A DNA stretch of 64,000 nucleotides from contig SVRJ01000001.1 of NCBI GenBank assembly GCA_015064885.1, positions 33,945 to 97,944 of the forward strand, given 5' to 3'. The position numbers and the translations under genes are program-made. Of the stretch, positions 1 to 64,000 are shown in pieces (the first letter of the stretch is position 1; each line of letters starts with the position of its first letter). The notes under the pieces are model-generated. The model did not search any database and was not told the origin of the DNA. It saw only the letters and a program-made list of their open reading frames with translations. The DNA comes from Oscillospiraceae bacterium. Lineage in GTDB: Bacteria; Bacillota; Clostridia; Oscillospirales; CAG-272.

Positions 1-286
1 CAAACATCATAAAGCGCTTGTAACCAAAAAATGCACCGAGTCTTCCATTTATCAACTGTCCAAATGCATAGCACCAGAACAGAGCCGATGAAACCACTCC
101 CATAGCCGCGGTAGTAGAGCCGAGACCTTCTGCCATCTGTGTCATTACCAAATTAATGTTTTGACGGCCGTTGTAAAAAAACATATAGGTGATACCGAAG
201 CTAAGAAGCATTTTCCATGCAAAAGATCGGAACCTATTGTATTCGACAGAAGTATAACCGTACGTACAAGTATTTTTAGAATTCAT
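1..286 (-). CDS. MFS transporter, N-terminal fragment (gene continues past the window start); N-terminus resembles organophosphate:Pi antiporter (GlpT/UhpC-like) members
   Basis: My own reverse-strand translation from ATG at 286-284 gives MNSKNTCTYGYTSVEYNRFRSFAWKMLLSFGITYMFFYNGRQNINLVMTQMAEGLGSTTAAMGVVSSALFWCYAFGQLINGRLG.... It shows two hydrophobic helices and an MFS-like loop. It is absent from the ORF track because it is truncated. Confidence 0.5.
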   Translation of the reverse strand, partial: MNSKNTCTYGYTSVEYNRFRSFAWKMLLSFGITYMFFYNGRQNINLVMTQMAEGLGSTTAAMGVVSSALFWCYAFGQLINGRLGAFFGYKRFMMF

Positions 287-315
287 AAAGCCTCTTTTCC
301 ACAAATTATGATTAT

Positions 316-1059
316 TTATATATCAAAAATTTTCTCATCCGCTTCGTCGAAAGCCAAAATATCCGTTGATACGCGAGCATAGTCTTCCATGTTATCGATC
401 TCGTCTACATAGTAATCCTCGTATGAGAATGCACGAATATTAAGCGCAGGGAAAATTTCATTAAGCGCATTTTCGGCGTAGCAACGGTTCTGACCTTCGT
501 CAATGAACTGCACCACCTTGCCGACCCATGCGGACGTGGTATACTTATCCAGTTTGTAAAAGGGTTGGAATGCAAAACAATCGTCATCAAATATATTGAT
601 AGAAACCTCAACTACCTTTCCGTCGCGAACGCGTCCCTTAAAGTCCTTTTCGGGCAATGCCTTTTTAAAGTTAACCGTAGCGGTATTGGGATCGGGACTA
701 TTTATAATGTCTCTGACAAGGCGGCGGTTGAAGACTAAATCGCCATGCAAAAAGAGCATGTCATCCTTCATATACTCGCGGGCAAGATACATTGAATAGA
801 TGTAGTTTGTCTTGTCGTATATGTCGTTAGGTACAAACGTGAAATTGCAATTCGGAAAATCAGCGGCCTCAGATTTCAACTGATCGGCAAAAGGACCTGT
901 CGTTACAATAAAATCCTTAATACCTTCTGCATTGAGCAAACGAAGCTGCCTATGGAAAATAGTCTCTCCGTTCTTAAGAAGAGTCATGGACTTGTGGTGA
1001 GTTTTGGTTTCATCTCCCATGCGGTGTCCGAGTCCTGAATTAAAAATAATCGCTTTCAT
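316..1059 (-). CDS. Sugar/alcohol-phosphate nucleotidyltransferase (LicC-like cytidylyltransferase family)
   Basis: N-terminal MKAIIFNSGLGHRMGDETKTHHKSM matches the G-x-G-x-R nucleotidyltransferase signature. It is 247 aa, has SD AGGAGA upstream, and lies directly downstream of a LicD gene. Confidence 0.65.
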   Translation of the reverse strand: MKAIIFNSGLGHRMGDETKTHHKSMTLLKNGETIFHRQLRLLNAEGIKDFIVTTGPFADQLKSEAADFPNCNFTFVPNDIYDKTNYIYSMYLAREYMKDDMLFLHGDLVFNRRLVRDIINSPDPNTATVNFKKALPEKDFKGRVRDGKVVEVSINIFDDDCFAFQPFYKLDKYTTSAWVGKVVQFIDEGQNRCYAENALNEIFPALNIRAFSYEDYYVDEIDNMEDYARVSTDILAFDEADEKIFDI

Positions 1060-1251
1060 TGGTGTATTCTCCTATCTTTTCTTTTCTATAAATAAATTTT
1101 GCTTTAACTTGATCTGTAATTATACTTGTTTTCTCTTTTTTCTGTCGGATTTTATTCAAACCCGTAGAATACTTTTTGAAATAGCGACGTATCGCATATT
1201 ATAAAAGCTGATAAAAAGCTTACCGCTTATATTTGTAATAATTCGTATCAG

Positions 1252-2049
1252 TTATCTGTACGGCTTATTCAAATCGATCTCAACAAAATCATGTACTGAG
1301 ACTCTTTTATCCTCGGGCGGGAGCTTTCTCCAATCGTGATACAAATTGGTCAGATATTCGTCGAATTTTTCCGGCCCGTATACCGTTATACCCTCAAATT
1401 GATACGGAGTCGGAGTTCCGTATATTTCCTTTTCCATGATCTCTCGTGTTCGGTACGTGCTTGTAAGATAGCCGACGTACTTGCAATCCTTGTACGGGAG
1501 AGCTGCACATTTTTTATCGAGCTTCTGCGCTAATTTTTTTCTGTTCAAGGGTAGCACCCAACCGCATATGGCTGCTGCATTCTTCCAGGGCTTACGGCCT
1601 TTTCTGAATTTGCAGTTTTTCATAGCGAGCAAGCCATGGAGAAAATCTATTTTTTTATAGTTTTTGAGGCTTTCCTCCATTGTATTTCCGATTCCGTCCA
1701 GCGGGAACACGTCGATGAACACACCTCTTTTGACAGGAATCTTCGCAGGGTCTGTCATAGAGGTATTTGTATCATAAAATTTAGCGTAATTATATATAAA
1801 ATCCTTTTCAGGGCTGAAGACGGATTCCACAACATAATGATCGACAGGCTCCTTGAGGTATTCTATGAGTTTTTCATAATCCTCTCTGGGCATAATAATA
1901 TCCACGTCGTCGTCCCACGGAATAAAGCCCTGATGTCTGACAGCTCCGAGCATAGTACCACCCATAACGTAATAGGTCAACCCTTTTTCATTAAGATAGG
2001 ATGAAAGCCATGTAAGCATTTCGAGTAGCTTTGATTGAAGTGGATTCAT
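1252..2049 (-). CDS. LicD-family phosphotransferase (transfers a phospho-alcohol such as phosphocholine from a CDP-activated donor to a glycan)
   Basis: MGGTMLGAVRHQGFIPWDDDVDIIMPREDY is the characteristic LicD block; 265 aa. Confidence 0.8.
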   Translation of the reverse strand: MNPLQSKLLEMLTWLSSYLNEKGLTYYVMGGTMLGAVRHQGFIPWDDDVDIIMPREDYEKLIEYLKEPVDHYVVESVFSPEKDFIYNYAKFYDTNTSMTDPAKIPVKRGVFIDVFPLDGIGNTMEESLKNYKKIDFLHGLLAMKNCKFRKGRKPWKNAAAICGWVLPLNRKKLAQKLDKKCAALPYKDCKYVGYLTSTYRTREIMEKEIYGTPTPYQFEGITVYGPEKFDEYLTNLYHDWRKLPPEDKRVSVHDFVEIDLNKPYR

Positions 2050-2118
2050 AATATTGTACCCTTTCGCTTTATAATTGATTATTTGAGTTATTTGATCGTA
2101 CGAGCCGTACGAGACAAA

Positions 2119-2940
2119 TTATTTTCTTAATATTTTTTCATATAAAAATTTTTTGAGCTTGACGGGAGTATTGACAAACCCCCATATATAGATCATATTC
2201 ATTCTTGCCTCGTGCTTGGTTATCATCTTATGTTCGAGCATAAAGTCCTGAAGGACCTTCCAGCCCTCGATCCTTTTTTTGGACCCGCGCTTGGAATCAA
2301 AACCATTTCCCACACGAACGTAAACAAGCGATTCATTTATATTGGCAAGCTTACAGCCTGCGGCGATCATATTCAACCAAAGATAATAATCTTCAAGGAG
2401 AAGCAGGGTCTTATACCCGCCGCATTTTTGCAAAGCAGTTCTTTTAATGCATGCCGTTACATGATTCATCGGGTTGCGTTTCTTACCCATTTTAACTATA
2501 TCATCATGCTCGGCAGGGCATACGCGAACTCTTTTGTTTTCCTCGTTTTCGGATTCCTGAAATTCAGCTATATCCGTACCGAGAGCATCTATCTCGGGAT
2601 GCTCCTCCACATATTTTATTTGCTTTTCAAATCTTTCCGGATCACTGATATCATCCGAATCCATTCTCAATATATAGTCACCTGTACATTTTTCAGATCC
2701 TATCCTGAGCGCCTCACCCAAACCGCGATTGATCTCCTGCGGATAATAAAAGACAACGTCTTCTTTTCCGACATAAAAATCATTCAGAACGTTGTTAAGT
2801 TCATCCGTAAGCGGTCCGTCAAATACGACTACTATCTCATCGGGCTTACGTGTTTGCTTATCGTATATGCTCTCTAAAGCCAAAGCCAAAAACTGCGGGG
2901 AGTCATTTTTATATACAGACATCAATACCGAATACTTCAT
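2119..2940 (-). CDS. Family 2 glycosyltransferase
   Basis: YSVLMSVYKND...VVFDGP...RMDSDDIS is the GT2 DxD-type layout. Its start overlaps the stop of the upstream gene by 4 nt (2937-2940). Confidence 0.8.
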   Translation of the reverse strand: MKYSVLMSVYKNDSPQFLALALESIYDKQTRKPDEIVVVFDGPLTDELNNVLNDFYVGKEDVVFYYPQEINRGLGEALRIGSEKCTGDYILRMDSDDISDPERFEKQIKYVEEHPEIDALGTDIAEFQESENEENKRVRVCPAEHDDIVKMGKKRNPMNHVTACIKRTALQKCGGYKTLLLLEDYYLWLNMIAAGCKLANINESLVYVRVGNGFDSKRGSKKRIEGWKVLQDFMLEHKMITKHEARMNMIYIWGFVNTPVKLKKFLYEKILRK

Positions 2941-3590
2941 TTTCCAATCAGTTCCTTTTCTTCATCAGTTTTCTGCTTATTAAGCTCACCGGTGCCGCCC
3001 TCAACCACACCGTCGGATCTCAATACACTTAAGATCGTGCCAAAGAAACATTTTACATCCATAGCAAAGCCTTTGAATTTTCCTGCATTCAATGCTGCGG
3101 TATACTCACCGTCAAACCTCGCTTTCACGTCAATTTCGAGCTCATCTCGACCATTGATCTGCGCCCACCCTGTAAGTCCCGGTCTTATATCGTTTGCTCT
3201 GTATTTATCTCTTTCGGAGATAAGGTCATCCTGACTCCAAAGTGCGGGGCGAGGTCCTATCACAGACATCTGTCCGAATAAAATATTAAAGATTTGAGGA
3301 AGTTCATCAAGACTTGTCTTGCGGAGTATTTTTCCGACGCAGGTTATGTACTGCTCCGGATCGGAAAGCAGATGTGTAGGGAGATCGGGAGTTTTAACCT
3401 TCATACTACGAAATTTATAGAGCCAAAAAAGCTTTTTATTTTTTCCTACGCGCTGCTGCTTGAAAATGATCGGTCCCGGATCATCGATCCATACTACGAT
3501 CGCCAATATCAAAAAAACCGGCAACAGAACTACTGCTCCTATCAAGGACAAGATAAAGTCAAACAGTCTTTTAAAAAAATGCTTATACAT
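2937..3590 (-). CDS. Small monotopic phosphoglycosyl transferase (bacterial sugar transferase, PglC/WbaP C-terminal-domain type)
   Basis: KRLFDFILSLIG...PIIFKQQRVGKNKKLFWLYKFRSM...LDELPQIFNILFGQMSVIGPRP is the canonical family signature; SD GAGGAG upstream. Confidence 0.85.
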   Translation of the reverse strand: MYKHFFKRLFDFILSLIGAVVLLPVFLILAIVVWIDDPGPIIFKQQRVGKNKKLFWLYKFRSMKVKTPDLPTHLLSDPEQYITCVGKILRKTSLDELPQIFNILFGQMSVIGPRPALWSQDDLISERDKYRANDIRPGLTGWAQINGRDELEIDVKARFDGEYTAALNAGKFKGFAMDVKCFFGTILSVLRSDGVVEGGTGELNKQKTDEEKELIGK

Positions 3591-3658
3591 AAAACAAACT
3601 CCTCATTTTTTAAGTAATATATTCTTGTCCAATCAAAGATAAGGATCAAAGTTCCTAT

Positions 3659-4177
3659 TCAATTTCCAAATACAGTTCCGCTCGCCACCTTCACTCCGGA
3701 AGGAACCACAGAATACCCCGACACAGTAGCATTACAGTCAACGTGGACGCCTTCGCCGAGATGTGCGCAATGATTTATTACCGCACCTGCCGATACGATA
3801 CCCCCATCAGATATCACACATCCTGTATGAATTACGGACATAGGCTCAACAATGCAACCGCTCATAATTTCAGCAGAAGGCGAAATATACGCTCTCGGAG
3901 ATAGCAACGATACTATACTGTACGAAAATTCTTGCTTGATCCGCTTAAGTAAAGACACTCTGACCTCAGGATTCCCGATAGCAACTACGATGTTGCCGTA
4001 TTCGGTTGACAATTCACCGATATCCTTCACAGCACCGACAACGTCAATACCGTTTGGTGTCGATTTTTTTGTATCGTCAACAAACCCTATTTTTTCAAAG
4101 CACCCCATATCCGTCGCTATCTCAAAAGCAACAACAGCATATATTCCGGCACCAACGATCAACAAATTCTTATCCAT
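3659..4177 (-). CDS. NeuD/PglD-type hexapeptide-repeat sugar N-acetyltransferase
   Basis: N-terminal Rossmann-like LLIVGAGIYAVVAFEIA followed by a left-handed beta-helix repeat region (IHTGCVISDGGIVSAGAVINHCAHLGEGVHV). Confidence 0.75.
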   Translation of the reverse strand: MDKNLLIVGAGIYAVVAFEIATDMGCFEKIGFVDDTKKSTPNGIDVVGAVKDIGELSTEYGNIVVAIGNPEVRVSLLKRIKQEFSYSIVSLLSPRAYISPSAEIMSGCIVEPMSVIHTGCVISDGGIVSAGAVINHCAHLGEGVHVDCNATVSGYSVVPSGVKVASGTVFGN

Positions 4178-4202
4178 CTTACATTATCTTTCGAAATAAT
4201 AT

Positions 4203-6272
4203 CTATTTTGTTGCGGCCGCCATTTGATTCTCGTATGCCTCACCCTTATACTCACTTCCGTGTTCGCCTGCCGGGTGATACGTAGGCACTACGCTTGAGA
4301 CAAGCTCGCGGATCGTGCTTTCCTCTCCCTCGTATGCGGCTGTCATAAGCTGCGGAAGCTGAGCTAAGAACTCGTCCGTATCAAAAGCTATCGGACTGCC
4401 TATATGTATCAGCTTATTCGGAGTGGTTCTCATACCCTCCTCCGCCATAAGCTTTTCTTCGTAAAGTTTTTCGCCCGCACGGAGACCGGTATATTGGATC
4501 TTGATATCCACGTCGGGAGTAAGTCCCGAGAGTCTGATAAGATTTCTCGCAAGAGTATCTATCTTGACCGGAGCTCCCATATCGAGTACGAATATCTCGC
4601 CGCCGTCGGCATAAGTTCCCGCCTGCAGAACGAGCGACGCTGCCTCGGGAATAGTCATAAAGTATCTGATAATATCCGGGTGCGTTACCGTAACGGGTCC
4701 GCCCTTTGCTATCTGCTCCTTGAACCTCGGAACAACAGAACCATTACTTCCGAGAACGTTGCCGAAGCGCACCGCAACGAACTCTGTCTTCGGTGCCGAG
4801 CCTGTGAACGCTTCCGCAGTCACTATATCCGAATCATCAGCATGAAGGCGAATGGGAGAAAGATCCTCTATTCTGCCGTCTCTGATCTTTCTGTCGAACG
4901 ACTGGATTATCATTTCACAAAGGCGCTTTGATGCTCCCATAATATTAGTGGGGTTTACCGCCTTGTCCGTAGATATAAGAACAAATCTCTTACATCCGTT
5001 CATCATTGCCGCATATGCGGTCTTATACGTACCTATAGCGTTATTCTTTATAGATTCGCACGGACTGTCTTCCATTAACGGAACGTGCTTATGTGCTGCA
5101 GCATGATATACTACATCGGGTTTATATTTTGCAAACACCTGATTTATACGCTTGCTGTCTCGTACCGAACCTATCAGGACCTCAAGGTCAAGCTGCGGAT
5201 ACTTATCTCTCAACTCAAGACCTATTGCGTGGGCATTATTCTCGTATATATCGAAAACTATAAGCTGCTTCGGGTTATGCTTTGCTATCTGTCTGCAAAG
5301 CTCGCTGCCGATCGAACCGCCGCCGCCGGTAACCATAATAACCTTATCCGCAATAAAGCTATATATCTCTTCCATATTGACCTTTACCGGTGCACGGCCG
5401 AGAAGATCTTCTACTGCTACGTCCTTCATTGCCTTGACGGTAACGTTGTCATCGGAAAGCAATCCGTATACACCGGGAAGATTTTTAAGCTCACACGTTG
5501 TTTCCTTGCATATATCGAGCAGGTCGCGGCGTTGCTCTGCAGTCAAACTCGGAATAGCGAGAAATATCTTTTCTATCCTGTATTTTTCCACGTTAAGAAG
5601 GATATCGTCTCTTCCGCCGACTACAGGAATGCCATCAATAAAGCGTCCCCATTTGTTTTTATTGTCGTCTATAATACAGCATACACATTCGTTTACTTCT
5701 TTTGCATTATGGAGATCACGAAGTATCAGCTGTCCCGCTGCACCGGCACCTATAAGCATAACACGACTTGCGGTAGCCTTCTGATGCGATCTTATATGCT
5801 TTTTCCTCTCCAACAGCACAAATCGATATGCAAAGCGGATAAACAGAATAAGCACAAAATGAAGCGCTGCTCCTATAAAGTAATAGGAGATAGGCATTCT
5901 GCAGAACACAAACGTGACAAAAAGAAAATGAAATATACCTAGTATCAATGAGCTGAGCGTGATCCATTTAAGCTCAACAAAGCTCGCAAATCTCCAGATA
6001 CTTTTATACAAACGGAAGATCCACAGCACGCCGACAGTGACAAGGGCGAATATCGGGGCAAACTTTATCCAGGCAAACAGCAAAGCACGAGGTATCTCAC
6101 TGTATCGGCAGTCGAAACGAAACCAGAGTGCGACAAAGTATGCGGCCGCTGATGCAACCATATCGTATAGTATCAGGAAGACCGACACGAGCTTCCAATG
6201 TTCAAGAAATCTTCTTCTTTTTTTGCCTGCGCTATGCACGCAAGAAGATATATTATTACCGTCTATCATCAT
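4203..6272 (-). CDS. Membrane-anchored nucleotide-sugar 4,6-dehydratase (CapD/PglF/FlaA1 family)
   Basis: Four N-terminal TM helices, then VMVTGGGGSIGSEL (NAD site) and HAAAHKHVPLME. The track ORF starts at 6356. I prefer ATG 6272/6269 because GGAGAG lies just upstream and the extra 28 aa look non-native. Confidence 0.85.
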   Translation of the reverse strand: MMIDGNNISSCVHSAGKKRRRFLEHWKLVSVFLILYDMVASAAAYFVALWFRFDCRYSEIPRALLFAWIKFAPIFALVTVGVLWIFRLYKSIWRFASFVELKWITLSSLILGIFHFLFVTFVFCRMPISYYFIGAALHFVLILFIRFAYRFVLLERKKHIRSHQKATASRVMLIGAGAAGQLILRDLHNAKEVNECVCCIIDDNKNKWGRFIDGIPVVGGRDDILLNVEKYRIEKIFLAIPSLTAEQRRDLLDICKETTCELKNLPGVYGLLSDDNVTVKAMKDVAVEDLLGRAPVKVNMEEIYSFIADKVIMVTGGGGSIGSELCRQIAKHNPKQLIVFDIYENNAHAIGLELRDKYPQLDLEVLIGSVRDSKRINQVFAKYKPDVVYHAAAHKHVPLMEDSPCESIKNNAIGTYKTAYAAMMNGCKRFVLISTDKAVNPTNIMGASKRLCEMIIQSFDRKIRDGRIEDLSPIRLHADDSDIVTAEAFTGSAPKTEFVAVRFGNVLGSNGSVVPRFKEQIAKGGPVTVTHPDIIRYFMTIPEAASLVLQAGTYADGGEIFVLDMGAPVKIDTLARNLIRLSGLTPDVDIKIQYTGLRAGEKLYEEKLMAEEGMRTTPNKLIHIGSPIAFDTDEFLAQLPQLMTAAYEGEESTIRELVSSVVPTYHPAGEHGSEYKGEAYENQMAAATK

Positions 6273-6888
6273 TATCTCTCCAAAAATATTCTTTTGACAC
6301 TGAAGCAATCTCAACTCGCATATAAAAGAATATCGATTTTTTGTCGCCATGACCACCGTTCATGCGTATACATTCAGCATACGTCAGATCGCGCCCGCGA
6401 TGATCAATGACTTATTATCAATATTACGCAGAGTGCCGTTCTACTTCACGAAGAGCGGATACTATCTGCCGCTGTAGGGGTTATACGCAAATTAAAAGCA
6501 CCCCGAGTATAAAATCGTCCGTTACGTCATACGGTTTCTAAGCCCTCATATTTTCCATTTTGCGAGGCTATGAAGACGCAACAAAACAACACCGCATATA
6601 TTCCCCGCCGTAAAGGCTCTTACAGAGCTTTTCGAAGGCAGGAGTTCAAGGTGTTATTGTCGCTTTTCACGTTTGACTAAAAGCGCGGAAATGATATTAT
6701 GGCCTTTGCTACAGCCTTATTGTTTATGCCATTACGAAATATTCCGATAAGGATATTCGAAAAGGCATATATAAGAGTGCGTCTGCCGTATACCGCTTAC
6801 GTTCAGCACAAGATACCGGGCGATTACTGCCGAGTTGTGCAAAGATTTGTCAATCAGCAATGTAGGCACACTACTCCTATATAATATA

Positions 6889-6917
6889 ATTATATCACAA
6901 ATCAATATGAATGTCAA
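6889..6917 (-). promoter_or_regulatory. Sigma-A-type promoter for the glycan operon (TTGACA-17-TATAAT)
   Basis: The reverse strand reads aacTTGACAttcatattgatttgtgaTATAATtat. The -35 is at 6917-6912 and the -10 at 6894-6889, with a TGn extension. Confidence 0.45.
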
Positions 6918-7020
6918 GTTATATATGCTTTTTTCTTGATGAAATTCGTGGAATTTTTCAGTTTTACCCGTTTTTTTGGCGTCTCAAAATAAAAAAGCAA
7001 GCCGCTTGACAGATACCGCC

Positions 7021-7086
7021 GACAAAAATGAAACAACCGCCGTTAAAAAGCTCGGATGCGCACCGGGCACAAAGCTTTAACGGCGG
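7021..7086 (-). terminator. Intrinsic terminator after the AI-2E transporter gene
   Basis: Stem CCGCCGTTAAA...TTTAACGGCGG (7037-7052 / 7073-7086), followed on the minus strand by UUGUUUCAUUUUUGUC. Confidence 0.55.
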
Positions 7087-7104
7087 TAATATTTTCACGA
7101 AGGA

Positions 7105-8454
7105 TCAATCATTCTCTTCGGTATTATTTTTCTTTTTCAGAAAGAAGATTTTTTTAGGATTTTCTTCTTTTTCACTTTCCGTAGGTCCTTTTTCACCGTC
7201 ATTTTCCGCAGATGCTTCATCCTCCGGAGCGTCTTCGAAAAGCTTTTCGGGATCCTTGATATCCAAAAGCTCTCCAACCTCTTTTATGTGATCTCCGTCG
7301 GATATCATCTCCGCAACCATCTGATTGCGCTCATCTCTTTTCTTATCTATAAACTCCTTAAGAAGAGTATATACAACGCCCGTTATCGGCACGCTGAAGA
7401 GTATTCCGGGAATGCCCGCGGCACCTCCTCCAACTGTTACGGCACACAAAACAAGTATTCCGGGAAGGCCTATAGACTCGCCTACCACCTTCGGATATAT
7501 TATATTGCCTTCAAGCTGCTGAAGAACGAGAAGATATACGATAAAGATGACCGCTTTTACCGGGTCCACCAGAAGAATAAAAAACATTCCGAGCGCTCCG
7601 CCTATCCATGCTCCGAAGATCGGAATAAGCGCAGTCACGCCGACGATGACGGATACCACGGAAGCCATGGGTATTCTCAGTATAAGCATACCTAAGGCAC
7701 AAAGCAATGCGAGAATAACAGCCTCTGTTATCTGACCGGTTATGAATCTTGCAAAAGCCGAATAGGTAAGCTTTGATACCCTCTCTACCCTGTGTACAGA
7801 TGCGGGCTTAAGCACGGCCTTGAAAAAATTGTGGAAAAAATCGCGTATTCTTTCTTTACCCGCAAGAACGTATATAGCAAGAATAAAAGCAAGAATGAAA
7901 TCGAATATCTTGCCGAAGATATTTCCTGCAACTCCGGTAGTAATATTAAGTATATCGTTGGCGTTATCCTTGAGCCAATTTATTATTTTGTCTCCTATAG
8001 CTACCCAGTTTATTCCCCCTTCGCCGATAAACTCGAATTGGATATTATGCTCTTTCAAGAACAAAAGAACATTCTCCGAGAGCTTGGTCATAAATCCCGG
8101 AAGCTCTCTTATTATAAGCTCGACCGATTCGCGAAGAGCGGGATAAATAACCGATATAATAACGGCAAGAAAGCCGAACGCAACGAGAAGAGTGAGAATT
8201 ATCGCAAGAGGCCTCTTCATCTTGCGCAGGATCTTTTTATCGCTTCTTTCGAGAGGAGAAAGGAGCTTCTTTTCAATAGCACTCATAATAACGTTAAGGA
8301 CAAAAGCAAGACAAAGCCCAACAACGATCGGTGAGAGCACCGCAAAGATCCACTGTATTCCCTCCCATATATTTGACAGATTAACGAGCGCTATAGCCAG
8401 TACTATCAAGGACGCGGCAAGCGCAAAGTAGGTCAGAAATTTTTTCTTTGTCAT
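7105..8454 (-). CDS. AI-2E family (PerM-like) transporter with a ~80-aa acidic C-terminal tail
   Basis: Multi-TM protein with ITGQITEAVILALL and QLEGNIIYPKVVG blocks typical of the family. The track start GTG 8463 lies inside the SD AGGAGGTG, so I use ATG 8454 (8-nt spacing). Confidence 0.85.
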   Translation of the reverse strand: MTKKKFLTYFALAASLIVLAIALVNLSNIWEGIQWIFAVLSPIVVGLCLAFVLNVIMSAIEKKLLSPLERSDKKILRKMKRPLAIILTLLVAFGFLAVIISVIYPALRESVELIIRELPGFMTKLSENVLLFLKEHNIQFEFIGEGGINWVAIGDKIINWLKDNANDILNITTGVAGNIFGKIFDFILAFILAIYVLAGKERIRDFFHNFFKAVLKPASVHRVERVSKLTYSAFARFITGQITEAVILALLCALGMLILRIPMASVVSVIVGVTALIPIFGAWIGGALGMFFILLVDPVKAVIFIVYLLVLQQLEGNIIYPKVVGESIGLPGILVLCAVTVGGGAAGIPGILFSVPITGVVYTLLKEFIDKKRDERNQMVAEMISDGDHIKEVGELLDIKDPEKLFEDAPEDEASAENDGEKGPTESEKEENPKKIFFLKKKNNTEEND

Positions 8455-8484
8455 TTCGAACACCTCCTATGTTTTAGTGTCGGT

Positions 8485-9228
8485 TTACTTTGATATACCA
8501 ACAGAGATGACACCAAATCCCCGGGCTTTATTTTTCAGTGCGATGCGTGCAACCGCAAGAACGCTTGCACCACTTGTCACAACGTCGTCAACTATAACCG
8601 TAAAGATCCCCTCGAGTGAGGATATATCATTTGACGGCAGATAAGAGCTATCCGCCTCCGCAAATCTCTCCTCATACGCAAGTGATTTCATTTTTCTGTC
8701 CGAGCGCCTGCCTCTGACCGCTATTTTCACAAGCGGGATACCGAGCCTCTCGGAAAGTGCAAGTGCTAGCAAATACGCTTGATCATGTCCGTATTCTATC
8801 ATTGCCTCGCTTGACCTGGGAACGTAGGTTATGACCGCACCTTTGACTCCGCTCATTTTCACAGCGCGTTCCAAGGCTTTTGCCGAGCTGTCGCAAAGCT
8901 TGTCCGCAAGAAATTCATACAAGCGTTTATCTGCCGACCGCTTGATCTCAAAGACTATTCCGTTTATCGCCTTTTCACGTATTCCGCCGTGGTAGAGACC
9001 GAGCTTTGTATGAAAAAGGCATCCTCCGTTGATGACCTGCTCGGAGGAGCAGAGACATTCGACGAGAGGTCTCTTACATCTTCTGCAGACTGCGGCGGAC
9101 TCGGCTTGAAGTTTGCTTTGACATTCCGGACACAATGGAGAATCAAGGAAAGAAAGGCCTATCGCCTCTCCGCACGAGGCACATTTCGGCGGACAAAACA
9201 AATACGTAAGAAATTCAGATATGCGCAT
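8485..9228 (-). CDS. comFC: ComF-family protein (zinc-finger plus phosphoribosyltransferase fold)
   Basis: N-terminal CPPKCASCGE...CPECQ cysteine pairs and C-terminal VIVDDVVTSGAS PRTase motif. It starts 1 nt after the recD2 stop. Confidence 0.8.
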   Translation of the reverse strand: MRISEFLTYLFCPPKCASCGEAIGLSFLDSPLCPECQSKLQAESAAVCRRCKRPLVECLCSSEQVINGGCLFHTKLGLYHGGIREKAINGIVFEIKRSADKRLYEFLADKLCDSSAKALERAVKMSGVKGAVITYVPRSSEAMIEYGHDQAYLLALALSERLGIPLVKIAVRGRRSDRKMKSLAYEERFAEADSSYLPSNDISSLEGIFTVIVDDVVTSGASVLAVARIALKNKARGFGVISVGISK

Positions 9229-9229
9229 A

Positions 9230-11488
9230 TTATACTTCCATATTGACTATCATATCCCTGAGACACGTATATCTCATTGAGTGTTGATTATTTTCAACCA
9301 TTCTTTCGGCGATTTTTTTGTCTCCCACGAGCACAACCATCCTTCGTGCCCTTGTGACTGCCGTATAAAAAAGATTGCGCGTGAGCAACATTTTCGGGGC
9401 GTTGGCAAGAGGCATGATTATAAACGGATATTCGCTGCCCTGACTTTTATGAACGGTTATTGCATATGCGAGAGAAAGGTCTTCAAGAAATGAGAAATCA
9501 TACTCGGTGCGCCTTTTGTCAAAAAGCACTGTCATATATCCGTCGGTAGGATTTATCTCCTCGATAATACCGACGTCTCCGTTGAAGATACCGCTTCCCT
9601 CCTCGTAGTCGTCCGAGGAATTCCACGCCATCTCGTAATTGTTTTTCATCTGCATTACTTTATCTCCCTCTCGGAAGACAGTCTCGTTCCAGACGTGCTC
9701 CTTTTTATCCGGAGACGGAGGATTGAGCATGCTTTGAAGAAGGACGTTAAGTCCGTCGGTTCCGCATATTCCCTTCCTTGTGGGTGTCAACACCTGAATA
9801 TCACTGAGAGGAGAAACCGAATACGCCTTAGGGAGCCTCGTCTTGCATAGTGAGGCTACCGTATTTGCTATTACGTTATCGTCCTGAGACTCAAGGAAAA
9901 AGAAGTCGCTGTCCTTTCTGTCGAGGACGGGAATATTACCTTTATTTATCTCATGGGCATTTGTGATTATAAGGCTTTCCTTCGCCTGCCTAAATATCTC
10001 GTCAAGACGTACAACGGGAAATTTTCCCGAATCTATTATATCGCCGAGTACGTTTCCTCCCCCTACACTCGGGAGCTGATCCGAATCTCCTATCATGACG
10101 AGTCTCGATCCGCTTTTCATGGCTGAAAGGAGCGAATTCATAAGCATGCAATCTATCATAGACGCCTCGTCGACGATTATTATATCTTCTTCAAGGGGAT
10201 TGCTGTGATTTCTGGCAAAGCCTCTGTCTTCACCGTCGTGATACTCCATCTCGAGAAGTCTGTGGATAGTGCTTGCCGCGTGTGAGGTGGATTCGGAAAG
10301 GCGCATAGACGCACGGCCGGTAGGCGCACACAGCGCTACCTTGTAGCCCATGCTCTCAAATATGCTGAGCAAAGCGCGAACTACGGTGGTCTTACCTGTA
10401 CCGGGACCGCCCGTCATTACTGTAAGTCCGTTTTCTATAGCGGCGTAAATAGCCTTCTTCTGTTTTGCGGCATACTCTATTCCCGAAAAAAGCTCCTGTC
10501 TTTGTATAAGGGCGTTTATCTCGGCGGTGTCGAAGGAAACCGGCCTGTATCTGCTTATTCTGAGAAGCCTTTTGGCTATATTTCTCTCAACCGAATATGC
10601 GGGCTTGGCATATATATACTTGACAGAGTCCGCCTCATACATCATAAGTATTCCGCTCGAAAGAAGAATACCTATATTGGCAAGGACCGAATCGTACTCA
10701 ACGCGCAGTGACTGTGAGGTCTCATTGCAAACAAGCTCGAGAGGCATACACATATGACCGTTTCCGTTAAGATTTCTGTCAAGGCAATACATGATTCCCG
10801 CTCTGACTCTCTCTCCTGAAAAAGGATCCACACCTATACTGACGGCAAGCTTATCCGCCTTTTCAAATCCGATGCCGTCTATCTCATCGCAAAGCACGTA
10901 CGGATTTTCACGTACCGTCTTTATCGAATCCTTACCAAAGCGCTTATAGATGCGCATTATAACGGTCATACCGAAAAAGTCACGGAAGAACATCATAGTA
11001 TCCCTCATGGATGACTTTTTCTTATATTCCTCGCCTATCTCACGCGCCTTGCGCTTACTTATACCGGGAATATCGGCAAGCCATTCGGGGTGATTTTCCA
11101 TCACGTCAAACGTGCTCTCACCGAACTTATCCACGATTTTTGCGGCACTCACAGGGCCTATTCCCTTTATAGCGCCTCCGGCAAGATATTTTTGTATATC
11201 CTCTATTCCTTTTGGGATAATTCTCTCATACTGCTCAACCTTAAACTGTTTCCCATACTTTGCGTTCATTACCCATCTTCCGTGAACACAAACACTGTCA
11301 CCCTCAGAGACAAGAGGCATATATCCCTCTATTGTATGATAATCACCGTTGGCAAGCTCAAGCTCGCATACGGCGTATGCGTTTTCATCGTTTTTGTATA
11401 TTACCTTATCGATTATTCCTTCAATTTTATCCGCCGATTGAGAACTCTTCTTTTCGGGGGTATTATCGTAAAAAAGCTTCAAAATCAA
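9230..11488 (-). CDS. recD2: RecD2-type SF1 ATP-dependent DNA helicase
   Basis: Walker A TGGPGTGKTT, DEASMID, and C-terminal AYAITVHKSQGSE...TAVTRA. The start is uncertain: TTG 11488 abuts GGGGGA, and TTG 11482 has better spacing. Confidence 0.85.
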   Translation of the reverse strand: MILKLFYDNTPEKKSSQSADKIEGIIDKVIYKNDENAYAVCELELANGDYHTIEGYMPLVSEGDSVCVHGRWVMNAKYGKQFKVEQYERIIPKGIEDIQKYLAGGAIKGIGPVSAAKIVDKFGESTFDVMENHPEWLADIPGISKRKAREIGEEYKKKSSMRDTMMFFRDFFGMTVIMRIYKRFGKDSIKTVRENPYVLCDEIDGIGFEKADKLAVSIGVDPFSGERVRAGIMYCLDRNLNGNGHMCMPLELVCNETSQSLRVEYDSVLANIGILLSSGILMMYEADSVKYIYAKPAYSVERNIAKRLLRISRYRPVSFDTAEINALIQRQELFSGIEYAAKQKKAIYAAIENGLTVMTGGPGTGKTTVVRALLSIFESMGYKVALCAPTGRASMRLSESTSHAASTIHRLLEMEYHDGEDRGFARNHSNPLEEDIIIVDEASMIDCMLMNSLLSAMKSGSRLVMIGDSDQLPSVGGGNVLGDIIDSGKFPVVRLDEIFRQAKESLIITNAHEINKGNIPVLDRKDSDFFFLESQDDNVIANTVASLCKTRLPKAYSVSPLSDIQVLTPTRKGICGTDGLNVLLQSMLNPPSPDKKEHVWNETVFREGDKVMQMKNNYEMAWNSSDDYEEGSGIFNGDVGIIEEINPTDGYMTVLFDKRRTEYDFSFLEDLSLAYAITVHKSQGSEYPFIIMPLANAPKMLLTRNLFYTAVTRARRMVVLVGDKKIAERMVENNQHSMRYTCLRDMIVNMEV

Positions 11489-11508
11489 TTCCCCCGTACT
11501 GTACGGAG

Positions 11509-11847
11509 CTACTCCTTTTCCTTAAATTTTTCATCCGAAAAGCGCAAGTAGAGTTCTACACGCTCGGATATCTCCTTCGGCATTTCTTTTGCGGCAAGCT
11601 CTGCCAAGGACTTGTCGTCAAAGAGAAGAGCATAATTTTCTTCCTTTGCAACGAGAGCCGATCTGTCTATCTCGTATACTATCGCACACATGTCACCGAT
11701 GCGTTCGGGAGAACTGATACTCACAGCACATCTCAGACTTGAGCGAGAAGTAAGATCGAGAGTAAGAAACTGAATGGCGCACCACAGTCCGAATACCGCC
11801 ATAGCGGCAATAAAAATATCAGAAATAATACCGATAACGTTCATCAC
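11509..11847 (-). CDS. Hypothetical small membrane-anchored protein
   Basis: One N-terminal TM helix (IGIISDIFIAAMAVFGLWCAIQF) and SD GAGGT upstream. No recognisable motif. Confidence 0.45.
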   Translation of the reverse strand: MMNVIGIISDIFIAAMAVFGLWCAIQFLTLDLTSRSSLRCAVSISSPERIGDMCAIVYEIDRSALVAKEENYALLFDDKSLAELAAKEMPKEISERVELYLRFSDEKFKEKE

Positions 11848-11922
11848 ATAATACCTCGCAAGATCACAGTATCTGTTCTTTTGCTGATATTATATGCCGA
11901 TCTTCATAATAGGTTAAACATT

Positions 11923-13107
11923 TCATGCAAGGAGCTCTGCCTTGAGAGCCTCTGCAATATCCGTCTTCTCCCATGCAACACCGAGATCCTCTCTTCCCAT
12001 ATGGCCGTATGCCGCAAGGTCGCAGTATATGGGCTTGCGAAGATCGAACTTTTCGATTATTGCAGCGGGGCGGAGGTCAACGAGCTTGTTTACCGCAGCC
12101 TCTATAGCCGATTCATCAACTACAGCGGTTCCGGACGTATCTATCATAACGGAAACAGGCTTTGCCACACCTATTGCGTATGCAACCTGGACCTCGCATT
12201 TCTTTGCAAGGCCTGCCGCTACTACGTTCTTTGCAATATATCTTGCCGCATAGGAAGCCGAACGGTCTACCTTTGTCGGGTCCTTACCCGAGAAAGCTCC
12301 TCCTCCGTGGCAGGCGTATCCGCCGTATGTATCGACTATTATCTTTCTTCCCGTAAGGCCGGTATCTCCTGCGGGTCCGCCTATAACGAATCTTCCTGTG
12401 GGGTTAACGTATATCTTGGTATTTTCATCAAGAAGCTCTGCGGGAACGACCGTCTTTATTACGTTATTTATAACGTCTTCTCTTATAGTCTCGGGAGACA
12501 CCTCGGGAGAGTGCTGGGATGATACAACGACCGTATCAACTCTTACCGGCTTATCGTCAACGTATTCTACGGTAACCTGAGTTTTTCCGTCCGGACGGAG
12601 ATAGGGCATGCATCCGCTCTTTCTTACCTCTGTAAGCTTCTTTGCCATTCTGTGAGCAAGAGAGATCGGAAGAGGCATAAGCTCGGGAGTCTCATCGCAA
12701 GCAAATCCGAACATAAGGCCCTGGTCGCCTGCACCTATATCGTAAGCGTCGCTTTCCTTGGCCTCGAGCGAGCGGTCAACACCGAGTGCGATATCGGGCG
12801 ACTGCTCGTGAATAGAGCTGATCACAGCGCAAGAATCGCAGTCAAAGCCGTACTTTGCTCTATCGTATCCTATGTTTCTGACAGTTTCTCTTACTATAGT
12901 CTGAAAGTCAACGTATGCATTTGTAGTGATCTCGCCCATTACCATAACAAGCCCCGTTGTAACCGTAGTCTCGCAGGCTACTCTTGACATAGGATCCTGT
13001 CTGAGAAGCTCGTCAAGGATGGCGTCTGATATTTTGTCACATATTTTATCGGGATGTCCCTCTGTAACAGATTCGGAAGTAAATAATTTTCTTTTGATCT
13101 CACTCAT
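11923..13107 (-). CDS. metK: S-adenosylmethionine synthetase
   Basis: [35 protein letters not shown] canonical motifs. Confidence 0.97.
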
Positions 13108-13144
13108 TTTTGTAATTCCTTTATAGTTATTTATATTTTTCTTT

Positions 13145-13266
13145 TAAAAAAGTCCCCTTTTTCGGAGGGGACTTAAAAATTCTCATCCTCCGGGATTAGC
13201 ACCTTACTTAATGCAGGTTGCCGTGGTTTCGGTAAGCCGGTCTCTCCGCCACTCTTGATAAGATTA
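13145..13266 (-). promoter_or_regulatory. SAM-I (S-box) riboswitch with intrinsic terminator, leader of metK
   Basis: The reverse strand reads CTTATCAAGAGTGGCGGAGAGACCGGCTTACCGAAACCACGGCAACC...GGTGCTAATCCCGGAGGATGAGAA, matching the S-box core. It is followed by AAGTCCCCTccgaaaaAGGGGACTTTTTT. Confidence 0.9.
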
Positions 13267-13308
13267 TTCTGATATATTGGGAATCGCGGCTTTATCACCG
13301 CATTCCTT

Positions 13309-14181
13309 TTACTGCTCTTCTTTTTCGGCTACGGATGCTTTGATATTATTGCATGCCACAGAGAAGAAGAAGGAGGCGACAGCACCGCAGACGATGCAAA
13401 CAGCGTATATGATAAGGTTTACGACAATCTTATCCGGATTTTCCGTAAGAGAGTTTATCGGGAAAAGCATAAGCGTTGTTGCTACAACAAATCCAAGTAC
13501 GCAGTGAGAAACCACCGAGTGGAATTTATCGAGAACGAATTTCATAGCTTTTGAAAGGAGAAGGAAGGTAGCTGCGATAGCAAGACCGAGCGGTATGATA
13601 ACGCTGAGGTCAAGGTGGGAAATTCCTCGCGACATCTCCTCATACAGACCGAAGAAAAGTATGAGAGTGGACGAGCTGAATCCGGGTACTATAAAGCTGA
13701 GCCCCCAAAGAAGTCCGCAAAGAAGCCAACTGACAAATCCGGGCTGAAGCACGATTCCCGCATCCTTAAGTACGTAGAAAACAATGGTTATCGCTACAAA
13801 GCTCAGAATGAGAGATATAACCGAAAATTTGCTTCTTCCGTGCTCGCCTGCTTCCTTCCAGATATCCGGGATCGTTCCTGCGATGAGTCCTATAAAAACG
13901 CAGAGAACTACCGCCTCGTTGAGTCCGAGGAGCCACTCGGTAACTCCCGCAAAGCCTACGAAACCGAGGCCTACTCCGAGAATTACGAATATCAGCATAA
14001 ACCAATTTTTCTTGAGTCCCTTTATAGGATTTGAAAGGACCTCGAGTATGGGATTGTATATACCGAAGGCATAACAAAGAGTTCCGCCGCTTACACCGGG
14101 AAGGATCGCGCCTATACCGACAATACAGCCCTGAACTATCCACAGAATGATCTGCAGTATACTGTTTTTCTTAGTCTTCAT
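13309..14181 (-). CDS. DUF368 family membrane protein (family recently linked to polyprenyl-phosphate translocation)
   Basis: ILPGVSGGTL near the N-terminus, repeated as VPGFSSSTL in the second half; ~8 TM helices. Confidence 0.8.
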   Translation of the reverse strand: MKTKKNSILQIILWIVQGCIVGIGAILPGVSGGTLCYAFGIYNPILEVLSNPIKGLKKNWFMLIFVILGVGLGFVGFAGVTEWLLGLNEAVVLCVFIGLIAGTIPDIWKEAGEHGRSKFSVISLILSFVAITIVFYVLKDAGIVLQPGFVSWLLCGLLWGLSFIVPGFSSSTLILFFGLYEEMSRGISHLDLSVIIPLGLAIAATFLLLSKAMKFVLDKFHSVVSHCVLGFVVATTLMLFPINSLTENPDKIVVNLIIYAVCIVCGAVASFFFSVACNNIKASVAEKEEQ

Positions 14182-14307
14182 TTTTAAAAATTCCTTAACG
14201 TAAAGTTATTATATTGATACCGTATTATTATACCTCAAATATGCTATGCAAGTCAACAACGATAATAACGTGATATTGTAAATTTTCTATGATGGGCAAG
14301 TCGCGCA

Positions 14308-15549
14308 TCATTCAAGCTCACACTCGGCACATCTTACCACGAGATTTCTTCCGTAAGGATAGCCTGTACAATGAACTCTGAGAGTATCTCCGTTCTGCTC
14401 AAAGCTCAGCTCTTCACCGTTGTCAGTCCACTTGATGCTCTTGATCCTTTCGGTTATACCCGTATACGCTCTCCATCCGGTAACTCCGTCGTCGTCGGTA
14501 ACGTTGGCTATACCGGTGACCGCAAGTCCGTGAACGTATATATTTATTTTTTCATCAGATCTCAGCGCAAAGTCCTTAGCATTATCGGCACACGTAACGC
14601 CAAACGGTCTTCCCTTGTATATTCCGTCTCCGGTGTAGGAGATCCATTCCCCGATCTTCGAAAGAAGCGCGGTCTGAAGGGTATCGAGACTTCCGTCGCC
14701 GAGAGGTCCTACATTCAAAAGGTAGTTAACTCCGAATCTTCTGCAATAGCAGAGAGTCTCTATGAGCTCAGGGAGGGATTTCGTCATAAAATCCGAGTTT
14801 CCGCATCCCCAGTGGAGATTCATAGTCTGACACATCTCTGCGGCAAGATATTTCGGTGCTCCGTCAAGATTTCTTGCGCTCGGTCTTCCTTGCTCGAACG
14901 TAACGCTGTCTATCTCGGGATTACCCGTGCTTCCGCGTGCAGTGAGTCCGGTGTTATTTATTATCATCGCCTCGGGCTGATACTTTCTTATAAGAGCGTA
15001 GAGCTTATCTTCTTCCCAGTCAACGTCCTTGCGCGACCAGTTACCATCAAACCAAAGACCGCCTATCTTCCCGTACTCTGTGCAAACTATTTTCACCGAT
15101 TCACGCAGATACTCGAGATATTTCGGAAAATCTCCGTAAAAATCATCACGGTCCCAGTCAAGAGTGGTATGATAAAAGAACGGTACTATACCCTCTTCGT
15201 TACACGCATCGACAAACTCGCGAATGATATCCTTTCCGTACGGGGAATGAGGAGCATCGTAAGTATTGAGTCCTTTCGTATCGTAGAGAGAGAATCCGTC
15301 ATGGTGACGTGAGGTAAGGACCATATACTTCATTCCCGCGCCTTTAGCGGTGCGAACCCATTCGCGTGCGTTAAATTTTTCAAGAGAAAATCTGTCGACA
15401 AGCTTTCTGTATTCCTCCTTGTCTATCTTTTCTCTGTTCATTACCCACTCACCTTTTCCAAGGAGCGAATAGAGACCGAAGTGGATAAACATACCGAATC
15501 CGAGAGATTCAAAATCAGAGATCCTTTTGAGAGGTGTAGGGATACTCAT
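14308..15549 (-). CDS. Alpha-L-fucosidase, GH29; no signal peptide, so predicted cytoplasmic
   Basis: FGMFIHFGLYSLLGKGEWVM and YMVLTSRHHDGFSLYDT are typical GH29 blocks. Confidence 0.85.
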   Translation of the reverse strand: MSIPTPLKRISDFESLGFGMFIHFGLYSLLGKGEWVMNREKIDKEEYRKLVDRFSLEKFNAREWVRTAKGAGMKYMVLTSRHHDGFSLYDTKGLNTYDAPHSPYGKDIIREFVDACNEEGIVPFFYHTTLDWDRDDFYGDFPKYLEYLRESVKIVCTEYGKIGGLWFDGNWSRKDVDWEEDKLYALIRKYQPEAMIINNTGLTARGSTGNPEIDSVTFEQGRPSARNLDGAPKYLAAEMCQTMNLHWGCGNSDFMTKSLPELIETLCYCRRFGVNYLLNVGPLGDGSLDTLQTALLSKIGEWISYTGDGIYKGRPFGVTCADNAKDFALRSDEKINIYVHGLAVTGIANVTDDDGVTGWRAYTGITERIKSIKWTDNGEELSFEQNGDTLRVHCTGYPYGRNLVVRCAECELE

Positions 15550-15585
15550 AAAAATTCTCCTTTTCTTTTCATTCGCAAAATATTA

Positions 15586-16215
15586 TCAAACTCTTTTTCC
15601 GTGAAGAAGACCCGACAGTCTCTTATAGATTATAAACGTAAGCAAAACGTCGATGGCTCCCTTAAGGAATGTAAACGGAACGTTAAAGAGAGCAAGACAT
15701 GCAAACAGACCGTTCACACCGGGGTATATAGCCTGATATGCACCGACGATCATATTAAGTTCAAAGCCCATAACCGTCATATATGTAGGGTACATAACGT
15801 AATAGTTTATGGGAAGGCTCAGCACGGCCATCGAAAGAGCTCCAACCGCACTTCCGATAAGTGCGAATTTTCTGTTCTTTCCGTATTTATAGAGCATGCC
15901 CGCGGGAACGACGAAGGCGCATCCGAGAACAAAGTTTGAGAATTCTCCGACTCCTCCCGTCGTTGAGAAAAAGGCATTTATAATGTTTTTGATAAGGCAT
16001 ACCATAACACCCTCGACCGGTCCGAATGCGAACGAGGCCAAAAGTGCGGGCAGCTCTGAAATATCAAGCTTAATAAAAGCCGGCATAAAGGGTACGCTGA
16101 AGGAAAGCATCATAAGCACGGTGGATACTCCCGCGAGTATTCCCGTAACGGTTATCCGTCTTATCATATAGCGTCTTTGGGCGGCAGTTGTTTTATGTTG
16201 GTTATTGTTATTCAT
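15586..16215 (-). CDS. ribU: ECF transporter S component, riboflavin-specific (RibU)
   Basis: FIKLDISELPALLASFAFGPVEG block, 6 TM helices, and an FMN riboswitch directly upstream. Confidence 0.8.
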   Translation of the reverse strand: MNNNNQHKTTAAQRRYMIRRITVTGILAGVSTVLMMLSFSVPFMPAFIKLDISELPALLASFAFGPVEGVMVCLIKNIINAFFSTTGGVGEFSNFVLGCAFVVPAGMLYKYGKNRKFALIGSAVGALSMAVLSLPINYYVMYPTYMTVMGFELNMIVGAYQAIYPGVNGLFACLALFNVPFTFLKGAIDVLLTFIIYKRLSGLLHGKRV

Positions 16216-16253
16216 AGTAAGTACTCCTCAAATTATCTTAAAATATCGGGAGA

Positions 16254-16425
16254 CAAAAAAAGCCCGACAAAAGCCGGGGAATAAATACAGTACGCCTGTA
16301 CGCACGAATATTCATCTTTTTTCATCCGGACTCTACCGTCGGCGCAGTAATTTCAACTGCTCGGCACCTATCGGTGTTCGTGGGCTGTACCACCGGTATG
16401 GAATTTCACCAATCCCCAAAGATTT
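16254..16425 (-). promoter_or_regulatory. FMN riboswitch (RFN element) plus terminator
   Basis: The reverse strand reads GGGGATTGGTGAAATTCCATACCGGTGGTACAGCCCACGA...GCCGACGGTAGAGTCCGGATGAAAAAAGAT, then CCCGGCttttGTCGGGCTTTTTTT. Confidence 0.88.
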
Positions 16426-16432
16426 GTTACAC

Positions 16433-16459
16433 GGGCATCGGGAGCAAGTCCCGATGCCC
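16433..16459 (-). terminator. GC-rich hairpin 3' of tuf, lacking a U-tract (weak terminator or stabiliser)
   Basis: GGGCATCGGGActtgcTCCCGATGCCC is followed by GUGUAACAAAUC, which is not U-rich. Confidence 0.45.
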
Positions 16460-16493
16460 ATATATAGTTGTAAGCAATAAACTATACAGTTAA

Positions 16494-17699
16494 TTACTCG
16501 ATGATCTGGCTAACAACGCCGGAACCAACTGTTCTACCACCCTCACGGATAGCGAAACGGAGACCCATTTCACAAGCGATAGGAGTGATGAGTTCAACAG
16601 TCATATCAACGTTATCACCGGGGCGGCACATTTCAACGCCTTCGGGAAGGTTGATAACACCTGTAACGTCGGTTGTTCTGAAGTAGAACTGGGGTCTGTA
16701 ACCGGAAAGGAAGGGCTTCTTACGTCCGCCTTCTTTTTCTGTAAGGCAGTAAACCTGACCTACAAACTTTGTGTGAGGCTGAACGGAGCCGGGCTTACAA
16801 AGAACCTGACCTCTTTCGATCTCGTCCTTAGCGATACCACGGAGAAGGGCACCGATGTTGTCACCTGCTTCAGCCTGGGGAAGAAGCTTGTGGAACATTT
16901 CAACACCTGTAACTGTTGTAGACTTCTTTTCGTCCGAGAGACCAACAACTTCTACAACGTCGCCAACCTTAACTGTACCACGCTCAACTCTACCTGTAGC
17001 AACTGTACCACGACCGGAGATCGAGAATACGTCCTCAACGGGCATAAGGAATGCGAGGTCAGACTGACGATCAGGAGTAGGAATATACTCGTCAACTGCA
17101 TCCATGAGCTCAAGGATAGGAGCGTACTCGGGAGCAGAAGGATCTTTGCTATCGGACTGGAGAGCGTCACGAGCAGAACCGCGAATTACGGGGATATCGT
17201 CGCCGGGGAACTCGTAAGAAGAGAGGAGCTCACGGATTTCCATTTCAACGAGCTCGAGGAGTTCTTCGTCATCAACGAGGTCAGTCTTGTTCATGAATAC
17301 AACGATTGCAGGAACGCCAACCTGACGAGCGAGAAGAACGTGCTCTCTTGTCTGCTGAAGAGGTCCGTCTGTAGCAGCAACAACGAGGATAGCACCGTCC
17401 ATCTGAGCAGCACCTGTGATCATGTTCTTAACATAGTCAGCGTGGCCCGGGCAGTCAACGTGAGCGTAGTGACGTGTAGCTGTCTCGTACTCAACGTGTC
17501 TTGTGTTGATTGTGATACCTCTTGCCTTTTCTTCGGGAGCGTTGTCGATCTGGTCGTATGCCATAGCTTCAACATTGACGTTGCCGAGAGAAAGTGTCTT
17601 TGTAATAGCAGCTGTAAGAGTTGTCTTACCGTGGTCAACGTGACCAATAGTACCAATGTTAACGTGGGGCTTTGTTCTTTCAAATGTAGCCTTTGCCAT
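16494..17699 (-). CDS. tuf: Elongation factor Tu
   Basis: [33 protein letters not shown]..., [12 protein letters not shown]. Confidence 0.98.
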
Positions 17700-17756
17700 T
17701 GTAAAATTCCTCCTGAAATTTTATAATTTAAAATAATTTTTAATAAGTTTTTAAAG

Positions 17757-19844
17757 TCAAGCTTCCTGCTTGCCGCGGGCCTTTATAATGCCCTCCTGGA
17801 TAGACTTCGGCACCTCAGCGAAGTGGCTGGGTTCCATAGAATAGAGACCTCTTCCCTGTGTCTTCGAACGAAGGTCGGTTGCATAACCGAACATGCTGGA
17901 AAGGGGAACCATTGCTGTGATCTCCTGCGCGCCGCCGGCCTGTGCTTCCATAGACTGGATCTGTCCGCGTCTGGAGTTGATGTCACCGATAACGTCTCCC
18001 ATGTAATCATCGGGAACGATAACGACGACCTTCATGATAGGTTCTGTGAGAACGGGGTCAGCCTTTTTCATAGCTTCCTTGAACGCCATAGAACCTGCAA
18101 TCTTGAACGCCATTTCCGAAGAGTCGACTTCGTGGTAAGAACCGTCATAAAGTGTAACCTTTACGTCAACAACGTTATATCCTGCAAGTACACCGCTCTG
18201 CATTGCACCCTGGATACCTGCATCAACAGGAGCGATATATTCCTTGGGAATAGCACCACCTGTTACGCTGTTAACGAATTCATATCCTGCACCGGGCTCA
18301 TTGGGTTCGATCTTGATTTTTACGTGACCGTACTGACCCTTACCACCCGACTGACGTGCGTACTTTGTTTCCTGATCCACAGCCTTGCGGATAGTTTCCT
18401 TGTATGCAACGTGGGGGCTACCGATATTAGCCTCTACCTTGAACTCACGGAGAAGTCTGTCTACGATGATCTCGAGGTGAAGCTCACCCATTCCGGCAAT
18501 AATTGTTTGACCTGTGTCGTCATCAGTATAGGTACGGAAGGTCGGGTCTTCTTCTGCAAGCTTTGCAAGAGCTATACCCATCTTTTCCTGACCTGCACGA
18601 GTCTTAGGCTCGATAGCAACTCTGATAACGGGTTCCGGGAATTCCATGGATTCAAGAATAACAGCATTCTTTTCATCACAGAAGGTTTCACCGGTGGTTG
18701 TGTTTTTAACACCAACTACGGCAACGATATCTCCGCTGTAAGCGGTTGTAATATCCTTACGTTCGTTAGCATGCATCTGAAGCATACGTCCGATACGCTC
18801 TCTCTGACGCTTAACGGGGTTGTAGACAGTTGTACCTGCCTCAAGCTTACCACTGTATACGCGGAGGAAGCAGAGCTTACCAACGTACGGGTCAGTCATG
18901 ATCTTAAATGCGAGTGCGGAGAACGGCTCGTCGTCGGACGAGGGTCTCTCAATTTCTTCGCCGCTTTCGGGATCAACACCCTTGATAGCGGGAACGTCGA
19001 TCGGAGCAGGCATATAATCAACTACAGCGTCGAGAAGCTTCTGAACACCCTTGTTTTTGAAGGATGTACCGCATACGACGGGAACTATCATGTTGGAGAT
19101 AGTTGCTTTTCTTATAGCCGACTTGATCTCTTCTACAGTGAACTCTTCCTCGCAGAGGAACTTCTCGAGAAGCTCTTCGTCTGTTTCAGCAACAGCTTCG
19201 ATGAGAGCACTGCGGTATTCTTGTGCCATTTCCAGCATATCTTCCGGAATAGGCTCAACTCTCATATCCTTACCGAGGTCGTCATAGTAAATATCGGCTT
19301 CCATATTAACGAGGTCGATAATTCCTCTGAACTTGTCCTCAGCACCGATCGGGAGCTGTATCGGGACGGGATTTGCATGGAGTCTGTCCTTCATCATGTC
19401 AATAACACGGAAGAAGTTAGCTCCCATGATATCCATCTTATTTACATAAGCCATTCTCGGTACACCGTACTTATTAGCCTGTCTCCATACTGTCTCGGAC
19501 TGGGGTTCAACACCGCCCTTTGCGCAGAAAACTGTTACAGAACCGTCAAGTACACGAAGAGAACGCTCTACTTCAACGGTAAAGTCAACGTGACCGGGGG
19601 TATCGATGATGTTGATACGGTGGTCCTTCCAGAAGCAAGTTGTAGCAGCGGAGGTAATCGTGATACCTCTTTCCTGCTCCTGCTCCATCCAGTCCATCGT
19701 AGCCTGTCCGTCATGCGACTCACCGAGTCTGTGGATCTTACCTGTATAATAAAGGATTCTTTCGGTTGTGGTGGTCTTACCGGCATCTATGTGAGCCATG
19801 ATACCGATATTACGAGTACGCTCAAGTGAATATTCTCTTGGCAT
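17757..19844 (-). CDS. fusA: Elongation factor G
   Basis: [37 protein letters not shown]. Confidence 0.98.
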
Positions 19845-19879
19845 ATAAGTCTCCTTTGTTTAGTAACTCTCTGAAAAAA

Positions 19880-20350
19880 TTAATATTTGTAGTGTGCAAA
19901 CGCCTTGTTTGCTTCAGCCATACGATGGGTTTCTTCCTTCTTCTTGAATGCTCCACCGGCACTGTTCTTTGCATCAAGTATCTCTGCTGCAAGTCTGTCT
20001 GCCATGGTGTGTTCGCTACGCTTTCTAGCGAACAGTATGAGCCAACGAAGACCCAAAGTCTGACGACGCTCTGCTCTTACATCCATAGGAACCTGGTAAG
20101 TGGAACCACCTACACGGCGAGCCTTTACTTCAAGTGAAGGCATGATGTTCTCAAGAGCAGCCTTAAATACGTCGAGCGGGTTCTCACCTGTCTTCGCCTC
20201 GATGCTTGCAAATGCATCGTAAACGATCTTCTGTGCTACACCCTTCTTACCGTCAAGCATTACATTGTTAACAAGCTTTGTTACAAGCTTAGAGTTGTAA
20301 AGCGGATCCGGCAATACGTCTCTTTTGGATATACGACCTCTTCTGGGCAC
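19880..20350 (-). CDS. rpsG: 30S ribosomal protein S7
   Basis: [20 protein letters not shown].... The track ATG at 20368 lies inside the SD (ATGAAGGAGGGAAGTACAGTG). GTG 20350 gives a canonical 156-aa S7. Confidence 0.95.
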
Positions 20351-20498
20351 TGTACTTCCCTCCTTCATTAATAATAGATGAAATCATAGGTACTCGAAAG
20401 CATACTTCCGTAAGCGCGCGTCAGTCACGATATAAACTCAAATAAAGTTATATTATTAAAGACGGGCTTTTTCAATGCTTTAAACCTATTGAGCCGAA

Positions 20499-20912
20499 TT
20501 ATTTCTTCGGTCTCTTTGCGCCGTATTTAGAACGGCTCTGCTTGCGGTTTGCAACGCCTTGAGCATCAAGTGTTCCGCGGATGATGTGATAACGCACACC
20601 GGGAAGGTCACGTACTCTTCCTCCTCTGATGAGTACAACAGAGTGTTCCTGAAGATTGTGTCCGATACCGGGAATGTAGGTCGTAGCTTCAAGACCGTTT
20701 GTAAGTCTTACTCTTGCTACCTTACGGAGAGCTGAGTTCGGCTTCTTAGGTGTCTTTGTGTAAACCTTTGTGCATACGCCTCTCTTCTGAGGTGCACTAA
20801 GGTCGGTTGCTACGTTCTCCAAGGTGTTGAAGCCCTTCTGAAGTACGGGCGACTTGGATTTGTAAACCTTATCACTGCGTCCCTGTCTAACAAGCTGGTT
20901 AAAGGTTGGCAT
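20499..20912 (-). CDS. rpsL: 30S ribosomal protein S12 (with the Firmicute-type internal insertion)
   Basis: [12 protein letters not shown]...[19 protein letters not shown]...[14 protein letters not shown]. Confidence 0.97.
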
Positions 20913-21018
20913 TTCGTTCCTCCTTCTTTAGTATTTGAGTTTATATCGGAACAAAAGCGGTACACTTTATTCCGATCTGTATGAAACATCGCGGCCATAG
21001 TCCACGACATTACATCAT

Positions 21019-21047
21019 ATTATATCATTTTCAAGTCGTTTTGTCAA
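21019..21047 (-). promoter_or_regulatory. Promoter of the rpsL-rpsG-fusA-tuf operon (TTGACA-17-TGaTATAAT)
   Basis: The reverse strand reads ctcTTGACAaaacgacttgaaaatgaTATAATatg. Confidence 0.55.
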
Positions 21048-21120
21048 GAGGATATTTAAATGTTGTGAAATTTCTCTGTATTGCACTTTTGAGGTCGACA
21101 AGCATTGTTTTTTTTGTGCA

Positions 21121-21165
21121 TTTTAACAACAAACCGGAGGTCTGCCGTATTCGGCAGATCTCCGG
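21121..21165 (-). terminator. Intrinsic terminator after rpoC
   Basis: CCGGAGATCTGCCGaataCGGCAGACCTCCGG followed by UUUGUUGUU on the minus strand. Confidence 0.7.
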
Positions 21166-21172
21166 TAAAGTG

Positions 21173-24100
21173 TTATGAATAATCGTCGGCAAAATAGTGA
21201 TTATTCTGCTTTTCGATATCGATGTTATGGTAGCAACCCATACCCGTACCTGCGGGAATGAGCTTACCGATAAGGACGTTCTCCTTAAGACCGACAAGGT
21301 GGTCGACCTTACCCTTGATAGCAGCCTCTGCAAGGACCTTCGTTGTTTCCTGGAAGGATGCAGCAGAGAGGAAGGAGGTCGTCTGGAGAGCCGCCTTGGT
21401 AATACCGAGGAGTACTACAGAGGCTTCGGGAAGAACAAGACCGATCTCACCGGCATTTATTCTTTCCTGGATGGATTCCTCAACGCTCATAAACTCAATC
21501 ATATCAACTACAGAGCCGAGGAGGAAGTCGGAGGAACCGACCTTTTCGATTCTGACCTTTCTCGTCATCTGACGAGCGATGATCTCGATATGCTTATCGT
21601 TAACGTTAACCGACTGAGAACGGTATACCTTCTGGATCTCCTTGGTGATATAATCGTATACTGCGTCGAGACCGAGTATTCTCATGATATCCGAAGGAGC
21701 CTTGTTACCTTCCGTAAGTCCCATGCCGAGTTCAACGTGCTGACCGTCGGTAACGTTGAGACGAGTTCCGTAAGGAACTACTATCTTGATGTGTTCTCCG
21801 CCGTCGTCGGGAACTATCGTAAGCTCGTGAACGTTGTTTTCGCCAAGCTCGACGTAAACGCGTCCCGCCTTTTCCGCCATGATAGACGTCTTCTTGGGAG
21901 TTCTTGCTTCAAAGAGCTCTTCAACTCTGGGAAGACCCTGCGTGATATCAGATCCTGCGACACCACCCGAGTGGAAGGTACGCATCGTAAGCTGTGTACC
22001 GGGCTCACCGATAGACTGAGCTGCGATAACACCGACTGCTTCACCGATATTGACAGGCTTGCCGGAAGCAAGGTCTGCACCGTAGCAGTGAGCGCATATA
22101 CCGTGCTTGGAGCGGCAATTGTAAATTGTTCTGATATATACCTTTTCGATGCCTGCGGCAGTGATCTGATCGACCATTTCTTCTGTAAGCATCGTGTTTC
22201 TGGGAACGAGGATATTTCCTTCTGCGTCCTTAACGTCACCGTCCTCACAGTTAGCGGTATATCTGCCTACGAGTCTGTCCTTAAGAGGTTCAACGACATC
22301 GTTGCCTTCGACTACAGCGCTTATCCAAGCACCCTTTGTGGTATGGCAATCGTCGTCTCTTACTATAACGTCCTGAGATACGTCTACGAGACGTCTTGTA
22401 AGGTAACCCGAGTCTGCGGTACGAAGAGCAGTATCCGAAAGAGACTTACGGGAACCACGCGCACCGAGGAAGTACTCGAGAATATTAAGTCCTTCACGGA
22501 AGTTTGACTTAATGGGAAGCTCCATTGTACGTCCGTTTGTCGCAAACATAAGTCCACGCATACCTGCGAGCTGACGCATCTGAGCGATAGATCCACGGGC
22601 ACCCGAGTCAGACATGATCTTGATCGGGTTATACTCGTCAAAGCTCTTCTGAAGTGCATCCGTAACCTGGTTCGTGGTCTCGTTCCAGATCTTGATAACG
22701 CTATTGTATCTTTCATCCTCAGCAAGGAGACCCTGTGCATAAAGATCGGCAATCTCTTCTACAGCGTCCTCGGCCTCTTTAATGAGAGCCTTCTTTTCCT
22801 GAGGAATGGTCATGTCGTAAACCGAGATGGAGATAGAAGCTCTTGTGGAGTACTTGTATCCCATTTCCTTGATATCGTCAAGAACTCTTGCCGTAACCGC
22901 GGAGCCGTGATACTTGATACATCTGTCAACTATCTGACCGAGCTGCTTCTTCTTTGTAACGAATTCGATCTCAAGGTCGAACATTGTTTCGGGATTGCTT
23001 CTGTCAACGAATCCGAGGTCCTGAGGAATAGCCTTATTGAATATAAGACGTCCGAGGGTAGCCGTTATAAGCTTGGATTTTTCAACACCGTCAACGACCT
23101 TGGTGTTTATAACCTTGATAGGAGCATGGAGACCGAGCATTCCGTTCTCATAAGCGAGGTTAGCCTCGTTGAAGTCACGGAATACCATTCCCTCGCCCTT
23201 TTCTCCCGCCTTATCCATCGTAAGGTAGTAGGAACCGAGTATCATATCCTGAGAAGGAACCGCAACCGCACGTCCGTCAACCGGCTTGAGAAGGTTGTTT
23301 GCGGAGAGCATAAGGAATCTCGCCTCAGCCTGAGCCTCTGCGGAAAGCGGAACGTGTACGGGCATCTGGTCACCGTCAAAGTCCGCGTTGAACGCCGTAC
23401 ATACGAGCGGGTGAAGCTTGATAGCTCTTCCCTCTACGAGAACGGGTTCGAATGCCTGAATAGAAAGTCTGTGAAGCGTAGGAGCACGGTTAAGAAGAAC
23501 GGGATGTTCCTTGATAACGTTTTCGAGTGCGTCCCAAACCTCGGGCTCTGTTCTGTCTATCTTCTTCTGAGCTTCTCTTACGTTGGTAGACTTCTGCATT
23601 TCAACGAGTCTCTTGATTACGAAGGGCTTAAAGAGCTCAAGCGCCATTTCGCGAGGGAGACCGCACTGATATATCTTAAGGTTAGGACCAACGACGATAA
23701 CAGAACGTCCGGAGTAGTCGACACGCTTACCGAGAAGGTTCTGACGGAAACGGCCCTGCTTACCTCTGAGCATCTCGGAGAGAGACTTGAGAGGTCTGTT
23801 GGAGGGTCCCGTAACCGGCTTACCTCTGCGTCCGTTATCAATAAGAGCGTCAACAGCCTCCTGGAGCATACGCTTTTCGTTTCTTATAACGATATCGGGC
23901 GTACGGATCTCCATGAGCTTCTTGAGTCTGTTGTTTCTGCTGATAACTCTTCTGTAGAGCTCATTGAGGTCACTCGATGCGAATCTTCCGCCGTCGAGCT
24001 GAGTCATCGGACGAATATCGGGAGGAAGCACGGGAACTACGTCAAGTATCATCCATTCAAGCTTGTTGCCCGATTTTCTGAACGACTCGATTATCTCAAG

Positions 24101-24742
24101 TCTCTTTATCATTTTCGTTTTAGTCTGAGTATTGAGCTTTCCCTCGGTCTTATCGTGAAGCTTTTCCTTGAGCTCTGCAGATACCGCGTCAACGTCGATA
24201 TCCATAAGGAGCTCCTTTATAGCCTCAGCACCCATTCCGACTCTGAAGTCATCCTCGTATTCCTCGCGGAGCTTCTGGTATTCGGACTCGGAAAGGACCT
24301 GTCCCTTCTTAAGAGGTGTGCTTCCGGGATCGAGCACCACGTTCTCTGCAAAGTAGAGTACCTGCTCGAGCTGCTTCGGAGACATATCAAGAACAAGAGC
24401 CATTCTTGAGGGTATAGCCTTGAAGTACCAGATGTGAGAAACGGGGCAAGCGAGCTCGATATGACCCATTCTCTCTCTACGTACTTTTTTCTTTGTTACT
24501 TCAACACCGCACTTGTCACATATAATACGCTCATTTGTCTTTGCGTTCTTATATTTACCGCAAGCGCACTGATAGTCCTTAGTGGGACCAAAGATCTTCT
24601 CGCAGAAGAGTCCGTTCGGTTCGGGCTTAAGCGAGCGGTAGTTTATGGTTTCCGGCTTTTCAACTACACCGTAAGACCACTCTCTCATCATTTCGGGAGA
24701 TGCCAGACCTATTTTTATAGAATTAAAGTTTATGTGTTCCAA
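21173..24742 (-). CDS. rpoC: DNA-directed RNA polymerase subunit beta'
   Basis: Zinc-binding CACGKY...CDKCGVEV and the catalytic NADFDGDQM motif; 1189 aa. Confidence 0.98.
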
Positions 24743-24763
24743 TTCTGTTTCCCCTTCTTTATA

Positions 24764-27700
24764 TCAGTTATTATCGTAGTCATCGAGTCCGTTTTCGTCT
24801 TCGTCTTCGTAGCTGTCGTCAACGTCTTCTCCGTCTGTGAAGTAGTTCTCGTCGAGCTCCTCGTCCTCTGTCATATTGCCTTCGCTGTCAACGATATGGA
24901 ATTCGTCGCGGCGGAACTTGATATCTTCCTCTTCGTCTGCGTCTTCTTCAACCGCACTTCTTGTCTTCTGAGTATGGTATGCGGGAGCGGAATCTTCATT
25001 GAGGAGGTAGAGGTTGATAGGATCTCCGTTATCGTCGAGGACCTTGATATCAAGACCGAGGGAACGGAATTCCTGAGTAAGAACTCTGAATGATTCGGGA
25101 ACACCCGGAGTGGGAATGTTCTGACCCTTGATGATAGCTTCATAAGCCTTGCGGCGTCCGACCGTATCGTCACTCTTGACCGTAAGTATTTCCTGAAGAG
25201 TATACGCTGCACCGTAAGCCTCGAGAGCCCAAACCTCCATTTCTCCGAAACGCTGACCGCCGAACTGAGCTTTACCTCCGAGAGGCTGCTGAGTTATGAG
25301 CGAGTAAGGACCGAAGGAACGTGCATGGATCTTATCGTCAACGAGGTGATGGAGCTTGAGGTAATACATGATACCTACGGTTACGGGGTTATCAAACGGC
25401 TCACCCGTTCTTCCGTCGTAAAGGATAGTCTTACCGTCAATGACCTTTGTCTTCATGGTGCCGGTCTTGGGATCGTATTCTTCAAAGGTCGTCTTACCCG
25501 CAACGTTTTCACCGGGCATGATATCTCTGTAGATCTTAGCCTCCTTAAGGCATTCAACGATATCGCTTTCGTTAGCGCCGTCGAATACGGGAGTCATGAT
25601 CTTCCATCCGAGCTTTCTTGCCGCGATTCCGAGGTGGACCTCAAGAACCTGTCCGATGTTCATACGCGAAGGAACGCCGAGGGGGTTAAGAACGATGTCA
25701 AGCGGTGTACCGTCTGCAAGGAAGGGCATATCCTCGGGAGGAAGAATTCTCGAAACGACACCCTTATTTCCGTGACGTCCGGCCATCTTATCACCGACCG
25801 AGATTTTTCTCTTCTGAGCGACGTAAACGTGAACGGCTTTAATTACACCCGCAGGGAGGTCATCGCCGTTAGCCTGAGAAAATGAGCGTACAGCGACTAC
25901 GATACCCGATTCACCGTGAGGAAGTCTGAGTGACGTATCACGTGTTTCACGTGCCTTTTCACCGAAGATCGCGCGGAGAAGTCTTTCTTCAGCCGTAGGT
26001 TCGGGATCGCCCTTGGGAGTGATCTTACCTACGAGAATGTCGCCTGCGTGTACCTCGGTACCAACCATAATGACACCGTCGTTAAGATGCTTTGTAGCGT
26101 CTGCGGCTACGTTGGGGATCTCTGAGGTTATTTCTTCAGAGCCAAGCTTTGTCTCTCTTGCCTCGTGTGTATATACCTCTATATGGAGAGACGTATAAAC
26201 GTCATCTCTTACAAGTCTTTCATTAAGGAGTACGGCGTCCTCGTAGTTATAGCCTTCCCACGTCATGAAGCCGATGAGAGCGTTCTTACCGAGAGAAACC
26301 TCGCCGCGGCTTGTTGCGGGACCGTCTGCAATTACCTGACCTGCTTCAACTCTGTCGCCCTTGTAAACGAGAGGTCTCTGGTTAAAGCACGTACCCTGGT
26401 TCGTTCTCTTGAACTTGAGAAGATCGTAAACATCCTTTCTTCCCTCATCGGTAAGAACGACTATCTTCTTGGATTCAACGTAATCAACTACACCCGCGTT
26501 CTTTGCAACCACAACGACACCCGAGTCAACGGCAGCCTTATGCTCCATACCTGTACCTACTATAGGCGAGTCTGTCATCATAAGCGGAACTGCCTGCTTC
26601 TGCATGTTTGCACCCATAAGTGCACGCGAGTTATCGTCGTTTTCAAGGAAGGGGATCATTGCCGTAGCAACGGATACGACCATCTTAGGCGAAACGTCCA
26701 TAAAGTCTACCGTATCAACGTCCACCTCGATAATATCCATCTTATCACGTGCAACTACTCTCTTGTTAATGAAGCATCCGTTTTCGTCAAGAGGCTCGTT
26801 ACCCTGAGCTATAACGTACTTGTCCTCAACGTCAGCGGTCATATATACGATCTCATCCGTAACTCTGTGAGTTTCCTTGTCTACCTTTCTGTAGGGAGCC
26901 ATAATGAAGCCGTACTTGCTTATCTTAGCATAAGTCGAGAGATAGGAGATAAGACCGATGTTAGGACCTTCGGGAGTCTCTATAGGACACATGCGTCCGT
27001 AATGAGTATAGTGAACGTCACGTACGTCGAAGGATGCTCTGTCACGCGAGATACCACCGGGACCGAGAGCCGAAAGACGGCGCTTGTGTGTAAGCTCTGC
27101 AAGCGGATTGGCCTGGTCCATAAACTGGGAGAGCTGAGAGGATCCGAAGAACTCCCTGATAACTCTCGTTATGGGATGAATGTTTATAAGGCTCTGAGGA
27201 GTGATCCTCTCACTGTCCTGAGTAGCCATACGCTCCTTGATCGTCTTTTCCATTCTGGTAAATCCGATCCTCATCTGATTCTGGAGCTGTTCGCCAACGC
27301 TTCTGATACGTCTGTTTCCGAGGTGGTCGATATCGTCAACAACACCTATATCGTGCGTAAGAGCGAAGAAGTAGTTGAGAGATGCAAAGATATCGTCCTT
27401 TGTAATATAGAGAGGGCAAAGCTCGTTGATTCTCGCCTTACACATCTTCTTTATCTCGTCAACGTCACCCTCGCAAGCCTCCATGATCTCACAGAGTACA
27501 GGGTATTTTACCTTCTCTTCTATTCCGCAGTCCTCAAGAGAGAATCCGAGAACGTATTCGGGCTCAATGGTATTGTTGCCGAAGACCTTAACGATATCAC
27601 CGTTCTCCATTTCGAGATTAACGGTATTTACTGCATTGTTCTGAATATTGAGTGCCTGCTCGTTTGTAAGAACTGTGCCTGCCTCATAGAGGAGCTCACC

Positions 27701-28666
27701 CGTAAGAACGCTGACTACGTCCTCTGCAAGCTTGTGTCCTCTGATACGCTTGCCGAGAGCAAGCTTCTTGTCAAACTTATATCTACCTACGGGCTGGATA
27801 TCATATCTTCTGTGATCGAAGAAGAAGTTATTTATAAGAGTGATAGCTGCATCGACCTGAACGGGCTCACCGGGACGGAGCTTCTTGTATATTTCCTTCA
27901 GGGATTCGATAGCTATACCGTAATGAGATTCAGCGTTATTGTTTTCGCTTTCATCCTTTTCGAGGGTAGCGTCGATTATCGGTTCCTTACCGAAAATATT
28001 ATATATATCTTCTCTTGTCTCGATAGTTGTGCAGATGGTTCCGTCTGCTCTGTCAAGTTCAAGGCCGAGTGCTCTTATAAACATAGTAAGAGGAAGCTTT
28101 CTCGTCTTATCTATACGAACGTAAGCTACTCCGGTACTGTCTGTCTCGTACTCAAGCCATGCGCCTCTGTAAGGAATGACTGTAGCTGCGTAGGTTCTCT
28201 TACCCATTTTATCTATTGCGGAGGAATAATACATACCGGGAGAACGAATGATCTGCGATACTATTACTCTCTCGGCGCCGTTGATAACGAATGTACCCGT
28301 TTCGGTCATAAGCGGGAATTCACCCATAAATATATCGACCTCGGTACGCTCGTCGGTCTGAGTGTTTGTGAGTCTTACTCTGACCTTGAGAGGCGCTGCA
28401 TAGTTAACGTCTCTTTCCTTGCACTCCTCGATGGAATAACGAGGCTTCTGGTCCAAGGAATATGACAGAAATTCAATTTCATAATTTCCCGTATGGTCCT
28501 TGATGGGAGATACGTCTCTGAGGACTTCGTCAAGTCCTACGTCAAGAAACCACTGGAAGGATTTCGTCTGAATCTCAATCAGATTCGGCAATTCAAGTGC
28601 ATTCTTTGTTCTCGAAAAGCTTTTTCTTACATTAAGACCCAGCTTTTGATCTTTTACTCTGATCAT
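24764..28666 (-). CDS. rpoB: DNA-directed RNA polymerase subunit beta, with a ~80-aa highly acidic C-terminal extension
   Basis: Canonical blocks ([51 protein letters not shown]); 1300 aa; the tail ends ...[14 protein letters not shown]. Confidence 0.98.
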
Positions 28667-28822
28667 TTAAACAATCACTCCATTCAATAATTTTGGTGTT
28701 TTTCTTGTTGCACGGCGGTTGTTCGCGTAAAAAGATGTGTAATTTCCCGCGTTGGGGATACTTTTTTTCAAATTGCTGACCTCAAAAACAGACAGAGTTA
28801 GCAATTATAATGGCAGTATAAT

Positions 28823-28851
28823 ATTATAGCACATTGTCTTCGATTTGTCAA
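28823..28851 (-). promoter_or_regulatory. Promoter of rpoBC (TTGACA-17-TGcTATAAT)
   Basis: The reverse strand reads gacTTGACAaatcgaagacaatgtgcTATAATatt, leaving a ~150-nt leader. Confidence 0.55.
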
Positions 28852-28953
28852 GTCTTTTTTTCGATTTTCTTTACTTTTTCTTTGTTTTTTATCCGAATCA
28901 TAAAAAAATATATGAATATTTTCAATTTGTTAAAATCTTTTTTTTAAAACCTC

Positions 28954-28982
28954 TTGCAATTGCATCGAAAATATGGTATGAT
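28954..28982 (+). promoter_or_regulatory. Promoter of rpsT (TTGCAA-17-TGgTATGAT)
   Basis: ctcTTGCAAttgcatcgaaaatatggTATGATata. Confidence 0.5.
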
Positions 28983-29062
28983 ATATAGGTAAATTTGAAA
29001 AGCTCTGCTATGCCCTCTCAGTTAGCGGAGTTATGGATAAATATTTAAGGGAGGTGAAATCT

Positions 29063-29326
29063 ATGCCGAATATCAAGTCTGCAAAGAAGCGTGTTAATGT
29101 TATCGCAACAAAGACACTCAAGAACAAGATGGTTAAGACAAAGATGCGTACAGTTGTTAAGAAATTCGTAGCAGCTGTTCAGAACGGTGATAAGGAAGCT
29201 GCTAAGGCTGCTTACACACTCGCTGTTAAGACTGTTGACCAGGTAGCTGCTAAGGGTATTATCCACAAGAATGCTGCTGCACACAAGAAGAGCCAGTTCA
29301 CAAAGATGCTTAATTCTATGAACTAA
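29063..29326 (+). CDS. rpsT: 30S ribosomal protein S20
   Basis: MPNIKSAKKRVNVIATKTLKNK.... The track start at 29033 is upstream of the SD GGGAGGTG. ATG 29063 has proper spacing and gives 87 aa. Confidence 0.93.
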   Translation: MPNIKSAKKRVNVIATKTLKNKMVKTKMRTVVKKFVAAVQNGDKEAAKAAYTLAVKTVDQVAAKGIIHKNAAAHKKSQFTKMLNSMN

Positions 29327-29343
29327 GCATAAATTATATAAAA

Positions 29344-29380
29344 ATCCCTCGGTCCGCTCACAACCGAGGGATTTTTATTT
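29344..29380 (+). terminator. Intrinsic terminator of rpsT
   Basis: ATCCCTCGGtccgctcacaaCCGAGGGATTTTTATTTT. Confidence 0.7.
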
Positions 29381-29453
29381 TCCGCCGAAGCTTTGATAGT
29401 TGTATACTTTTTAAAAGTAGATTTAACAAAATGTAAATACGTAAAAAAACATC

Positions 29454-29482
29454 TTGAAATCATTCTTGATTTGTGATATAAT
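29454..29482 (+). promoter_or_regulatory. Promoter of tRNA-Val (TTGAAA-17-TGaTATAAT)
   Basis: tcTTGAAAtcattcttgatttgtgaTATAATatg; the -10 ends 10 nt before the mature tRNA 5' end. Confidence 0.6.
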
Positions 29483-29492
29483 ATGCGAGCAC

Positions 29493-29569
29493 GGAGGCAT
29501 AGCTCAGCTGGTTAGAGTACTTGCTTGACATGCAAGGGGTCATTGGTTCGATTCCAATTGTCTCCACCA
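29493..29569 (+). tRNA. tRNA-Val(GAC): tRNA-Val, anticodon GAC, genomically encoded CCA
   Basis: Hand-folded cloverleaf: acceptor GGAGGCA/TGTCTCC, D-arm AGCTCAGCTGGTTAGAGT, anticodon stem CTTGC/GCAAG with loop TTGACAT, T-arm GGTTCGATTCC, then A-CCA. Confidence 0.93.
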
Positions 29570-29571
29570 GA

Positions 29572-29612
29572 AAAAGCACACATTTGTCTACCGGACAAAT
29601 GTGTGCTTTTTT
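29572..29612 (+). terminator. Strong intrinsic terminator after tRNA-Val
   Basis: AGCACACATTTGTCtaccgGACAAATGTGTGCTTTTTT (14-bp perfect stem plus T6). Confidence 0.8.
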
Positions 29613-29617
29613 CAACT

Positions 29618-29796
29618 AAATCCGCCTTCGTCGGAATAAATCCACTATCGTGGATGAAATCTTGCTTCGCAAGGTTAAGGGAGGCGGATTTGATTTCATC
29701 TGAAGCCGAAGGCTGAAGATTTCATCCAAACTCGTTTGGATTTCATCGTGCGTAGCACGATTTCATTAAAGATGCAAGGCTACGGCTTGATTTCTT
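29618..29796 (+). repeat. Array of ~7 short, sequence-distinct ATC...GAT palindromes/hairpins joined by 3-nt linkers (junction motif GAT-TTC-ATC)
   Basis: Hairpins: 29640-29655 ATCCAC/tatc/GTGGAT; 29659-29675 ATCTTGC/ttc/GCAAGGT; 29698-29720 ATCTGAAGCC/gaa/GGCTGAAGAT; 29724-29741 ATCCAAAC/tc/GTTTGGAT; 29745-29761 ATCGTGC/gta/GCACGAT. Degenerate units lie at 29620-29636 and 29772-29791. GATTTCAT occurs at 29692, 29718, 29739 and 29759, with an inverted copy at 29653-29661. Confidence 0.6.
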
Positions 29797-29840
29797 TGTC
29801 AAAGTCCGATATAATAAATGAAAGATAGGAGGTGCCTGTA

Positions 29841-30374
29841 TTGAAGCGCGAAGATGCCTTTTACTATATGAATTTGCTGTTGCTGGGCTTTCGTGACGGC
29901 TACGACGATTGGTTGAATTATTATTTGGAGACAGAATCTCCGTTGAGCGACATTGTGTTAGAACTATCACTATGCGGTTCAGATCTAAACAAAACTGTAT
30001 CCCTTTTACACAATTACTGCGCTGAACAAAAGTTTGACGAGATTGCTTCTCATGATAAATTGCGATTGTTTTTCAAAGACGCCTATCACTCAAATAGGAT
30101 GAGTAAAGAAGAAGTGGTGTCTACTATGTACCGTCTGTCATTGAATATTGGTGACCCCAGAGATTTTGATATCAAATTATGGGGGAGTATGTACTATCTT
30201 GATTATTATTTTAGTTTAGCTGAAGATGGTATAATTCCACGGGAAAATTTTGATTTTGCCTTTTTCTCTTACTTAGATAACGGAACCCCTATTGATACTG
30301 AACTTATTTGGAAAAAACAAAACAAAAGAAAAATATCTCTGATCAATAAAATAAAGAATATGTTTAAAAGGTAA
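29841..30374 (+). CDS. Hypothetical protein, AT-rich orphan with no recognisable domain
   Basis: Open frame with AGGAGG at 29827-29832 and TTG 29841 at 8-nt spacing (the track uses GTG 29832, inside the SD). Promoter-like TTGATT (29787-92)-17-TATAAT (29810-15) lies upstream. Composition and codon use are visibly AT-richer than the flanking genes (by eye). Confidence 0.55.
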   Translation: MKREDAFYYMNLLLLGFRDGYDDWLNYYLETESPLSDIVLELSLCGSDLNKTVSLLHNYCAEQKFDEIASHDKLRLFFKDAYHSNRMSKEEVVSTMYRLSLNIGDPRDFDIKLWGSMYYLDYYFSLAEDGIIPRENFDFAFFSYLDNGTPIDTELIWKKQNKRKISLINKIKNMFKR

Positions 30375-30454
30375 TCAGATCAAAAATCCAACAAAAACAA
30401 ACACCTTTTGTTCGCAATTACCTATATGCAGACACTTCTCTTCCCGCCGCGAAA

Positions 30455-30496
30455 GAAAAATACAACCCGAGCATTTCTGCTCGGGTTGCTTTTTTA
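30455..30496. terminator. Bidirectional intrinsic terminator between the orphan gene and the ABC locus
   Basis: CAACCCGAGCatttctGCTCGGGTTG, flanked by an A-run on the left and a T-run on the right. Confidence 0.75.
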
Positions 30497-30531
30497 TTTT
30501 CAAATGCGATATGCATCTGTTTTTTGTGGTA

Positions 30532-31725
30532 TTATTCGCCTGTGATACCGCTACGCTCAATACCCTGAATAATATATCTCTGACAGAAGAGGTACATTAC
30601 TATAAGCGGAGCAATGATAAGCAAACCACTTGTGTTTCTGATAGCGGTTTCGAATACGGCCTTAACCGCGCCTGCCGTCTGAAGCGAAGCGGGGATAACG
30701 TCTACGATATCCGGCATCAGCAATACTCTGTCGGCCGGGAAGAACAACGTCGTATAGAAGTCGTCTGTCCACTGCCATGAGAATGAGAACAGGAATACGG
30801 TGATCATCATCGGAACAGACATCGGGAGAATGATCTGAAGGAATGTTCTGAAAGTACCCGAGCCGTCGATATATGCCGATTCTTCAAGAGAGTCGGGAAC
30901 ACCGCGGAAGAACTGACGCAACATAAAGATGTAAAGTCCGTTCTTAAATGCAAGTCCTGTTGCGGAAAGCATTATCATAGGAATGTAGGTGTTGATGAAG
31001 TTGGTTCCCTGCGCAAAGTTAAGAGAGAACGTCTTCGAGAACTTTATCTGGTCCGGCAACAGATTGATCTGAGCCAAAATGTCGTTGAGAGCATTGATCC
31101 AGCCTGCATTCAAAGTTTCATCTCTATGACCGAAGCTAAGGCCACCGCTGAGGAACTTGAATATTCCGAAGATATCGAAGTATCTGAAGTTCATGTAAAG
31201 CGAGAGCTGAAGCGTCGAGTGAGGGATAACCATCGTAAGGACAACTATAGCAAAGATAATACCGTTACCCTTGAATTTGAACTTTGCAAGACCGTAAGCG
31301 ATGAGACAGCATGTGAATGTCTGTATTACGGCTGTAATAAGCGAAAGTGTAAGGGTGTTCTTGAAAGCGGTCCAATAGATAGGAACTATTTTACCGTTTA
31401 TCGTATCGGTTTCTGCAAGTAGTGCCTTATAGGTATCGAGTGTGGGGTTTCTGGGGATAAGACGTACTGTGATATCAGCAAAGTCTGTTTTGCTCATTAT
31501 CGAACCTGCTATCTTCGTAATGAAGGGATAGAGGATGATGTATGCGAGACCTACGAGAAGTACAAGTCGGAAAATATAGAAGATTATCTTACCGACGAAG
31601 GCAGCTGAAACGAATTTTGCCTTAAGTCTTGTCTTGAGGTCTGTACGCTCAAAGTCAACTCTGATCTTGTTCTTGGTTTCTTTCATAACAGTGGGAGCTG
31701 TATTAAGATTTTTTGTTGAATCCAT
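30532..31725 (-). CDS. Carbohydrate-type ABC permease (MalG-like) with an N-terminal extension and enlarged extracytoplasmic loops (second pair)
   Basis: EAA-loop ESAYIDGSGTFRTFLQIILPMSVP, six or more TM helices, 397 aa (about 100 aa longer than usual), SD GAGGAGG. Confidence 0.85.
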   Translation of the reverse strand: MDSTKNLNTAPTVMKETKNKIRVDFERTDLKTRLKAKFVSAAFVGKIIFYIFRLVLLVGLAYIILYPFITKIAGSIMSKTDFADITVRLIPRNPTLDTYKALLAETDTINGKIVPIYWTAFKNTLTLSLITAVIQTFTCCLIAYGLAKFKFKGNGIIFAIVVLTMVIPHSTLQLSLYMNFRYFDIFGIFKFLSGGLSFGHRDETLNAGWINALNDILAQINLLPDQIKFSKTFSLNFAQGTNFINTYIPMIMLSATGLAFKNGLYIFMLRQFFRGVPDSLEESAYIDGSGTFRTFLQIILPMSVPMMITVFLFSFSWQWTDDFYTTLFFPADRVLLMPDIVDVIPASLQTAGAVKAVFETAIRNTSGLLIIAPLIVMYLFCQRYIIQGIERSGITGE

Positions 31726-31743
31726 TTCAAATACCTCCTCTCA

Positions 31744-32718
31744 TCAGGAATCACGTCTCTGATAGAATACATACGCTGAGAAGAGCGCTGCAACCGCAGA
31801 GATTATAAGTATAACGATTGTGAAGTAAGTCCATGCCATTGCCGTACTGAGAACGTTACCGTTTGAACCGCTGCCGTATACACCGTTGATATACGTCATA
31901 ACGAGGTTCGATTCACTCGTGAACGAGTCAATGATAGTGTAGACACCGTTAACCAGGATCATCGGGCTTATCATCGGGAAGGTTACCTTCCAGAATGTTT
32001 CCCAACCGGAAGCACCGTCGATAGAGCATGCTTCATATATAGCGGGAGAAATAGACTGAAGACCGGAAAGGAATATAAGCATCTGTACACCGGAACGGTT
32101 TACAATGTTATAAATACTGTTGATAAGCTGTGTAACGTATTCAACGAGACCGGTACCGATCTTCATATAGGAGAAGAGCACCTCGATATCCATTGCGGAT
32201 ACGATCTCTGCCGTAGCACTCTTTTCGCCTTCACCCATTTCGACTTCTTCGGAAATATCGATAGCCTCGATGCTTTCCATAAGACCTGTAGAAAGGATAA
32301 CGGGAACGAAGAATACTGCACGGAAGAACGCACGTCCCATCATCTTCTGGTTGAGAAGAACAGCCATGAAGAGCGAGAATATTACTATCGCGGGAACGTC
32401 AAAGATAAGCTGCTGGAGACCTTTTACAAGAGTCTGAGCAAAGTTCGGGTCGTCAAAGAACGCCGCTCTGTAGTTTTCTATTCCTACGAAGTGGAGTTCA
32501 TAGCCTCCACCTCGTATATTTTCAACTTCAGATACACTGTATATGAAGGAGTCGAAAATTACAGGAATATATATGAGAATACAACCGATGATGAAAGGAA
32601 GTACGAAGAACCAACCGGCTCTTGCCTTCTTCTTGTCAAGAGAAACTATCTTTCTCTTCTTTGTCTTTTTGGGAGCTGCAATTTCAGCTTTTGTGTTTTT
32701 CTTAACATCTTTCGCCAT
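31744..32718 (-). CDS. Carbohydrate-type ABC permease (MalF-like), second pair
   Basis: EACSIDGASGWETFWKVTFPMISP EAA loop. The ATG shares 1 nt with the TAA of the upstream 1306-aa gene (TAATG). Confidence 0.85.
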   Translation of the reverse strand: MAKDVKKNTKAEIAAPKKTKKRKIVSLDKKKARAGWFFVLPFIIGCILIYIPVIFDSFIYSVSEVENIRGGGYELHFVGIENYRAAFFDDPNFAQTLVKGLQQLIFDVPAIVIFSLFMAVLLNQKMMGRAFFRAVFFVPVILSTGLMESIEAIDISEEVEMGEGEKSATAEIVSAMDIEVLFSYMKIGTGLVEYVTQLINSIYNIVNRSGVQMLIFLSGLQSISPAIYEACSIDGASGWETFWKVTFPMISPMILVNGVYTIIDSFTSESNLVMTYINGVYGSGSNGNVLSTAMAWTYFTIVILIISAVAALFSAYVFYQRRDS

Positions 32719-35700
32719 TAGTTTGCTCCTCCTTCATTGATTATAAGATAACCTGTGTACTTGCCTGTTTCAGAATCGATTCCGCACTTTTCAACTGTGT
32801 ACTCTTTACCGTCAACTGTAACAACGATATCGAATGCATTATAGTTGAGTATGAATGTCTTTCCGTTCTCGAATGTAAGAAGAATAATGTTACCGCTGTC
32901 TTCAAGGTAGCGCTCAGGAATTGTTTCTTCCTCAACGACCTCATCCTTATCAGCCTCAGCATTCTTCTTTGCGAGATCTTCGAGATATTCCTTGTAAGTA
33001 AGGATCTTCTTCTTGTCCTCTGCGGGAGTTCCTGCTTCGTACATGTACTTATCAGTCTTTTCGATAACTTCTGTTGCCTTTGCGTAGCAATCGTCAAGAA
33101 TCTTGAGAATATCATCGAATACAGCCTTAACTGCGGCAGCGTTATCTGCAGTGTCCTTAGCGAGCTCTGCGGAGAACTTGTTAGCTACAGTGTAGTATTC
33201 AGCAGCGAGATTAGCGAGATTCAAGTAGTTTTCAGAGTTGTACGTGTTTGTAAACAAACCGCCGTATGTGTTGTGAAGCATATTTACGGAAGACTTGATA
33301 GTTCTTATGGAAGAATCAAGAGCAGCCTGTGCTTCAGCGAGTGTGCCGATCGTTGCTATTTCAGCGTCGAGTGCGTCGAGTTCTGCCTTCTTAGCAGCTA
33401 TAGCGGTTGCATCGGTATTGGCAGCAACAAGTGCATCGTATTCAGCCTTTGTCTTAGCGTAGAGGCCTTCAGCACCGTTAACTCCGTAAAGGACCTCAGC
33501 TCTTGCAATATTCTTTTCAAGATCGGGGATCTTAGCAAGCTCTGTCATTACCTTATCATAGTAGCCTGTTTCTGCGCTTACTATGTAGTTAGCAATAGAC
33601 TGAATGTTCTTATAAGACATCTGAATGTTAGCAAGCGATGTTGTTCTACCGTTAAGTCTGTCTGTGAGAAGCTTCTTTCTGTCAGCTTCTGCCTTAGCTT
33701 CTTCTTCAGCCTTTTCAGCAGCTTCCTTGTCGAGCTTATCCTGAAGTACTTCGTCAGCATCGGGAACACGCGCACCTGTAAGGAACTGATGTCCTACGAT
33801 CTGAGACGTCTGAACGTCCTTAAGAACTTCATTGAGCTGTGTATACATGCTGATGAGGTCTTCCTTCCAGATCTCATATCTTACCGAATAGTTCTGGCTG
33901 AGCTTGTCGTCTTCCTTAAGCTTTTCAGCGTTCTGGTAAACAAGCTTGAAGTAGAGGCCTGCACCGTTTTCAATAGCCTTGAGGAATGCGTAAGAGATGT
34001 TACCTTCCATGTTTGTAGGTGTACCTGCAAACTGAACGAATCCGTGGAGGACAACGCCCATGAAAGGAACTGCATTACTGGACTTGTTGTAACGGCTGGA
34101 TGTTACGGGAACGTTGATAATGTAGTCAACGTATTTCCAAGAATATGCGTTACCGGAGTCTGTCATGACCTTGGAATATTCAGAATCGATCTTTTCGAAG
34201 AGCTTTACTGTATATTCCTGAGAGTCTGCTCTGTTGTAAGGCTCATCCTCATCAAAGTCGGAGTTGAGGTACTGACCGAGAGTGGAAACAGAGATTCCGT
34301 TTGTTGTGAACTGCTTATAGTTCTCAGTGAACTTTGTATAGAAGTGCATGAAGTATGCGGGAGAAATTGCGAGCTCGTAGTAGCTGATATACGACTGGTA
34401 AGTAGCACTGTATTCTCTCTTACTTGTATATCTGTTATCGATCGTCATGACCGCATGCTTCTTAAGGTTGAGCGAGTCAAACAAAGCGTTTGCGGAAGAG
34501 TAGGTAAATACGAAGTCAAAGTCCGGGAATACTCCGAAGCCCTTTTCGTCTGCGTAGCTGATAAGATCCCTGAATCCATCATCTCCGCCTACTGCGTCTT
34601 CCCATTCAAGATCTGCAGGCATAGACGAGTAGAGACCGCCGTTTGCATAACCTGTGAGCTTGAAGTTGATATTTGCTACGCCTTCTGCGCTGAGCTCATT
34701 GTACATTGTCTTGATATCCTCAAATGTAGAGAGAGGAGTCATAACGTTAACGGGCACAGACATGATCTTTTCAAGAGTCTCAAAAGTACCGAAGGATTCG
34801 ATGTAAAGCGGGATGTCCGCCTTAACGTCAGCATCTGTGAGTTCCTTAAGAGCGCCCTTGGAAACCATATAGTCCGAATAAGCCTTAGCCATACCGAGCC
34901 ATGTAGGTTCGTATGTACCTTCAAGGTTTCTTTCAGCTGCTATGGTCGGGTCTGTCAGCATAATGTATCTGACTGTGTAGTTGCCTACGTACTTACGCTT
35001 GGAAACAACTTCCCAAGTGTTGTTACTTGTTCCTACCGCGAGAGAACCGGAAAGGTCGTACTTATCACTCGGTCTGGGGATGAAGGACATCTTGACCGTG
35101 TTGTACGGGCTGGTTGCACCACCGTGGAAGGTCGTAAGGCTTGCGAGAGAGTCACCCTCTTCGATGATAGCTACGAAACCGCCGCTTACAGTAAATCTGT
35201 CTTCAAGAGGCTTCTCTTCTTCACCGGGAGTTGTGGGTGTATCTGTGGGAGCTGTTGTTTCTGTGGGAGCTGCAGTTGTAGTTGTTGCAGCAGTTGTGGT
35301 TGTTGCAGTAGTTGTATCTGTAGAGCCGGATTCTGTAGAGGAATCACCGCCTGTAGAACCGCCGCCTGCAGCGATCTCGGATCTTGAGAATTCATAATCC
35401 TCAACAACACCGAATACAGGATATCTGAATACTTCCTGGTGTGTAGCGGTAAGAGTATGGTAAGCGTAGTCGCTGCCGTACATCTGACCTGTGATAGTTA
35501 CCTTCTGAGTTGTGTTGAGTTCTTCGAAGTCAAAGAGAGTACCCGAGCCGTCGGGGAGGAAGGTGTAACCGCTGTTGGGGTTAGTACCTGCACCCATGAA
35601 GGGGAGAACTTCGATCTTATCGAGCTTGTAGAGAGATTCATTGAAACGGATACCGCTGGCGGGAAGCGTTACGATGAGACCCCAGTCGTCGATAGTGTAT

Positions 35701-36638
35701 TCAAGCGCGAGCTTGAAAAGAGGAGGAGCGATGTCCTGTCCTTCGTACTGACATTCAACGTGGTCCTTATCAAGTTCCTCGTATGTGTAGTCGGGACAAT
35801 ACTTCTTGATGGTTGCTTCTATCTGGCGAAGCTCGTTTGTGGAAGCGTCGGATGCTACAACGAAGATAGCACCGATCTTCGCCGTTGCGGGCCATGTCTG
35901 GTAGATGGTCGTCTGGAGCTGCTCGCTTATTCCCTCTTCATTGGGGTCCTTAAGGCTGTATACAGCCATGAACTTATTGAAGTAGAATGCAGCTGTCTCG
36001 GAAGGACCTGTTCTGTAAACGTACTTGAGATAGTTGTTACCGTGCTTGAGTTTTTCAACATCAAGGATACCGTCTTCGATCATGCCTTCGAATATAGGCT
36101 TAGCGATCTTTACCTCAAAACGTGCCTGTCTGATGTAACGGGGAACGAGAAGTCTTGTTTCTTCACGTCCGATCGTATATTCTACACGAACACCGTTCTT
36201 GATGTTCTTAACGAGGATCTGACCTCTCTGCGCTGCTTCTTCAAAGCTGTTGAAGACAGCGTCCTGACCGTTATTGTCATAGTGTATGAATATCTGGGAC
36301 ATAAGCTCCTTCTTTGTAGCCTCGGAAGCCTTTGCGGAAGCAATGTTCCAAGGGTTGGAGAAGGTTATCTGTCCGGAAGCCTTATCGACGAAAGCGATTT
36401 CGCCGGTCTCTTCCAGAACCCAGAGCTCATAGCCGTTCTTGTCAAGCTTTTTGGTCATAACCGCAAGCTTTGCTTCGGGAGTCACATACTTTTTAGTAAG
36501 GTGCTCTGCAATGCGATCTTTAAGTTCCTCAGCTTCATCTTTTTCTTCAGCTGCAGAAACAGGAATCAAAGATACGATCGAAAATGAACCGAGAAATACA
36601 AGGACGGCCAAAATCATTGATAAAATTTTCAATTTCAT
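32718..36638 (-). CDS. 1306-aa secreted protein: signal peptide, beta-rich N-terminal region interrupted by a Thr/Gly/Ser-rich linker, putative (beta/alpha)-barrel glycosidase-like core, Ala/Glu/Lys-rich helical region, small C-terminal domain. It resembles proteins I recall annotated as DUF5696 (from memory, unverified).
   Basis: N-terminal MKLKILSMILAVLVFLGSFSIVSLIPVSA|AEE (AxA cleavage type, no lipobox Cys). Linker GGGSTGGDSSTESGSTDTTTATTTTAATTTTAAPTETTAPTDTPTTPGEEEKP is encoded at ~35205-35385. Core blocks are IPLYIESFG, NINFKLTGYANGG, GVFPDFDF and AVPFMGVVLHGF. Confidence 0.75.
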   Translation of the reverse strand: MKLKILSMILAVLVFLGSFSIVSLIPVSAAEEKDEAEELKDRIAEHLTKKYVTPEAKLAVMTKKLDKNGYELWVLEETGEIAFVDKASGQITFSNPWNIASAKASEATKKELMSQIFIHYDNNGQDAVFNSFEEAAQRGQILVKNIKNGVRVEYTIGREETRLLVPRYIRQARFEVKIAKPIFEGMIEDGILDVEKLKHGNNYLKYVYRTGPSETAAFYFNKFMAVYSLKDPNEEGISEQLQTTIYQTWPATAKIGAIFVVASDASTNELRQIEATIKKYCPDYTYEELDKDHVECQYEGQDIAPPLFKLALEYTIDDWGLIVTLPASGIRFNESLYKLDKIEVLPFMGAGTNPNSGYTFLPDGSGTLFDFEELNTTQKVTITGQMYGSDYAYHTLTATHQEVFRYPVFGVVEDYEFSRSEIAAGGGSTGGDSSTESGSTDTTTATTTTAATTTTAAPTETTAPTDTPTTPGEEEKPLEDRFTVSGGFVAIIEEGDSLASLTTFHGGATSPYNTVKMSFIPRPSDKYDLSGSLAVGTSNNTWEVVSKRKYVGNYTVRYIMLTDPTIAAERNLEGTYEPTWLGMAKAYSDYMVSKGALKELTDADVKADIPLYIESFGTFETLEKIMSVPVNVMTPLSTFEDIKTMYNELSAEGVANINFKLTGYANGGLYSSMPADLEWEDAVGGDDGFRDLISYADEKGFGVFPDFDFVFTYSSANALFDSLNLKKHAVMTIDNRYTSKREYSATYQSYISYYELAISPAYFMHFYTKFTENYKQFTTNGISVSTLGQYLNSDFDEDEPYNRADSQEYTVKLFEKIDSEYSKVMTDSGNAYSWKYVDYIINVPVTSSRYNKSSNAVPFMGVVLHGFVQFAGTPTNMEGNISYAFLKAIENGAGLYFKLVYQNAEKLKEDDKLSQNYSVRYEIWKEDLISMYTQLNEVLKDVQTSQIVGHQFLTGARVPDADEVLQDKLDKEAAEKAEEEAKAEADRKKLLTDRLNGRTTSLANIQMSYKNIQSIANYIVSAETGYYDKVMTELAKIPDLEKNIARAEVLYGVNGAEGLYAKTKAEYDALVAANTDATAIAAKKAELDALDAEIATIGTLAEAQAALDSSIRTIKSSVNMLHNTYGGLFTNTYNSENYLNLANLAAEYYTVANKFSAELAKDTADNAAAVKAVFDDILKILDDCYAKATEVIEKTDKYMYEAGTPAEDKKKILTYKEYLEDLAKKNAEADKDEVVEEETIPERYLEDSGNIILLTFENGKTFILNYNAFDIVVTVDGKEYTVEKCGIDSETGKYTGYLIINEGGAN

Positions 36639-36667
36639 ATTATTGTGTTAACCTCCTATCTGCTCAG

Positions 36668-38884
36668 TTAAATTCGGTAGTTGATTTCGAGAATGATGTT
36701 GGATACAAAGCTTACGATCTCGGAAAGCAATGTAGAGAACAAGATTCCAACGAACATGATGAATACCATAGCAACGATCGTGAAAGCACAAGTTGCGATA
36801 TTCTTGGGTACTGTATAGTCGTGAGTTACCATCATTCCGCAGAAGAGGAGCAATCCCATCCAGATGAAACCGAAGTTTACAACGAGATCAACGATGTTAA
36901 GCTCTGACTTTGTAAGTACGTTTGTTACGAGTGTAGCGGGAGCGAGTATAAGTATAAGCGGAACGAGTGAGTAGGATGTTGCAATGAAGATATCCTTCAT
37001 GCTTCCTTCACCGTCAAAGAGTGTGGTGAGACACCAGTTAGCAACTACCCAGAGTCCGAGAGGAACTACAACACCGAGCAACTGAATGAAGATCGTTGTG
37101 TAGGAGCCCTGAGGATTAGCAAGGTAGGATTCACCGATTGCCTGATAGAAGAAGGAGATTACGGTAAGTGCGATGAAAACGAGAGACGCTCTTACAGATC
37201 CTCTCTTCTCGTGCTTCAGATCCCAGAAGCCATCGAACGGATGGAATATTACGTGGAAGCCGTAAAGCAATTCTTCCTTGAAGGTCTTCTTCTTACCCGA
37301 AATAGCCGCCGCGCGGTTGATCTTGTTAGCCCACTTGAAGAGGAAGGAGTAAGCGAGACATACAGCGATTACAACTACGGGGATAAGGATGATCCAATCC
37401 TGGATCCATGCCTTACGGATCTCCTGATAAGACTTGGAGTAGTTGTCAACGTCATAAGCTGCCTTGTAATATACGAGAGATTCTTCGTATCTTCCTTCCT
37501 TGTACAAAGCCTGACCGATACCGATATAAGCTTCGTCAAAGTTGGAGTTTCTCATAAGCACGTTTTCCCAGTCGGTCTTTGAAAGGTTATAAAGTCTTTC
37601 GTTTTCGTGCTGGAGTGCTGTGATAAGTATGTCACCGTACTCTGTTCTTGTAAATACGGTAAATGATTTGTTAGCGTTATCGAGTACCAGGAGGTTTGAT
37701 CCCTGATAGCAGATAGCTTTGATCATAGAGATGTTACCGAGCTGCTGACCAACGTCACCAAACGCAAAGAGGAGGTTACCGTCAAAGTCATAGGTAAATA
37801 TCTTCGAACGCTTTTCGTCGATGATAGACCAGGTTCTTTCGGGACCTACAGCAACGTCTGTTACCTTAGAAGGACCTGCCATCGTGTTGGTAGCTGTAGA
37901 AGCCGTTCCCATGAACTGAACTTCACCGGAAGGCGGATAGAAGCCGTTTCTTCTCATGATCTCTTCGCCCGCACCGTTAAGCATCTTAACGGGAGCGTAA
38001 GTTCCGGCCTTGGACTTCTTTCTGATCGCGTTTGCAACGTCTTTTTCATCAATGGAAGAAATCGTTGCGTAGATGAAGCCTTCTGTGTCAATATCGATGT
38101 TGTTAAACTCTGTAGACGTTGTAGTCTCGGAAACTGCCTTCTGTGCTTCGGTTCTGAACATACGAACTATGATCTCCCAAGCAGAGAGAGAAACCTTCTG
38201 AGCTCCGATAAATCCTGTGAACACACCGTCGGATGTCATCATGATGATACCCTGATATGTTGTGGAGGATACTACGTAAAGTCTTCCGTAGTCATCGACT
38301 GCCATAGCGACCGGCTTATAAACTGCGTCCTCTTCAAAGAGCTGGTCTTCAGGCTGAGGAATTACCTTAACGAATTCGCCGTTTTCATCAAACACTACGA
38401 TTCTGTTAGCGTTTGTATCGCAAACGTAGATAAGCTTTTCTTCAACTCTTACGGGCTTTCCTTCGTCGTCATAAACAACGTTACCGTCTTCGTCCTTCTG
38501 GCTTACCATTCTTTCGCTTACGAAAACGCCCTGAGGAGCTGTGAATTCATCCTCGATACCGTTCTGATTGATAAACTTCTCGATAGTGAACTTGAGCTTG
38601 TAGTACTTGTCAAGAACAATTATGCGGTTTGTCTTCATGTCAACGATGTATACGTTGTCATCTTTATCTACAACGATATCTCTGGGGTCTTCGATCGGAA
38701 CCTCGGTAAGGCCCATATAGTTTGAGTCAACAGTCTGCTGAGGGCTGTAAGCGTCAGGAGAGTAAAGCGGGAATCCCGAGCTTGAGTAGATGTACGTCTG
38801 GTATGCAGCGGTTGCGCCTACGGGGACGCTTGCGAGCATAATAACAGCAAAAAGCACTGCAAGTATTCTTATAAATTTCTTCAT
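36668..38884 (-). CDS. Fusion protein: signal peptide, ~6-bladed NHL-repeat beta-propeller, TPR-like helical hairpin, C-terminal polytopic Yip1-like membrane domain
   Basis: NHL-like blades include DKDDNVYIVDMKTNRIIVLD, LIYVCDTNANRIVVFDENGEF, DDYGRLYVVSSTT and SNLLVLDNANKSFTVF. The TPR-like hairpin is AYIGIGQALYKEGRYEESLVYYKAAYD. About 6 TM helices follow from aa ~495 (HPFDGFWDLKHEKRGS..., encoded ~36668-37402). Confidence 0.75.
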   Translation of the reverse strand: MKKFIRILAVLFAVIMLASVPVGATAAYQTYIYSSSGFPLYSPDAYSPQQTVDSNYMGLTEVPIEDPRDIVVDKDDNVYIVDMKTNRIIVLDKYYKLKFTIEKFINQNGIEDEFTAPQGVFVSERMVSQKDEDGNVVYDDEGKPVRVEEKLIYVCDTNANRIVVFDENGEFVKVIPQPEDQLFEEDAVYKPVAMAVDDYGRLYVVSSTTYQGIIMMTSDGVFTGFIGAQKVSLSAWEIIVRMFRTEAQKAVSETTTSTEFNNIDIDTEGFIYATISSIDEKDVANAIRKKSKAGTYAPVKMLNGAGEEIMRRNGFYPPSGEVQFMGTASTATNTMAGPSKVTDVAVGPERTWSIIDEKRSKIFTYDFDGNLLFAFGDVGQQLGNISMIKAICYQGSNLLVLDNANKSFTVFTRTEYGDILITALQHENERLYNLSKTDWENVLMRNSNFDEAYIGIGQALYKEGRYEESLVYYKAAYDVDNYSKSYQEIRKAWIQDWIILIPVVVIAVCLAYSFLFKWANKINRAAAISGKKKTFKEELLYGFHVIFHPFDGFWDLKHEKRGSVRASLVFIALTVISFFYQAIGESYLANPQGSYTTIFIQLLGVVVPLGLWVVANWCLTTLFDGEGSMKDIFIATSYSLVPLILILAPATLVTNVLTKSELNIVDLVVNFGFIWMGLLLFCGMMVTHDYTVPKNIATCAFTIVAMVFIMFVGILFSTLLSEIVSFVSNIILEINYRI

Positions 38885-38899
38885 GCTTTGTCCCCTTTC

Positions 38900-39772
38900 T
38901 TAGTCCTTCATACCACTCGAACCCATCGTCTCGATGATGTTCGACTGAGAAATAACGAATACGAGAATCGGAACCATCATCATAACAACGGTTGAAGCTG
39001 CGCCCGCACCTGCACGAGCGATACCGCCGGCAAGGATCTGACCGATAGCGTAGTTAAATGACTTGAACTGCTCCGAGTGAATGTAAATGGAAGAGCCTGC
39101 ATTCCAAAGATCCTGGAATGAGTAAATGATAAGTGTAAGCCAAGCGGGCTTAACCATAGGCATTGCGATAGTCCACCATACGCGTAACTCTTTACAACCG
39201 TCTATACGAGCACTTTCGAGAATAGCGTCGGGAACGTTTGTATCCATGAACTGCTTCATGAGGTAGAGACCGAGAGATGTTGCGAACGCAGGAACGATGA
39301 TAGCGAGCTGCGTATCGATCATGTGGAGCGCACCCATGAGGATGAAGTTTGTTGTTGCTGTAACCGTCTTGTGGAACATAAGAGATGTTCTTACAGTCTT
39401 GAACATTCCCTTACCGCCCGGGAATCTGATCTTCGCCATTGCGTATGCTGCAAGAGAGGAGAAGAAGAGGTTACCTACCGTACCTGTTATGGATACGAGC
39501 ACTGTATTGAATATGTATCTTGAGAAAGGAACCCAAGAGTCATTCATAAGTGTGAAGAGGTCGAGATAGTTGTCAAGAGTAGGTCTTTCAACTATAAATC
39601 TCGGAGGGAACATCCAAAGCTCGTCAAGAGGCTTGAGAGACTGAATGATAACGTAGAACATCGGTATGAACATGAACAAACCGAGTATTACAAGCAAAAT
39701 GTTGATACCAAGGTCGCCTCCAACCGAACGGTTAAGAACGACTCTGTGTTTTCTAGTTCTTAATTTTCCCAT
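38900..39772 (-). CDS. Carbohydrate-type ABC permease (MalG-like), first pair
   Basis: ESARIDGCKELRVWWTIAMPMVKP EAA loop; 6 TM helices; starts 1 nt after the preceding stop. Confidence 0.88.
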   Translation of the reverse strand: MGKLRTRKHRVVLNRSVGGDLGINILLVILGLFMFIPMFYVIIQSLKPLDELWMFPPRFIVERPTLDNYLDLFTLMNDSWVPFSRYIFNTVLVSITGTVGNLFFSSLAAYAMAKIRFPGGKGMFKTVRTSLMFHKTVTATTNFILMGALHMIDTQLAIIVPAFATSLGLYLMKQFMDTNVPDAILESARIDGCKELRVWWTIAMPMVKPAWLTLIIYSFQDLWNAGSSIYIHSEQFKSFNYAIGQILAGGIARAGAGAASTVVMMMVPILVFVISQSNIIETMGSSGMKD

Positions 39773-39773
39773 T

Positions 39774-40724
39774 TTACTTACCTACCTTTGACAAGATCTT
39801 CTTGACGAACATGTTCGCGCCTATCATTATAATGAAGAGAATAACCGCGATAGCCGAGGCGTAACCCATTTCATAACGTGCTCCGCCGTAGTCATCAAGA
39901 TGGTGAGTGATCGTATATGCCGCATAGTCTGTAGACGGGAATCCGCAAAGCGCGGTAACAACTCCGCCGAAACCGAACGAGCTTGTGATGGACATAATAG
40001 CACCGAACATGAGCTGCGGCTTCATTGTCGGAAGTGTTACGTACCAAAGCTCCTGCCAACGGTTCTTAACGCCGTCAACCGCACAGGCTTCATAGAGAGA
40101 AGCATCTATACCCTGGAGACCTGCGATAAATGAAAGGAACGATGTACCGAGAGACGTCCAGATAGCAACTATTATACAAAGAGGCATAATGTAGTCTGCG
40201 TCCTCGAAGAACTGAATTTCTTCGGAAATAAGTCCGAATTCAAGAAGCTTACCGTTTACCCAACCGTGAGCGTCACCCGAGAAGAGTGTCTTCCAAACGA
40301 GGTAAGCCTGACCCGAAATAGAGGGTGCATAGAAGATAAGTGTTACGATCGCTCTTACCTTAGGTCCGAGCTCGTTGATGAACCAAGCTACCATAAAGGA
40401 CATGAGGTAGGAAGCGGGACCGACTATCGCGGCAAAGATGAACGTATTCTTTACCGAGTATGTCATAAAAATATCGTCATCAAGGAAAAGTCTGATATAG
40501 TTATCAAGTCCAACAAAGTTGGGGAATTCAAGCATGTTGAAGTCAGTAAAGCTTATAACGATCGAAACGATAACGGGAAGCATTGTAAAGAGGCTGAAGA
40601 CGAGCATATAAGGAAATACCATCAGGTAGGCTACCTTATTCTTCTTCATCTCTTTCCATGTCCATTGCCATTTCGTCATTTCACTGCGCGACACAGCTCT
40701 TTTCTTTGCAGTTTGTTCTGACAT
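39774..40724 (-). CDS. Carbohydrate-type ABC permease (MalF-like), first pair
   Basis: EACAVDGVKNRWQELWYVTLPTMKP EAA loop. The track start GTG 40742 lies inside the SD GAAGGAGA, so I use ATG 40724 (MSEQTAKK...). Confidence 0.88.
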   Translation of the reverse strand: MSEQTAKKRAVSRSEMTKWQWTWKEMKKNKVAYLMVFPYMLVFSLFTMLPVIVSIVISFTDFNMLEFPNFVGLDNYIRLFLDDDIFMTYSVKNTFIFAAIVGPASYLMSFMVAWFINELGPKVRAIVTLIFYAPSISGQAYLVWKTLFSGDAHGWVNGKLLEFGLISEEIQFFEDADYIMPLCIIVAIWTSLGTSFLSFIAGLQGIDASLYEACAVDGVKNRWQELWYVTLPTMKPQLMFGAIMSITSSFGFGGVVTALCGFPSTDYAAYTITHHLDDYGGARYEMGYASAIAVILFIIMIGANMFVKKILSKVGK

Positions 40725-40797
40725 GTGAGTTATCTCCTTCACAGATTTTTTGTGTCGGGAGCAGCTTCGGCCGCTCCCGAATCTTTCATATTATTAA

Positions 40798-43700
40798 TTA
40801 ATATTCAGCATGTGCCTTTGCAGCATCCTTAGCATACTTAACTATTGCCTCGTATGCGGGATTGGAAGCGAATGTCTCTGCAGCCGCATTTACCGCCTCG
40901 ACATCCATAACCGCTGTGTTCTGGTAATCAAGGAGGAGATCGACGAGAGGCTTAAGCTCTGTCTTCTGATCCGCTGTAAGAGTTTCATATGCTGTGAGCA
41001 ACTGTCTTACACGCTTCTTAGCGAGTGTGTCGCCGAGCTCGAGTGTTTCAAGTCCGAACTCTTCACGCTTTCTTGTGATTTCCTTGTCTATAGACTGAAT
41101 GTAGCTCTGAAGTTCTTCAACAGGATTCTTCTTATCATTATAAGCCGCGAGGAACGCGAACTTTGTATAACGTCCGATAATGTAAGTACCGGGATAGTTA
41201 GGAATAGAAGCGAGGTTGTTGAACTGGAGCATGAGGTTTTCAAGCTCGCTTGTTGTCCAAGGCAAGCTTTCAAGAGCTGTCTTGTTTGCTGTAGCGTGCT
41301 TAGCGGAAGGACCGAGGATAGCAACCATCTCGTTGGAGTAGTCTATCTGGCACTGCTCGCCTACATGCCACTTGATGAATTCCCACGCGCCTTCTTCCTG
41401 GTCGCATCCGTGAAGCATTACGATCGCGGAAACGCTGGATACCGAGCAGTTGTTGATATTGCCTTCTGCATCCATGATACCCGGAAGCGGAACGAACTGC
41501 CAGAGGCCCTTAAGCTCTGTTGCGAATACCGTGAGGTGGTTGTACGTACCGGTATAAGCAGCTATACCGATCGGCATTTCACCTGTTCTGAAACGGTTTG
41601 CAAAGTCGTAGGTGTAGGGGAATGAGTACATTGTAAACATATTACACATACGGTCGAATGCATCGAGAGCAACGTCGGAGCCGAGGTTGATTCTCATGCC
41701 TTCGTCAGCAAAGAGCTCACCGCCCATCTGGTAGAGGAAGATGTTTACGTCGGCAGACATACCGATCTCCATGTTATTAGCCTGAAGAACGGGAACTGCG
41801 GCGAGAACGTCATCCCAAGTCTGGGGGATATCTATTTCAAGGTCAGCAAGGATATCTGTTCTTACGAACATCATCGGGAAACTCTGTGTCTCGGGGAGAC
41901 CGTAAGTATGATAGGTGTTGGTAGCATCGGCAATTCCGAGAACCATCATAGCCGCTTCATTGAAGGGCTCTGTAGCTTCCTCGAAGCCTTCATATCCTTC
42001 GATCGGGAGAAGTGCGTTTCTTATAGCGTAGTTAATAACGTCTCCCTGGCCAAGTCCTATGTATACGTCGGGTCCCATACCTGCAAGAACAGAGGGAAGG
42101 AGCGTACCGCCCGTTACAAGCTTAAGATCTACCGGAACGCCTGTTACGGGTGTGAAGTCATTATTTATAAGGTTACGAATAACTTGCGTCTGGTCACGGC
42201 CGTATGCGAGCCAAACCTCTACGCTGTCATCGCCTGCGCTAACTGTCTCTTCTGTAGCACCCATACGGTTGTAGTTACGTACAAAGCTCTGGAAGAAGCT
42301 TGTCAACTCGTGAACGAATGCCTGGAAGAAGTTTGCCTTAGCCTTGGGAAGCTCGGCATTTGCACCCTGGATAACGATGTAGTCAAGCTTAAGAGGCTGT
42401 GTCTTAGCGTCGCTGAGGAATGTACCAAGAGTACCGATGTAGGTCTTCATCTGGTCGAGGTTTCTTGCGATCTCTTCCTCGTCTCTTCCCATCTTTTCAA
42501 GAAGCCATGCGATCTTTTCAAGGATAGCTATATTCGAGCTCTTTTCACCGGAGATCTCCTTAAGAGTCTCTGCGTACGCATAAAGGTTCTTGGATTCATC
42601 AACGAGAGAACGGAGAACCTCGGGCATTGCTCTTGCAAAGCCGTAGTCTCTGTATTCGTCAGGGTCAGAACCTGTGAGCTTCATTATTTTAAGGTAGTCG
42701 TTGTTGATATTTGTAAGCGTGCCGTCTATCTTTCTGATGAGCTCGCCCATATCACCGAGAGTTACCTCGAATTCTATCTCATACGTACCGGGTTCGAGAT
42801 AAAGTTCAACGTTGTGAGTTACGCCCGCGTCGTCAACGTAGTGAAGAGGAGCGACCTGCCAGCTGGTTCTGTTATAATCAAATCTGAGAAGATTCGCTTC
42901 AGCGAAGGGAGTTGTCCATTCGGGATAAAGCGATCCGCCCTTGATCCTGAGACTTCTCGATGTAAACATACCGTCGAGAATGTTCTGCTGGAATCTGGGA
43001 ACGATCTGATATTTACCTGCTGTGGTTATTGTGAACGAGTATCTTACCCACTGGCCTGCTGTCTGCCACTTACCGCCGCCGAGAGCATTGAGAAGAGTTC
43101 TCGAAACGTCTGTGGGGCTGTTGAGCGCATCCGTTCTGTCCTCTATGGGGTAGATCGTCTGAGAAGACGTTGCAGACGGGTACTCGGCCTCGAACTTTAT
43201 AACGTCGGTTCCGACAGGCTTATCTGCGTAAAGAGCAGCGTACTCTTCATAGCTCATAGCCTTTTTGTGGGGAACGAGTGTTATCGTATCGATAACGAGG
43301 GGTTCACTCGTAGCTTCGAGAGAAATAATGTTTTCGCCCTTTTCAAGAACGAACTCAAAGGATTCGGAGTAGAATCCGTTCGAATCGCAAAGCTCGTAGT
43401 TTCTCCACTCGGGAGCCTGCTTCATCGTAGGTCTTACCTCATTACCGTCAATGTCCGTCTTGAACAAACGGTCGGGACCGCCCTCGTAGGAAGCGGGATC
43501 CATGTAGTTGTTCACCCAGACCTTGGAGAGTGTGAGGTAACGTGATTCAGCAAACGGGATCGTACCGTTTATTCTGAAGATTCTTTCAACAGAGGTGGAC
43601 TTGTTCTCGATCGGGAACACACGAAGAACTATGCTGTACTTCGCAGTTTCCGGAACAGTTACCTTCCAAGAGACCGTACCTGCCGAAGGTGTCTTGAGAG

Positions 43701-44022
43701 CCTCTACGGGAGTCTCACCCTCGGGACCGTAGTTACCAACCTCAACAGCGGCGTCGGTAAGTACCTGCCCTTCCTTGTCGAGCTTGTCGGTTATGTAGTC
43801 TTTTGCGTCGATTTCGATTTTTTCGGTTGCCGCGGGGACGTCCTTGTTCGCAAGAACGTATTCGTCATAGCTGAGCGCGTCAAGTATTTCTCTCATCGCA
43901 CGGAAAGAACTTTCCTGCTGAATCGAAGAAGAGCCGGCTGCGCTTACCGCTACTGTTCCCGTAGCGAGCATGAGCACTGCAAGGAAGAGTGCCAACGCTC
44001 TTGTCAGTGTTTTCTTGATCAT
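40798..44022 (-). CDS. 1074-aa extracellular solute-binding protein (family-1 type) with two N-terminal CBM-like beta-sandwich modules and a helical spacer; signal peptide without a lipobox
   Basis: MIKKTLTRALALFLAVLMLATGTVAVSA|AG. Two repeats of a beta-sandwich-like pattern (...AKYSIVLRVFPI.../...AGKYQIVPRFQQ...YLEPGTYEIEFEV). The C-terminal half has an SBP_bac_1-like pattern (VEVWLAYGRDQTQVIRNLINNDFTPVTGVPVDLKLV...GMGPDVYIG). Confidence 0.8.
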   Translation of the reverse strand: MIKKTLTRALALFLAVLMLATGTVAVSAAGSSSIQQESSFRAMREILDALSYDEYVLANKDVPAATEKIEIDAKDYITDKLDKEGQVLTDAAVEVGNYGPEGETPVEALKTPSAGTVSWKVTVPETAKYSIVLRVFPIENKSTSVERIFRINGTIPFAESRYLTLSKVWVNNYMDPASYEGGPDRLFKTDIDGNEVRPTMKQAPEWRNYELCDSNGFYSESFEFVLEKGENIISLEATSEPLVIDTITLVPHKKAMSYEEYAALYADKPVGTDVIKFEAEYPSATSSQTIYPIEDRTDALNSPTDVSRTLLNALGGGKWQTAGQWVRYSFTITTAGKYQIVPRFQQNILDGMFTSRSLRIKGGSLYPEWTTPFAEANLLRFDYNRTSWQVAPLHYVDDAGVTHNVELYLEPGTYEIEFEVTLGDMGELIRKIDGTLTNINNDYLKIMKLTGSDPDEYRDYGFARAMPEVLRSLVDESKNLYAYAETLKEISGEKSSNIAILEKIAWLLEKMGRDEEEIARNLDQMKTYIGTLGTFLSDAKTQPLKLDYIVIQGANAELPKAKANFFQAFVHELTSFFQSFVRNYNRMGATEETVSAGDDSVEVWLAYGRDQTQVIRNLINNDFTPVTGVPVDLKLVTGGTLLPSVLAGMGPDVYIGLGQGDVINYAIRNALLPIEGYEGFEEATEPFNEAAMMVLGIADATNTYHTYGLPETQSFPMMFVRTDILADLEIDIPQTWDDVLAAVPVLQANNMEIGMSADVNIFLYQMGGELFADEGMRINLGSDVALDAFDRMCNMFTMYSFPYTYDFANRFRTGEMPIGIAAYTGTYNHLTVFATELKGLWQFVPLPGIMDAEGNINNCSVSSVSAIVMLHGCDQEEGAWEFIKWHVGEQCQIDYSNEMVAILGPSAKHATANKTALESLPWTTSELENLMLQFNNLASIPNYPGTYIIGRYTKFAFLAAYNDKKNPVEELQSYIQSIDKEITRKREEFGLETLELGDTLAKKRVRQLLTAYETLTADQKTELKPLVDLLLDYQNTAVMDVEAVNAAAETFASNPAYEAIVKYAKDAAKAHAEY

Positions 44023-44219
44023 AATTTCCTCCTGTAACCCGTCGCCCGGCGAATGACCGCACCGAGCAACTTTCTGTAAAATGCTTTCGTCCGGACTGTT
44101 CCTCCGGTAAGAAACAGCCTTGTCGAAAGGATTGTTATCCGCATGGCGGATGCTAAAGAACGATCAAAGCTCCCGCTTTTTTTGCAAGAAGGCGCAATAA
44201 GTCCGTTCAAGTATATTAT

Positions 44220-44248
44220 ATAATACCACATTTCAGTTCGTTTGTCAA
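44220..44248 (-). promoter_or_regulatory. Promoter of the ABC/NHL-Yip1 locus (TTGACA-17-TGgTATTAT)
   Basis: The reverse strand reads cccTTGACAaacgaactgaaatgtggTATTATata, leaving a ~190-nt leader before ATG 44022. Confidence 0.55.
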
Positions 44249-44711
44249 GGGGGAATTTTCTTTCGGCTTCCAATAAAAAAATATGCCCACTGCAAAAACC
44301 CCCTTCAAAAGTTAACAAATTCTCACACCGCGTTCACAAAAAAATAAACTCGCATAAAAAAGCAAAATCGCTTTTTGTGACTTTTTTGAACCCGAATGTG
44401 AATTTTTTTTGCATTTTTTAATAGGGTAAATGTTTTTTACTCGTTTTTCTCTTTTGAACGGTGCAAAAAGGGGAGTTTCGGCTCTTTTTTGTTTGTTTTT
44501 TTCGCAATTTCAAGGCAAATTATTTGCAGGTAATTTTTATTTACTCTATTATCTGCACTCTTTTTATCCTCCATTTTTTGCCGTCCTTTTGACGACGAAC
44601 AAAGTTTTTGTGCATTGTGCACAATTTTGAGACCTTTTTTTCTACACTGTGGCAATCTGCACAAACATTCATTTTTCACATAACTTTTCGGCCATTTTCA
44701 CTTTAATAAAT

Positions 44712-44746
44712 AAAAAAAGAGCGGTCTTCGAAGCTTCAAAGACCGC
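44712..44746 (-). terminator. Intrinsic terminator after nifU
   Basis: GCGGTCTTtgaagcttcgAAGACCGC followed by CUCUUUUUUU on the minus strand. Confidence 0.75.
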
Positions 44747-44771
44747 CGAAATAAAGCCAATCACTATACTA

Positions 44772-45212
44772 TCAATGATGGTGATGATGGTCGTCACACG
44801 CACAATCGTGACACGTGCAGGGGATATCTATCTCTTTATCTATTCCCTTCTTCTTGTAGTAGTCGGAAATAGCCGCCTTGATAGCCTCCTCGGCAAGGAC
44901 CGAACAGTGCACCTTTACAGGGGGAAGACCCTCAAGCGCCTCGACAACAGCAGCGTTGGTAAGCTTCAAGGCATCGTCTATCGACTTGCCCTTGACGAGC
45001 TCTGTTGCCATAGAAGAAGTTGCGATGGCCGCGCCGCAGCCGAAGGTTTTGAACTTAACGTCTGTAATTATATCGTTTTCGACCTTGATAAACATCTGCA
45101 TAATGTCTCCGCATTTTGCGTTGCCTACCGTTCCTACACCGTCTGCATTTTCAATTTCGCCGACGTTCCTGGGGTTTGTAAAATGATCCATTACTTTTTC
45201 GCTGTATAACAT
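44772..45212 (-). CDS. nifU: Fe-S cluster scaffold protein (NifU N-terminal/IscU type) with a Cys/His-rich C-terminal tail
   Basis: YSEKVMDHFTNPRNVG...GNAKCGDIM...FGCGAAIATSS...VHCSVLAEEA. The tail is CTCHDCACDDHHHHH. Confidence 0.9.
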   Translation of the reverse strand: MLYSEKVMDHFTNPRNVGEIENADGVGTVGNAKCGDIMQMFIKVENDIITDVKFKTFGCGAAIATSSMATELVKGKSIDDALKLTNAAVVEALEGLPPVKVHCSVLAEEAIKAAISDYYKKKGIDKEIDIPCTCHDCACDDHHHHH

Positions 45213-45230
45213 ATTTTTAATTCCTTTCGA

Positions 45231-46406
45231 TCAATCGTTTGTCTGAGGGTAGATGGGGCTCATCTTTCTCAGCTTGTCAACTATATTTTTCATATTTTCT
45301 ATAACTCTGTCGACTTCCTCCTCGGTGTTTGCGTGCGAGAGCGAAAATCTTATAGAGCCGTGCGCCTTCTCGACCGGAAGACCTATTGAGAGAAGCACGT
45401 GTGACGGCTCGAGACTGGTAGACGAGCATGCGGATCCGGTAGATGCGCTTATTCCCATCATATCAAGCCAGAGAAGAAGGCTCTCTCCCTCTACAAACTC
45501 AAACGAGACGTTTACGTTTCCGGGAAGTCTGCGCTCTCTGTCGCCGTTAAGAACAGTATACGGTATCTGGAGAAGCCCGTCTATCAGCCTATCTCGAAGC
45601 GCTCTTATACGGTCGTTATCCGACATATTCTTCTTTGCCGAAGCAAGTGCGCATGCGAGTCCCTTTATATACGGAAGATTTTCTGTTCCCGCTCTTTTAC
45701 TGTTCTCCTGAGCACCGCCGTCTATAAGGTTTTTAACGTATACGCCCTTTCTTATATAAAGCGCGCCGATTCCCTTGGGAGCCCCTATTTTGTGTCCCGA
45801 AAAGCTAAGCATATCAACTCCGAGAGCCTTTACGTCTATATCAACAGCTCCGACAGCCTGAACCGCATCGGTAAACATGAGAGCTCCCTTTTCGTGAGCT
45901 ATATCCGCGATCTCGGCTATAGGCTGGATAGTGCCTATCTCGTTGTTGGCAAACATAACGGCAACTATCGCCGTCTTATCGGTAACAGCCGCTTTGAGCT
46001 CGTCAAGCTTTACGATACCCTTATTGTCTACCGGAACGTACGTTACCTTGTATCCCTGCTTTTCAAGAGCCTTGCAGGTGTTAAGCACCGCGGGATGCTC
46101 GAAAACGGTAGTTACTATCTCGTCTCTTCCCTTCTTCGCGGCGAGCATTGCGCCCTTTATAGCCCAGTTATCAGACTCGGAACCGCAGGATGTAAAATAT
46201 ATCTCCTTTGCATCACAGCCGATAAGAGAAGCCACTTCCGCTCTTGCTTCGTTGAGTATTTCCTTTGCCACCTGACCGTTTTGATGGAGGCTGGAGGGAT
46301 TTCCCCAATATTCATTGAATATGGGCAGCATAGCTTCCACCACCTCGGGAAGAACCGGGGTCGTCGCCGCATTGTCCATATATATTCTTTTTGCATTCAA
46401 ATTCAT
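45231..46406 (-). CDS. nifS: Cysteine desulfurase (NifS/IscS class)
   Basis: IYMDNAATTP, SFSGHKIGAPKGIGALY (PLP lysine), SASTGSACSS (active-site Cys loop). Confidence 0.92.
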   Translation of the reverse strand: MNLNAKRIYMDNAATTPVLPEVVEAMLPIFNEYWGNPSSLHQNGQVAKEILNEARAEVASLIGCDAKEIYFTSCGSESDNWAIKGAMLAAKKGRDEIVTTVFEHPAVLNTCKALEKQGYKVTYVPVDNKGIVKLDELKAAVTDKTAIVAVMFANNEIGTIQPIAEIADIAHEKGALMFTDAVQAVGAVDIDVKALGVDMLSFSGHKIGAPKGIGALYIRKGVYVKNLIDGGAQENSKRAGTENLPYIKGLACALASAKKNMSDNDRIRALRDRLIDGLLQIPYTVLNGDRERRLPGNVNVSFEFVEGESLLLWLDMMGISASTGSACSSTSLEPSHVLLSIGLPVEKAHGSIRFSLSHANTEEEVDRVIENMKNIVDKLRKMSPIYPQTND

Positions 46407-46572
46407 ATCTTATCCACGCGCAAGCATTGCGCAATTCCTTTTTATTAGCATTCCAATATAATATTTTATATCATTTTATTTTTTATTTCAAGTGGTTTGC
46501 AAAAGTATTATGTTAATTTTTTATGAACCGATTTTCATTTGATTTTTTCTTCAATTAAATACATAAAAAGCC

Positions 46573-46601
46573 TTGACAACAGTGAAAAAATATGATAGAA
46601 T
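46573..46601 (+). promoter_or_regulatory. Promoter of the ABC ATPase/membrane-protein pair (TTGACA-17-TGaTAGAAT)
   Basis: gccTTGACAacagtgaaaaaatatgaTAGAATtat. Confidence 0.5.
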
Positions 46602-46648
46602 TATCTCAGCAACAAATATAATGAAAGGACAAAGGCAAAATCACTTCT

Positions 46649-47380
46649 GTGATCTTTGCGGCAACCAATATGGACAATAATAATATTTTGCTGTCGTGTC
46701 AGAACGTGACCAAAAGCTTTGGCTCCTCAAGGGCTGTATGCGATTTCGACATACGTATCCCGAGTGGAAAGATAGTCGGTCTTTTGGGCCCTAACGGCAG
46801 CGGAAAGACCACGCTCATAAAAATGATTGCAGGTCTTCTCCTCCCCACGAGGGGTAGGATCCTCGTAGACGGAGCTCCGATAGGTGAAGAGACCAAAGCG
46901 GTGGTATCCTATCTTCCGGATAACGGGTTCTTCGAGAACTGGATGACGGTTAACGACTGTGTGGCTTTATTTGAAGAATTCTACACAGACTTTGACAAGG
47001 CACGCGCATACGAGATGCTGTCTCTTCTCGGATTAAAACCTAATGCCCCGTACAAATCGCTTTCCAAAGGAAACAAGGAAAAGGTCCAGCTTATAATGTG
47101 CATGGCACGGCGTGCCAAGCTCTATCTGCTTGACGAGCCTATCGCCGGTGTAGACCCCGCGGCAAGAGACTATATACTCAACACCATACTTACAAACTTC
47201 TCGCGTGAATCAACAATAATCATCTCCACCCATCTGCTTGCAGACGTCGAGGAGGTTCTGGATGAATTCATATTCCTCAGAGAAGGAAGAGCGGTTGCAT
47301 ATAACTCGGTCTCTCTCTCGCAGGAGCAAACGGGCAAGACCCTCAACGAGCTTTTCAAGGAGGTGTTCAGATGCTACTGA
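46649..47380 (+). CDS. ABC transporter ATP-binding protein
   Basis: Walker A GPNGSGKTT, signature LSKGNKEKV, Walker B LYLLDEP. The start is ambiguous (GTG 46649 or ATG 46670) and neither has a good SD. Confidence 0.85.
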   Translation: MIFAATNMDNNNILLSCQNVTKSFGSSRAVCDFDIRIPSGKIVGLLGPNGSGKTTLIKMIAGLLLPTRGRILVDGAPIGEETKAVVSYLPDNGFFENWMTVNDCVALFEEFYTDFDKARAYEMLSLLGLKPNAPYKSLSKGNKEKVQLIMCMARRAKLYLLDEPIAGVDPAARDYILNTILTNFSRESTIIISTHLLADVEEVLDEFIFLREGRAVAYNSVSLSQEQTGKTLNELFKEVFRCY

Positions 47381-48240
47381 AGCTTATTAAATTCAAGCTG
47401 CGCTCGGTAAAGAAGGGGCTCATTCTTATCTTGGCGGGAATGCTCTCGTTTGCGGCTATATTCGCGCTGAGCATAAATCTGCTCCTCTCGTTCAGCCTGT
47501 CCGAGTCATCCTCTACTCTTAAAGATATAGCGATAATCTTTATCATCCCTCTGCTCACACTGTCGGTCTTCGGTTTCTTTTTCGCAATGTTTGCCGGATA
47601 CGCCTTAAGCGCTTATTCCGCATATCAGACCTACGGAAAGAGCAGCGCGTATCTCTACTTTACTCTTCCCGCATCAAGGAACAAGGTATACGCAGCATCC
47701 GTTTACACGGTTCTTATAAAGATGTTCATTATTTCCGTGCTTGCAATACTTTCGATATCCTTCGTCTTTGTTACGTTTTCACTCAATGCAACTCTTCAGG
47801 GATTTATTGCAGATTTCAAAGAGGTTTTTGAGGAGATCTTCTCTACCTTCCGCAGTATATTCTCGATGGCCGATGTTTCCACCGCAGATATCGTCCTCCG
47901 TACATTATCCTATATACTCAATTTTGCGGTGAGCACGGTATATACCGCGATATTCTTAAACTTTGCATGCATATACGGATGCAGCCTCGCAAAGAAGCAT
48001 AAGCTTCTCGGATGCATACTTACAGGAATCATCACAAACTACTCACTTTCGTTTGCACATTCTATCGTTGTCGGTATTCCAACCTTCATTATAGCGTATT
48101 TATCCCCTGATGCGGTAGAGTTATCCGCAATGTCTGCGGGAACAGTACTTGCCGATACGCTTTTCTACGCGGCGGCAACCGTTATAATGCACGTGCTCGC
48201 GACGAAGAAGTTAAACAACAGCTTTGACGTAACGGCGTGA
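47371..48240 (+). CDS. Polytopic membrane protein, probable permease partner of the preceding ATPase
   Basis: 10-nt overlap with the ATPase gene; ~6-7 hydrophobic helices; no named motif. Confidence 0.6.
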   Translation: MLLKLIKFKLRSVKKGLILILAGMLSFAAIFALSINLLLSFSLSESSSTLKDIAIIFIIPLLTLSVFGFFFAMFAGYALSAYSAYQTYGKSSAYLYFTLPASRNKVYAASVYTVLIKMFIISVLAILSISFVFVTFSLNATLQGFIADFKEVFEEIFSTFRSIFSMADVSTADIVLRTLSYILNFAVSTVYTAIFLNFACIYGCSLAKKHKLLGCILTGIITNYSLSFAHSIVVGIPTFIIAYLSPDAVELSAMSAGTVLADTLFYAAATVIMHVLATKKLNNSFDVTA

Positions 48241-48253
48241 AGAAAAAAAATAC

Positions 48254-48283
48254 GGCTGTCTCAGGCACGAGCTTGAGGCAGCC
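48254..48283. terminator. Bidirectional terminator between convergent genes
   Basis: GGCTGTCTCAGGCacgaGCTTGAGGCAGCC with an A-run before it and a T-run after it. Confidence 0.65.
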
Positions 48284-48289
48284 TCTTTT

Positions 48290-49915
48290 TTATTTGATAA
48301 ATTCTCTTACGCTTTCCCAGAAGGGGTACGGAGAAACCGGTGTGTCTGCCACCGTTATCATTACAAGCGTCTTTCCCTTGAGCGCAAGTCCGGTGTCGCC
48401 GCTCTTTCCGAGTTCTTCTCCGCTCTTTATGTTCTCACCTACGTTACGCGATGTCTCGCCTAAGGTCACATACCAGGAGCGAAGACCGTATCCGTGATCT
48501 ATTACAACGTATTTTCCAAGATAAGCGCATTCACCGACCGCACACACGACACCGTCGCCCATTGCAGTTATAGAGCTTCCCGCTTTTGCAGTAAAATAAA
48601 CTCCGTCGTTACGCGTTTCTCTCGTGCTTCCCTCAAATCTAAGGAAGAATCCGTACCCTTTATAGAGTGAGAATATCTTTTGATAATCATTTAAGCTTCC
48701 GTTATAGTACAAGGTATTTGAGTCAAGTGCGGCTACCGAAGAAAGCAAGGCCTTATACTCTGCCACCGCATTCTCATTAAGACATGATTCCACGCGGTCT
48801 GCGGATATCTGACTTGACGTAAAAGGACTCGAAACAAGATAGGTCTTCTTGCTTACTGTCAAAGGAATATTTTCAACCTTATCGCCGTAGGTTATTTTCA
48901 AAGTATAGTCTCCGGGCACTGCGTTGTACGAAACCGGAATAAAGGTATAGACATTTGCTCCGTCTCTGTAAAGCTTTACGTCGCAAAGCTCGGGCGTTAT
49001 TCTCGCTGTGATCTCTGTCTCGACCGGAATATTGACACAACTGAGAAGGACAGCAGATCCCGGCTGAGTCTCGCTTGCCGAAAGCTCAAACACCGGATCC
49101 GCAAGCACGTAGGCGTTGAATGAATACGAGGCGTTTCCGTAATAACTCTTATCACTCGCCTGATACCACGTCGCCTTGATCTCTATACACACCGTCTTTG
49201 TTCTGTCTATTATAAACTCTGCAAATGTATATGAATCTCCGGTAAAGATAACGTCTCCGCTCTCTTCCTTTACCGTCACCGTATATTCGTCGGGCTCCTT
49301 TGTAAAGAATATTGACGAAGGACCGCCGTAATTCTTTATAACGTATTCATTTTCGGTAAGAGCGGAGGTATCTATATCGGAATAAGCCCCTCCCTCCATT
49401 TTTATCCTCCATTCGGCGGAAGCGGCAGACACCTCTGTGCCCGAAACGTTAAGCACGGGGATCTCGGAGGCATCGTATATACAAAGAGAGAATTTTGAAG
49501 TAAGAAAGGCATTTCTCGTAGGATCGTCAAGGCAGTACATTCCGTTACCGCCGTCAAAATAAGCAAGATAGCCCATCTCCTTTTTGACGACGTAAACTCT
49601 TGCCGTCTTTTCTCCGTAAGACGTAACGTACCTCACGGTAAAAACGTCTCCGAGTGCCGAAAGCTCTTCATGAGTCTTCTCGCTTTTTTCCGAGAGCTTT
49701 GCAAACGACCTGAAGAGTGCTATCGCATCTTTATGGGTGCTCTCCGCGGAATCGACAAAATAAGAATACTCCTTGGTGTCGGGAGCTGTTACAAGGACAC
49801 TTATCAGCTTCTCCCGTGAATTTTCTTCCTCTATTGCCGCTCGGTAAAAATATACCGAAAGCGCACCCGGAATCACCAGGATCAATATTCCGATTAAAGC
49901 TGCGAGCTTTTTCAT
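48290..49915 (-). CDS. Membrane-anchored protein with a C-terminal LytM/M23-like domain that appears catalytically degenerate
   Basis: N-terminal TM segment (LAALIGILILVIPGALSVYF). The C-terminal GDGVVCAVGECAYLGKYVVIDHGYGLRSWYVTLGE...GKSGDTGLALKGKTLVMITV aligns by eye to the M23 core, but the HxxxD and HxH zinc ligands are replaced. Confidence 0.65.
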   Translation of the reverse strand: MKKLAALIGILILVIPGALSVYFYRAAIEEENSREKLISVLVTAPDTKEYSYFVDSAESTHKDAIALFRSFAKLSEKSEKTHEELSALGDVFTVRYVTSYGEKTARVYVVKKEMGYLAYFDGGNGMYCLDDPTRNAFLTSKFSLCIYDASEIPVLNVSGTEVSAASAEWRIKMEGGAYSDIDTSALTENEYVIKNYGGPSSIFFTKEPDEYTVTVKEESGDVIFTGDSYTFAEFIIDRTKTVCIEIKATWYQASDKSYYGNASYSFNAYVLADPVFELSASETQPGSAVLLSCVNIPVETEITARITPELCDVKLYRDGANVYTFIPVSYNAVPGDYTLKITYGDKVENIPLTVSKKTYLVSSPFTSSQISADRVESCLNENAVAEYKALLSSVAALDSNTLYYNGSLNDYQKIFSLYKGYGFFLRFEGSTRETRNDGVYFTAKAGSSITAMGDGVVCAVGECAYLGKYVVIDHGYGLRSWYVTLGETSRNVGENIKSGEELGKSGDTGLALKGKTLVMITVADTPVSPYPFWESVREFIK

Positions 49916-50114
49916 TACGCTTTTGCCTCTCTTTCAAAAAATAGAATGCCTTCATAATGATTATAACACACAAATCCGATCTTGTCAATAGCAATTATTC
50001 AACTTAATATCGCTCTTTTTGGGTAAAGCTATTGACAAAGCGTCAAAAAAGGTGTAAAATAATATACGTATGTAAACATTCCGAAAAGACGGAAATAAAA
50101 AGGAAGGTACTATC

Positions 50115-51395
50115 ATGGATCTTAACAAAATACTCAATCAACTCAAAAACTGTCCCTGCGGACACGAGCACACTTTTGATACCAAAGTAGTCGAGATCGA
50201 AAGCGGACTTACCGCGCGCACGGGTAAAATACTCAAGGCGGCTTCATTCCCCGAGAAGCTTCTCTTTGTTGCGGACAACAACACACTCAAGGCAGCAGAC
50301 GGTGTTATTGAGGCTCTCGAAGGTGAAGGCTTTGTTCTTAAGAAGATAATCTATAACGATATGAAATACGCAAAGGTAGAGTCGGTAAACGAGCTTAAGG
50401 CTCTCTGCTCTGACGTTGACGGCATAATCTCTGTAGGAACAGGCTCTCTTAACGACATCTGCCGCGTTACCGCACACGATCTTAAAAAGAGATTCTGCAT
50501 TTTTGCTACTGCTCCCTCTATGGACGGATTTGCATCAGATACTGCTCCGATAATAGAAAACAACTTCAAGAACTCCTGGAAGGCAAGCCAGCCCGAGGTC
50601 ATTCTTGCCGATACAAAGATACTTGCTGCTTCCCCCGCGGAGCTCAAGGCGGCAGGATTCGGTGATATGGTAGCAAAGTACATAGGTCTTTGCGACTGGA
50701 GAATAGCAAATCTTCTTATCGACGAATACTACTGCCCGCACGTTGCAAAGCTCACAGAGGACGCTATCGAGAAAATAGTTGCTCTTGCTGACAAGGTTCA
50801 GGGAAATGACGAAGAAGCCGCAGGCGCTATTATGGAAGCTCTCGTTCTTTCGGGACTCGCAATGAAGCTCGCGCTCTCCTCACGTCCCGCATCGGGTGCA
50901 GAGCACGTAGTTTCTCACTACCTTGAGTGCTACAAGCTCGCAAGAGGCATCTGGCCCGAGTTCCACGGCAAGAAGGTAGGCGTTGCGACGGTATTTGTAA
51001 ACAGAATATACAGAAACATCGCAGACAGAGTAACAGAGATAGCTCCCCACGCAGATGATACGGTTTGGGAAGAGGTATACAAGGCATTTGCTCCCGAACA
51101 GCTCGACGAGGTAAAGAAGCTCAACACTCCCACGATCACCGACAAGATAGACGTAGAGCGTCTTAAGAAGAGCTGGCCCGAGATCAGAAAGATCATATAC
51201 GAAACACTTCCCACCGATGAGGATATGATGGCTCTTATGGATAAAGCGGGGGCTCCCTACACACTTGCCGAGATCAACGTTTCAGAGGAGCTGTTCGTTC
51301 AAAGCCTCAGATTCCATCCGTACATGAGATACAGAGTGCTTGTAACAAGACTTATGCCTATGCTCGGTCTTGACATAGCAGACTTCATAAGCTGA
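50115..51395 (+). CDS. Iron-containing alcohol dehydrogenase superfamily protein, sn-glycerol-1-phosphate dehydrogenase (AraM/EgsA)-like
   Basis: GTGSLNDICR, GFGDMVAKYIGLCDWR, SGAEHVVSHYLE blocks. Promoter-like TTGACA-17-TAAAAT at ~50033-50061. Confidence 0.7.
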   Translation: MDLNKILNQLKNCPCGHEHTFDTKVVEIESGLTARTGKILKAASFPEKLLFVADNNTLKAADGVIEALEGEGFVLKKIIYNDMKYAKVESVNELKALCSDVDGIISVGTGSLNDICRVTAHDLKKRFCIFATAPSMDGFASDTAPIIENNFKNSWKASQPEVILADTKILAASPAELKAAGFGDMVAKYIGLCDWRIANLLIDEYYCPHVAKLTEDAIEKIVALADKVQGNDEEAAGAIMEALVLSGLAMKLALSSRPASGAEHVVSHYLECYKLARGIWPEFHGKKVGVATVFVNRIYRNIADRVTEIAPHADDTVWEEVYKAFAPEQLDEVKKLNTPTITDKIDVERLKKSWPEIRKIIYETLPTDEDMMALMDKAGAPYTLAEINVSEELFVQSLRFHPYMRYRVLVTRLMPMLGLDIADFIS

Positions 51396-51397
51396 TA

Positions 51398-52648
51398 ATG
51401 CATACCTGTCACAACGATATCGCAGAGCTCGCCATAGATATAGGTGAAGCACTTCTCATTAACGGAGGAGAGATACACAGAGTAGAGGACACGATATCGA
51501 GAATATGTAAAAGCAAAGGCGCCGTTAAAACCGACGCCTTCTGCATAATCAAGGCTATCGTCGTTACGGTCAAATTCGAAGACGGAACAGTATTCACATC
51601 CTCGCGCAGGATACACACAACGTCCAGTAACTACAAAAGAATAGAACGCCTCAATTCTCTTTCGCGAGAGCTCTGCTCGGGCAGCATTTCGGTCGAAGAC
51701 GCACGCAAAAAGCTGAAAAGGATAAAAGAAGGCTTCAAATGTCCTCTCCAAAAGCTCATAATAGGATACATCCTGTTTGCGTTCTCATGCGCCATGTTTT
51801 TCGGGGGAACCTTCTTTGACGCACTCATGACTATTCCCTGCGCACTCTTTATGACGGCATACACACTCGTCGTCGGTAAGCTCGGAATAAACAAAACGGT
51901 ATACAATTTTATCGCATCCTTTCTGTGCGGTGTAATAATAATGACACTTCCGCTGCTCGGAGCACAAATAAACGCGGGCCACGTTATCACAGGTTCTCTT
52001 ATGCTTCTCATCCCCGGTATTGCACTTTCAAACTCGATAGAGGACCTTCTCATGGGGGATACGACGTCCGGCATACTGAACATATGCGAGTCGGTCCTCG
52101 CCGCATGCGCTATAGCGGCGGGATATGCGCTCGCTATCAAGGTGTTCGGTGTTTCCGACATACTCGGAGTCCCTACCGAGTACACTTGGTACGCACTTCT
52201 GATACTGTCTCTGCTATCGGCATTTTCATATGCGATGGTAGGCAATGCGTCTACTACGCTTTTCCTGTGTATATCTATAGGCGGAGCTCTCAGCTATGCT
52301 ATATACCATTTCACCTTTCTCTTTACGGCAAATGAATTCGGATCTATATTCATAGCGTCTGCACTTACGACTCTCTATTCACGCATATGCGCAATAAAGC
52401 TGAAGTGCCCCACACCTATATTCTCAACCCCATCGCTAATACCGCTCGCTCCCGGAAACGTACTCTATCTTACGATATATCACGCACTCAGAAGCGACTG
52501 GAACAATATGCAGTTCTACTTCCTTAAAACGCTTCTCATAGCCTCGGGAATAGCACTCGGGCTTATGGCGGTAATGTTCCTTTGGGATCTGATCAGCAAT
52601 CTCATAGGATCTGCAAAAGCGGTGAAAAATAAAGAACAAAACACTTAA
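51398..52648 (+). CDS. ThrE-family putative amino-acid exporter (fused DUF1212 plus ThrE_2 halves)
   Basis: AIDIGEALLINGGEIHRVEDTISRI at the N-terminus, ~10 TM helices; starts 3 nt after the preceding stop. Confidence 0.75.
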   Translation: MHTCHNDIAELAIDIGEALLINGGEIHRVEDTISRICKSKGAVKTDAFCIIKAIVVTVKFEDGTVFTSSRRIHTTSSNYKRIERLNSLSRELCSGSISVEDARKKLKRIKEGFKCPLQKLIIGYILFAFSCAMFFGGTFFDALMTIPCALFMTAYTLVVGKLGINKTVYNFIASFLCGVIIMTLPLLGAQINAGHVITGSLMLLIPGIALSNSIEDLLMGDTTSGILNICESVLAACAIAAGYALAIKVFGVSDILGVPTEYTWYALLILSLLSAFSYAMVGNASTTLFLCISIGGALSYAIYHFTFLFTANEFGSIFIASALTTLYSRICAIKLKCPTPIFSTPSLIPLAPGNVLYLTIYHALRSDWNNMQFYFLKTLLIASGIALGLMAVMFLWDLISNLIGSAKAVKNKEQNT

Positions 52649-52652
52649 TAAC

Positions 52653-52687
52653 AAAAAAAGACCCTGATATATCAGGGTCTCTTTTTA
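52653..52687. terminator. Bidirectional terminator
   Basis: AAAAAAAGACCCTGATatATCAGGGTCTCTTTTTATTT. Confidence 0.75.
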
Positions 52688-53182
52688 TTTCTCTGTTTTC
52701 TGATACGCTATTCTCGGGCTTCCGTCGGCTATATATATAATTCCGCAACGTTTAAAGCCGTTCTTTTGGAGAACTCGCTGCATCACCTTGTTATCTCTGT
52801 GGGTATCCGCCCTGAGATTTTTGCATTTTTCATAGCACCACGAAAGGCAGAAGGAGGCGATCCCCTTGACGTTTCCCGCACTTGCTATTCTGTGCAGAAC
52901 ACCGTATGCGAAGGCATTCGGCCACTCTCCGTCTTCTATGTAAGAATACGTAGGGTCCTCTCCCTCCTCATACATAAACACGCATTCAATTTTTTCATCT
53001 TTAAGGCACACAAACGATCTTCCGAGGGAAATATCCTTCTCTATCATATCACGCGAGGGATGGCCTTTTTTCCACTGGGTGGGATTGCCGCTCTCGACCA
53101 TAAATTGCTGAGCGCGCTCATATATCTTCATCACCGTATCAAGCTCGGAGAGCTCGGTCGGTCTTATATACATATCGTTCAT
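52685..53182 (-). CDS. GNAT-family N-acetyltransferase
   Basis: 165 aa with HRIASAGNVKGIASFCLSW...RADTHRDNKVMQRVLQKNGF (acetyl-CoA-binding-like region). Confidence 0.75.
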   Translation of the reverse strand: MNDMYIRPTELSELDTVMKIYERAQQFMVESGNPTQWKKGHPSRDMIEKDISLGRSFVCLKDEKIECVFMYEEGEDPTYSYIEDGEWPNAFAYGVLHRIASAGNVKGIASFCLSWCYEKCKNLRADTHRDNKVMQRVLQKNGFKRCGIIYIADGSPRIAYQKTEK

Positions 53183-54117
53183 ACACGTTCCTTTCGTGAA
53201 AGAGAATCGTTTATAAAATCGGATAGGACCTTTACGACTTTTTCGTTATCAACGAAGAATGATACTCCGTGATCCGCATTGTCAACGATGAGCAGAGTTT
53301 TAGGAGCTCGGCACGCGTCATAGGTCCTTACAGACATCTCATACGGAACGAAGCTGTCCGCCTTTCCGTGAACAAGGAGCACGGGGAGTGTGTTTTTCTC
53401 CATTGCGTCAAGAGTGCTGCACCCCTTTGGATCGAATCCGGCAATCAGCTTTATTGCGGCAGAAAGTACGGGCATAACTATCTTAACCGGATATCCCATC
53501 TCGGCGGCGACCTTGCTTATTATCTCATACGGAGAGGTATATCCGCAATCGGCAATAACTCCGACGACGTTATCGGGCAGATCGAGTCCGGATGCCATCA
53601 GAACGGTAGATGCGCCCATGGATATTCCGTCTATGAACACCTTCTTTTCCGGGAATCTTTCTTTTGCGTATCTGCACCAATCGCGGCAATCAAAACGTTC
53701 CCTCGCACCGTAGGTTATGTACTTACCCTCGCTCATTCCGTGTGAACGCTGATCCACGAGCAATATCGAATATCCGCGATCGTAGTAGAATCTTACCGCA
53801 CCGCTGAAATCGTGTACAGCTCCCGAGCGATAGCCGTGAAAAAGGATAAAAAGAATATCCGTCTTATCGTTATCTATATATACGCCGGAAAGGTTGAGCC
53901 CGTCATGGCTTTTTATGCTGACGCTTTCCTTCTCCTTTGCGTTGGTCCAGTCTATTCCCTCCTTCATTCTGTCGGCAAATTCTCCGGTAAGCTTATACAC
54001 GGAAGGCTTTCCGCGCTTGCACGAAAAATTTACTCCCCACAAAATAAATCCGCACACTCCGACAGTCAGTGCCGCGAGAAGAGCAAGAATAACGTAAAAC
54101 ACTGGCATAACAATCAA
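53179..54117 (-). CDS. Membrane-anchored alpha/beta-fold hydrolase
   Basis: N-terminal TM helix, HGYRS, nucleophile elbow GISMGA, C-terminal HGKADSFVP...ADHG. Confidence 0.8.
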   Translation of the reverse strand: MIVMPVFYVILALLAALTVGVCGFILWGVNFSCKRGKPSVYKLTGEFADRMKEGIDWTNAKEKESVSIKSHDGLNLSGVYIDNDKTDILFILFHGYRSGAVHDFSGAVRFYYDRGYSILLVDQRSHGMSEGKYITYGARERFDCRDWCRYAKERFPEKKVFIDGISMGASTVLMASGLDLPDNVVGVIADCGYTSPYEIISKVAAEMGYPVKIVMPVLSAAIKLIAGFDPKGCSTLDAMEKNTLPVLLVHGKADSFVPYEMSVRTYDACRAPKTLLIVDNADHGVSFFVDNEKVVKVLSDFINDSLSRKERV

Positions 54118-54902
54118 ACGAATATATCAACAGATATATTGTTTTTCCCCTTTCTGCTTATATAGTTTGTTCCTTTGTAAATAAATTTTCCTTTTCCTCT
54201 GACGGATACCGTATCGCCGCATTCAAGCTCTTTTGAGGGCGAGAGGCATTCTCTTTGGTTTACAAACACCTCACCGCTCTTTACAAGCTCGAGAGAATCC
54301 GACCTTGAAAGACCGTATACTGCCGCTATGACCGCGTCGGCTCTGAGAGATGAAACACTGCACGACTTTTCCGAAAGCTGCGGTCCTATCCCCTCGGGAA
54401 GCGTATCGTATCCTCCGAGTATACTGCATTCAAGCTTTTCACTCGCCGCTTTGGTAAGATTCTCGGCAATATATTCCGCCATTCGCTCGGCACAGAATAT
54501 ATACGCCGTATTGTCCTTCAGAAATATGTCGCCGACACATGAGCGTTCTATTCCGAGATTCATAAGCGCACCGAGGTAGTCTCTGTGAGTAAGCTTCCGC
54601 GAAAAGCTCCCGGAAACGGGGCAAGCCATGATCAAAGATATAGGAAAATCCACAGAATATCCGAGGTCCTCCGCGTCACCGAAGCGAAGCATTCTTCTTT
54701 CGCAGAGCTCTGATCCTCCGAAGGCGGTAGGATGAGCATAAGCTATCTCACGGTCAAAGAGTGCTGCGGAAAGCTCGGAAGCATTCAAAAAGTCGGTAAA
54801 AGTAAATGTAGCGGACGAATACGACCTTTCGGCAAGCTCATGAAGTCTGCTTTTGAATATGGCATTCTGCTTCTCGTCCGAATACTTTGTCGTGTCGGAC
54901 AT
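54114..54902 (-). CDS. ylmH: YlmH-like RNA-binding S4-domain protein
   Basis: HRDYLGALMNLGIERSCVGDI and a C-terminal S4-like LRADAVIAAVYGLSRSDSLELVKSGEVFVNQ. Confidence 0.7.
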   Translation of the reverse strand: MSDTTKYSDEKQNAIFKSRLHELAERSYSSATFTFTDFLNASELSAALFDREIAYAHPTAFGGSELCERRMLRFGDAEDLGYSVDFPISLIMACPVSGSFSRKLTHRDYLGALMNLGIERSCVGDIFLKDNTAYIFCAERMAEYIAENLTKAASEKLECSILGGYDTLPEGIGPQLSEKSCSVSSLRADAVIAAVYGLSRSDSLELVKSGEVFVNQRECLSPSKELECGDTVSVRGKGKFIYKGTNYISRKGKNNISVDIFV

Positions 54903-54903
54903 A

Positions 54904-55662
54904 TTATTCTACCTCTCCCGAAAACAGCTCTGCGTAGTATTCGTCGTTGGTATCGTTTCCGTCACCGTAGATCGATATCGGATCACCGAGAAAGGTTGGC
55001 TCGAGCTCAAGGTAGCACGAAAAATGATCCTTGAATCTCGCGAGCACTTCTCTGATATCTCTCTTAAACTGTCCTCTGTATGTATGAAGATCCGCCGAAA
55101 CGCCGTAGGCATCGAGTCCTATATTCTCCGCGATATAAAGAGCTCTGTAAAGATGGTATTCCTGAGTTACCACCACAACTCTTTTATAGTGTGATTCGGT
55201 AAGAAAAACGTCCTTGGCTCTGCACATGGTATCATACGTAGAAAATCCCGCATGATCCATAAAAATATCGTTTTCCGGTATCCCGTTCTCTACGAGATAC
55301 TTTTTCATTATACCGACCTCATTGTATTCGGCTCTTCCGTGATCTCCGCTGACAAGTATCCTGTCGCTGATCCCTGCGTTGTAAAGAGTGATGGCGGTAT
55401 CGAGTCTGTCCCTTAGCATATCACTCGGCTGACCGTTATTTTTAACGTATGCCCCGAGAACTATTATACAGTCAACACCGTAAACGTCACCCATATCCTC
55501 TGCGCTCATAACTCTGTCTTCTGTTCTGCTCTTTACGGCTCCGCTGACAAGAGTGACAGCGAGAAGCACCATAAGTGCAAGAGATGCCAGATATATCCCT
55601 ACAGCCATCGCTGCTTTTTTCATTCCTTTGCTTTTTACAAATGCTTTTATATCAAAACTCAT
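54904..55662 (-). CDS. SanA/YdcF (DUF218) family protein, membrane-anchored
   Basis: TM helix, then DCIIVLGAYV...RLDTAITLYNAGISDRILVSGDHG...E...M. The ATG at 55662 overlaps the radical-SAM gene's 3' end. Confidence 0.78.
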   Translation of the reverse strand: MSFDIKAFVKSKGMKKAAMAVGIYLASLALMVLLAVTLVSGAVKSRTEDRVMSAEDMGDVYGVDCIIVLGAYVKNNGQPSDMLRDRLDTAITLYNAGISDRILVSGDHGRAEYNEVGIMKKYLVENGIPENDIFMDHAGFSTYDTMCRAKDVFLTESHYKRVVVVTQEYHLYRALYIAENIGLDAYGVSADLHTYRGQFKRDIREVLARFKDHFSCYLELEPTFLGDPISIYGDGNDTNDEYYAELFSGEVE

Positions 55663-56575
55663 CAATTTCTATCCTTTCGCTCTTTTTGAATTGCTCCGCG
55701 TCAAAATCAGGCGTAAATCTCTTACTTGCCGATTCTCTCTCCTGAAAGAATCCTTCAAAGCCGAGGTCTGTCACCCTTTTCATAACTCTTCCGTATTCCA
55801 GTCCTGTGATACGGCGATCTATTTCCTTGAAGCGTACCGCTCCATCACCGAGAAACTCGGGAGTATATTGACTCATAAGACTGAGCCTGAGATCATATTT
55901 TCCGAGATATGAGGAAAGCCTGTCTACAAGAGCCAGAGAATCCTTTGAATTTGACGGAAGGCACAAATGCCTTACTATAACTCCTTTTTTTATAAGTCCG
56001 TCCTCTATCACGCATCTTCCCTGCTGAGAAAGCATTTCTTCAAGAGCACGGAACGCGGTCTCCGGATAATTTTTAACGCCGGAGTACTTCACCGCAATAT
56101 CCGGATCGGCATATTTAAGGTCGGGAAGATATACGTCAACAAGACCGTCCAGCATTCTGACAGTATCAACGCTCTCATAAGTGCCCGTGTTATACACGAC
56201 CGGGATCGAGAGTCTGTGCTTTGCTTTTTCAAGCGCTTCGGCAATAACGTACGCATGCGGTGTGGGAGTAACGAGGTTAATATTACACACTCCGCTATCC
56301 TCGACGCGTAAAAAAAGATCCGCAAGCGTTTCTGCGTCAAAGCGTTTTCCCTCCGCCCTTCTGCTTATGCTCTTATTCTGGCAAAATACACATGAAAGAT
56401 TACATCCGCCGAAGAATATTGCGCCCGAGCCGTCGCTTCCGCTTATAACCGGCTCCTCATAAAAGTGCTTGCACACGTGAGAGACAACGGCATCTCTGCC
56501 CGCACCGCAAAATCCGCATTCGTCTTTGCTTCTGTCCACCCTGCATTCTCTTGGGCATATGCTGCACGAGATCAT
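55652..56575 (-). CDS. Radical SAM protein (PflX-type putative activating enzyme)
   Basis: CNLSCVFCQN CxxxCxxC cluster motif plus N-terminal CSICPRECRVDR...CGFCG cysteines. Confidence 0.85.
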   Translation of the reverse strand: MISCSICPRECRVDRSKDECGFCGAGRDAVVSHVCKHFYEEPVISGSDGSGAIFFGGCNLSCVFCQNKSISRRAEGKRFDAETLADLFLRVEDSGVCNINLVTPTPHAYVIAEALEKAKHRLSIPVVYNTGTYESVDTVRMLDGLVDVYLPDLKYADPDIAVKYSGVKNYPETAFRALEEMLSQQGRCVIEDGLIKKGVIVRHLCLPSNSKDSLALVDRLSSYLGKYDLRLSLMSQYTPEFLGDGAVRFKEIDRRITGLEYGRVMKRVTDLGFEGFFQERESASKRFTPDFDAEQFKKSERIEIDEF

Positions 56576-56624
56576 TTTGCTCTCCCTCCGTTAACACAAA
56601 AAACGCTGAAAATCCTTATAACCA

Positions 56625-56653
56625 CTTGACATTCCGAAAAAAAAATGATATAA
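56625..56653 (+). promoter_or_regulatory. Promoter of rnpB (TTGACA-17-TGaTATAAT)
   Basis: cacTTGACAttccgaaaaaaaaatgaTATAATatt; the -10 ends 6 nt before the P1 5' end. Confidence 0.65.
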
Positions 56654-56659
56654 TATTAC

Positions 56660-57017
56660 GGCAAACCAAACCAAACGGTCGCGCGGCATAAGATCGAAAG
56701 GTAATGCCGTGAGGAAAGTCCGAGCTTCACAGGGCAGGATAACTGATAACGTCAGCCGGAGGCGACTCCCGGGCAAGTGCAACAGAAATATACCGCCGAA
56801 CTTTTTCGGTAAGGATGGAAAGGCGAGGTAAGAGCTCACCCAAAGCATAGGTAACTATGCTTTGCTGTAAACCCTATCCGAAGCAACACCGCATATGGAT
56901 CGTTCGCCCGACACATATCCATGGGTGGCACGGAGCTATGCTCCGAAGCTGTCTGGTGACAGGCAGCGAAGATAGATGACCGTTCTCGACAAAACTCGGC
57001 TTATAGGTTTGATTTGC
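56660..57017 (+). ncRNA. rnpB: RNase P RNA (bacterial, type A-like)
   Basis: GAGGAAAGTCCGAGC...CAGGGCAGG...AGTGCAACAGAAA...ACAAAACTCGGCTTATAG universal blocks. P1 pairs GCAAACCAAACC (56660-71) with GGTTTGATTTGC (57006-17). Confidence 0.9.
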
Positions 57018-57018
57018 A

Positions 57019-57043
57019 AAGCTGCCATGCGGCAGCTTTTTTT
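57019..57043 (+). terminator. Intrinsic terminator of rnpB
   Basis: AGCTGCCatgcGGCAGCTTTTTTT. Confidence 0.8.
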
Positions 57044-57122
57044 ATATTATATCAGCAAACGCTTTATTTTTCAAGTTTATATTATAACGAAATTATTAAA
57101 TGGAATGTAAATATTGTACGAT

Positions 57123-57152
57123 AAAAAAGAAGCCGCAGGGTGCGGCTTCTTT
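57123..57152. terminator. Hairpin terminator after the esterase gene (T-runs on both strands)
   Basis: AAAAAAGAAGCCGCAgggTGCGGCTTCTTTTATTTT. Confidence 0.7.
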
Positions 57153-57156
57153 TATT

Positions 57157-57936
57157 TTATCCGAGAAGATATCTGAGAGCGTCCTGAATGTGAAGATCCC
57201 ACCACTTCCACGAGTGGTTACCCTCGGATTCTTCGTATACGTGCTCGACACCGAGCTCGTCAAGGAGGGCACTGTATTTGCGATTCCCTTCTATAAGCGC
57301 GTCGTCAAGACCGCACCAGAGGTACATTTTCGGGAAGGTGATCTTTTCCTCTGCCGCTTTGCCCGTCAGATAATATACGTCGTGCTTGGTTCCTGCAAAC
57401 TCTGCGGAGGAATTGCACGCTTCACCGAATATCCACTTTACATCCGTGTTGAGATTCGGTCTGTCCCTTGTGGTAAAGTCGAGTGCTCCCGAAAGAGACG
57501 CACATCCTCCGAACACCTCGGGATATGTCATAGCCGCCTTTACAGCTCCATATCCGCCCATTGAAAGTCCGGCAATAAAATTATCCTCACGCCTATCCGA
57601 CATTCCGCGGAAATACGAGCGGCAAACACGCGGAAGCTCCTCGGTTACAAAGGTAAAATAGTTCACGCCGTATGCAGTATCTATATACCAGCTCCTACCT
57701 ACGGAAGGCATAACGACGGCTATACCGTATTCAGCTGCATAACGTTCTATCGAGGTTCTTCTCATCCATATACTGTGGTCGTCGGAAAGCCCGTGAAGAA
57801 GATAGAGCGTTTTATAGGATGCGGACTGCACTCCGTTCATTCCTATCATGCTCTTCGCCTTTTCGGGCAGTATTACGTTTAGCGACACTCCCATTTTGAG
57901 AGTATCCGAATGATATTTCATTTCAAAAAAAGCCAT
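57157..57936 (-). CDS. Esterase (esterase D / tributyrin esterase-like alpha/beta hydrolase)
   Basis: YLLHGLSDDHS, GLSMGGYGA nucleophile elbow, C-terminal GNHSW. Confidence 0.8.
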   Translation of the reverse strand: MAFFEMKYHSDTLKMGVSLNVILPEKAKSMIGMNGVQSASYKTLYLLHGLSDDHSIWMRRTSIERYAAEYGIAVVMPSVGRSWYIDTAYGVNYFTFVTEELPRVCRSYFRGMSDRREDNFIAGLSMGGYGAVKAAMTYPEVFGGCASLSGALDFTTRDRPNLNTDVKWIFGEACNSSAEFAGTKHDVYYLTGKAAEEKITFPKMYLWCGLDDALIEGNRKYSALLDELGVEHVYEESEGNHSWKWWDLHIQDALRYLLG

Positions 57937-57980
57937 TTTTATCTCCCTTCGTGCAATAGTGCACTTAAAATATAATAAAC

Positions 57981-58739
57981 TTATTCGTCATCCGGGACAA
58001 GATCGGTATCTTCCGTAACCAGAGGCGGTAAAGAATATTTAAGGCCTATAAGTGACGGGTCATCTGTTCTGAATACACTTCTCACAGCATATATGCTTTC
58101 ATTTTTCATAAAGCACACCGAATCACAGTCAAGCATATGTAGAATATCTCTTTTAAAAGCAGAATACTTTTGTACGTCGATCCTGTCGAATCTGTACTCG
58201 ATTCCCGTCGACACGTATGACTCTATACGTTTCGCATATATTCTTTTTCCGATATCCGCCCTGACGTAGGAAAGAAGGATCGCACAGAATACGTGTAAGG
58301 CATCTGCGACTTTTACGAAATCATCCGCAAACCCAACACCGAGGTCATTCTCATTGTATTCGATCGTTTCGCATGATGCCTCGGCTATCAATGTGAAAAA
58401 ACCCATCATTTCTTCAAAAGAAAGCACGGCAGAGGCTTTTTCAACCGAAGAAAGCTTTCGGTATACCTTATCTGACGAGATGTTATTTGCAACAAGCGGG
58501 TCCGAAACCAGAAGTCCAAAAGAAACAGGTCTCTCAACGTCCCAGCCGAAAACATAGAGCACTCTGTCCTTAAGCTTAAGAGAATACGCAGAGCGACCGT
58601 AAATATCCGCGACGAGTCTATGCGCTCCCCGTTTGCCGATAACGTCGTAAAGCGTGAGATAAGTCATATCCTCGCTCACAGACGAAATTATTTTGAAATC
58701 GCCAAATCGCTCAAAGGCAAATAAAATGCTTTTACTCAT
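57981..58739 (-). CDS. Hypothetical cytoplasmic protein, no recognisable motif
   Basis: 252-aa ORF in a tight series between the DAHP synthase gene (24-nt gap) and the esterase gene (44-nt gap). Confidence 0.5.
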   Translation of the reverse strand: MSKSILFAFERFGDFKIISSVSEDMTYLTLYDVIGKRGAHRLVADIYGRSAYSLKLKDRVLYVFGWDVERPVSFGLLVSDPLVANNISSDKVYRKLSSVEKASAVLSFEEMMGFFTLIAEASCETIEYNENDLGVGFADDFVKVADALHVFCAILLSYVRADIGKRIYAKRIESYVSTGIEYRFDRIDVQKYSAFKRDILHMLDCDSVCFMKNESIYAVRSVFRTDDPSLIGLKYSLPPLVTEDTDLVPDDE

Positions 58740-58763
58740 TTTTCAAACGTTTTACAGAGCAGA

Positions 58764-59792
58764 TCAATACATATCGGCAAGATCAAGCACCAGGCGTTCT
58801 GTCTTGTTCCAGCCGAGGCACGGGTCTGTTATGGATTTACCGTAGATACCCTCACCTATCTTCTGCGAGCCGTCTTCGATATAGCTTTCTATCATAAAGC
58901 CCTTTACAAGCTTCTTTATGTCTGCCGAATATTTGCAGTTCATAATAACTTCCTTGGCTATACGTATCTGCTCCTCAAACTTTTTGCCTGAGTTTGCATG
59001 GTTGGTATCCACGATGAGAGCGGGGTTCATAAGCTTCTTTTCGGCATAGACATCGCTGAGCGAGATAAGATCCTCATAATGATAGTTGGGGTATGAGTGA
59101 CCCTTTTCATCAACGTATCCGCGGAGGATAGCATGCGCGTAAGGGTTACCCGCGCTGCTTACAGCCCAACCTCTGTATATAAATTCATGTGAGTGCTGAG
59201 CGGCGGTAATAGAATTCATCATAACAGAGATATCTCCGGAGGTAGGGTTCTTCATACCTACGGGAATATCCAGTCCGCTTGCCGTTAATCTGTGCTCCTG
59301 ATTTTCAACAGAACGTGCGCCGATAGCAACGTACGCAAGGATATCGTTCAGATATCTGTAGTTATCGGGGTAGAGCATTTCATCGGCACAACTGAAGCCG
59401 GTCTCCTTAAGAGCACGCATATGGAGCTCTCTTATCGAAACGATACCCTTGAGAAGATTGGGGGCAAGATTAGGGTCGGGCTGATGGAGCATTCCCTTGT
59501 ATCCGTCACCTGTCGTTCTGGGCTTGTTCGTATATATGCGGGGGATAATAAATATCTTATCCGAGACCTTTTCCTGCAATTTTGCAAGTCTTGATATATA
59601 ATCGAGAACACTGTCCTCGTTATCTGCTGAGCAAGGACCTATTACAAGCACCAGCTTGTCTTCTTTGCCCTCAAATATCTTTCTGATCTCAGCGTCTCTG
59701 TCTGCTTTTATTTTCTGAAGATCCTTTGTAAGGGGATACTGCTCCTTTATCACCTGAGGGATAGGAAGCTTTTCTGTAAATTTCATATTCAT
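58764..59792 (-). CDS. 3-deoxy-7-phosphoheptulonate (DAHP) synthase, class I
   Basis: LVLVIGPCSADNEDSVLDY, IIPRIYTNKPRTT, GWKG-like KGMLHQPD, VDTNHANSGK. The start is moved to ATG 59792 behind the SD AGGAG; the track ORF extends 13 codons upstream. Confidence 0.9.
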   Translation of the reverse strand: MNMKFTEKLPIPQVIKEQYPLTKDLQKIKADRDAEIRKIFEGKEDKLVLVIGPCSADNEDSVLDYISRLAKLQEKVSDKIFIIPRIYTNKPRTTGDGYKGMLHQPDPNLAPNLLKGIVSIRELHMRALKETGFSCADEMLYPDNYRYLNDILAYVAIGARSVENQEHRLTASGLDIPVGMKNPTSGDISVMMNSITAAQHSHEFIYRGWAVSSAGNPYAHAILRGYVDEKGHSYPNYHYEDLISLSDVYAEKKLMNPALIVDTNHANSGKKFEEQIRIAKEVIMNCKYSADIKKLVKGFMIESYIEDGSQKIGEGIYGKSITDPCLGWNKTERLVLDLADMY

Positions 59793-59869
59793 AACGTTAC
59801 TCCTATAAAAACACAAGGATACGCCAATCAAAAGACATGACGTATCCTGTATAAAATTACTGAATGCGA

Positions 59870-60133
59870 TTAGTCTTTAAGGACCTTAAGGTAATCGAGA
59901 ACAAGCAATACTATACCAACGAGACAGTAGAGACCTGCAAGCGATGTAACAACTCCGAGTATAGCGGAAACAAGTACTCCGATCACAGGAATCGCGCCAA
60001 GGATAATACCGAGTATACCTGTTACGATACCGAGAACTGTGGGAAGGCAAACGTAAACGATGATCTTGATAACAAGAGCCGCTACACTTGCCGCACCAAA
60101 TGAATAGGGGAAAAATTTCTTGAGTGTGCTCAT
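59870..60133 (-). CDS. Small hypothetical membrane protein (87 aa, 2-3 TM helices)
   Basis: Gly/Ile/Leu/Val-rich helices. Promoter-like TTGTAA-17-TGaTATAAT on the minus strand at ~60195-60225. Confidence 0.5.
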   Translation of the reverse strand: MSTLKKFFPYSFGAASVAALVIKIIVYVCLPTVLGIVTGILGIILGAIPVIGVLVSAILGVVTSLAGLYCLVGIVLLVLDYLKVLKD

Positions 60134-60304
60134 TTTTATGTACTCCGTTTAATGTTATTTACGACCGAATCGATCTGCCGTATATAAAATTATTATATCA
60201 CAAAAAAGGATGTTTTACAATACGTACAAAATATTGTTCACAATATTTTTTTGTTTGATTAATAAAGTATTACACTGCGCATTCAGATAAAAGATTAAAA
60301 AATT

Positions 60305-60706
60305 TCATTTTTCCATATGCCTTGCATATATGTAAAGCAGGACGCTCGTGCATATTGCCACAATTGATATACACCATGATACGTTAGTCATATAGCGCAT
60401 TCCAAGCAGTACGGGCGAGAGAGAAGCTACACTCATCGCGGCAGAGGTGACGGCGGACACCTTTCTCAGCCAATTTATTTTTTTAAAAATCAGCACCGCA
60501 AGCTCAATCGCAAGCACGACAGTAAGAAGCGCTGTAATAAGCGGGCCGAACACAGCGTACCCGAACGGTGTAGGATCAAAGTATGAGAAATAGCTTATAA
60601 CAGTCTCAGTATCCGCCGCAAAATGCAGTACCGCAGAGCATGGCATTGCCTCAAGCGCGAGCAAAACTGCGACAAAGAGTGTTGAAAGGGTAAGATGCTT
60701 TTTCAT
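60305..60706 (-). CDS. Hypothetical 4-TM membrane protein
   Basis: 133-aa ORF with four hydrophobic segments; no motif recognised. Confidence 0.45.
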   Translation of the reverse strand: MKKHLTLSTLFVAVLLALEAMPCSAVLHFAADTETVISYFSYFDPTPFGYAVFGPLITALLTVVLAIELAVLIFKKINWLRKVSAVTSAAMSVASLSPVLLGMRYMTNVSWCISIVAICTSVLLYIYARHMEK

Positions 60707-60717
60707 ATTTTATACCG

Positions 60718-61566
60718 TTACAGAAGATCACGAAGGCCTTCAGTCTTCTTGGCTCTGTCAAACGAGTGCCATGCTACAGCAACTCCCGTATTCGGATTTA
60801 TGTACAGTCTTTGACCGCGCATTCCTCCCTTTGTGTATCCGTGACCGTACGGGCGAAGCTCATAACTGCGAGTAAGAACGATATCTATCCATTCTTCGGA
60901 TATTATCCTTGTTCCGTTATATACACCTCCGTCGAGATATACTCTTCCGAGCTTAAGCATATCGGCAGTACGGATATAAAGTCCTGTTGCGCCTATCGGA
61001 TATCCGAGGGGGCACTTTGAAAACGCAGACTCGCGCACCTTAAGAGGCAAAAGCAAGCGACGCATCAAAAGCTCGTCGAGCTTCTCTCCCGAGAGCTTTG
61101 TAATTATTCTCGAAGCAAGATAATACGCAGCGTCAGAGTAAACGTACTTACTGCCCGGCTCAAGCGCAAGCTCATGTGAGAGGACAAGGTAGAGAAAATC
61201 GTCGGTCGGATATTTGGAGGCATCCTCGGTATCTATGTCGAGGAATCCCGCATCAAAGCCTATCTTATGAGTAAGAACGTGATCAACGGTAACTCCGCTC
61301 CACTTGTTTTCATCTATTCCGTATGACTTTATTTCATCCTTGAATATCTCTCCGACAGTCATATCCGGGGTTACAAGTCCGTCATCGTAGAGCATACCCA
61401 TTGCGGTAACACAGAAAAGCTTGGTCACCGAATAAGAATTCTGGCAAGGGTTTGTTTCAACAAACACCACGCGTTCGGTGTTTTCCCTGTCGCAGACCGC
61501 TATGTCGAACATGTTGATCTCGTTTTCTCTCACGTAATTGCATAGCGTGTTTAAAAGGTCTTTCAT
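60718..61566 (-). CDS. Serine hydrolase (beta-lactamase/PBP4-like family)
   Basis: S-V-T-K (SxxK) in NSYSVTKLFCVTAMG and a YSD motif (KYVYSDAAY). The start is moved to ATG 61566 behind the SD GGAGG; the track ORF has 38 extra N-terminal codons. Confidence 0.72.
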   Translation of the reverse strand: MKDLLNTLCNYVRENEINMFDIAVCDRENTERVVFVETNPCQNSYSVTKLFCVTAMGMLYDDGLVTPDMTVGEIFKDEIKSYGIDENKWSGVTVDHVLTHKIGFDAGFLDIDTEDASKYPTDDFLYLVLSHELALEPGSKYVYSDAAYYLASRIITKLSGEKLDELLMRRLLLPLKVRESAFSKCPLGYPIGATGLYIRTADMLKLGRVYLDGGVYNGTRIISEEWIDIVLTRSYELRPYGHGYTKGGMRGQRLYINPNTGVAVAWHSFDRAKKTEGLRDLL

Positions 61567-61752
61567 AATTGTCCTCCAAGTTCTTTTATTGCTTTTTCGG
61601 AAGCAACGAGCACTAAGACGCCAAGACGCGGTCACGGCTTCTCTGCCGCTTGTAAATATCGGCTTCGCTTTCAAAATCACACGTTCATCTCCCGAAGATC
61701 GCCTATGGCTATATTATACAACACAAGCCTCGCTTTGTCAACAGAAAAAGGC

Positions 61753-61779
61753 AAAAAAATATCGAGGCATTACCCTCGA
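61753..61779 (-). terminator. Intrinsic terminator downstream of the PiT gene; a second perfect hairpin without a U-tract lies at 61813-61838
   Basis: TCGAGGgtaatgCCTCGAtaTTTTTTT on the minus strand. The upstream palindrome is AGGCTGCCGAAGatCTTCGGCAGCCT. Confidence 0.6.
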
Positions 61780-61843
61780 CCGTTGTTTGAAAATTTAAAA
61801 CTTACTTCTCTTAGGCTGCCGAAGATCTTCGGCAGCCTTATCA

Positions 61844-63022
61844 TTAACCGAAATAGCTCTGTGTTGCAAGTGCAACGAGATATGTAATAAGTCCCGCAAC
61901 CGTAGGTGAGCTTACCCATGCGATCGCAATTCTCTTGAATACTCCGAAGTTTACGTTCTTAACGCCCGAAACGAGACCTGCGCCGACGACCGCACCGACG
62001 ACCGCCTGGGAGGTGGAAACGGGGATACCCATAAGCTCCTTCATAAGTGTTATCGAAAGCGCGCTTGCGAGGATAACAAGGAATCCGTCTATCTGAGTAA
62101 TGTTTGCGATAGAGCCTCCTACCGTCATCATAACCTTCTTAGAATAGGTAAGGACGCCTACCGCAATAGCTACACCACCGATTATAGCGGTAAGGCTTGC
62201 GCTTGTAAGCACGTTGGCACCGACTCCGAAGCTGTCGTAATAGAAGGCTGTAACGCTTGCCGAGCTATTGATACCGATAGTATATGCGGAATATGCGCCT
62301 GCGACGATATATCCGATCTTTACTACCTTGTCATAGCCCTTGAGAGAAAGAACTTTACTCTCGAAGAACTTTTTAAAGAAGTATACTATAACAAATGCTA
62401 TAAGTGCCGCTCCGACCGGATTTATGAACCATGTGCTCATAAACTTGCCGATCTCCTTGAGGTTTGTACTCATTACCTCGGGATTACTGTAGTCAGCATA
62501 GAAGAGACCCCATCCGATAATGGCACCGGTTACCGCCTGGTTTGCGGATACGGGGAACTTCAGATAACTCATTACGAATACTGTAGCGGCCGCGGCTATG
62601 AAGATAATTGCTGCCTTGACAGCAGATTTTATCTTAAGATCTTTAAGACCCGCCTTGTCGATACCTTCAACCGCATCCTTGTTGATGATAACGTATTCGC
62701 CGTCCTTTGTAACTATCTCACCCTTATGATTTCGCATAACGTAATTTCCGTCAGCGTCCTTTTCAAATACGTAGCCGAGTTTTTCCATATCGGCAACGTC
62801 CGCGGCAACCTCGTTATTGGTAGCTATACTTGAAAGCTTCGAGATGTCGTCAGCTCCCTGGAGGATAGCACCGAGGACTACCATTGTTGCGATTATTATA
62901 ATTGCAGTACGGTATTTAACAACTCTTGTTGCCACCGCCGTACCGAACGCGTTGGCCGCGTCGTTGGTACCAAGCGACCAACCCATAAAAAGGCCCGCGC
63001 CAAGAAGTAAGTATATCCACAT
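61844..63022 (-). CDS. pit: Inorganic phosphate transporter, PiT family
   Basis: GTNDAANAFGTAVATR signature and its repeat in the C-terminal half (VSTSQAVVGAVVGAG); ~10 TM helices. Confidence 0.9.
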   Translation of the reverse strand: MWIYLLLGAGLFMGWSLGTNDAANAFGTAVATRVVKYRTAIIIIATMVVLGAILQGADDISKLSSIATNNEVAADVADMEKLGYVFEKDADGNYVMRNHKGEIVTKDGEYVIINKDAVEGIDKAGLKDLKIKSAVKAAIIFIAAAATVFVMSYLKFPVSANQAVTGAIIGWGLFYADYSNPEVMSTNLKEIGKFMSTWFINPVGAALIAFVIVYFFKKFFESKVLSLKGYDKVVKIGYIVAGAYSAYTIGINSSASVTAFYYDSFGVGANVLTSASLTAIIGGVAIAVGVLTYSKKVMMTVGGSIANITQIDGFLVILASALSITLMKELMGIPVSTSQAVVGAVVGAGLVSGVKNVNFGVFKRIAIAWVSSPTVAGLITYLVALATQSYFG

Positions 63023-63030
63023 GATCTATC

Positions 63031-63687
63031 TTATACCTTTCTGGAGATGAGCATTATCTGGATCTTATCTGCGATATTTTCGATAACGTCGGAAATGTCA
63101 GCGATCAGTTCTACTACGTTAGAGAGCTGCATCTGATGAGCAAGGTCCATATCAAGAGCAAATATGTCATCGTAAAGCTTTACCTCGACAGCGTCCACCT
63201 CGGACTCGAGCGCACGGATCTCGTCAAGGATCTTATGGTCCTGAAGGAGAGCACCGAACTTTTCAAAGAACTGACCGATCGATTCTTCAAGCACGTCAAA
63301 CTGCTTGCGTGTTGTAGCAATAATATTTGTAAGATCCTTTGCGTATTCATCGGGAAGCTTGATCTTCTGGCATACGATGACCTTTGCTATCGTCTCACAC
63401 TTGTTTGCAACCTTATCGCACATTGTGGATATAGCAATGATATCCTCCTTTGTGGAAGCAAGGAAAGTACCTCCGCCGAGAGAATCGATCATACGGCGAA
63501 GAGCCTTGTCAGCTACGTCCTCCGCAGCACCGACACCTGCGGAAAGTGTACGGAGCGTAGCGGGAACCGTCTCGGGTGTGGTTGCCGCATCCATAAAGCC
63601 TTCAAATTTTATAAGGCATTCTTCAACCGCTTGCATATGCTCCACGATAAGAGAATGTACCTTATTTGCGCTGTTCTTGTTAAACAT
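63031..63687 (-). CDS. DUF47 (PhoU-like) protein, usual partner of PiT
   Basis: Helical 218-aa protein directly upstream of pit. The start is moved to ATG 63687 behind the SD GGAGG. Confidence 0.82.
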   Translation of the reverse strand: MFNKNSANKVHSLIVEHMQAVEECLIKFEGFMDAATTPETVPATLRTLSAGVGAAEDVADKALRRMIDSLGGGTFLASTKEDIIAISTMCDKVANKCETIAKVIVCQKIKLPDEYAKDLTNIIATTRKQFDVLEESIGQFFEKFGALLQDHKILDEIRALESEVDAVEVKLYDDIFALDMDLAHQMQLSNVVELIADISDVIENIADKIQIMLISRKV

Positions 63688-63759
63688 AAAAACCTCCATG
63701 TTTTGTTTTTATTTTTATTTTCGCCAAAAACGTACCGAAGCGAAAATTATAATACTAAT

Positions 63760-63787
63760 ATTATACCACAAAAAAAAGTAATGTCAA
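63760..63787 (-). promoter_or_regulatory. Promoter of DUF47-pit (TTGACA-16-TGgTATAAT)
   Basis: The reverse strand reads gacTTGACAttacttttttttgtggTATAATatt. Confidence 0.5.
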
Positions 63788-63852
63788 GTCAAATTGTAAA
63801 ATTCAATGTGTTATTTTTACCACAAAGTCTGTTTCCGACCTGTATATACCCT

Positions 63853-64000
63853 TCAAAGCAACTCGGAAAAATCGTATATATATCCGTCGGTAACCGCCTT
63901 TATCTCGTCTGTGTATTCGTCCGACGAAGGGTCGTAAACCCCGTACACCTGCATTCCGGCCTCTTTTGCGGTTCTGTCGGCATTGAGATTGTCGTCAAGG
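63853..64000 (-). CDS. HAD-superfamily hydrolase, C-terminal fragment (gene starts beyond the window end)
   Basis: My own reverse translation gives ...LDDNLNADRTAKEAGMQVYGVYDPSSDEYTDEIKAVTDGYIYDFSELL*. DDxxxN...A..AGM is the HAD motif IV region. Confidence 0.55.
   Translation of the reverse strand, partial: LDDNLNADRTAKEAGMQVYGVYDPSSDEYTDEIKAVTDGYIYDFSELL

Follow-up and report, generated by a model that had tools for sequence, protein, structure and literature searches.

What is the run of short, mutually different palindromes that lies between a tRNA-Val gene and the promoter of a small protein-coding gene in an Oscillospiraceae genome? A preliminary description of the window, by which we mean the whole 64,000-nt stretch of DNA that was analysed, had found there a series of mini-palindromes framed by ATC and GAT that resembled no named family, and had offered as explanations a structured RNA, an operator or iteron field, or the scar of a tRNA-targeted mobile element. 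Our analysis places the array in a named family: it is very probably one copy of a widespread element of ~160–180 nt plus a 5' hairpin, belonging to the Gut-1 RNA motif family (RF01706). The best supported of the three explanations, on sequence evidence, appears to be a structured RNA on the tRNA-sense strand, as suggested by covariation, by the non-canonical pairs of the + strand and by the same-strand tRNA and tmRNA genes.

In the window, the element starts 2 nt past the encoded CCA of tRNA-Val(GAC) and extends over 29571–29792, with a terminator hairpin followed by three hairpins with GAA-type linkers and then three to four with complementary TTC-type linkers (Table 1). The layout of the element can be assigned with high confidence: a hairpin right after CCA leads into a left domain of 3–4 AUC...GAU hairpins with GAA linkers, which is closed by the long-range helix P1 (AAAUCCGCC with GGCGGAUUU), and into a right domain of 3–4 hairpins with complementary UUC linkers, the first of which carries an invariant tandem G.A. 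Segment X can alternatively serve as the 5' strand of the weak hairpin H1, and H1 and P1 compete for it. R1 is the best-conserved stretch of the family, and the conserved core ends at the terminal motif TTCATT of R3. The nearest relative, L302 (96% identical), keeps a unit, ATCGCTACGCGATGAA, that is missing from the window copy at the GAA linker between H2 and H4; R4, with one mismatch in the window copy, is perfect in L302, L289 and L001.

Table 1. Features between the tRNA-Val(GAC) gene and the downstream gene (positions in the window).
Feature	Position	Strand	Description and evidence
tRNA-Val(GAC)	29493..29569	+	Encoded CCA at end; ARAGORN; Rfam tRNA 68.2 bits
5' hairpin, symmetric, bidirectional-type terminator	29571..29611	+	A-run, 18-bp stem, 5-nt loop, T-run; inverted repeat 100% complementary
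Segment X (AAATCCGCCT)	29618..29627	+	5' strand of closing helix P1; inverted repeat, MFE fold, family covariation
H1, ATCCGCC-TTC-GTCGGAAT	29620..29637	+	Imperfect hairpin (C.T mismatch); sequence, family counts
H2, ATCCAC-TATC-GTGGAT	29640..29655	+	Sequence, fold; positions covary in family
GAA linker within GATGAAATC (29653–61)	29656..29658	+	Inverted repeat, comparison with L302
H4, ATCTTGC-TTC-GCAAGGT	29659..29675	+	U.G wobble at second pair; sequence, fold
Segment X'' (AGGCGGATTT)	29682..29691	+	3' strand of P1; inverted repeat, fold, covariation
R1, ATCT-GA-AGCC-GAA-GGCT-GA-AGAT	29698..29720	+	Tandem G.A/A.G plus covarying inner stem
R2, ATCCAAAC-TC-GTTTGGAT	29724..29741	+	Inverted repeat, fold; TTC linkers at 29721–23 and 29742–44
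R3, ATCGTGC-GTA-GCACGAT, plus terminal motif TTCATT	29745..29767	+	Sequence, fold, family alignment
R4, promoter-proximal hairpin CAAGGC-TAC-GGCTTG	29775..29792	+	Comparison with relatives; 3' arm contains -35 TTGATT
Sigma-70-type promoter of downstream gene: TTGATT, 17 nt, TATAAT	29787..29815	+	Promoter scan
177-aa conserved hypothetical protein	29841..30374	+	TTG start, AGGAGG ribosome-binding site

Most of the repeats first noticed at the locus were recovered, some with corrections. The 9-nt junction GATTTCATC, reported at four positions, is exact at 29692, 29718 and 29739, but 29759 reads GATTTCATT, with one mismatch; its degenerate copy GATTTCTTT at 29789 and its reverse complement GATGAAATC are present as described, and the junctions are spaced by 26, 21 and 20 nt, in agreement with the ~20–26 given. 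The window contains five occurrences of the 9-mer, where 0.96 would be expected, and 0 of 100 shuffles reach five. The palindromes are real, subject to three corrections: ATCTTGC/GCAAGGT has a U.G wobble, ATCTGAAGCC/GGCTGAAGAT has a tandem G.A/A.G mismatch, and the first (29620–37) and last (29775–89) hairpins have one mismatch each. The long-range complements, X with X'' and 29653–61 with 29692–700, were also found, together with the crossing of the two pairings, and the promoter scan recovered the -35 (29787–92) that had been seen and, with it, a -10, TATAAT. The + strand of the array folds at -64.6 kcal/mol (z -3.75 vs shuffles) and the - strand at -52.4 kcal/mol (z -3.2), a difference of 12 kcal/mol in favour of the + strand. 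Shuffling of the locus, proposed as a check on chance, showed perfect hairpins to be mildly unusual (4 vs 1.1 expected, reached by 25 of 2000 shuffles). What argues strongly against chance is the comparison with other copies.

RF01706 is the sole meaningful Rfam match at the locus, and it aligns twice, to the left half on the + strand (29613–29683, 27.2 bits) and to the right half on the - strand (29714–29798, 40.5 bits), both under the curated gathering score of 50 bits. L302 also remains below it at 41.6 bits; many other copies with the centre motif of the window reach 50–77 bits (L213 77.3, L216 75.8, L183 71.4 and L189 71.0). An nhmmer profile built from 87 other copies matches the window end to end (29611–29766, full length, E 1.9e-40), and the linker and stem layout of Gut-1 (AU...GU/AU stem ends, 3-nt GAA linkers, UGAAAU) is seen in the cmscan alignment, the sequence and the family alignment. 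The published Gut-1 seed alignment has the same kind of order, with a terminator, forward units and reverse units, and one seed lies 3' of a tRNA. The original description (Weinberg et al. 2010, PMC2864571) placed Gut-1 exclusively in the human gut, assigned it to no organism with a sequenced genome and gave no context, and our literature search on the function of Gut-1 or PF05635 found nothing past that description.

Copy number and conservation, which the preliminary description had wanted checked, bear the element out. A scan of contigs from one genome per species with the R1 stretch as centre motif gave at least 119 loci, every listed one in gut Clostridia metagenome-assembled genomes (MAGs); among the matches listed, the hosts are animal-gut MAGs of Oscillospiraceae, Acutalibacteraceae and further Clostridia, and several genomes have more than one copy. 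The copies are dispersed, as in the common REP-like element that the preliminary description had named as grounds for reclassifying the array, yet all 113 among the matches listed are distinct. By linker sequence the family divides into at least four subfamilies, some sharing one contig, and in the L001-type subfamily the linker polarity is reversed with tRNA orientation unchanged. When viral contigs were scanned with unspecific linker patterns (GATGAWAT three times, or forward plus reverse), the matches were nearly always coding sequence or tandem repeats; the forward-plus-reverse pattern gave three true arrays in 56 matches, from which the centre pattern was derived. That pattern has four viral-contig matches, and a phage origin was discarded, the array in L144 being host flank next to an integrated prophage.

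Pairing in the array is under selection, and its non-canonical pairs are biased to one strand. In a test of 88 sequences, 47 pairs and 500 shuffles, paired cells amounted to 88.6% vs 80.2% in shuffles, cells changed on both sides to 372 vs 124, and the covariation score to 0.236 vs 0.102 (slid controls, 0.03–0.05), each value being reached by 0 of 500 shuffles; for measures counting pairs or pair types, the observed value was reached by 30 and 26 of the 500. The initial impression that palindromy is kept while the sequence varies thus holds across the family. In anchored counts, variable stem positions have 3–4 Watson-Crick pair types and are 92–98% paired; P1 covaries (GC66/AU21, CG66/UA18, CG36/UA22), as do the inner pairs of R1 (GC68/AT34), and X, X' and X'' covary three ways. 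Among the matches listed, R1 has the tandem G.A/A.G in all 114 of 114 copies and R2 in 46 of 108; of 323 left-half hairpins, 51 have U.G as their second pair and none has C.A. These U.G and tandem G.A pairs sit on the tRNA-sense (+) strand, the latter becoming C.U mismatches when read on the opposite one; the exception is three right-half ACC...GAT variants, which are U.G if read on the - strand. Outside H1, G.U pairs make up ~1%, barely commoner than A.C, and the stems are near-perfect DNA palindromes. A rung-by-rung pairing of left with right linkers is weakened by the window, L207 and L281, since each has lost a left unit while the right ones stay intact. Hammerhead, T-box, CsrA-sponge, anticodon-mimic and -10-mimic readings of the linkers had no such Rfam match, and the resemblances are discounted as a trivial outcome of the AU...AU frame.

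The element is linked to the 3' ends of tRNA and tmRNA genes. Among the matches listed, ~75–80% of copies start 0–2 nt past the CCA of a same-strand tRNA, tmRNA or tRNA fragment, with a CCA 0–2 nt ahead of the hairpin in 82 of 109; a same-strand tRNA lies directly upstream of 58 copies and within 300 nt of 14, 4–6 copies follow a tmRNA, twenty anticodons are represented, no opposite-strand tRNA neighbour was seen, and 26 of 83 copies with the CCA junction are solitary promoter-tRNA-hairpin-array units. Different species share conserved copies at one and the same tRNA, as is seen for tRNA-Trp. The 5' hairpin goes with the array and not with the tRNA: the same hairpin stands behind tRNA-His in L302, identical hairpin sequences occur behind different tRNAs and tmRNA across genomes, tandem copies too have their own symmetric terminator hairpin in front, and copies usually carry a CCA or CAG junction. 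Among the matches listed, an A-run of at least 4 nt mirrors the T-run in 102 of 107 copies, and the U-tracts are short (6, 5 and 4 T in 64, 26 and 13 copies). We found no dedicated promoter for the array on either strand and no terminator consistently 3' of it; a promoter right before the 5' hairpin, considered for the copies away from tRNAs, was seen in 3 of 20.

We put it at about an even chance that the array works in folded, single-stranded form with the polarity of the tRNA, the likeliest carrier being a read-through RNA started at the tRNA promoter; the fuller proposal, in which this strand acts as RNA from the tRNA or tmRNA promoter, as a 3' trailer with the linkers as its working surface, we would place a little short of even. 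We infer transcription, processing and molecular role along the following lines. Polymerase from the tRNA or tmRNA promoter would pass the hairpin, with its short U-tract (4–6 U), to yield array RNA, and through this origin by read-through the RNA would be a tRNA-linked 3' trailer, possibly freed by tRNA 3' processing. Sense RNA with ends about CCA+1 and about GAUUUCAUU would then be expected. Nuclease resistance may come from the 5' hairpin together with the close packing of the hairpins in the array, and the conserved AUGAAAU and AUUUCAU linkers may form a surface through which the left and right domains make tertiary contacts, or a platform for a ligand or protein; pairing of segment X with either X' or X'' could produce two alternative folds. 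Against an RNA, every copy among the matches listed stands behind an intrinsic terminator of canonical, symmetric form, so that sense RNA may be scarce, and Rfam puts the right half on the opposite strand. Moreover, with near-perfect palindromic stems and few G.U pairs, a DNA-level role fits no less well; single-stranded DNA, too, forms stable tandem G.A and G.T pairs.

At the DNA level, the hairpins would form on single-stranded DNA, such as the lagging-strand template, as a structure-specific recombination or mobility module that, like REP/BIME or attC, would keep small gene cassettes with promoters anchored behind tRNA and tmRNA genes. This is the main rival of the RNA reading, and we regard it as a real possibility though not a likely one. 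Besides the almost purely Watson-Crick stems, the hairpin owned by every copy, its usual junctions and its recurrence behind different stable RNAs, several rearrangements favour it. The tRNA 3' flank comparison that had been suggested found array and 177-aa gene together in L302, but behind tRNA-His instead of tRNA-Val, with the breakpoint exactly at CCA|GAAAAA. A ~900-nt block (hairpin, array, promoter, 177-aa gene and ~75 nt more) stands behind tRNA-Trp in L001 and behind a 3' end of uncertain identity in L306, with other flanks in L002 and L305; array-gene-array-gene arrangements occur in L193 and L272, and clean one-unit deletions separate the window from L302 and are seen in L207 and L281. 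The 177-aa gene, once taken for an orphan, has 143 homologues at E<=1e-3 in varied contexts, some without array or without tRNA, and a Pfam search with its protein gave no match; judged by these comparisons, it would be cargo-like, with hairpin, array and gene forming a block behind different stable-RNA genes. Genes 3' of arrays are diverse accessory ones, with PF05635 in 24 of 69 cases among the matches listed. Against such a module, no recombinase or transposase is consistently nearby, the sole integrase seen (L144) being part of the prophage upstream of an array that is native chromosomal flank outside the phage. No general signal of an att-like repeat of the tRNA 3' end was detected downstream in either orientation (cognate 17.6 vs 16.5 for controls; matches of at least 12 nt at 5 of 48 loci vs 3 of 257 controls); a tRNA-integrated island with an integrase att site was rejected, direct repeat and internal integrase both being missing. 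Stems of same-contig copies differ by compensatory changes, which makes these copies old paralogues and not recent transposition products, same-tRNA copies persist across species, and plain homologous recombination between dispersed repeats could explain the rearrangements. Of the scar once proposed, the start exactly at the CCA of different tRNAs stands, but no att-like direct repeat accompanies it, and within-genome copies are not scars because they are old and structurally maintained. That Gut-1-type arrays are specifically attC-like folded single-strand recombination or anchoring sites for cassette exchange at tRNA/tmRNA CCA ends in Oscillospirales is, in our estimate, distinctly unlikely; if true, such exchange would shuffle promoter-bearing accessory genes (PF05635 four-helix-bundle, immunity-like and 177-aa families) among stable-RNA loci.

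The two-stranded Rfam alignment would be accounted for by two convergent Gut-1 small RNAs, the left half on the + and the right half on the - strand, with shared GAUGAAAUC linkers. Both halves have equal linkers and CUUCG/CUACG-type loops, the symmetric terminator could stop a - strand transcript, and the three ACC...GAT variants would fit; however, the tandem G.A of R1 and R2 opposes this orientation, a - strand RNA must cross the left half before reaching the terminator, the L001-type copies reverse linker polarity with the same tRNA orientation, and a - strand promoter right of the array appears in 10 of 102 copies, scattered, among the matches listed, so that convergent RNAs are very unlikely and a - strand small RNA with its own promoter, consistently placed, was rejected. 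An operator or iteron field, in which a dimeric protein on 9-bp motifs about two helical turns apart would regulate the downstream promoter, agrees with motifs at 20–26 bp in two inverted blocks and with a last unit that overlaps the -35, which begins 1 nt before the element end in 13 of 102 copies among the matches listed. It is nevertheless scarcely plausible: compensatory changes keep the spacers palindromic, something that a protein bound to double-stranded DNA would not require, the different linkers of the subfamilies can share a contig, and no regulator gene is linked. Among the matches listed, moreover, a same-strand promoter lies downstream in 35 of 102 copies and an opposite-strand gene comes next in 21 of 72, and the downstream genes are unrelated to one another. 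We are about as sceptical of a fail-safe terminator or insulator as of convergent RNAs, its hairpins stopping or destabilising transcripts that escape the tRNA terminator in either direction. The element does sit behind the terminator of a very highly transcribed gene, often just ahead of the next promoter, and its design is pseudo-symmetric, so that polymerase from either side meets hairpins and then AUUUCAU in the second half. Yet intrinsic termination calls for a G+C-rich hairpin with five or more U directly behind it, and the array hairpins have UUC or GAA on their 3' side and are poor terminators because only three U follow; a terminator scan called none of those at 29620–29789, its single match being the rpsT terminator on the - strand. 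The conserved 9-nt linkers, P1, tandem G.A and X/X'/X'' covariation would be unneeded for such a function, and the reversed linker polarity of the L001 subfamily also speaks against it.

Rfam has listed Gut-1 since 2010, as an orphan motif without host, genomic context or function. New here are the two-part architecture, the association with tRNA and tmRNA genes and the identity of the host clade: the carriers are uncultured gut Clostridia (Oscillospiraceae, Acutalibacteraceae and relatives), the element is joined directly to the 3' CCA of tRNA and tmRNA genes, in sense orientation in those seen among the matches listed, and its flanks are breakpoints of recent rearrangements with variable small genes. 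The motif thereby becomes testable as either a tRNA-linked trailer RNA or a structure-specific recombination site at stable-RNA genes, and the sequences collected suffice for an improved covariance model.

With published Gut-1 the window array shares three short hairpins, stems opening AU and closing GU/AU, GAA (UGAAAU) linkers, CUUCG-type pentaloops, an intrinsic terminator in front and a gut origin. It differs in being sub-threshold and one unit short; the Rfam model covers the left half alone, one half of a bipartite element to which the full form adds the right half, complementary linkers, the tandem-G.A hairpin and P1, and the tie to tRNA/tmRNA 3' ends in Clostridia MAGs replaces a description without host or context. 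REP/BIME elements of Enterobacteria are extragenic palindromic units of alternating orientation behind transcription-unit 3' ends, many per genome. The present element is likewise extragenic after 3' ends, modular, built of left and right blocks with inverted linkers and possibly a recombination substrate; however, REP stems are near-identical within a genome, whereas the stems of this element all differ and are maintained through compensatory changes, no RAYT gene is nearby, and the CCA tie to tRNA and tmRNA is this element's own. Integron attC sites are single long imperfect hairpins with extrahelical bases, beside promoterless cassettes and an intI/attI platform. Compared to these, the array has 6–8 mini-hairpins, cargo genes with their own promoters and no linked integrase, but it too keeps structure as sequence varies, with inverted conserved boxes around a variable part, a strand-specific fold and adjoining small, diverse cassette-like genes. 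Finally, 3'ETS-leuZ of E. coli is a tRNA 3' trailer RNA, located before the operon terminator, that base-pairs with sRNAs; although the Gut-1 array sits after a terminator-like hairpin, the product predicted here would similarly come from a tRNA transcription unit, as a functional RNA made in sense orientation from its 3' trailer.

The preliminary description placed the array behind tRNA-Val in no named family, a view that did not survive an E-value Rfam scan of the locus, in which the Gut-1 RNA motif (RF01706) was the single meaningful family. On the window copy, RF01706 matched the right half with 40.5 bits on the minus strand and the left half with 27.2 bits on the plus strand, both under its 50-bit threshold. 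The Gut-1 consensus consists of three GAA-joined hairpins with stems starting AU and finishing GU, which, read as sequence, is exactly the frame of ATC...GAT units with 3-nt linkers seen earlier. Gut-1 seeds share a super-architecture of a terminator first, then forward units (GUGAUAUU), then reverse units (AAUAUCAC) (Weinberg et al. 2010, Stockholm file; PMC2864571), and in one seed the terminator lies behind a tRNA (Weinberg et al. 2010; PMC2864571).

A conserved centre was recognised from three true arrays among viral-contig matches, and we scanned one genome per species with the pattern ATTTCATCTGA-N8-16-GAAGATTTCATC, a single centre motif toward which the resulting set is biased. This returned at least 119 loci, every listed one in a gut Clostridia MAG (Oscillospiraceae, Acutalibacteraceae, 'Eubacteriales', Ruminiclostridium, Faecousia, Flemingiibacterium and Christensenellaceae); only four viral contigs carried the centre motif. 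Among the matches listed, all 113 analysable copies were distinct, several genomes held more than one copy, some in tandem, and the left halves of many copies exceeded the Gut-1 threshold, at 50–77 bits. A profile built from 87 non-window copies matched window 29611–29766 end to end (E = 1.9e-40) and detected no second array copy in the window. Taken together, the sub-threshold Rfam score, the end-to-end profile match and the threshold-passing relatives make the locus a sub-threshold Gut-1 member, assigned by homology and architecture and not by curated score.

Within the window, the array does lie between tRNA-Val(GAC), with its hairpin, and a TTGATT/TATAAT promoter. Copies of the junction 9-mer GATTTCATC had been reported at four sites; three of these are exact, and the fourth is actually GATTTCATT. 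The window contains the 9-mer five times, whereas 0.96 occurrences would be expected. Both the degenerate copy and the reverse complement of the junction are present, the spacings of 26, 21 and 20 nt agree with the approximately 20–26 bp described, each between-junction interval is palindromic around a core of its own, and the long-range complementarity of AAATCCGCCT with AGGCGGATTT was borne out. The plus strand folds at -64.6 kcal/mol (z = -3.75 versus shuffled sequence) and the minus strand at -52.4 kcal/mol (z = -3.2), both more stably than shuffled sequence. The window also holds two riboswitches and an RNase P RNA gene, the latter with no array after it.

Positions of the array, its sequence landmarks and other RNA features in the window
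Feature	Position	Strand
SAM riboswitch	13180–13264	-
FMN riboswitch	16310–16427	-
Hairpin and array, window copy	29571–29792	
5' hairpin	29571–29611	
Long-range pairing, AAATCCGCCT	29618–27	
Junction, reverse complement	29653	
Long-range pairing, AGGCGGATTT	29682–91	
Junction GATTTCATC, exact	29692, 29718, 29739	
GATTTCATT	29759	
Junction, degenerate copy	29789	
177-aa gene	29841–30374	+
RNase P RNA (class A)	56663–57019	+

In the tRNA direction, the consensus element starts with CCA and 0–2 nt, followed by a symmetric hairpin (A-run, stem, T-run), by CAACUAAAUCC with segment X, and by hairpin H1, formed by X with X'. Hairpins H2, H3 and H4, linked via GAUGAAAUC, lead into a purine-rich spacer and X'' (GGCGGAUUU); next come AUUUCAUC, hairpin R1 with CUGA...GAAG, R2 and R3 linked via GAUUUCAUC, GAUUUCAUU and, often, a fourth hairpin with a -35 inside its 3' arm. 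H1, H2 and H4 are present in the window copy and H3 is absent. Its nearest relative, L302 (96% nucleotide identity to window 29538–30558; encoded protein 98% identical), has an extra unit ATCGCTACGCGATGAA at 215–245 that is absent from the window at 29653–29661, indicating a clean loss of one unit from the window copy between GATGAAATC linker repeats; such one-sided loss argues against strict rung-by-rung pairing. Two further loci, L207 and L281, likewise lack this unit. Among the matches listed, the A-run and T-run of the 5' hairpin match in length, with at least 4 nt each, in 102 of 107 copies, which gives this hairpin perfect palindromy within a frame of G-A(n)...T(n)-C; T-runs are short, at only 4–6 nt. 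In the window and in all copies, the hairpin resembles an enlarged AUC...GAU-framed unit.

The element is kept for base pairing. In an alignment of 88 sequences (47 pairs, 500 shuffles), 88.6% of cells were paired versus 80.2% after shuffling, 372 cells versus 124 had changed on both sides, and the covariation score was 0.236 versus 0.102, with no shuffle as high on any of these measures; slid controls scored 0.03–0.05. Weaker measures were 20 pairs changed on both sides (30/500 shuffles as high) and 56 further pair types (26/500). H4 was left out because MAFFT put its columns inconsistently. Linker-anchored counts, which are alignment-independent, show three or four Watson-Crick types at variable stem positions, 92–98% paired. 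The closing helix P1 (X:X'') covaries (GC66/AU21, CG66/UA18, CG36/UA22), as does H1 (X:X'), tracking the same X changes; only one of P1 and H1 can form at a time. The H1 of the window copy contains a C.T mismatch, and this copy is predicted to fold with P1.

Non-canonical pairs of the element all lie on the tRNA-sense strand: left-half hairpins carry U.G at their second pair in 51 of 323 cases and C.A in none, the tandem G.A/A.G of R1 is invariant (114/114 copies), and that of R2, found in 46 of 108, exchanges with Watson-Crick pairs. This evidence, limited yet consistent, points to the tRNA-sense strand. Elsewhere G.U is scarce (57 versus 21 A.C in ~4600 pairs), making the stems near-perfect DNA palindromes.

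At least four linker subfamilies exist, with left/right linkers GATGAAATC/GATTTCATC, GTGATATT/AATATCAC, TATATCATC/GATGATATA and AATGATG/CATCAT, and in every one the left linkers recur on the right as their reverse complement. Examples other than the window subfamily include L286 (after tRNA-Met), L243, L001, L306 and the Rfam seeds BAAZ01025322 and BAAZ01000095. A single contig can hold different subfamilies, and one subfamily has a polarity opposite to the Rfam seeds with its tRNA orientation unchanged; arrays of the TATATCATC type were not detected by RF01706 at E≤0.01. This pattern across subfamilies speaks against one sequence-specific binding protein, and argues for self-complementarity or a common inverted-duplication origin as the maintained property.

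The element is joined to tRNA or tmRNA 3' ends. Among the matches listed, a same-strand tRNA lies directly upstream of 58 of 109 copies (twenty anticodons) and 150–300 nt away in 14, usually with another array between; four to six follow a tmRNA gene, four are tandem copies, 23 have something else upstream, and none has an opposite-strand tRNA beside it. CCA lies 0–2 nt 5' of the hairpin in 82 of these 109. The element is without its own promoter: no consistent minus-strand promoter was found among the matches listed (10 of 102 copies only), where a plus-strand promoter follows the array in 35 of 102, its -35 overlapping the element end in 13. Solitary promoter-tRNA-hairpin-array units make up 26 of the 83 CCA-type copies listed, and in fetched loci 64 of 78 operon-terminal tRNAs have an array of some subfamily behind them. 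In L144, an IMG/VR prophage contig, a tRNA 3' fragment comprising T arm, acceptor strand and CCA is situated between a Phage_integrase ORF (PF00589, E = 7e-16) and the hairpin and array; here a prophage has inserted itself into the array-flanked tRNA, and the array is the native flank.

Identical hairpin sequence is found behind differing stable-RNA genes across genomes. L302 and the window share hairpin, array, promoter, 177-aa gene and downstream DNA including an ABC-transporter flank, behind tRNA-Arg(TCT) and tRNA-His(GTG) in L302 and behind rpsT and tRNA-Val in the window; the breakpoint is exactly CCA|GAAAAA (L302 1–140 versus window 29380–29570). A related block of the TATATCATC/GATGATATA subfamily (hairpin, array, promoter, 177-aa homologue and ~75 nt extra) sits behind tRNA-Trp in L001, behind a 3' end finishing ...CCGCCA in L306, which is tmRNA-like by eye with no Rfam call of a tmRNA at E≤0.01, and in yet other flanks in L002 and L305. 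An att-like repeat of the tRNA end was not found 3' of the arrays. At L001 3625–3645, 16 nt of the tRNA-Trp 3' end recur in inverted orientation (TGGCAGGGGCAGAAGG), just past a terminator and ~100 nt 3' of the 177-aa gene; reverse-orientation tRNA-end matches of 12–13 nt occur ~980–1090 nt downstream in L196, L272 and L281, and one of 10 nt in L271 falls under the 12-nt cut-off.

The 177-aa gene is no orphan, as had been supposed, having 143 homologues in Clostridia/Oscillospiraceae MAGs; a Pfam search of its product found no domain. This family also lies just 3' of a tRNA gene in L001 (tRNA-Trp) and, without an array, in L004 and L005 (tRNA-Arg), with DUF4275 genes as neighbours in two of these loci. 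Genes 3' of the arrays are diverse: among the matches listed, 24 of 69 first ORFs are PF05635 (23S rRNA IVS/four-helix-bundle, Avd-like; products of 115–118 aa) and the rest singletons, many small. PF05635 ORFs start ~50 nt past the array (L193, L196, L202, L214, L217, L246, L255, L271, L281, L294 and others), behind at least eight different tRNAs, and their promoter has a -35 (TTGAC) that overlaps the array's terminal GATTTCATTGAC. A conserved right-flank module, ...GGGTCTGTAGACAGATTCGAACCGGCGAAA..GGTTGAAATGTTTACAAAATTGTGGTATAAT, and a module ...GAGTTCGAATTCATACGCAAAAACAGCAAAAATATCTTTTTT were found 3' of arrays in L185, L188, L201, L272 and L279 (tRNA-Gln copies) and in L187, L194, L277, L287 and L299; both hold T-arm-like TTCGAA strings and are not tRNA genes.

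We infer that a folded single strand is the active form of the element. The most economical carrier would be a read-through RNA, produced when polymerase from the very strong tRNA promoter passes the short-U-tract hairpin; the resulting tRNA-linked trailer would be shielded by the 5' hairpin and its compact fold. We favour such a trailer RNA tentatively, judging it a little short of an even prospect. The main rival, a folded-DNA module for recombination or mobility, would explain why the palindromes are nearly perfect, why breakpoints fall exactly at CCA and why the cargo resembles cassettes; it comes without a recombinase or att repeats and its copies are old, and we consider it rather unlikely. 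Convergent sRNAs, a fail-safe terminator and an operator field are each contradicted by at least one tested feature.

Gut-1 was described in 2010 as 'human gut only, not in any sequenced organism' (Weinberg et al. 2010; PMC2864571), and no later publication on it was found in the literature searched. Compared to that description, the full-length bipartite architecture, which includes P1 and the G.A hairpin, the linkage to tRNA and tmRNA, and the host clade all appear to be new.
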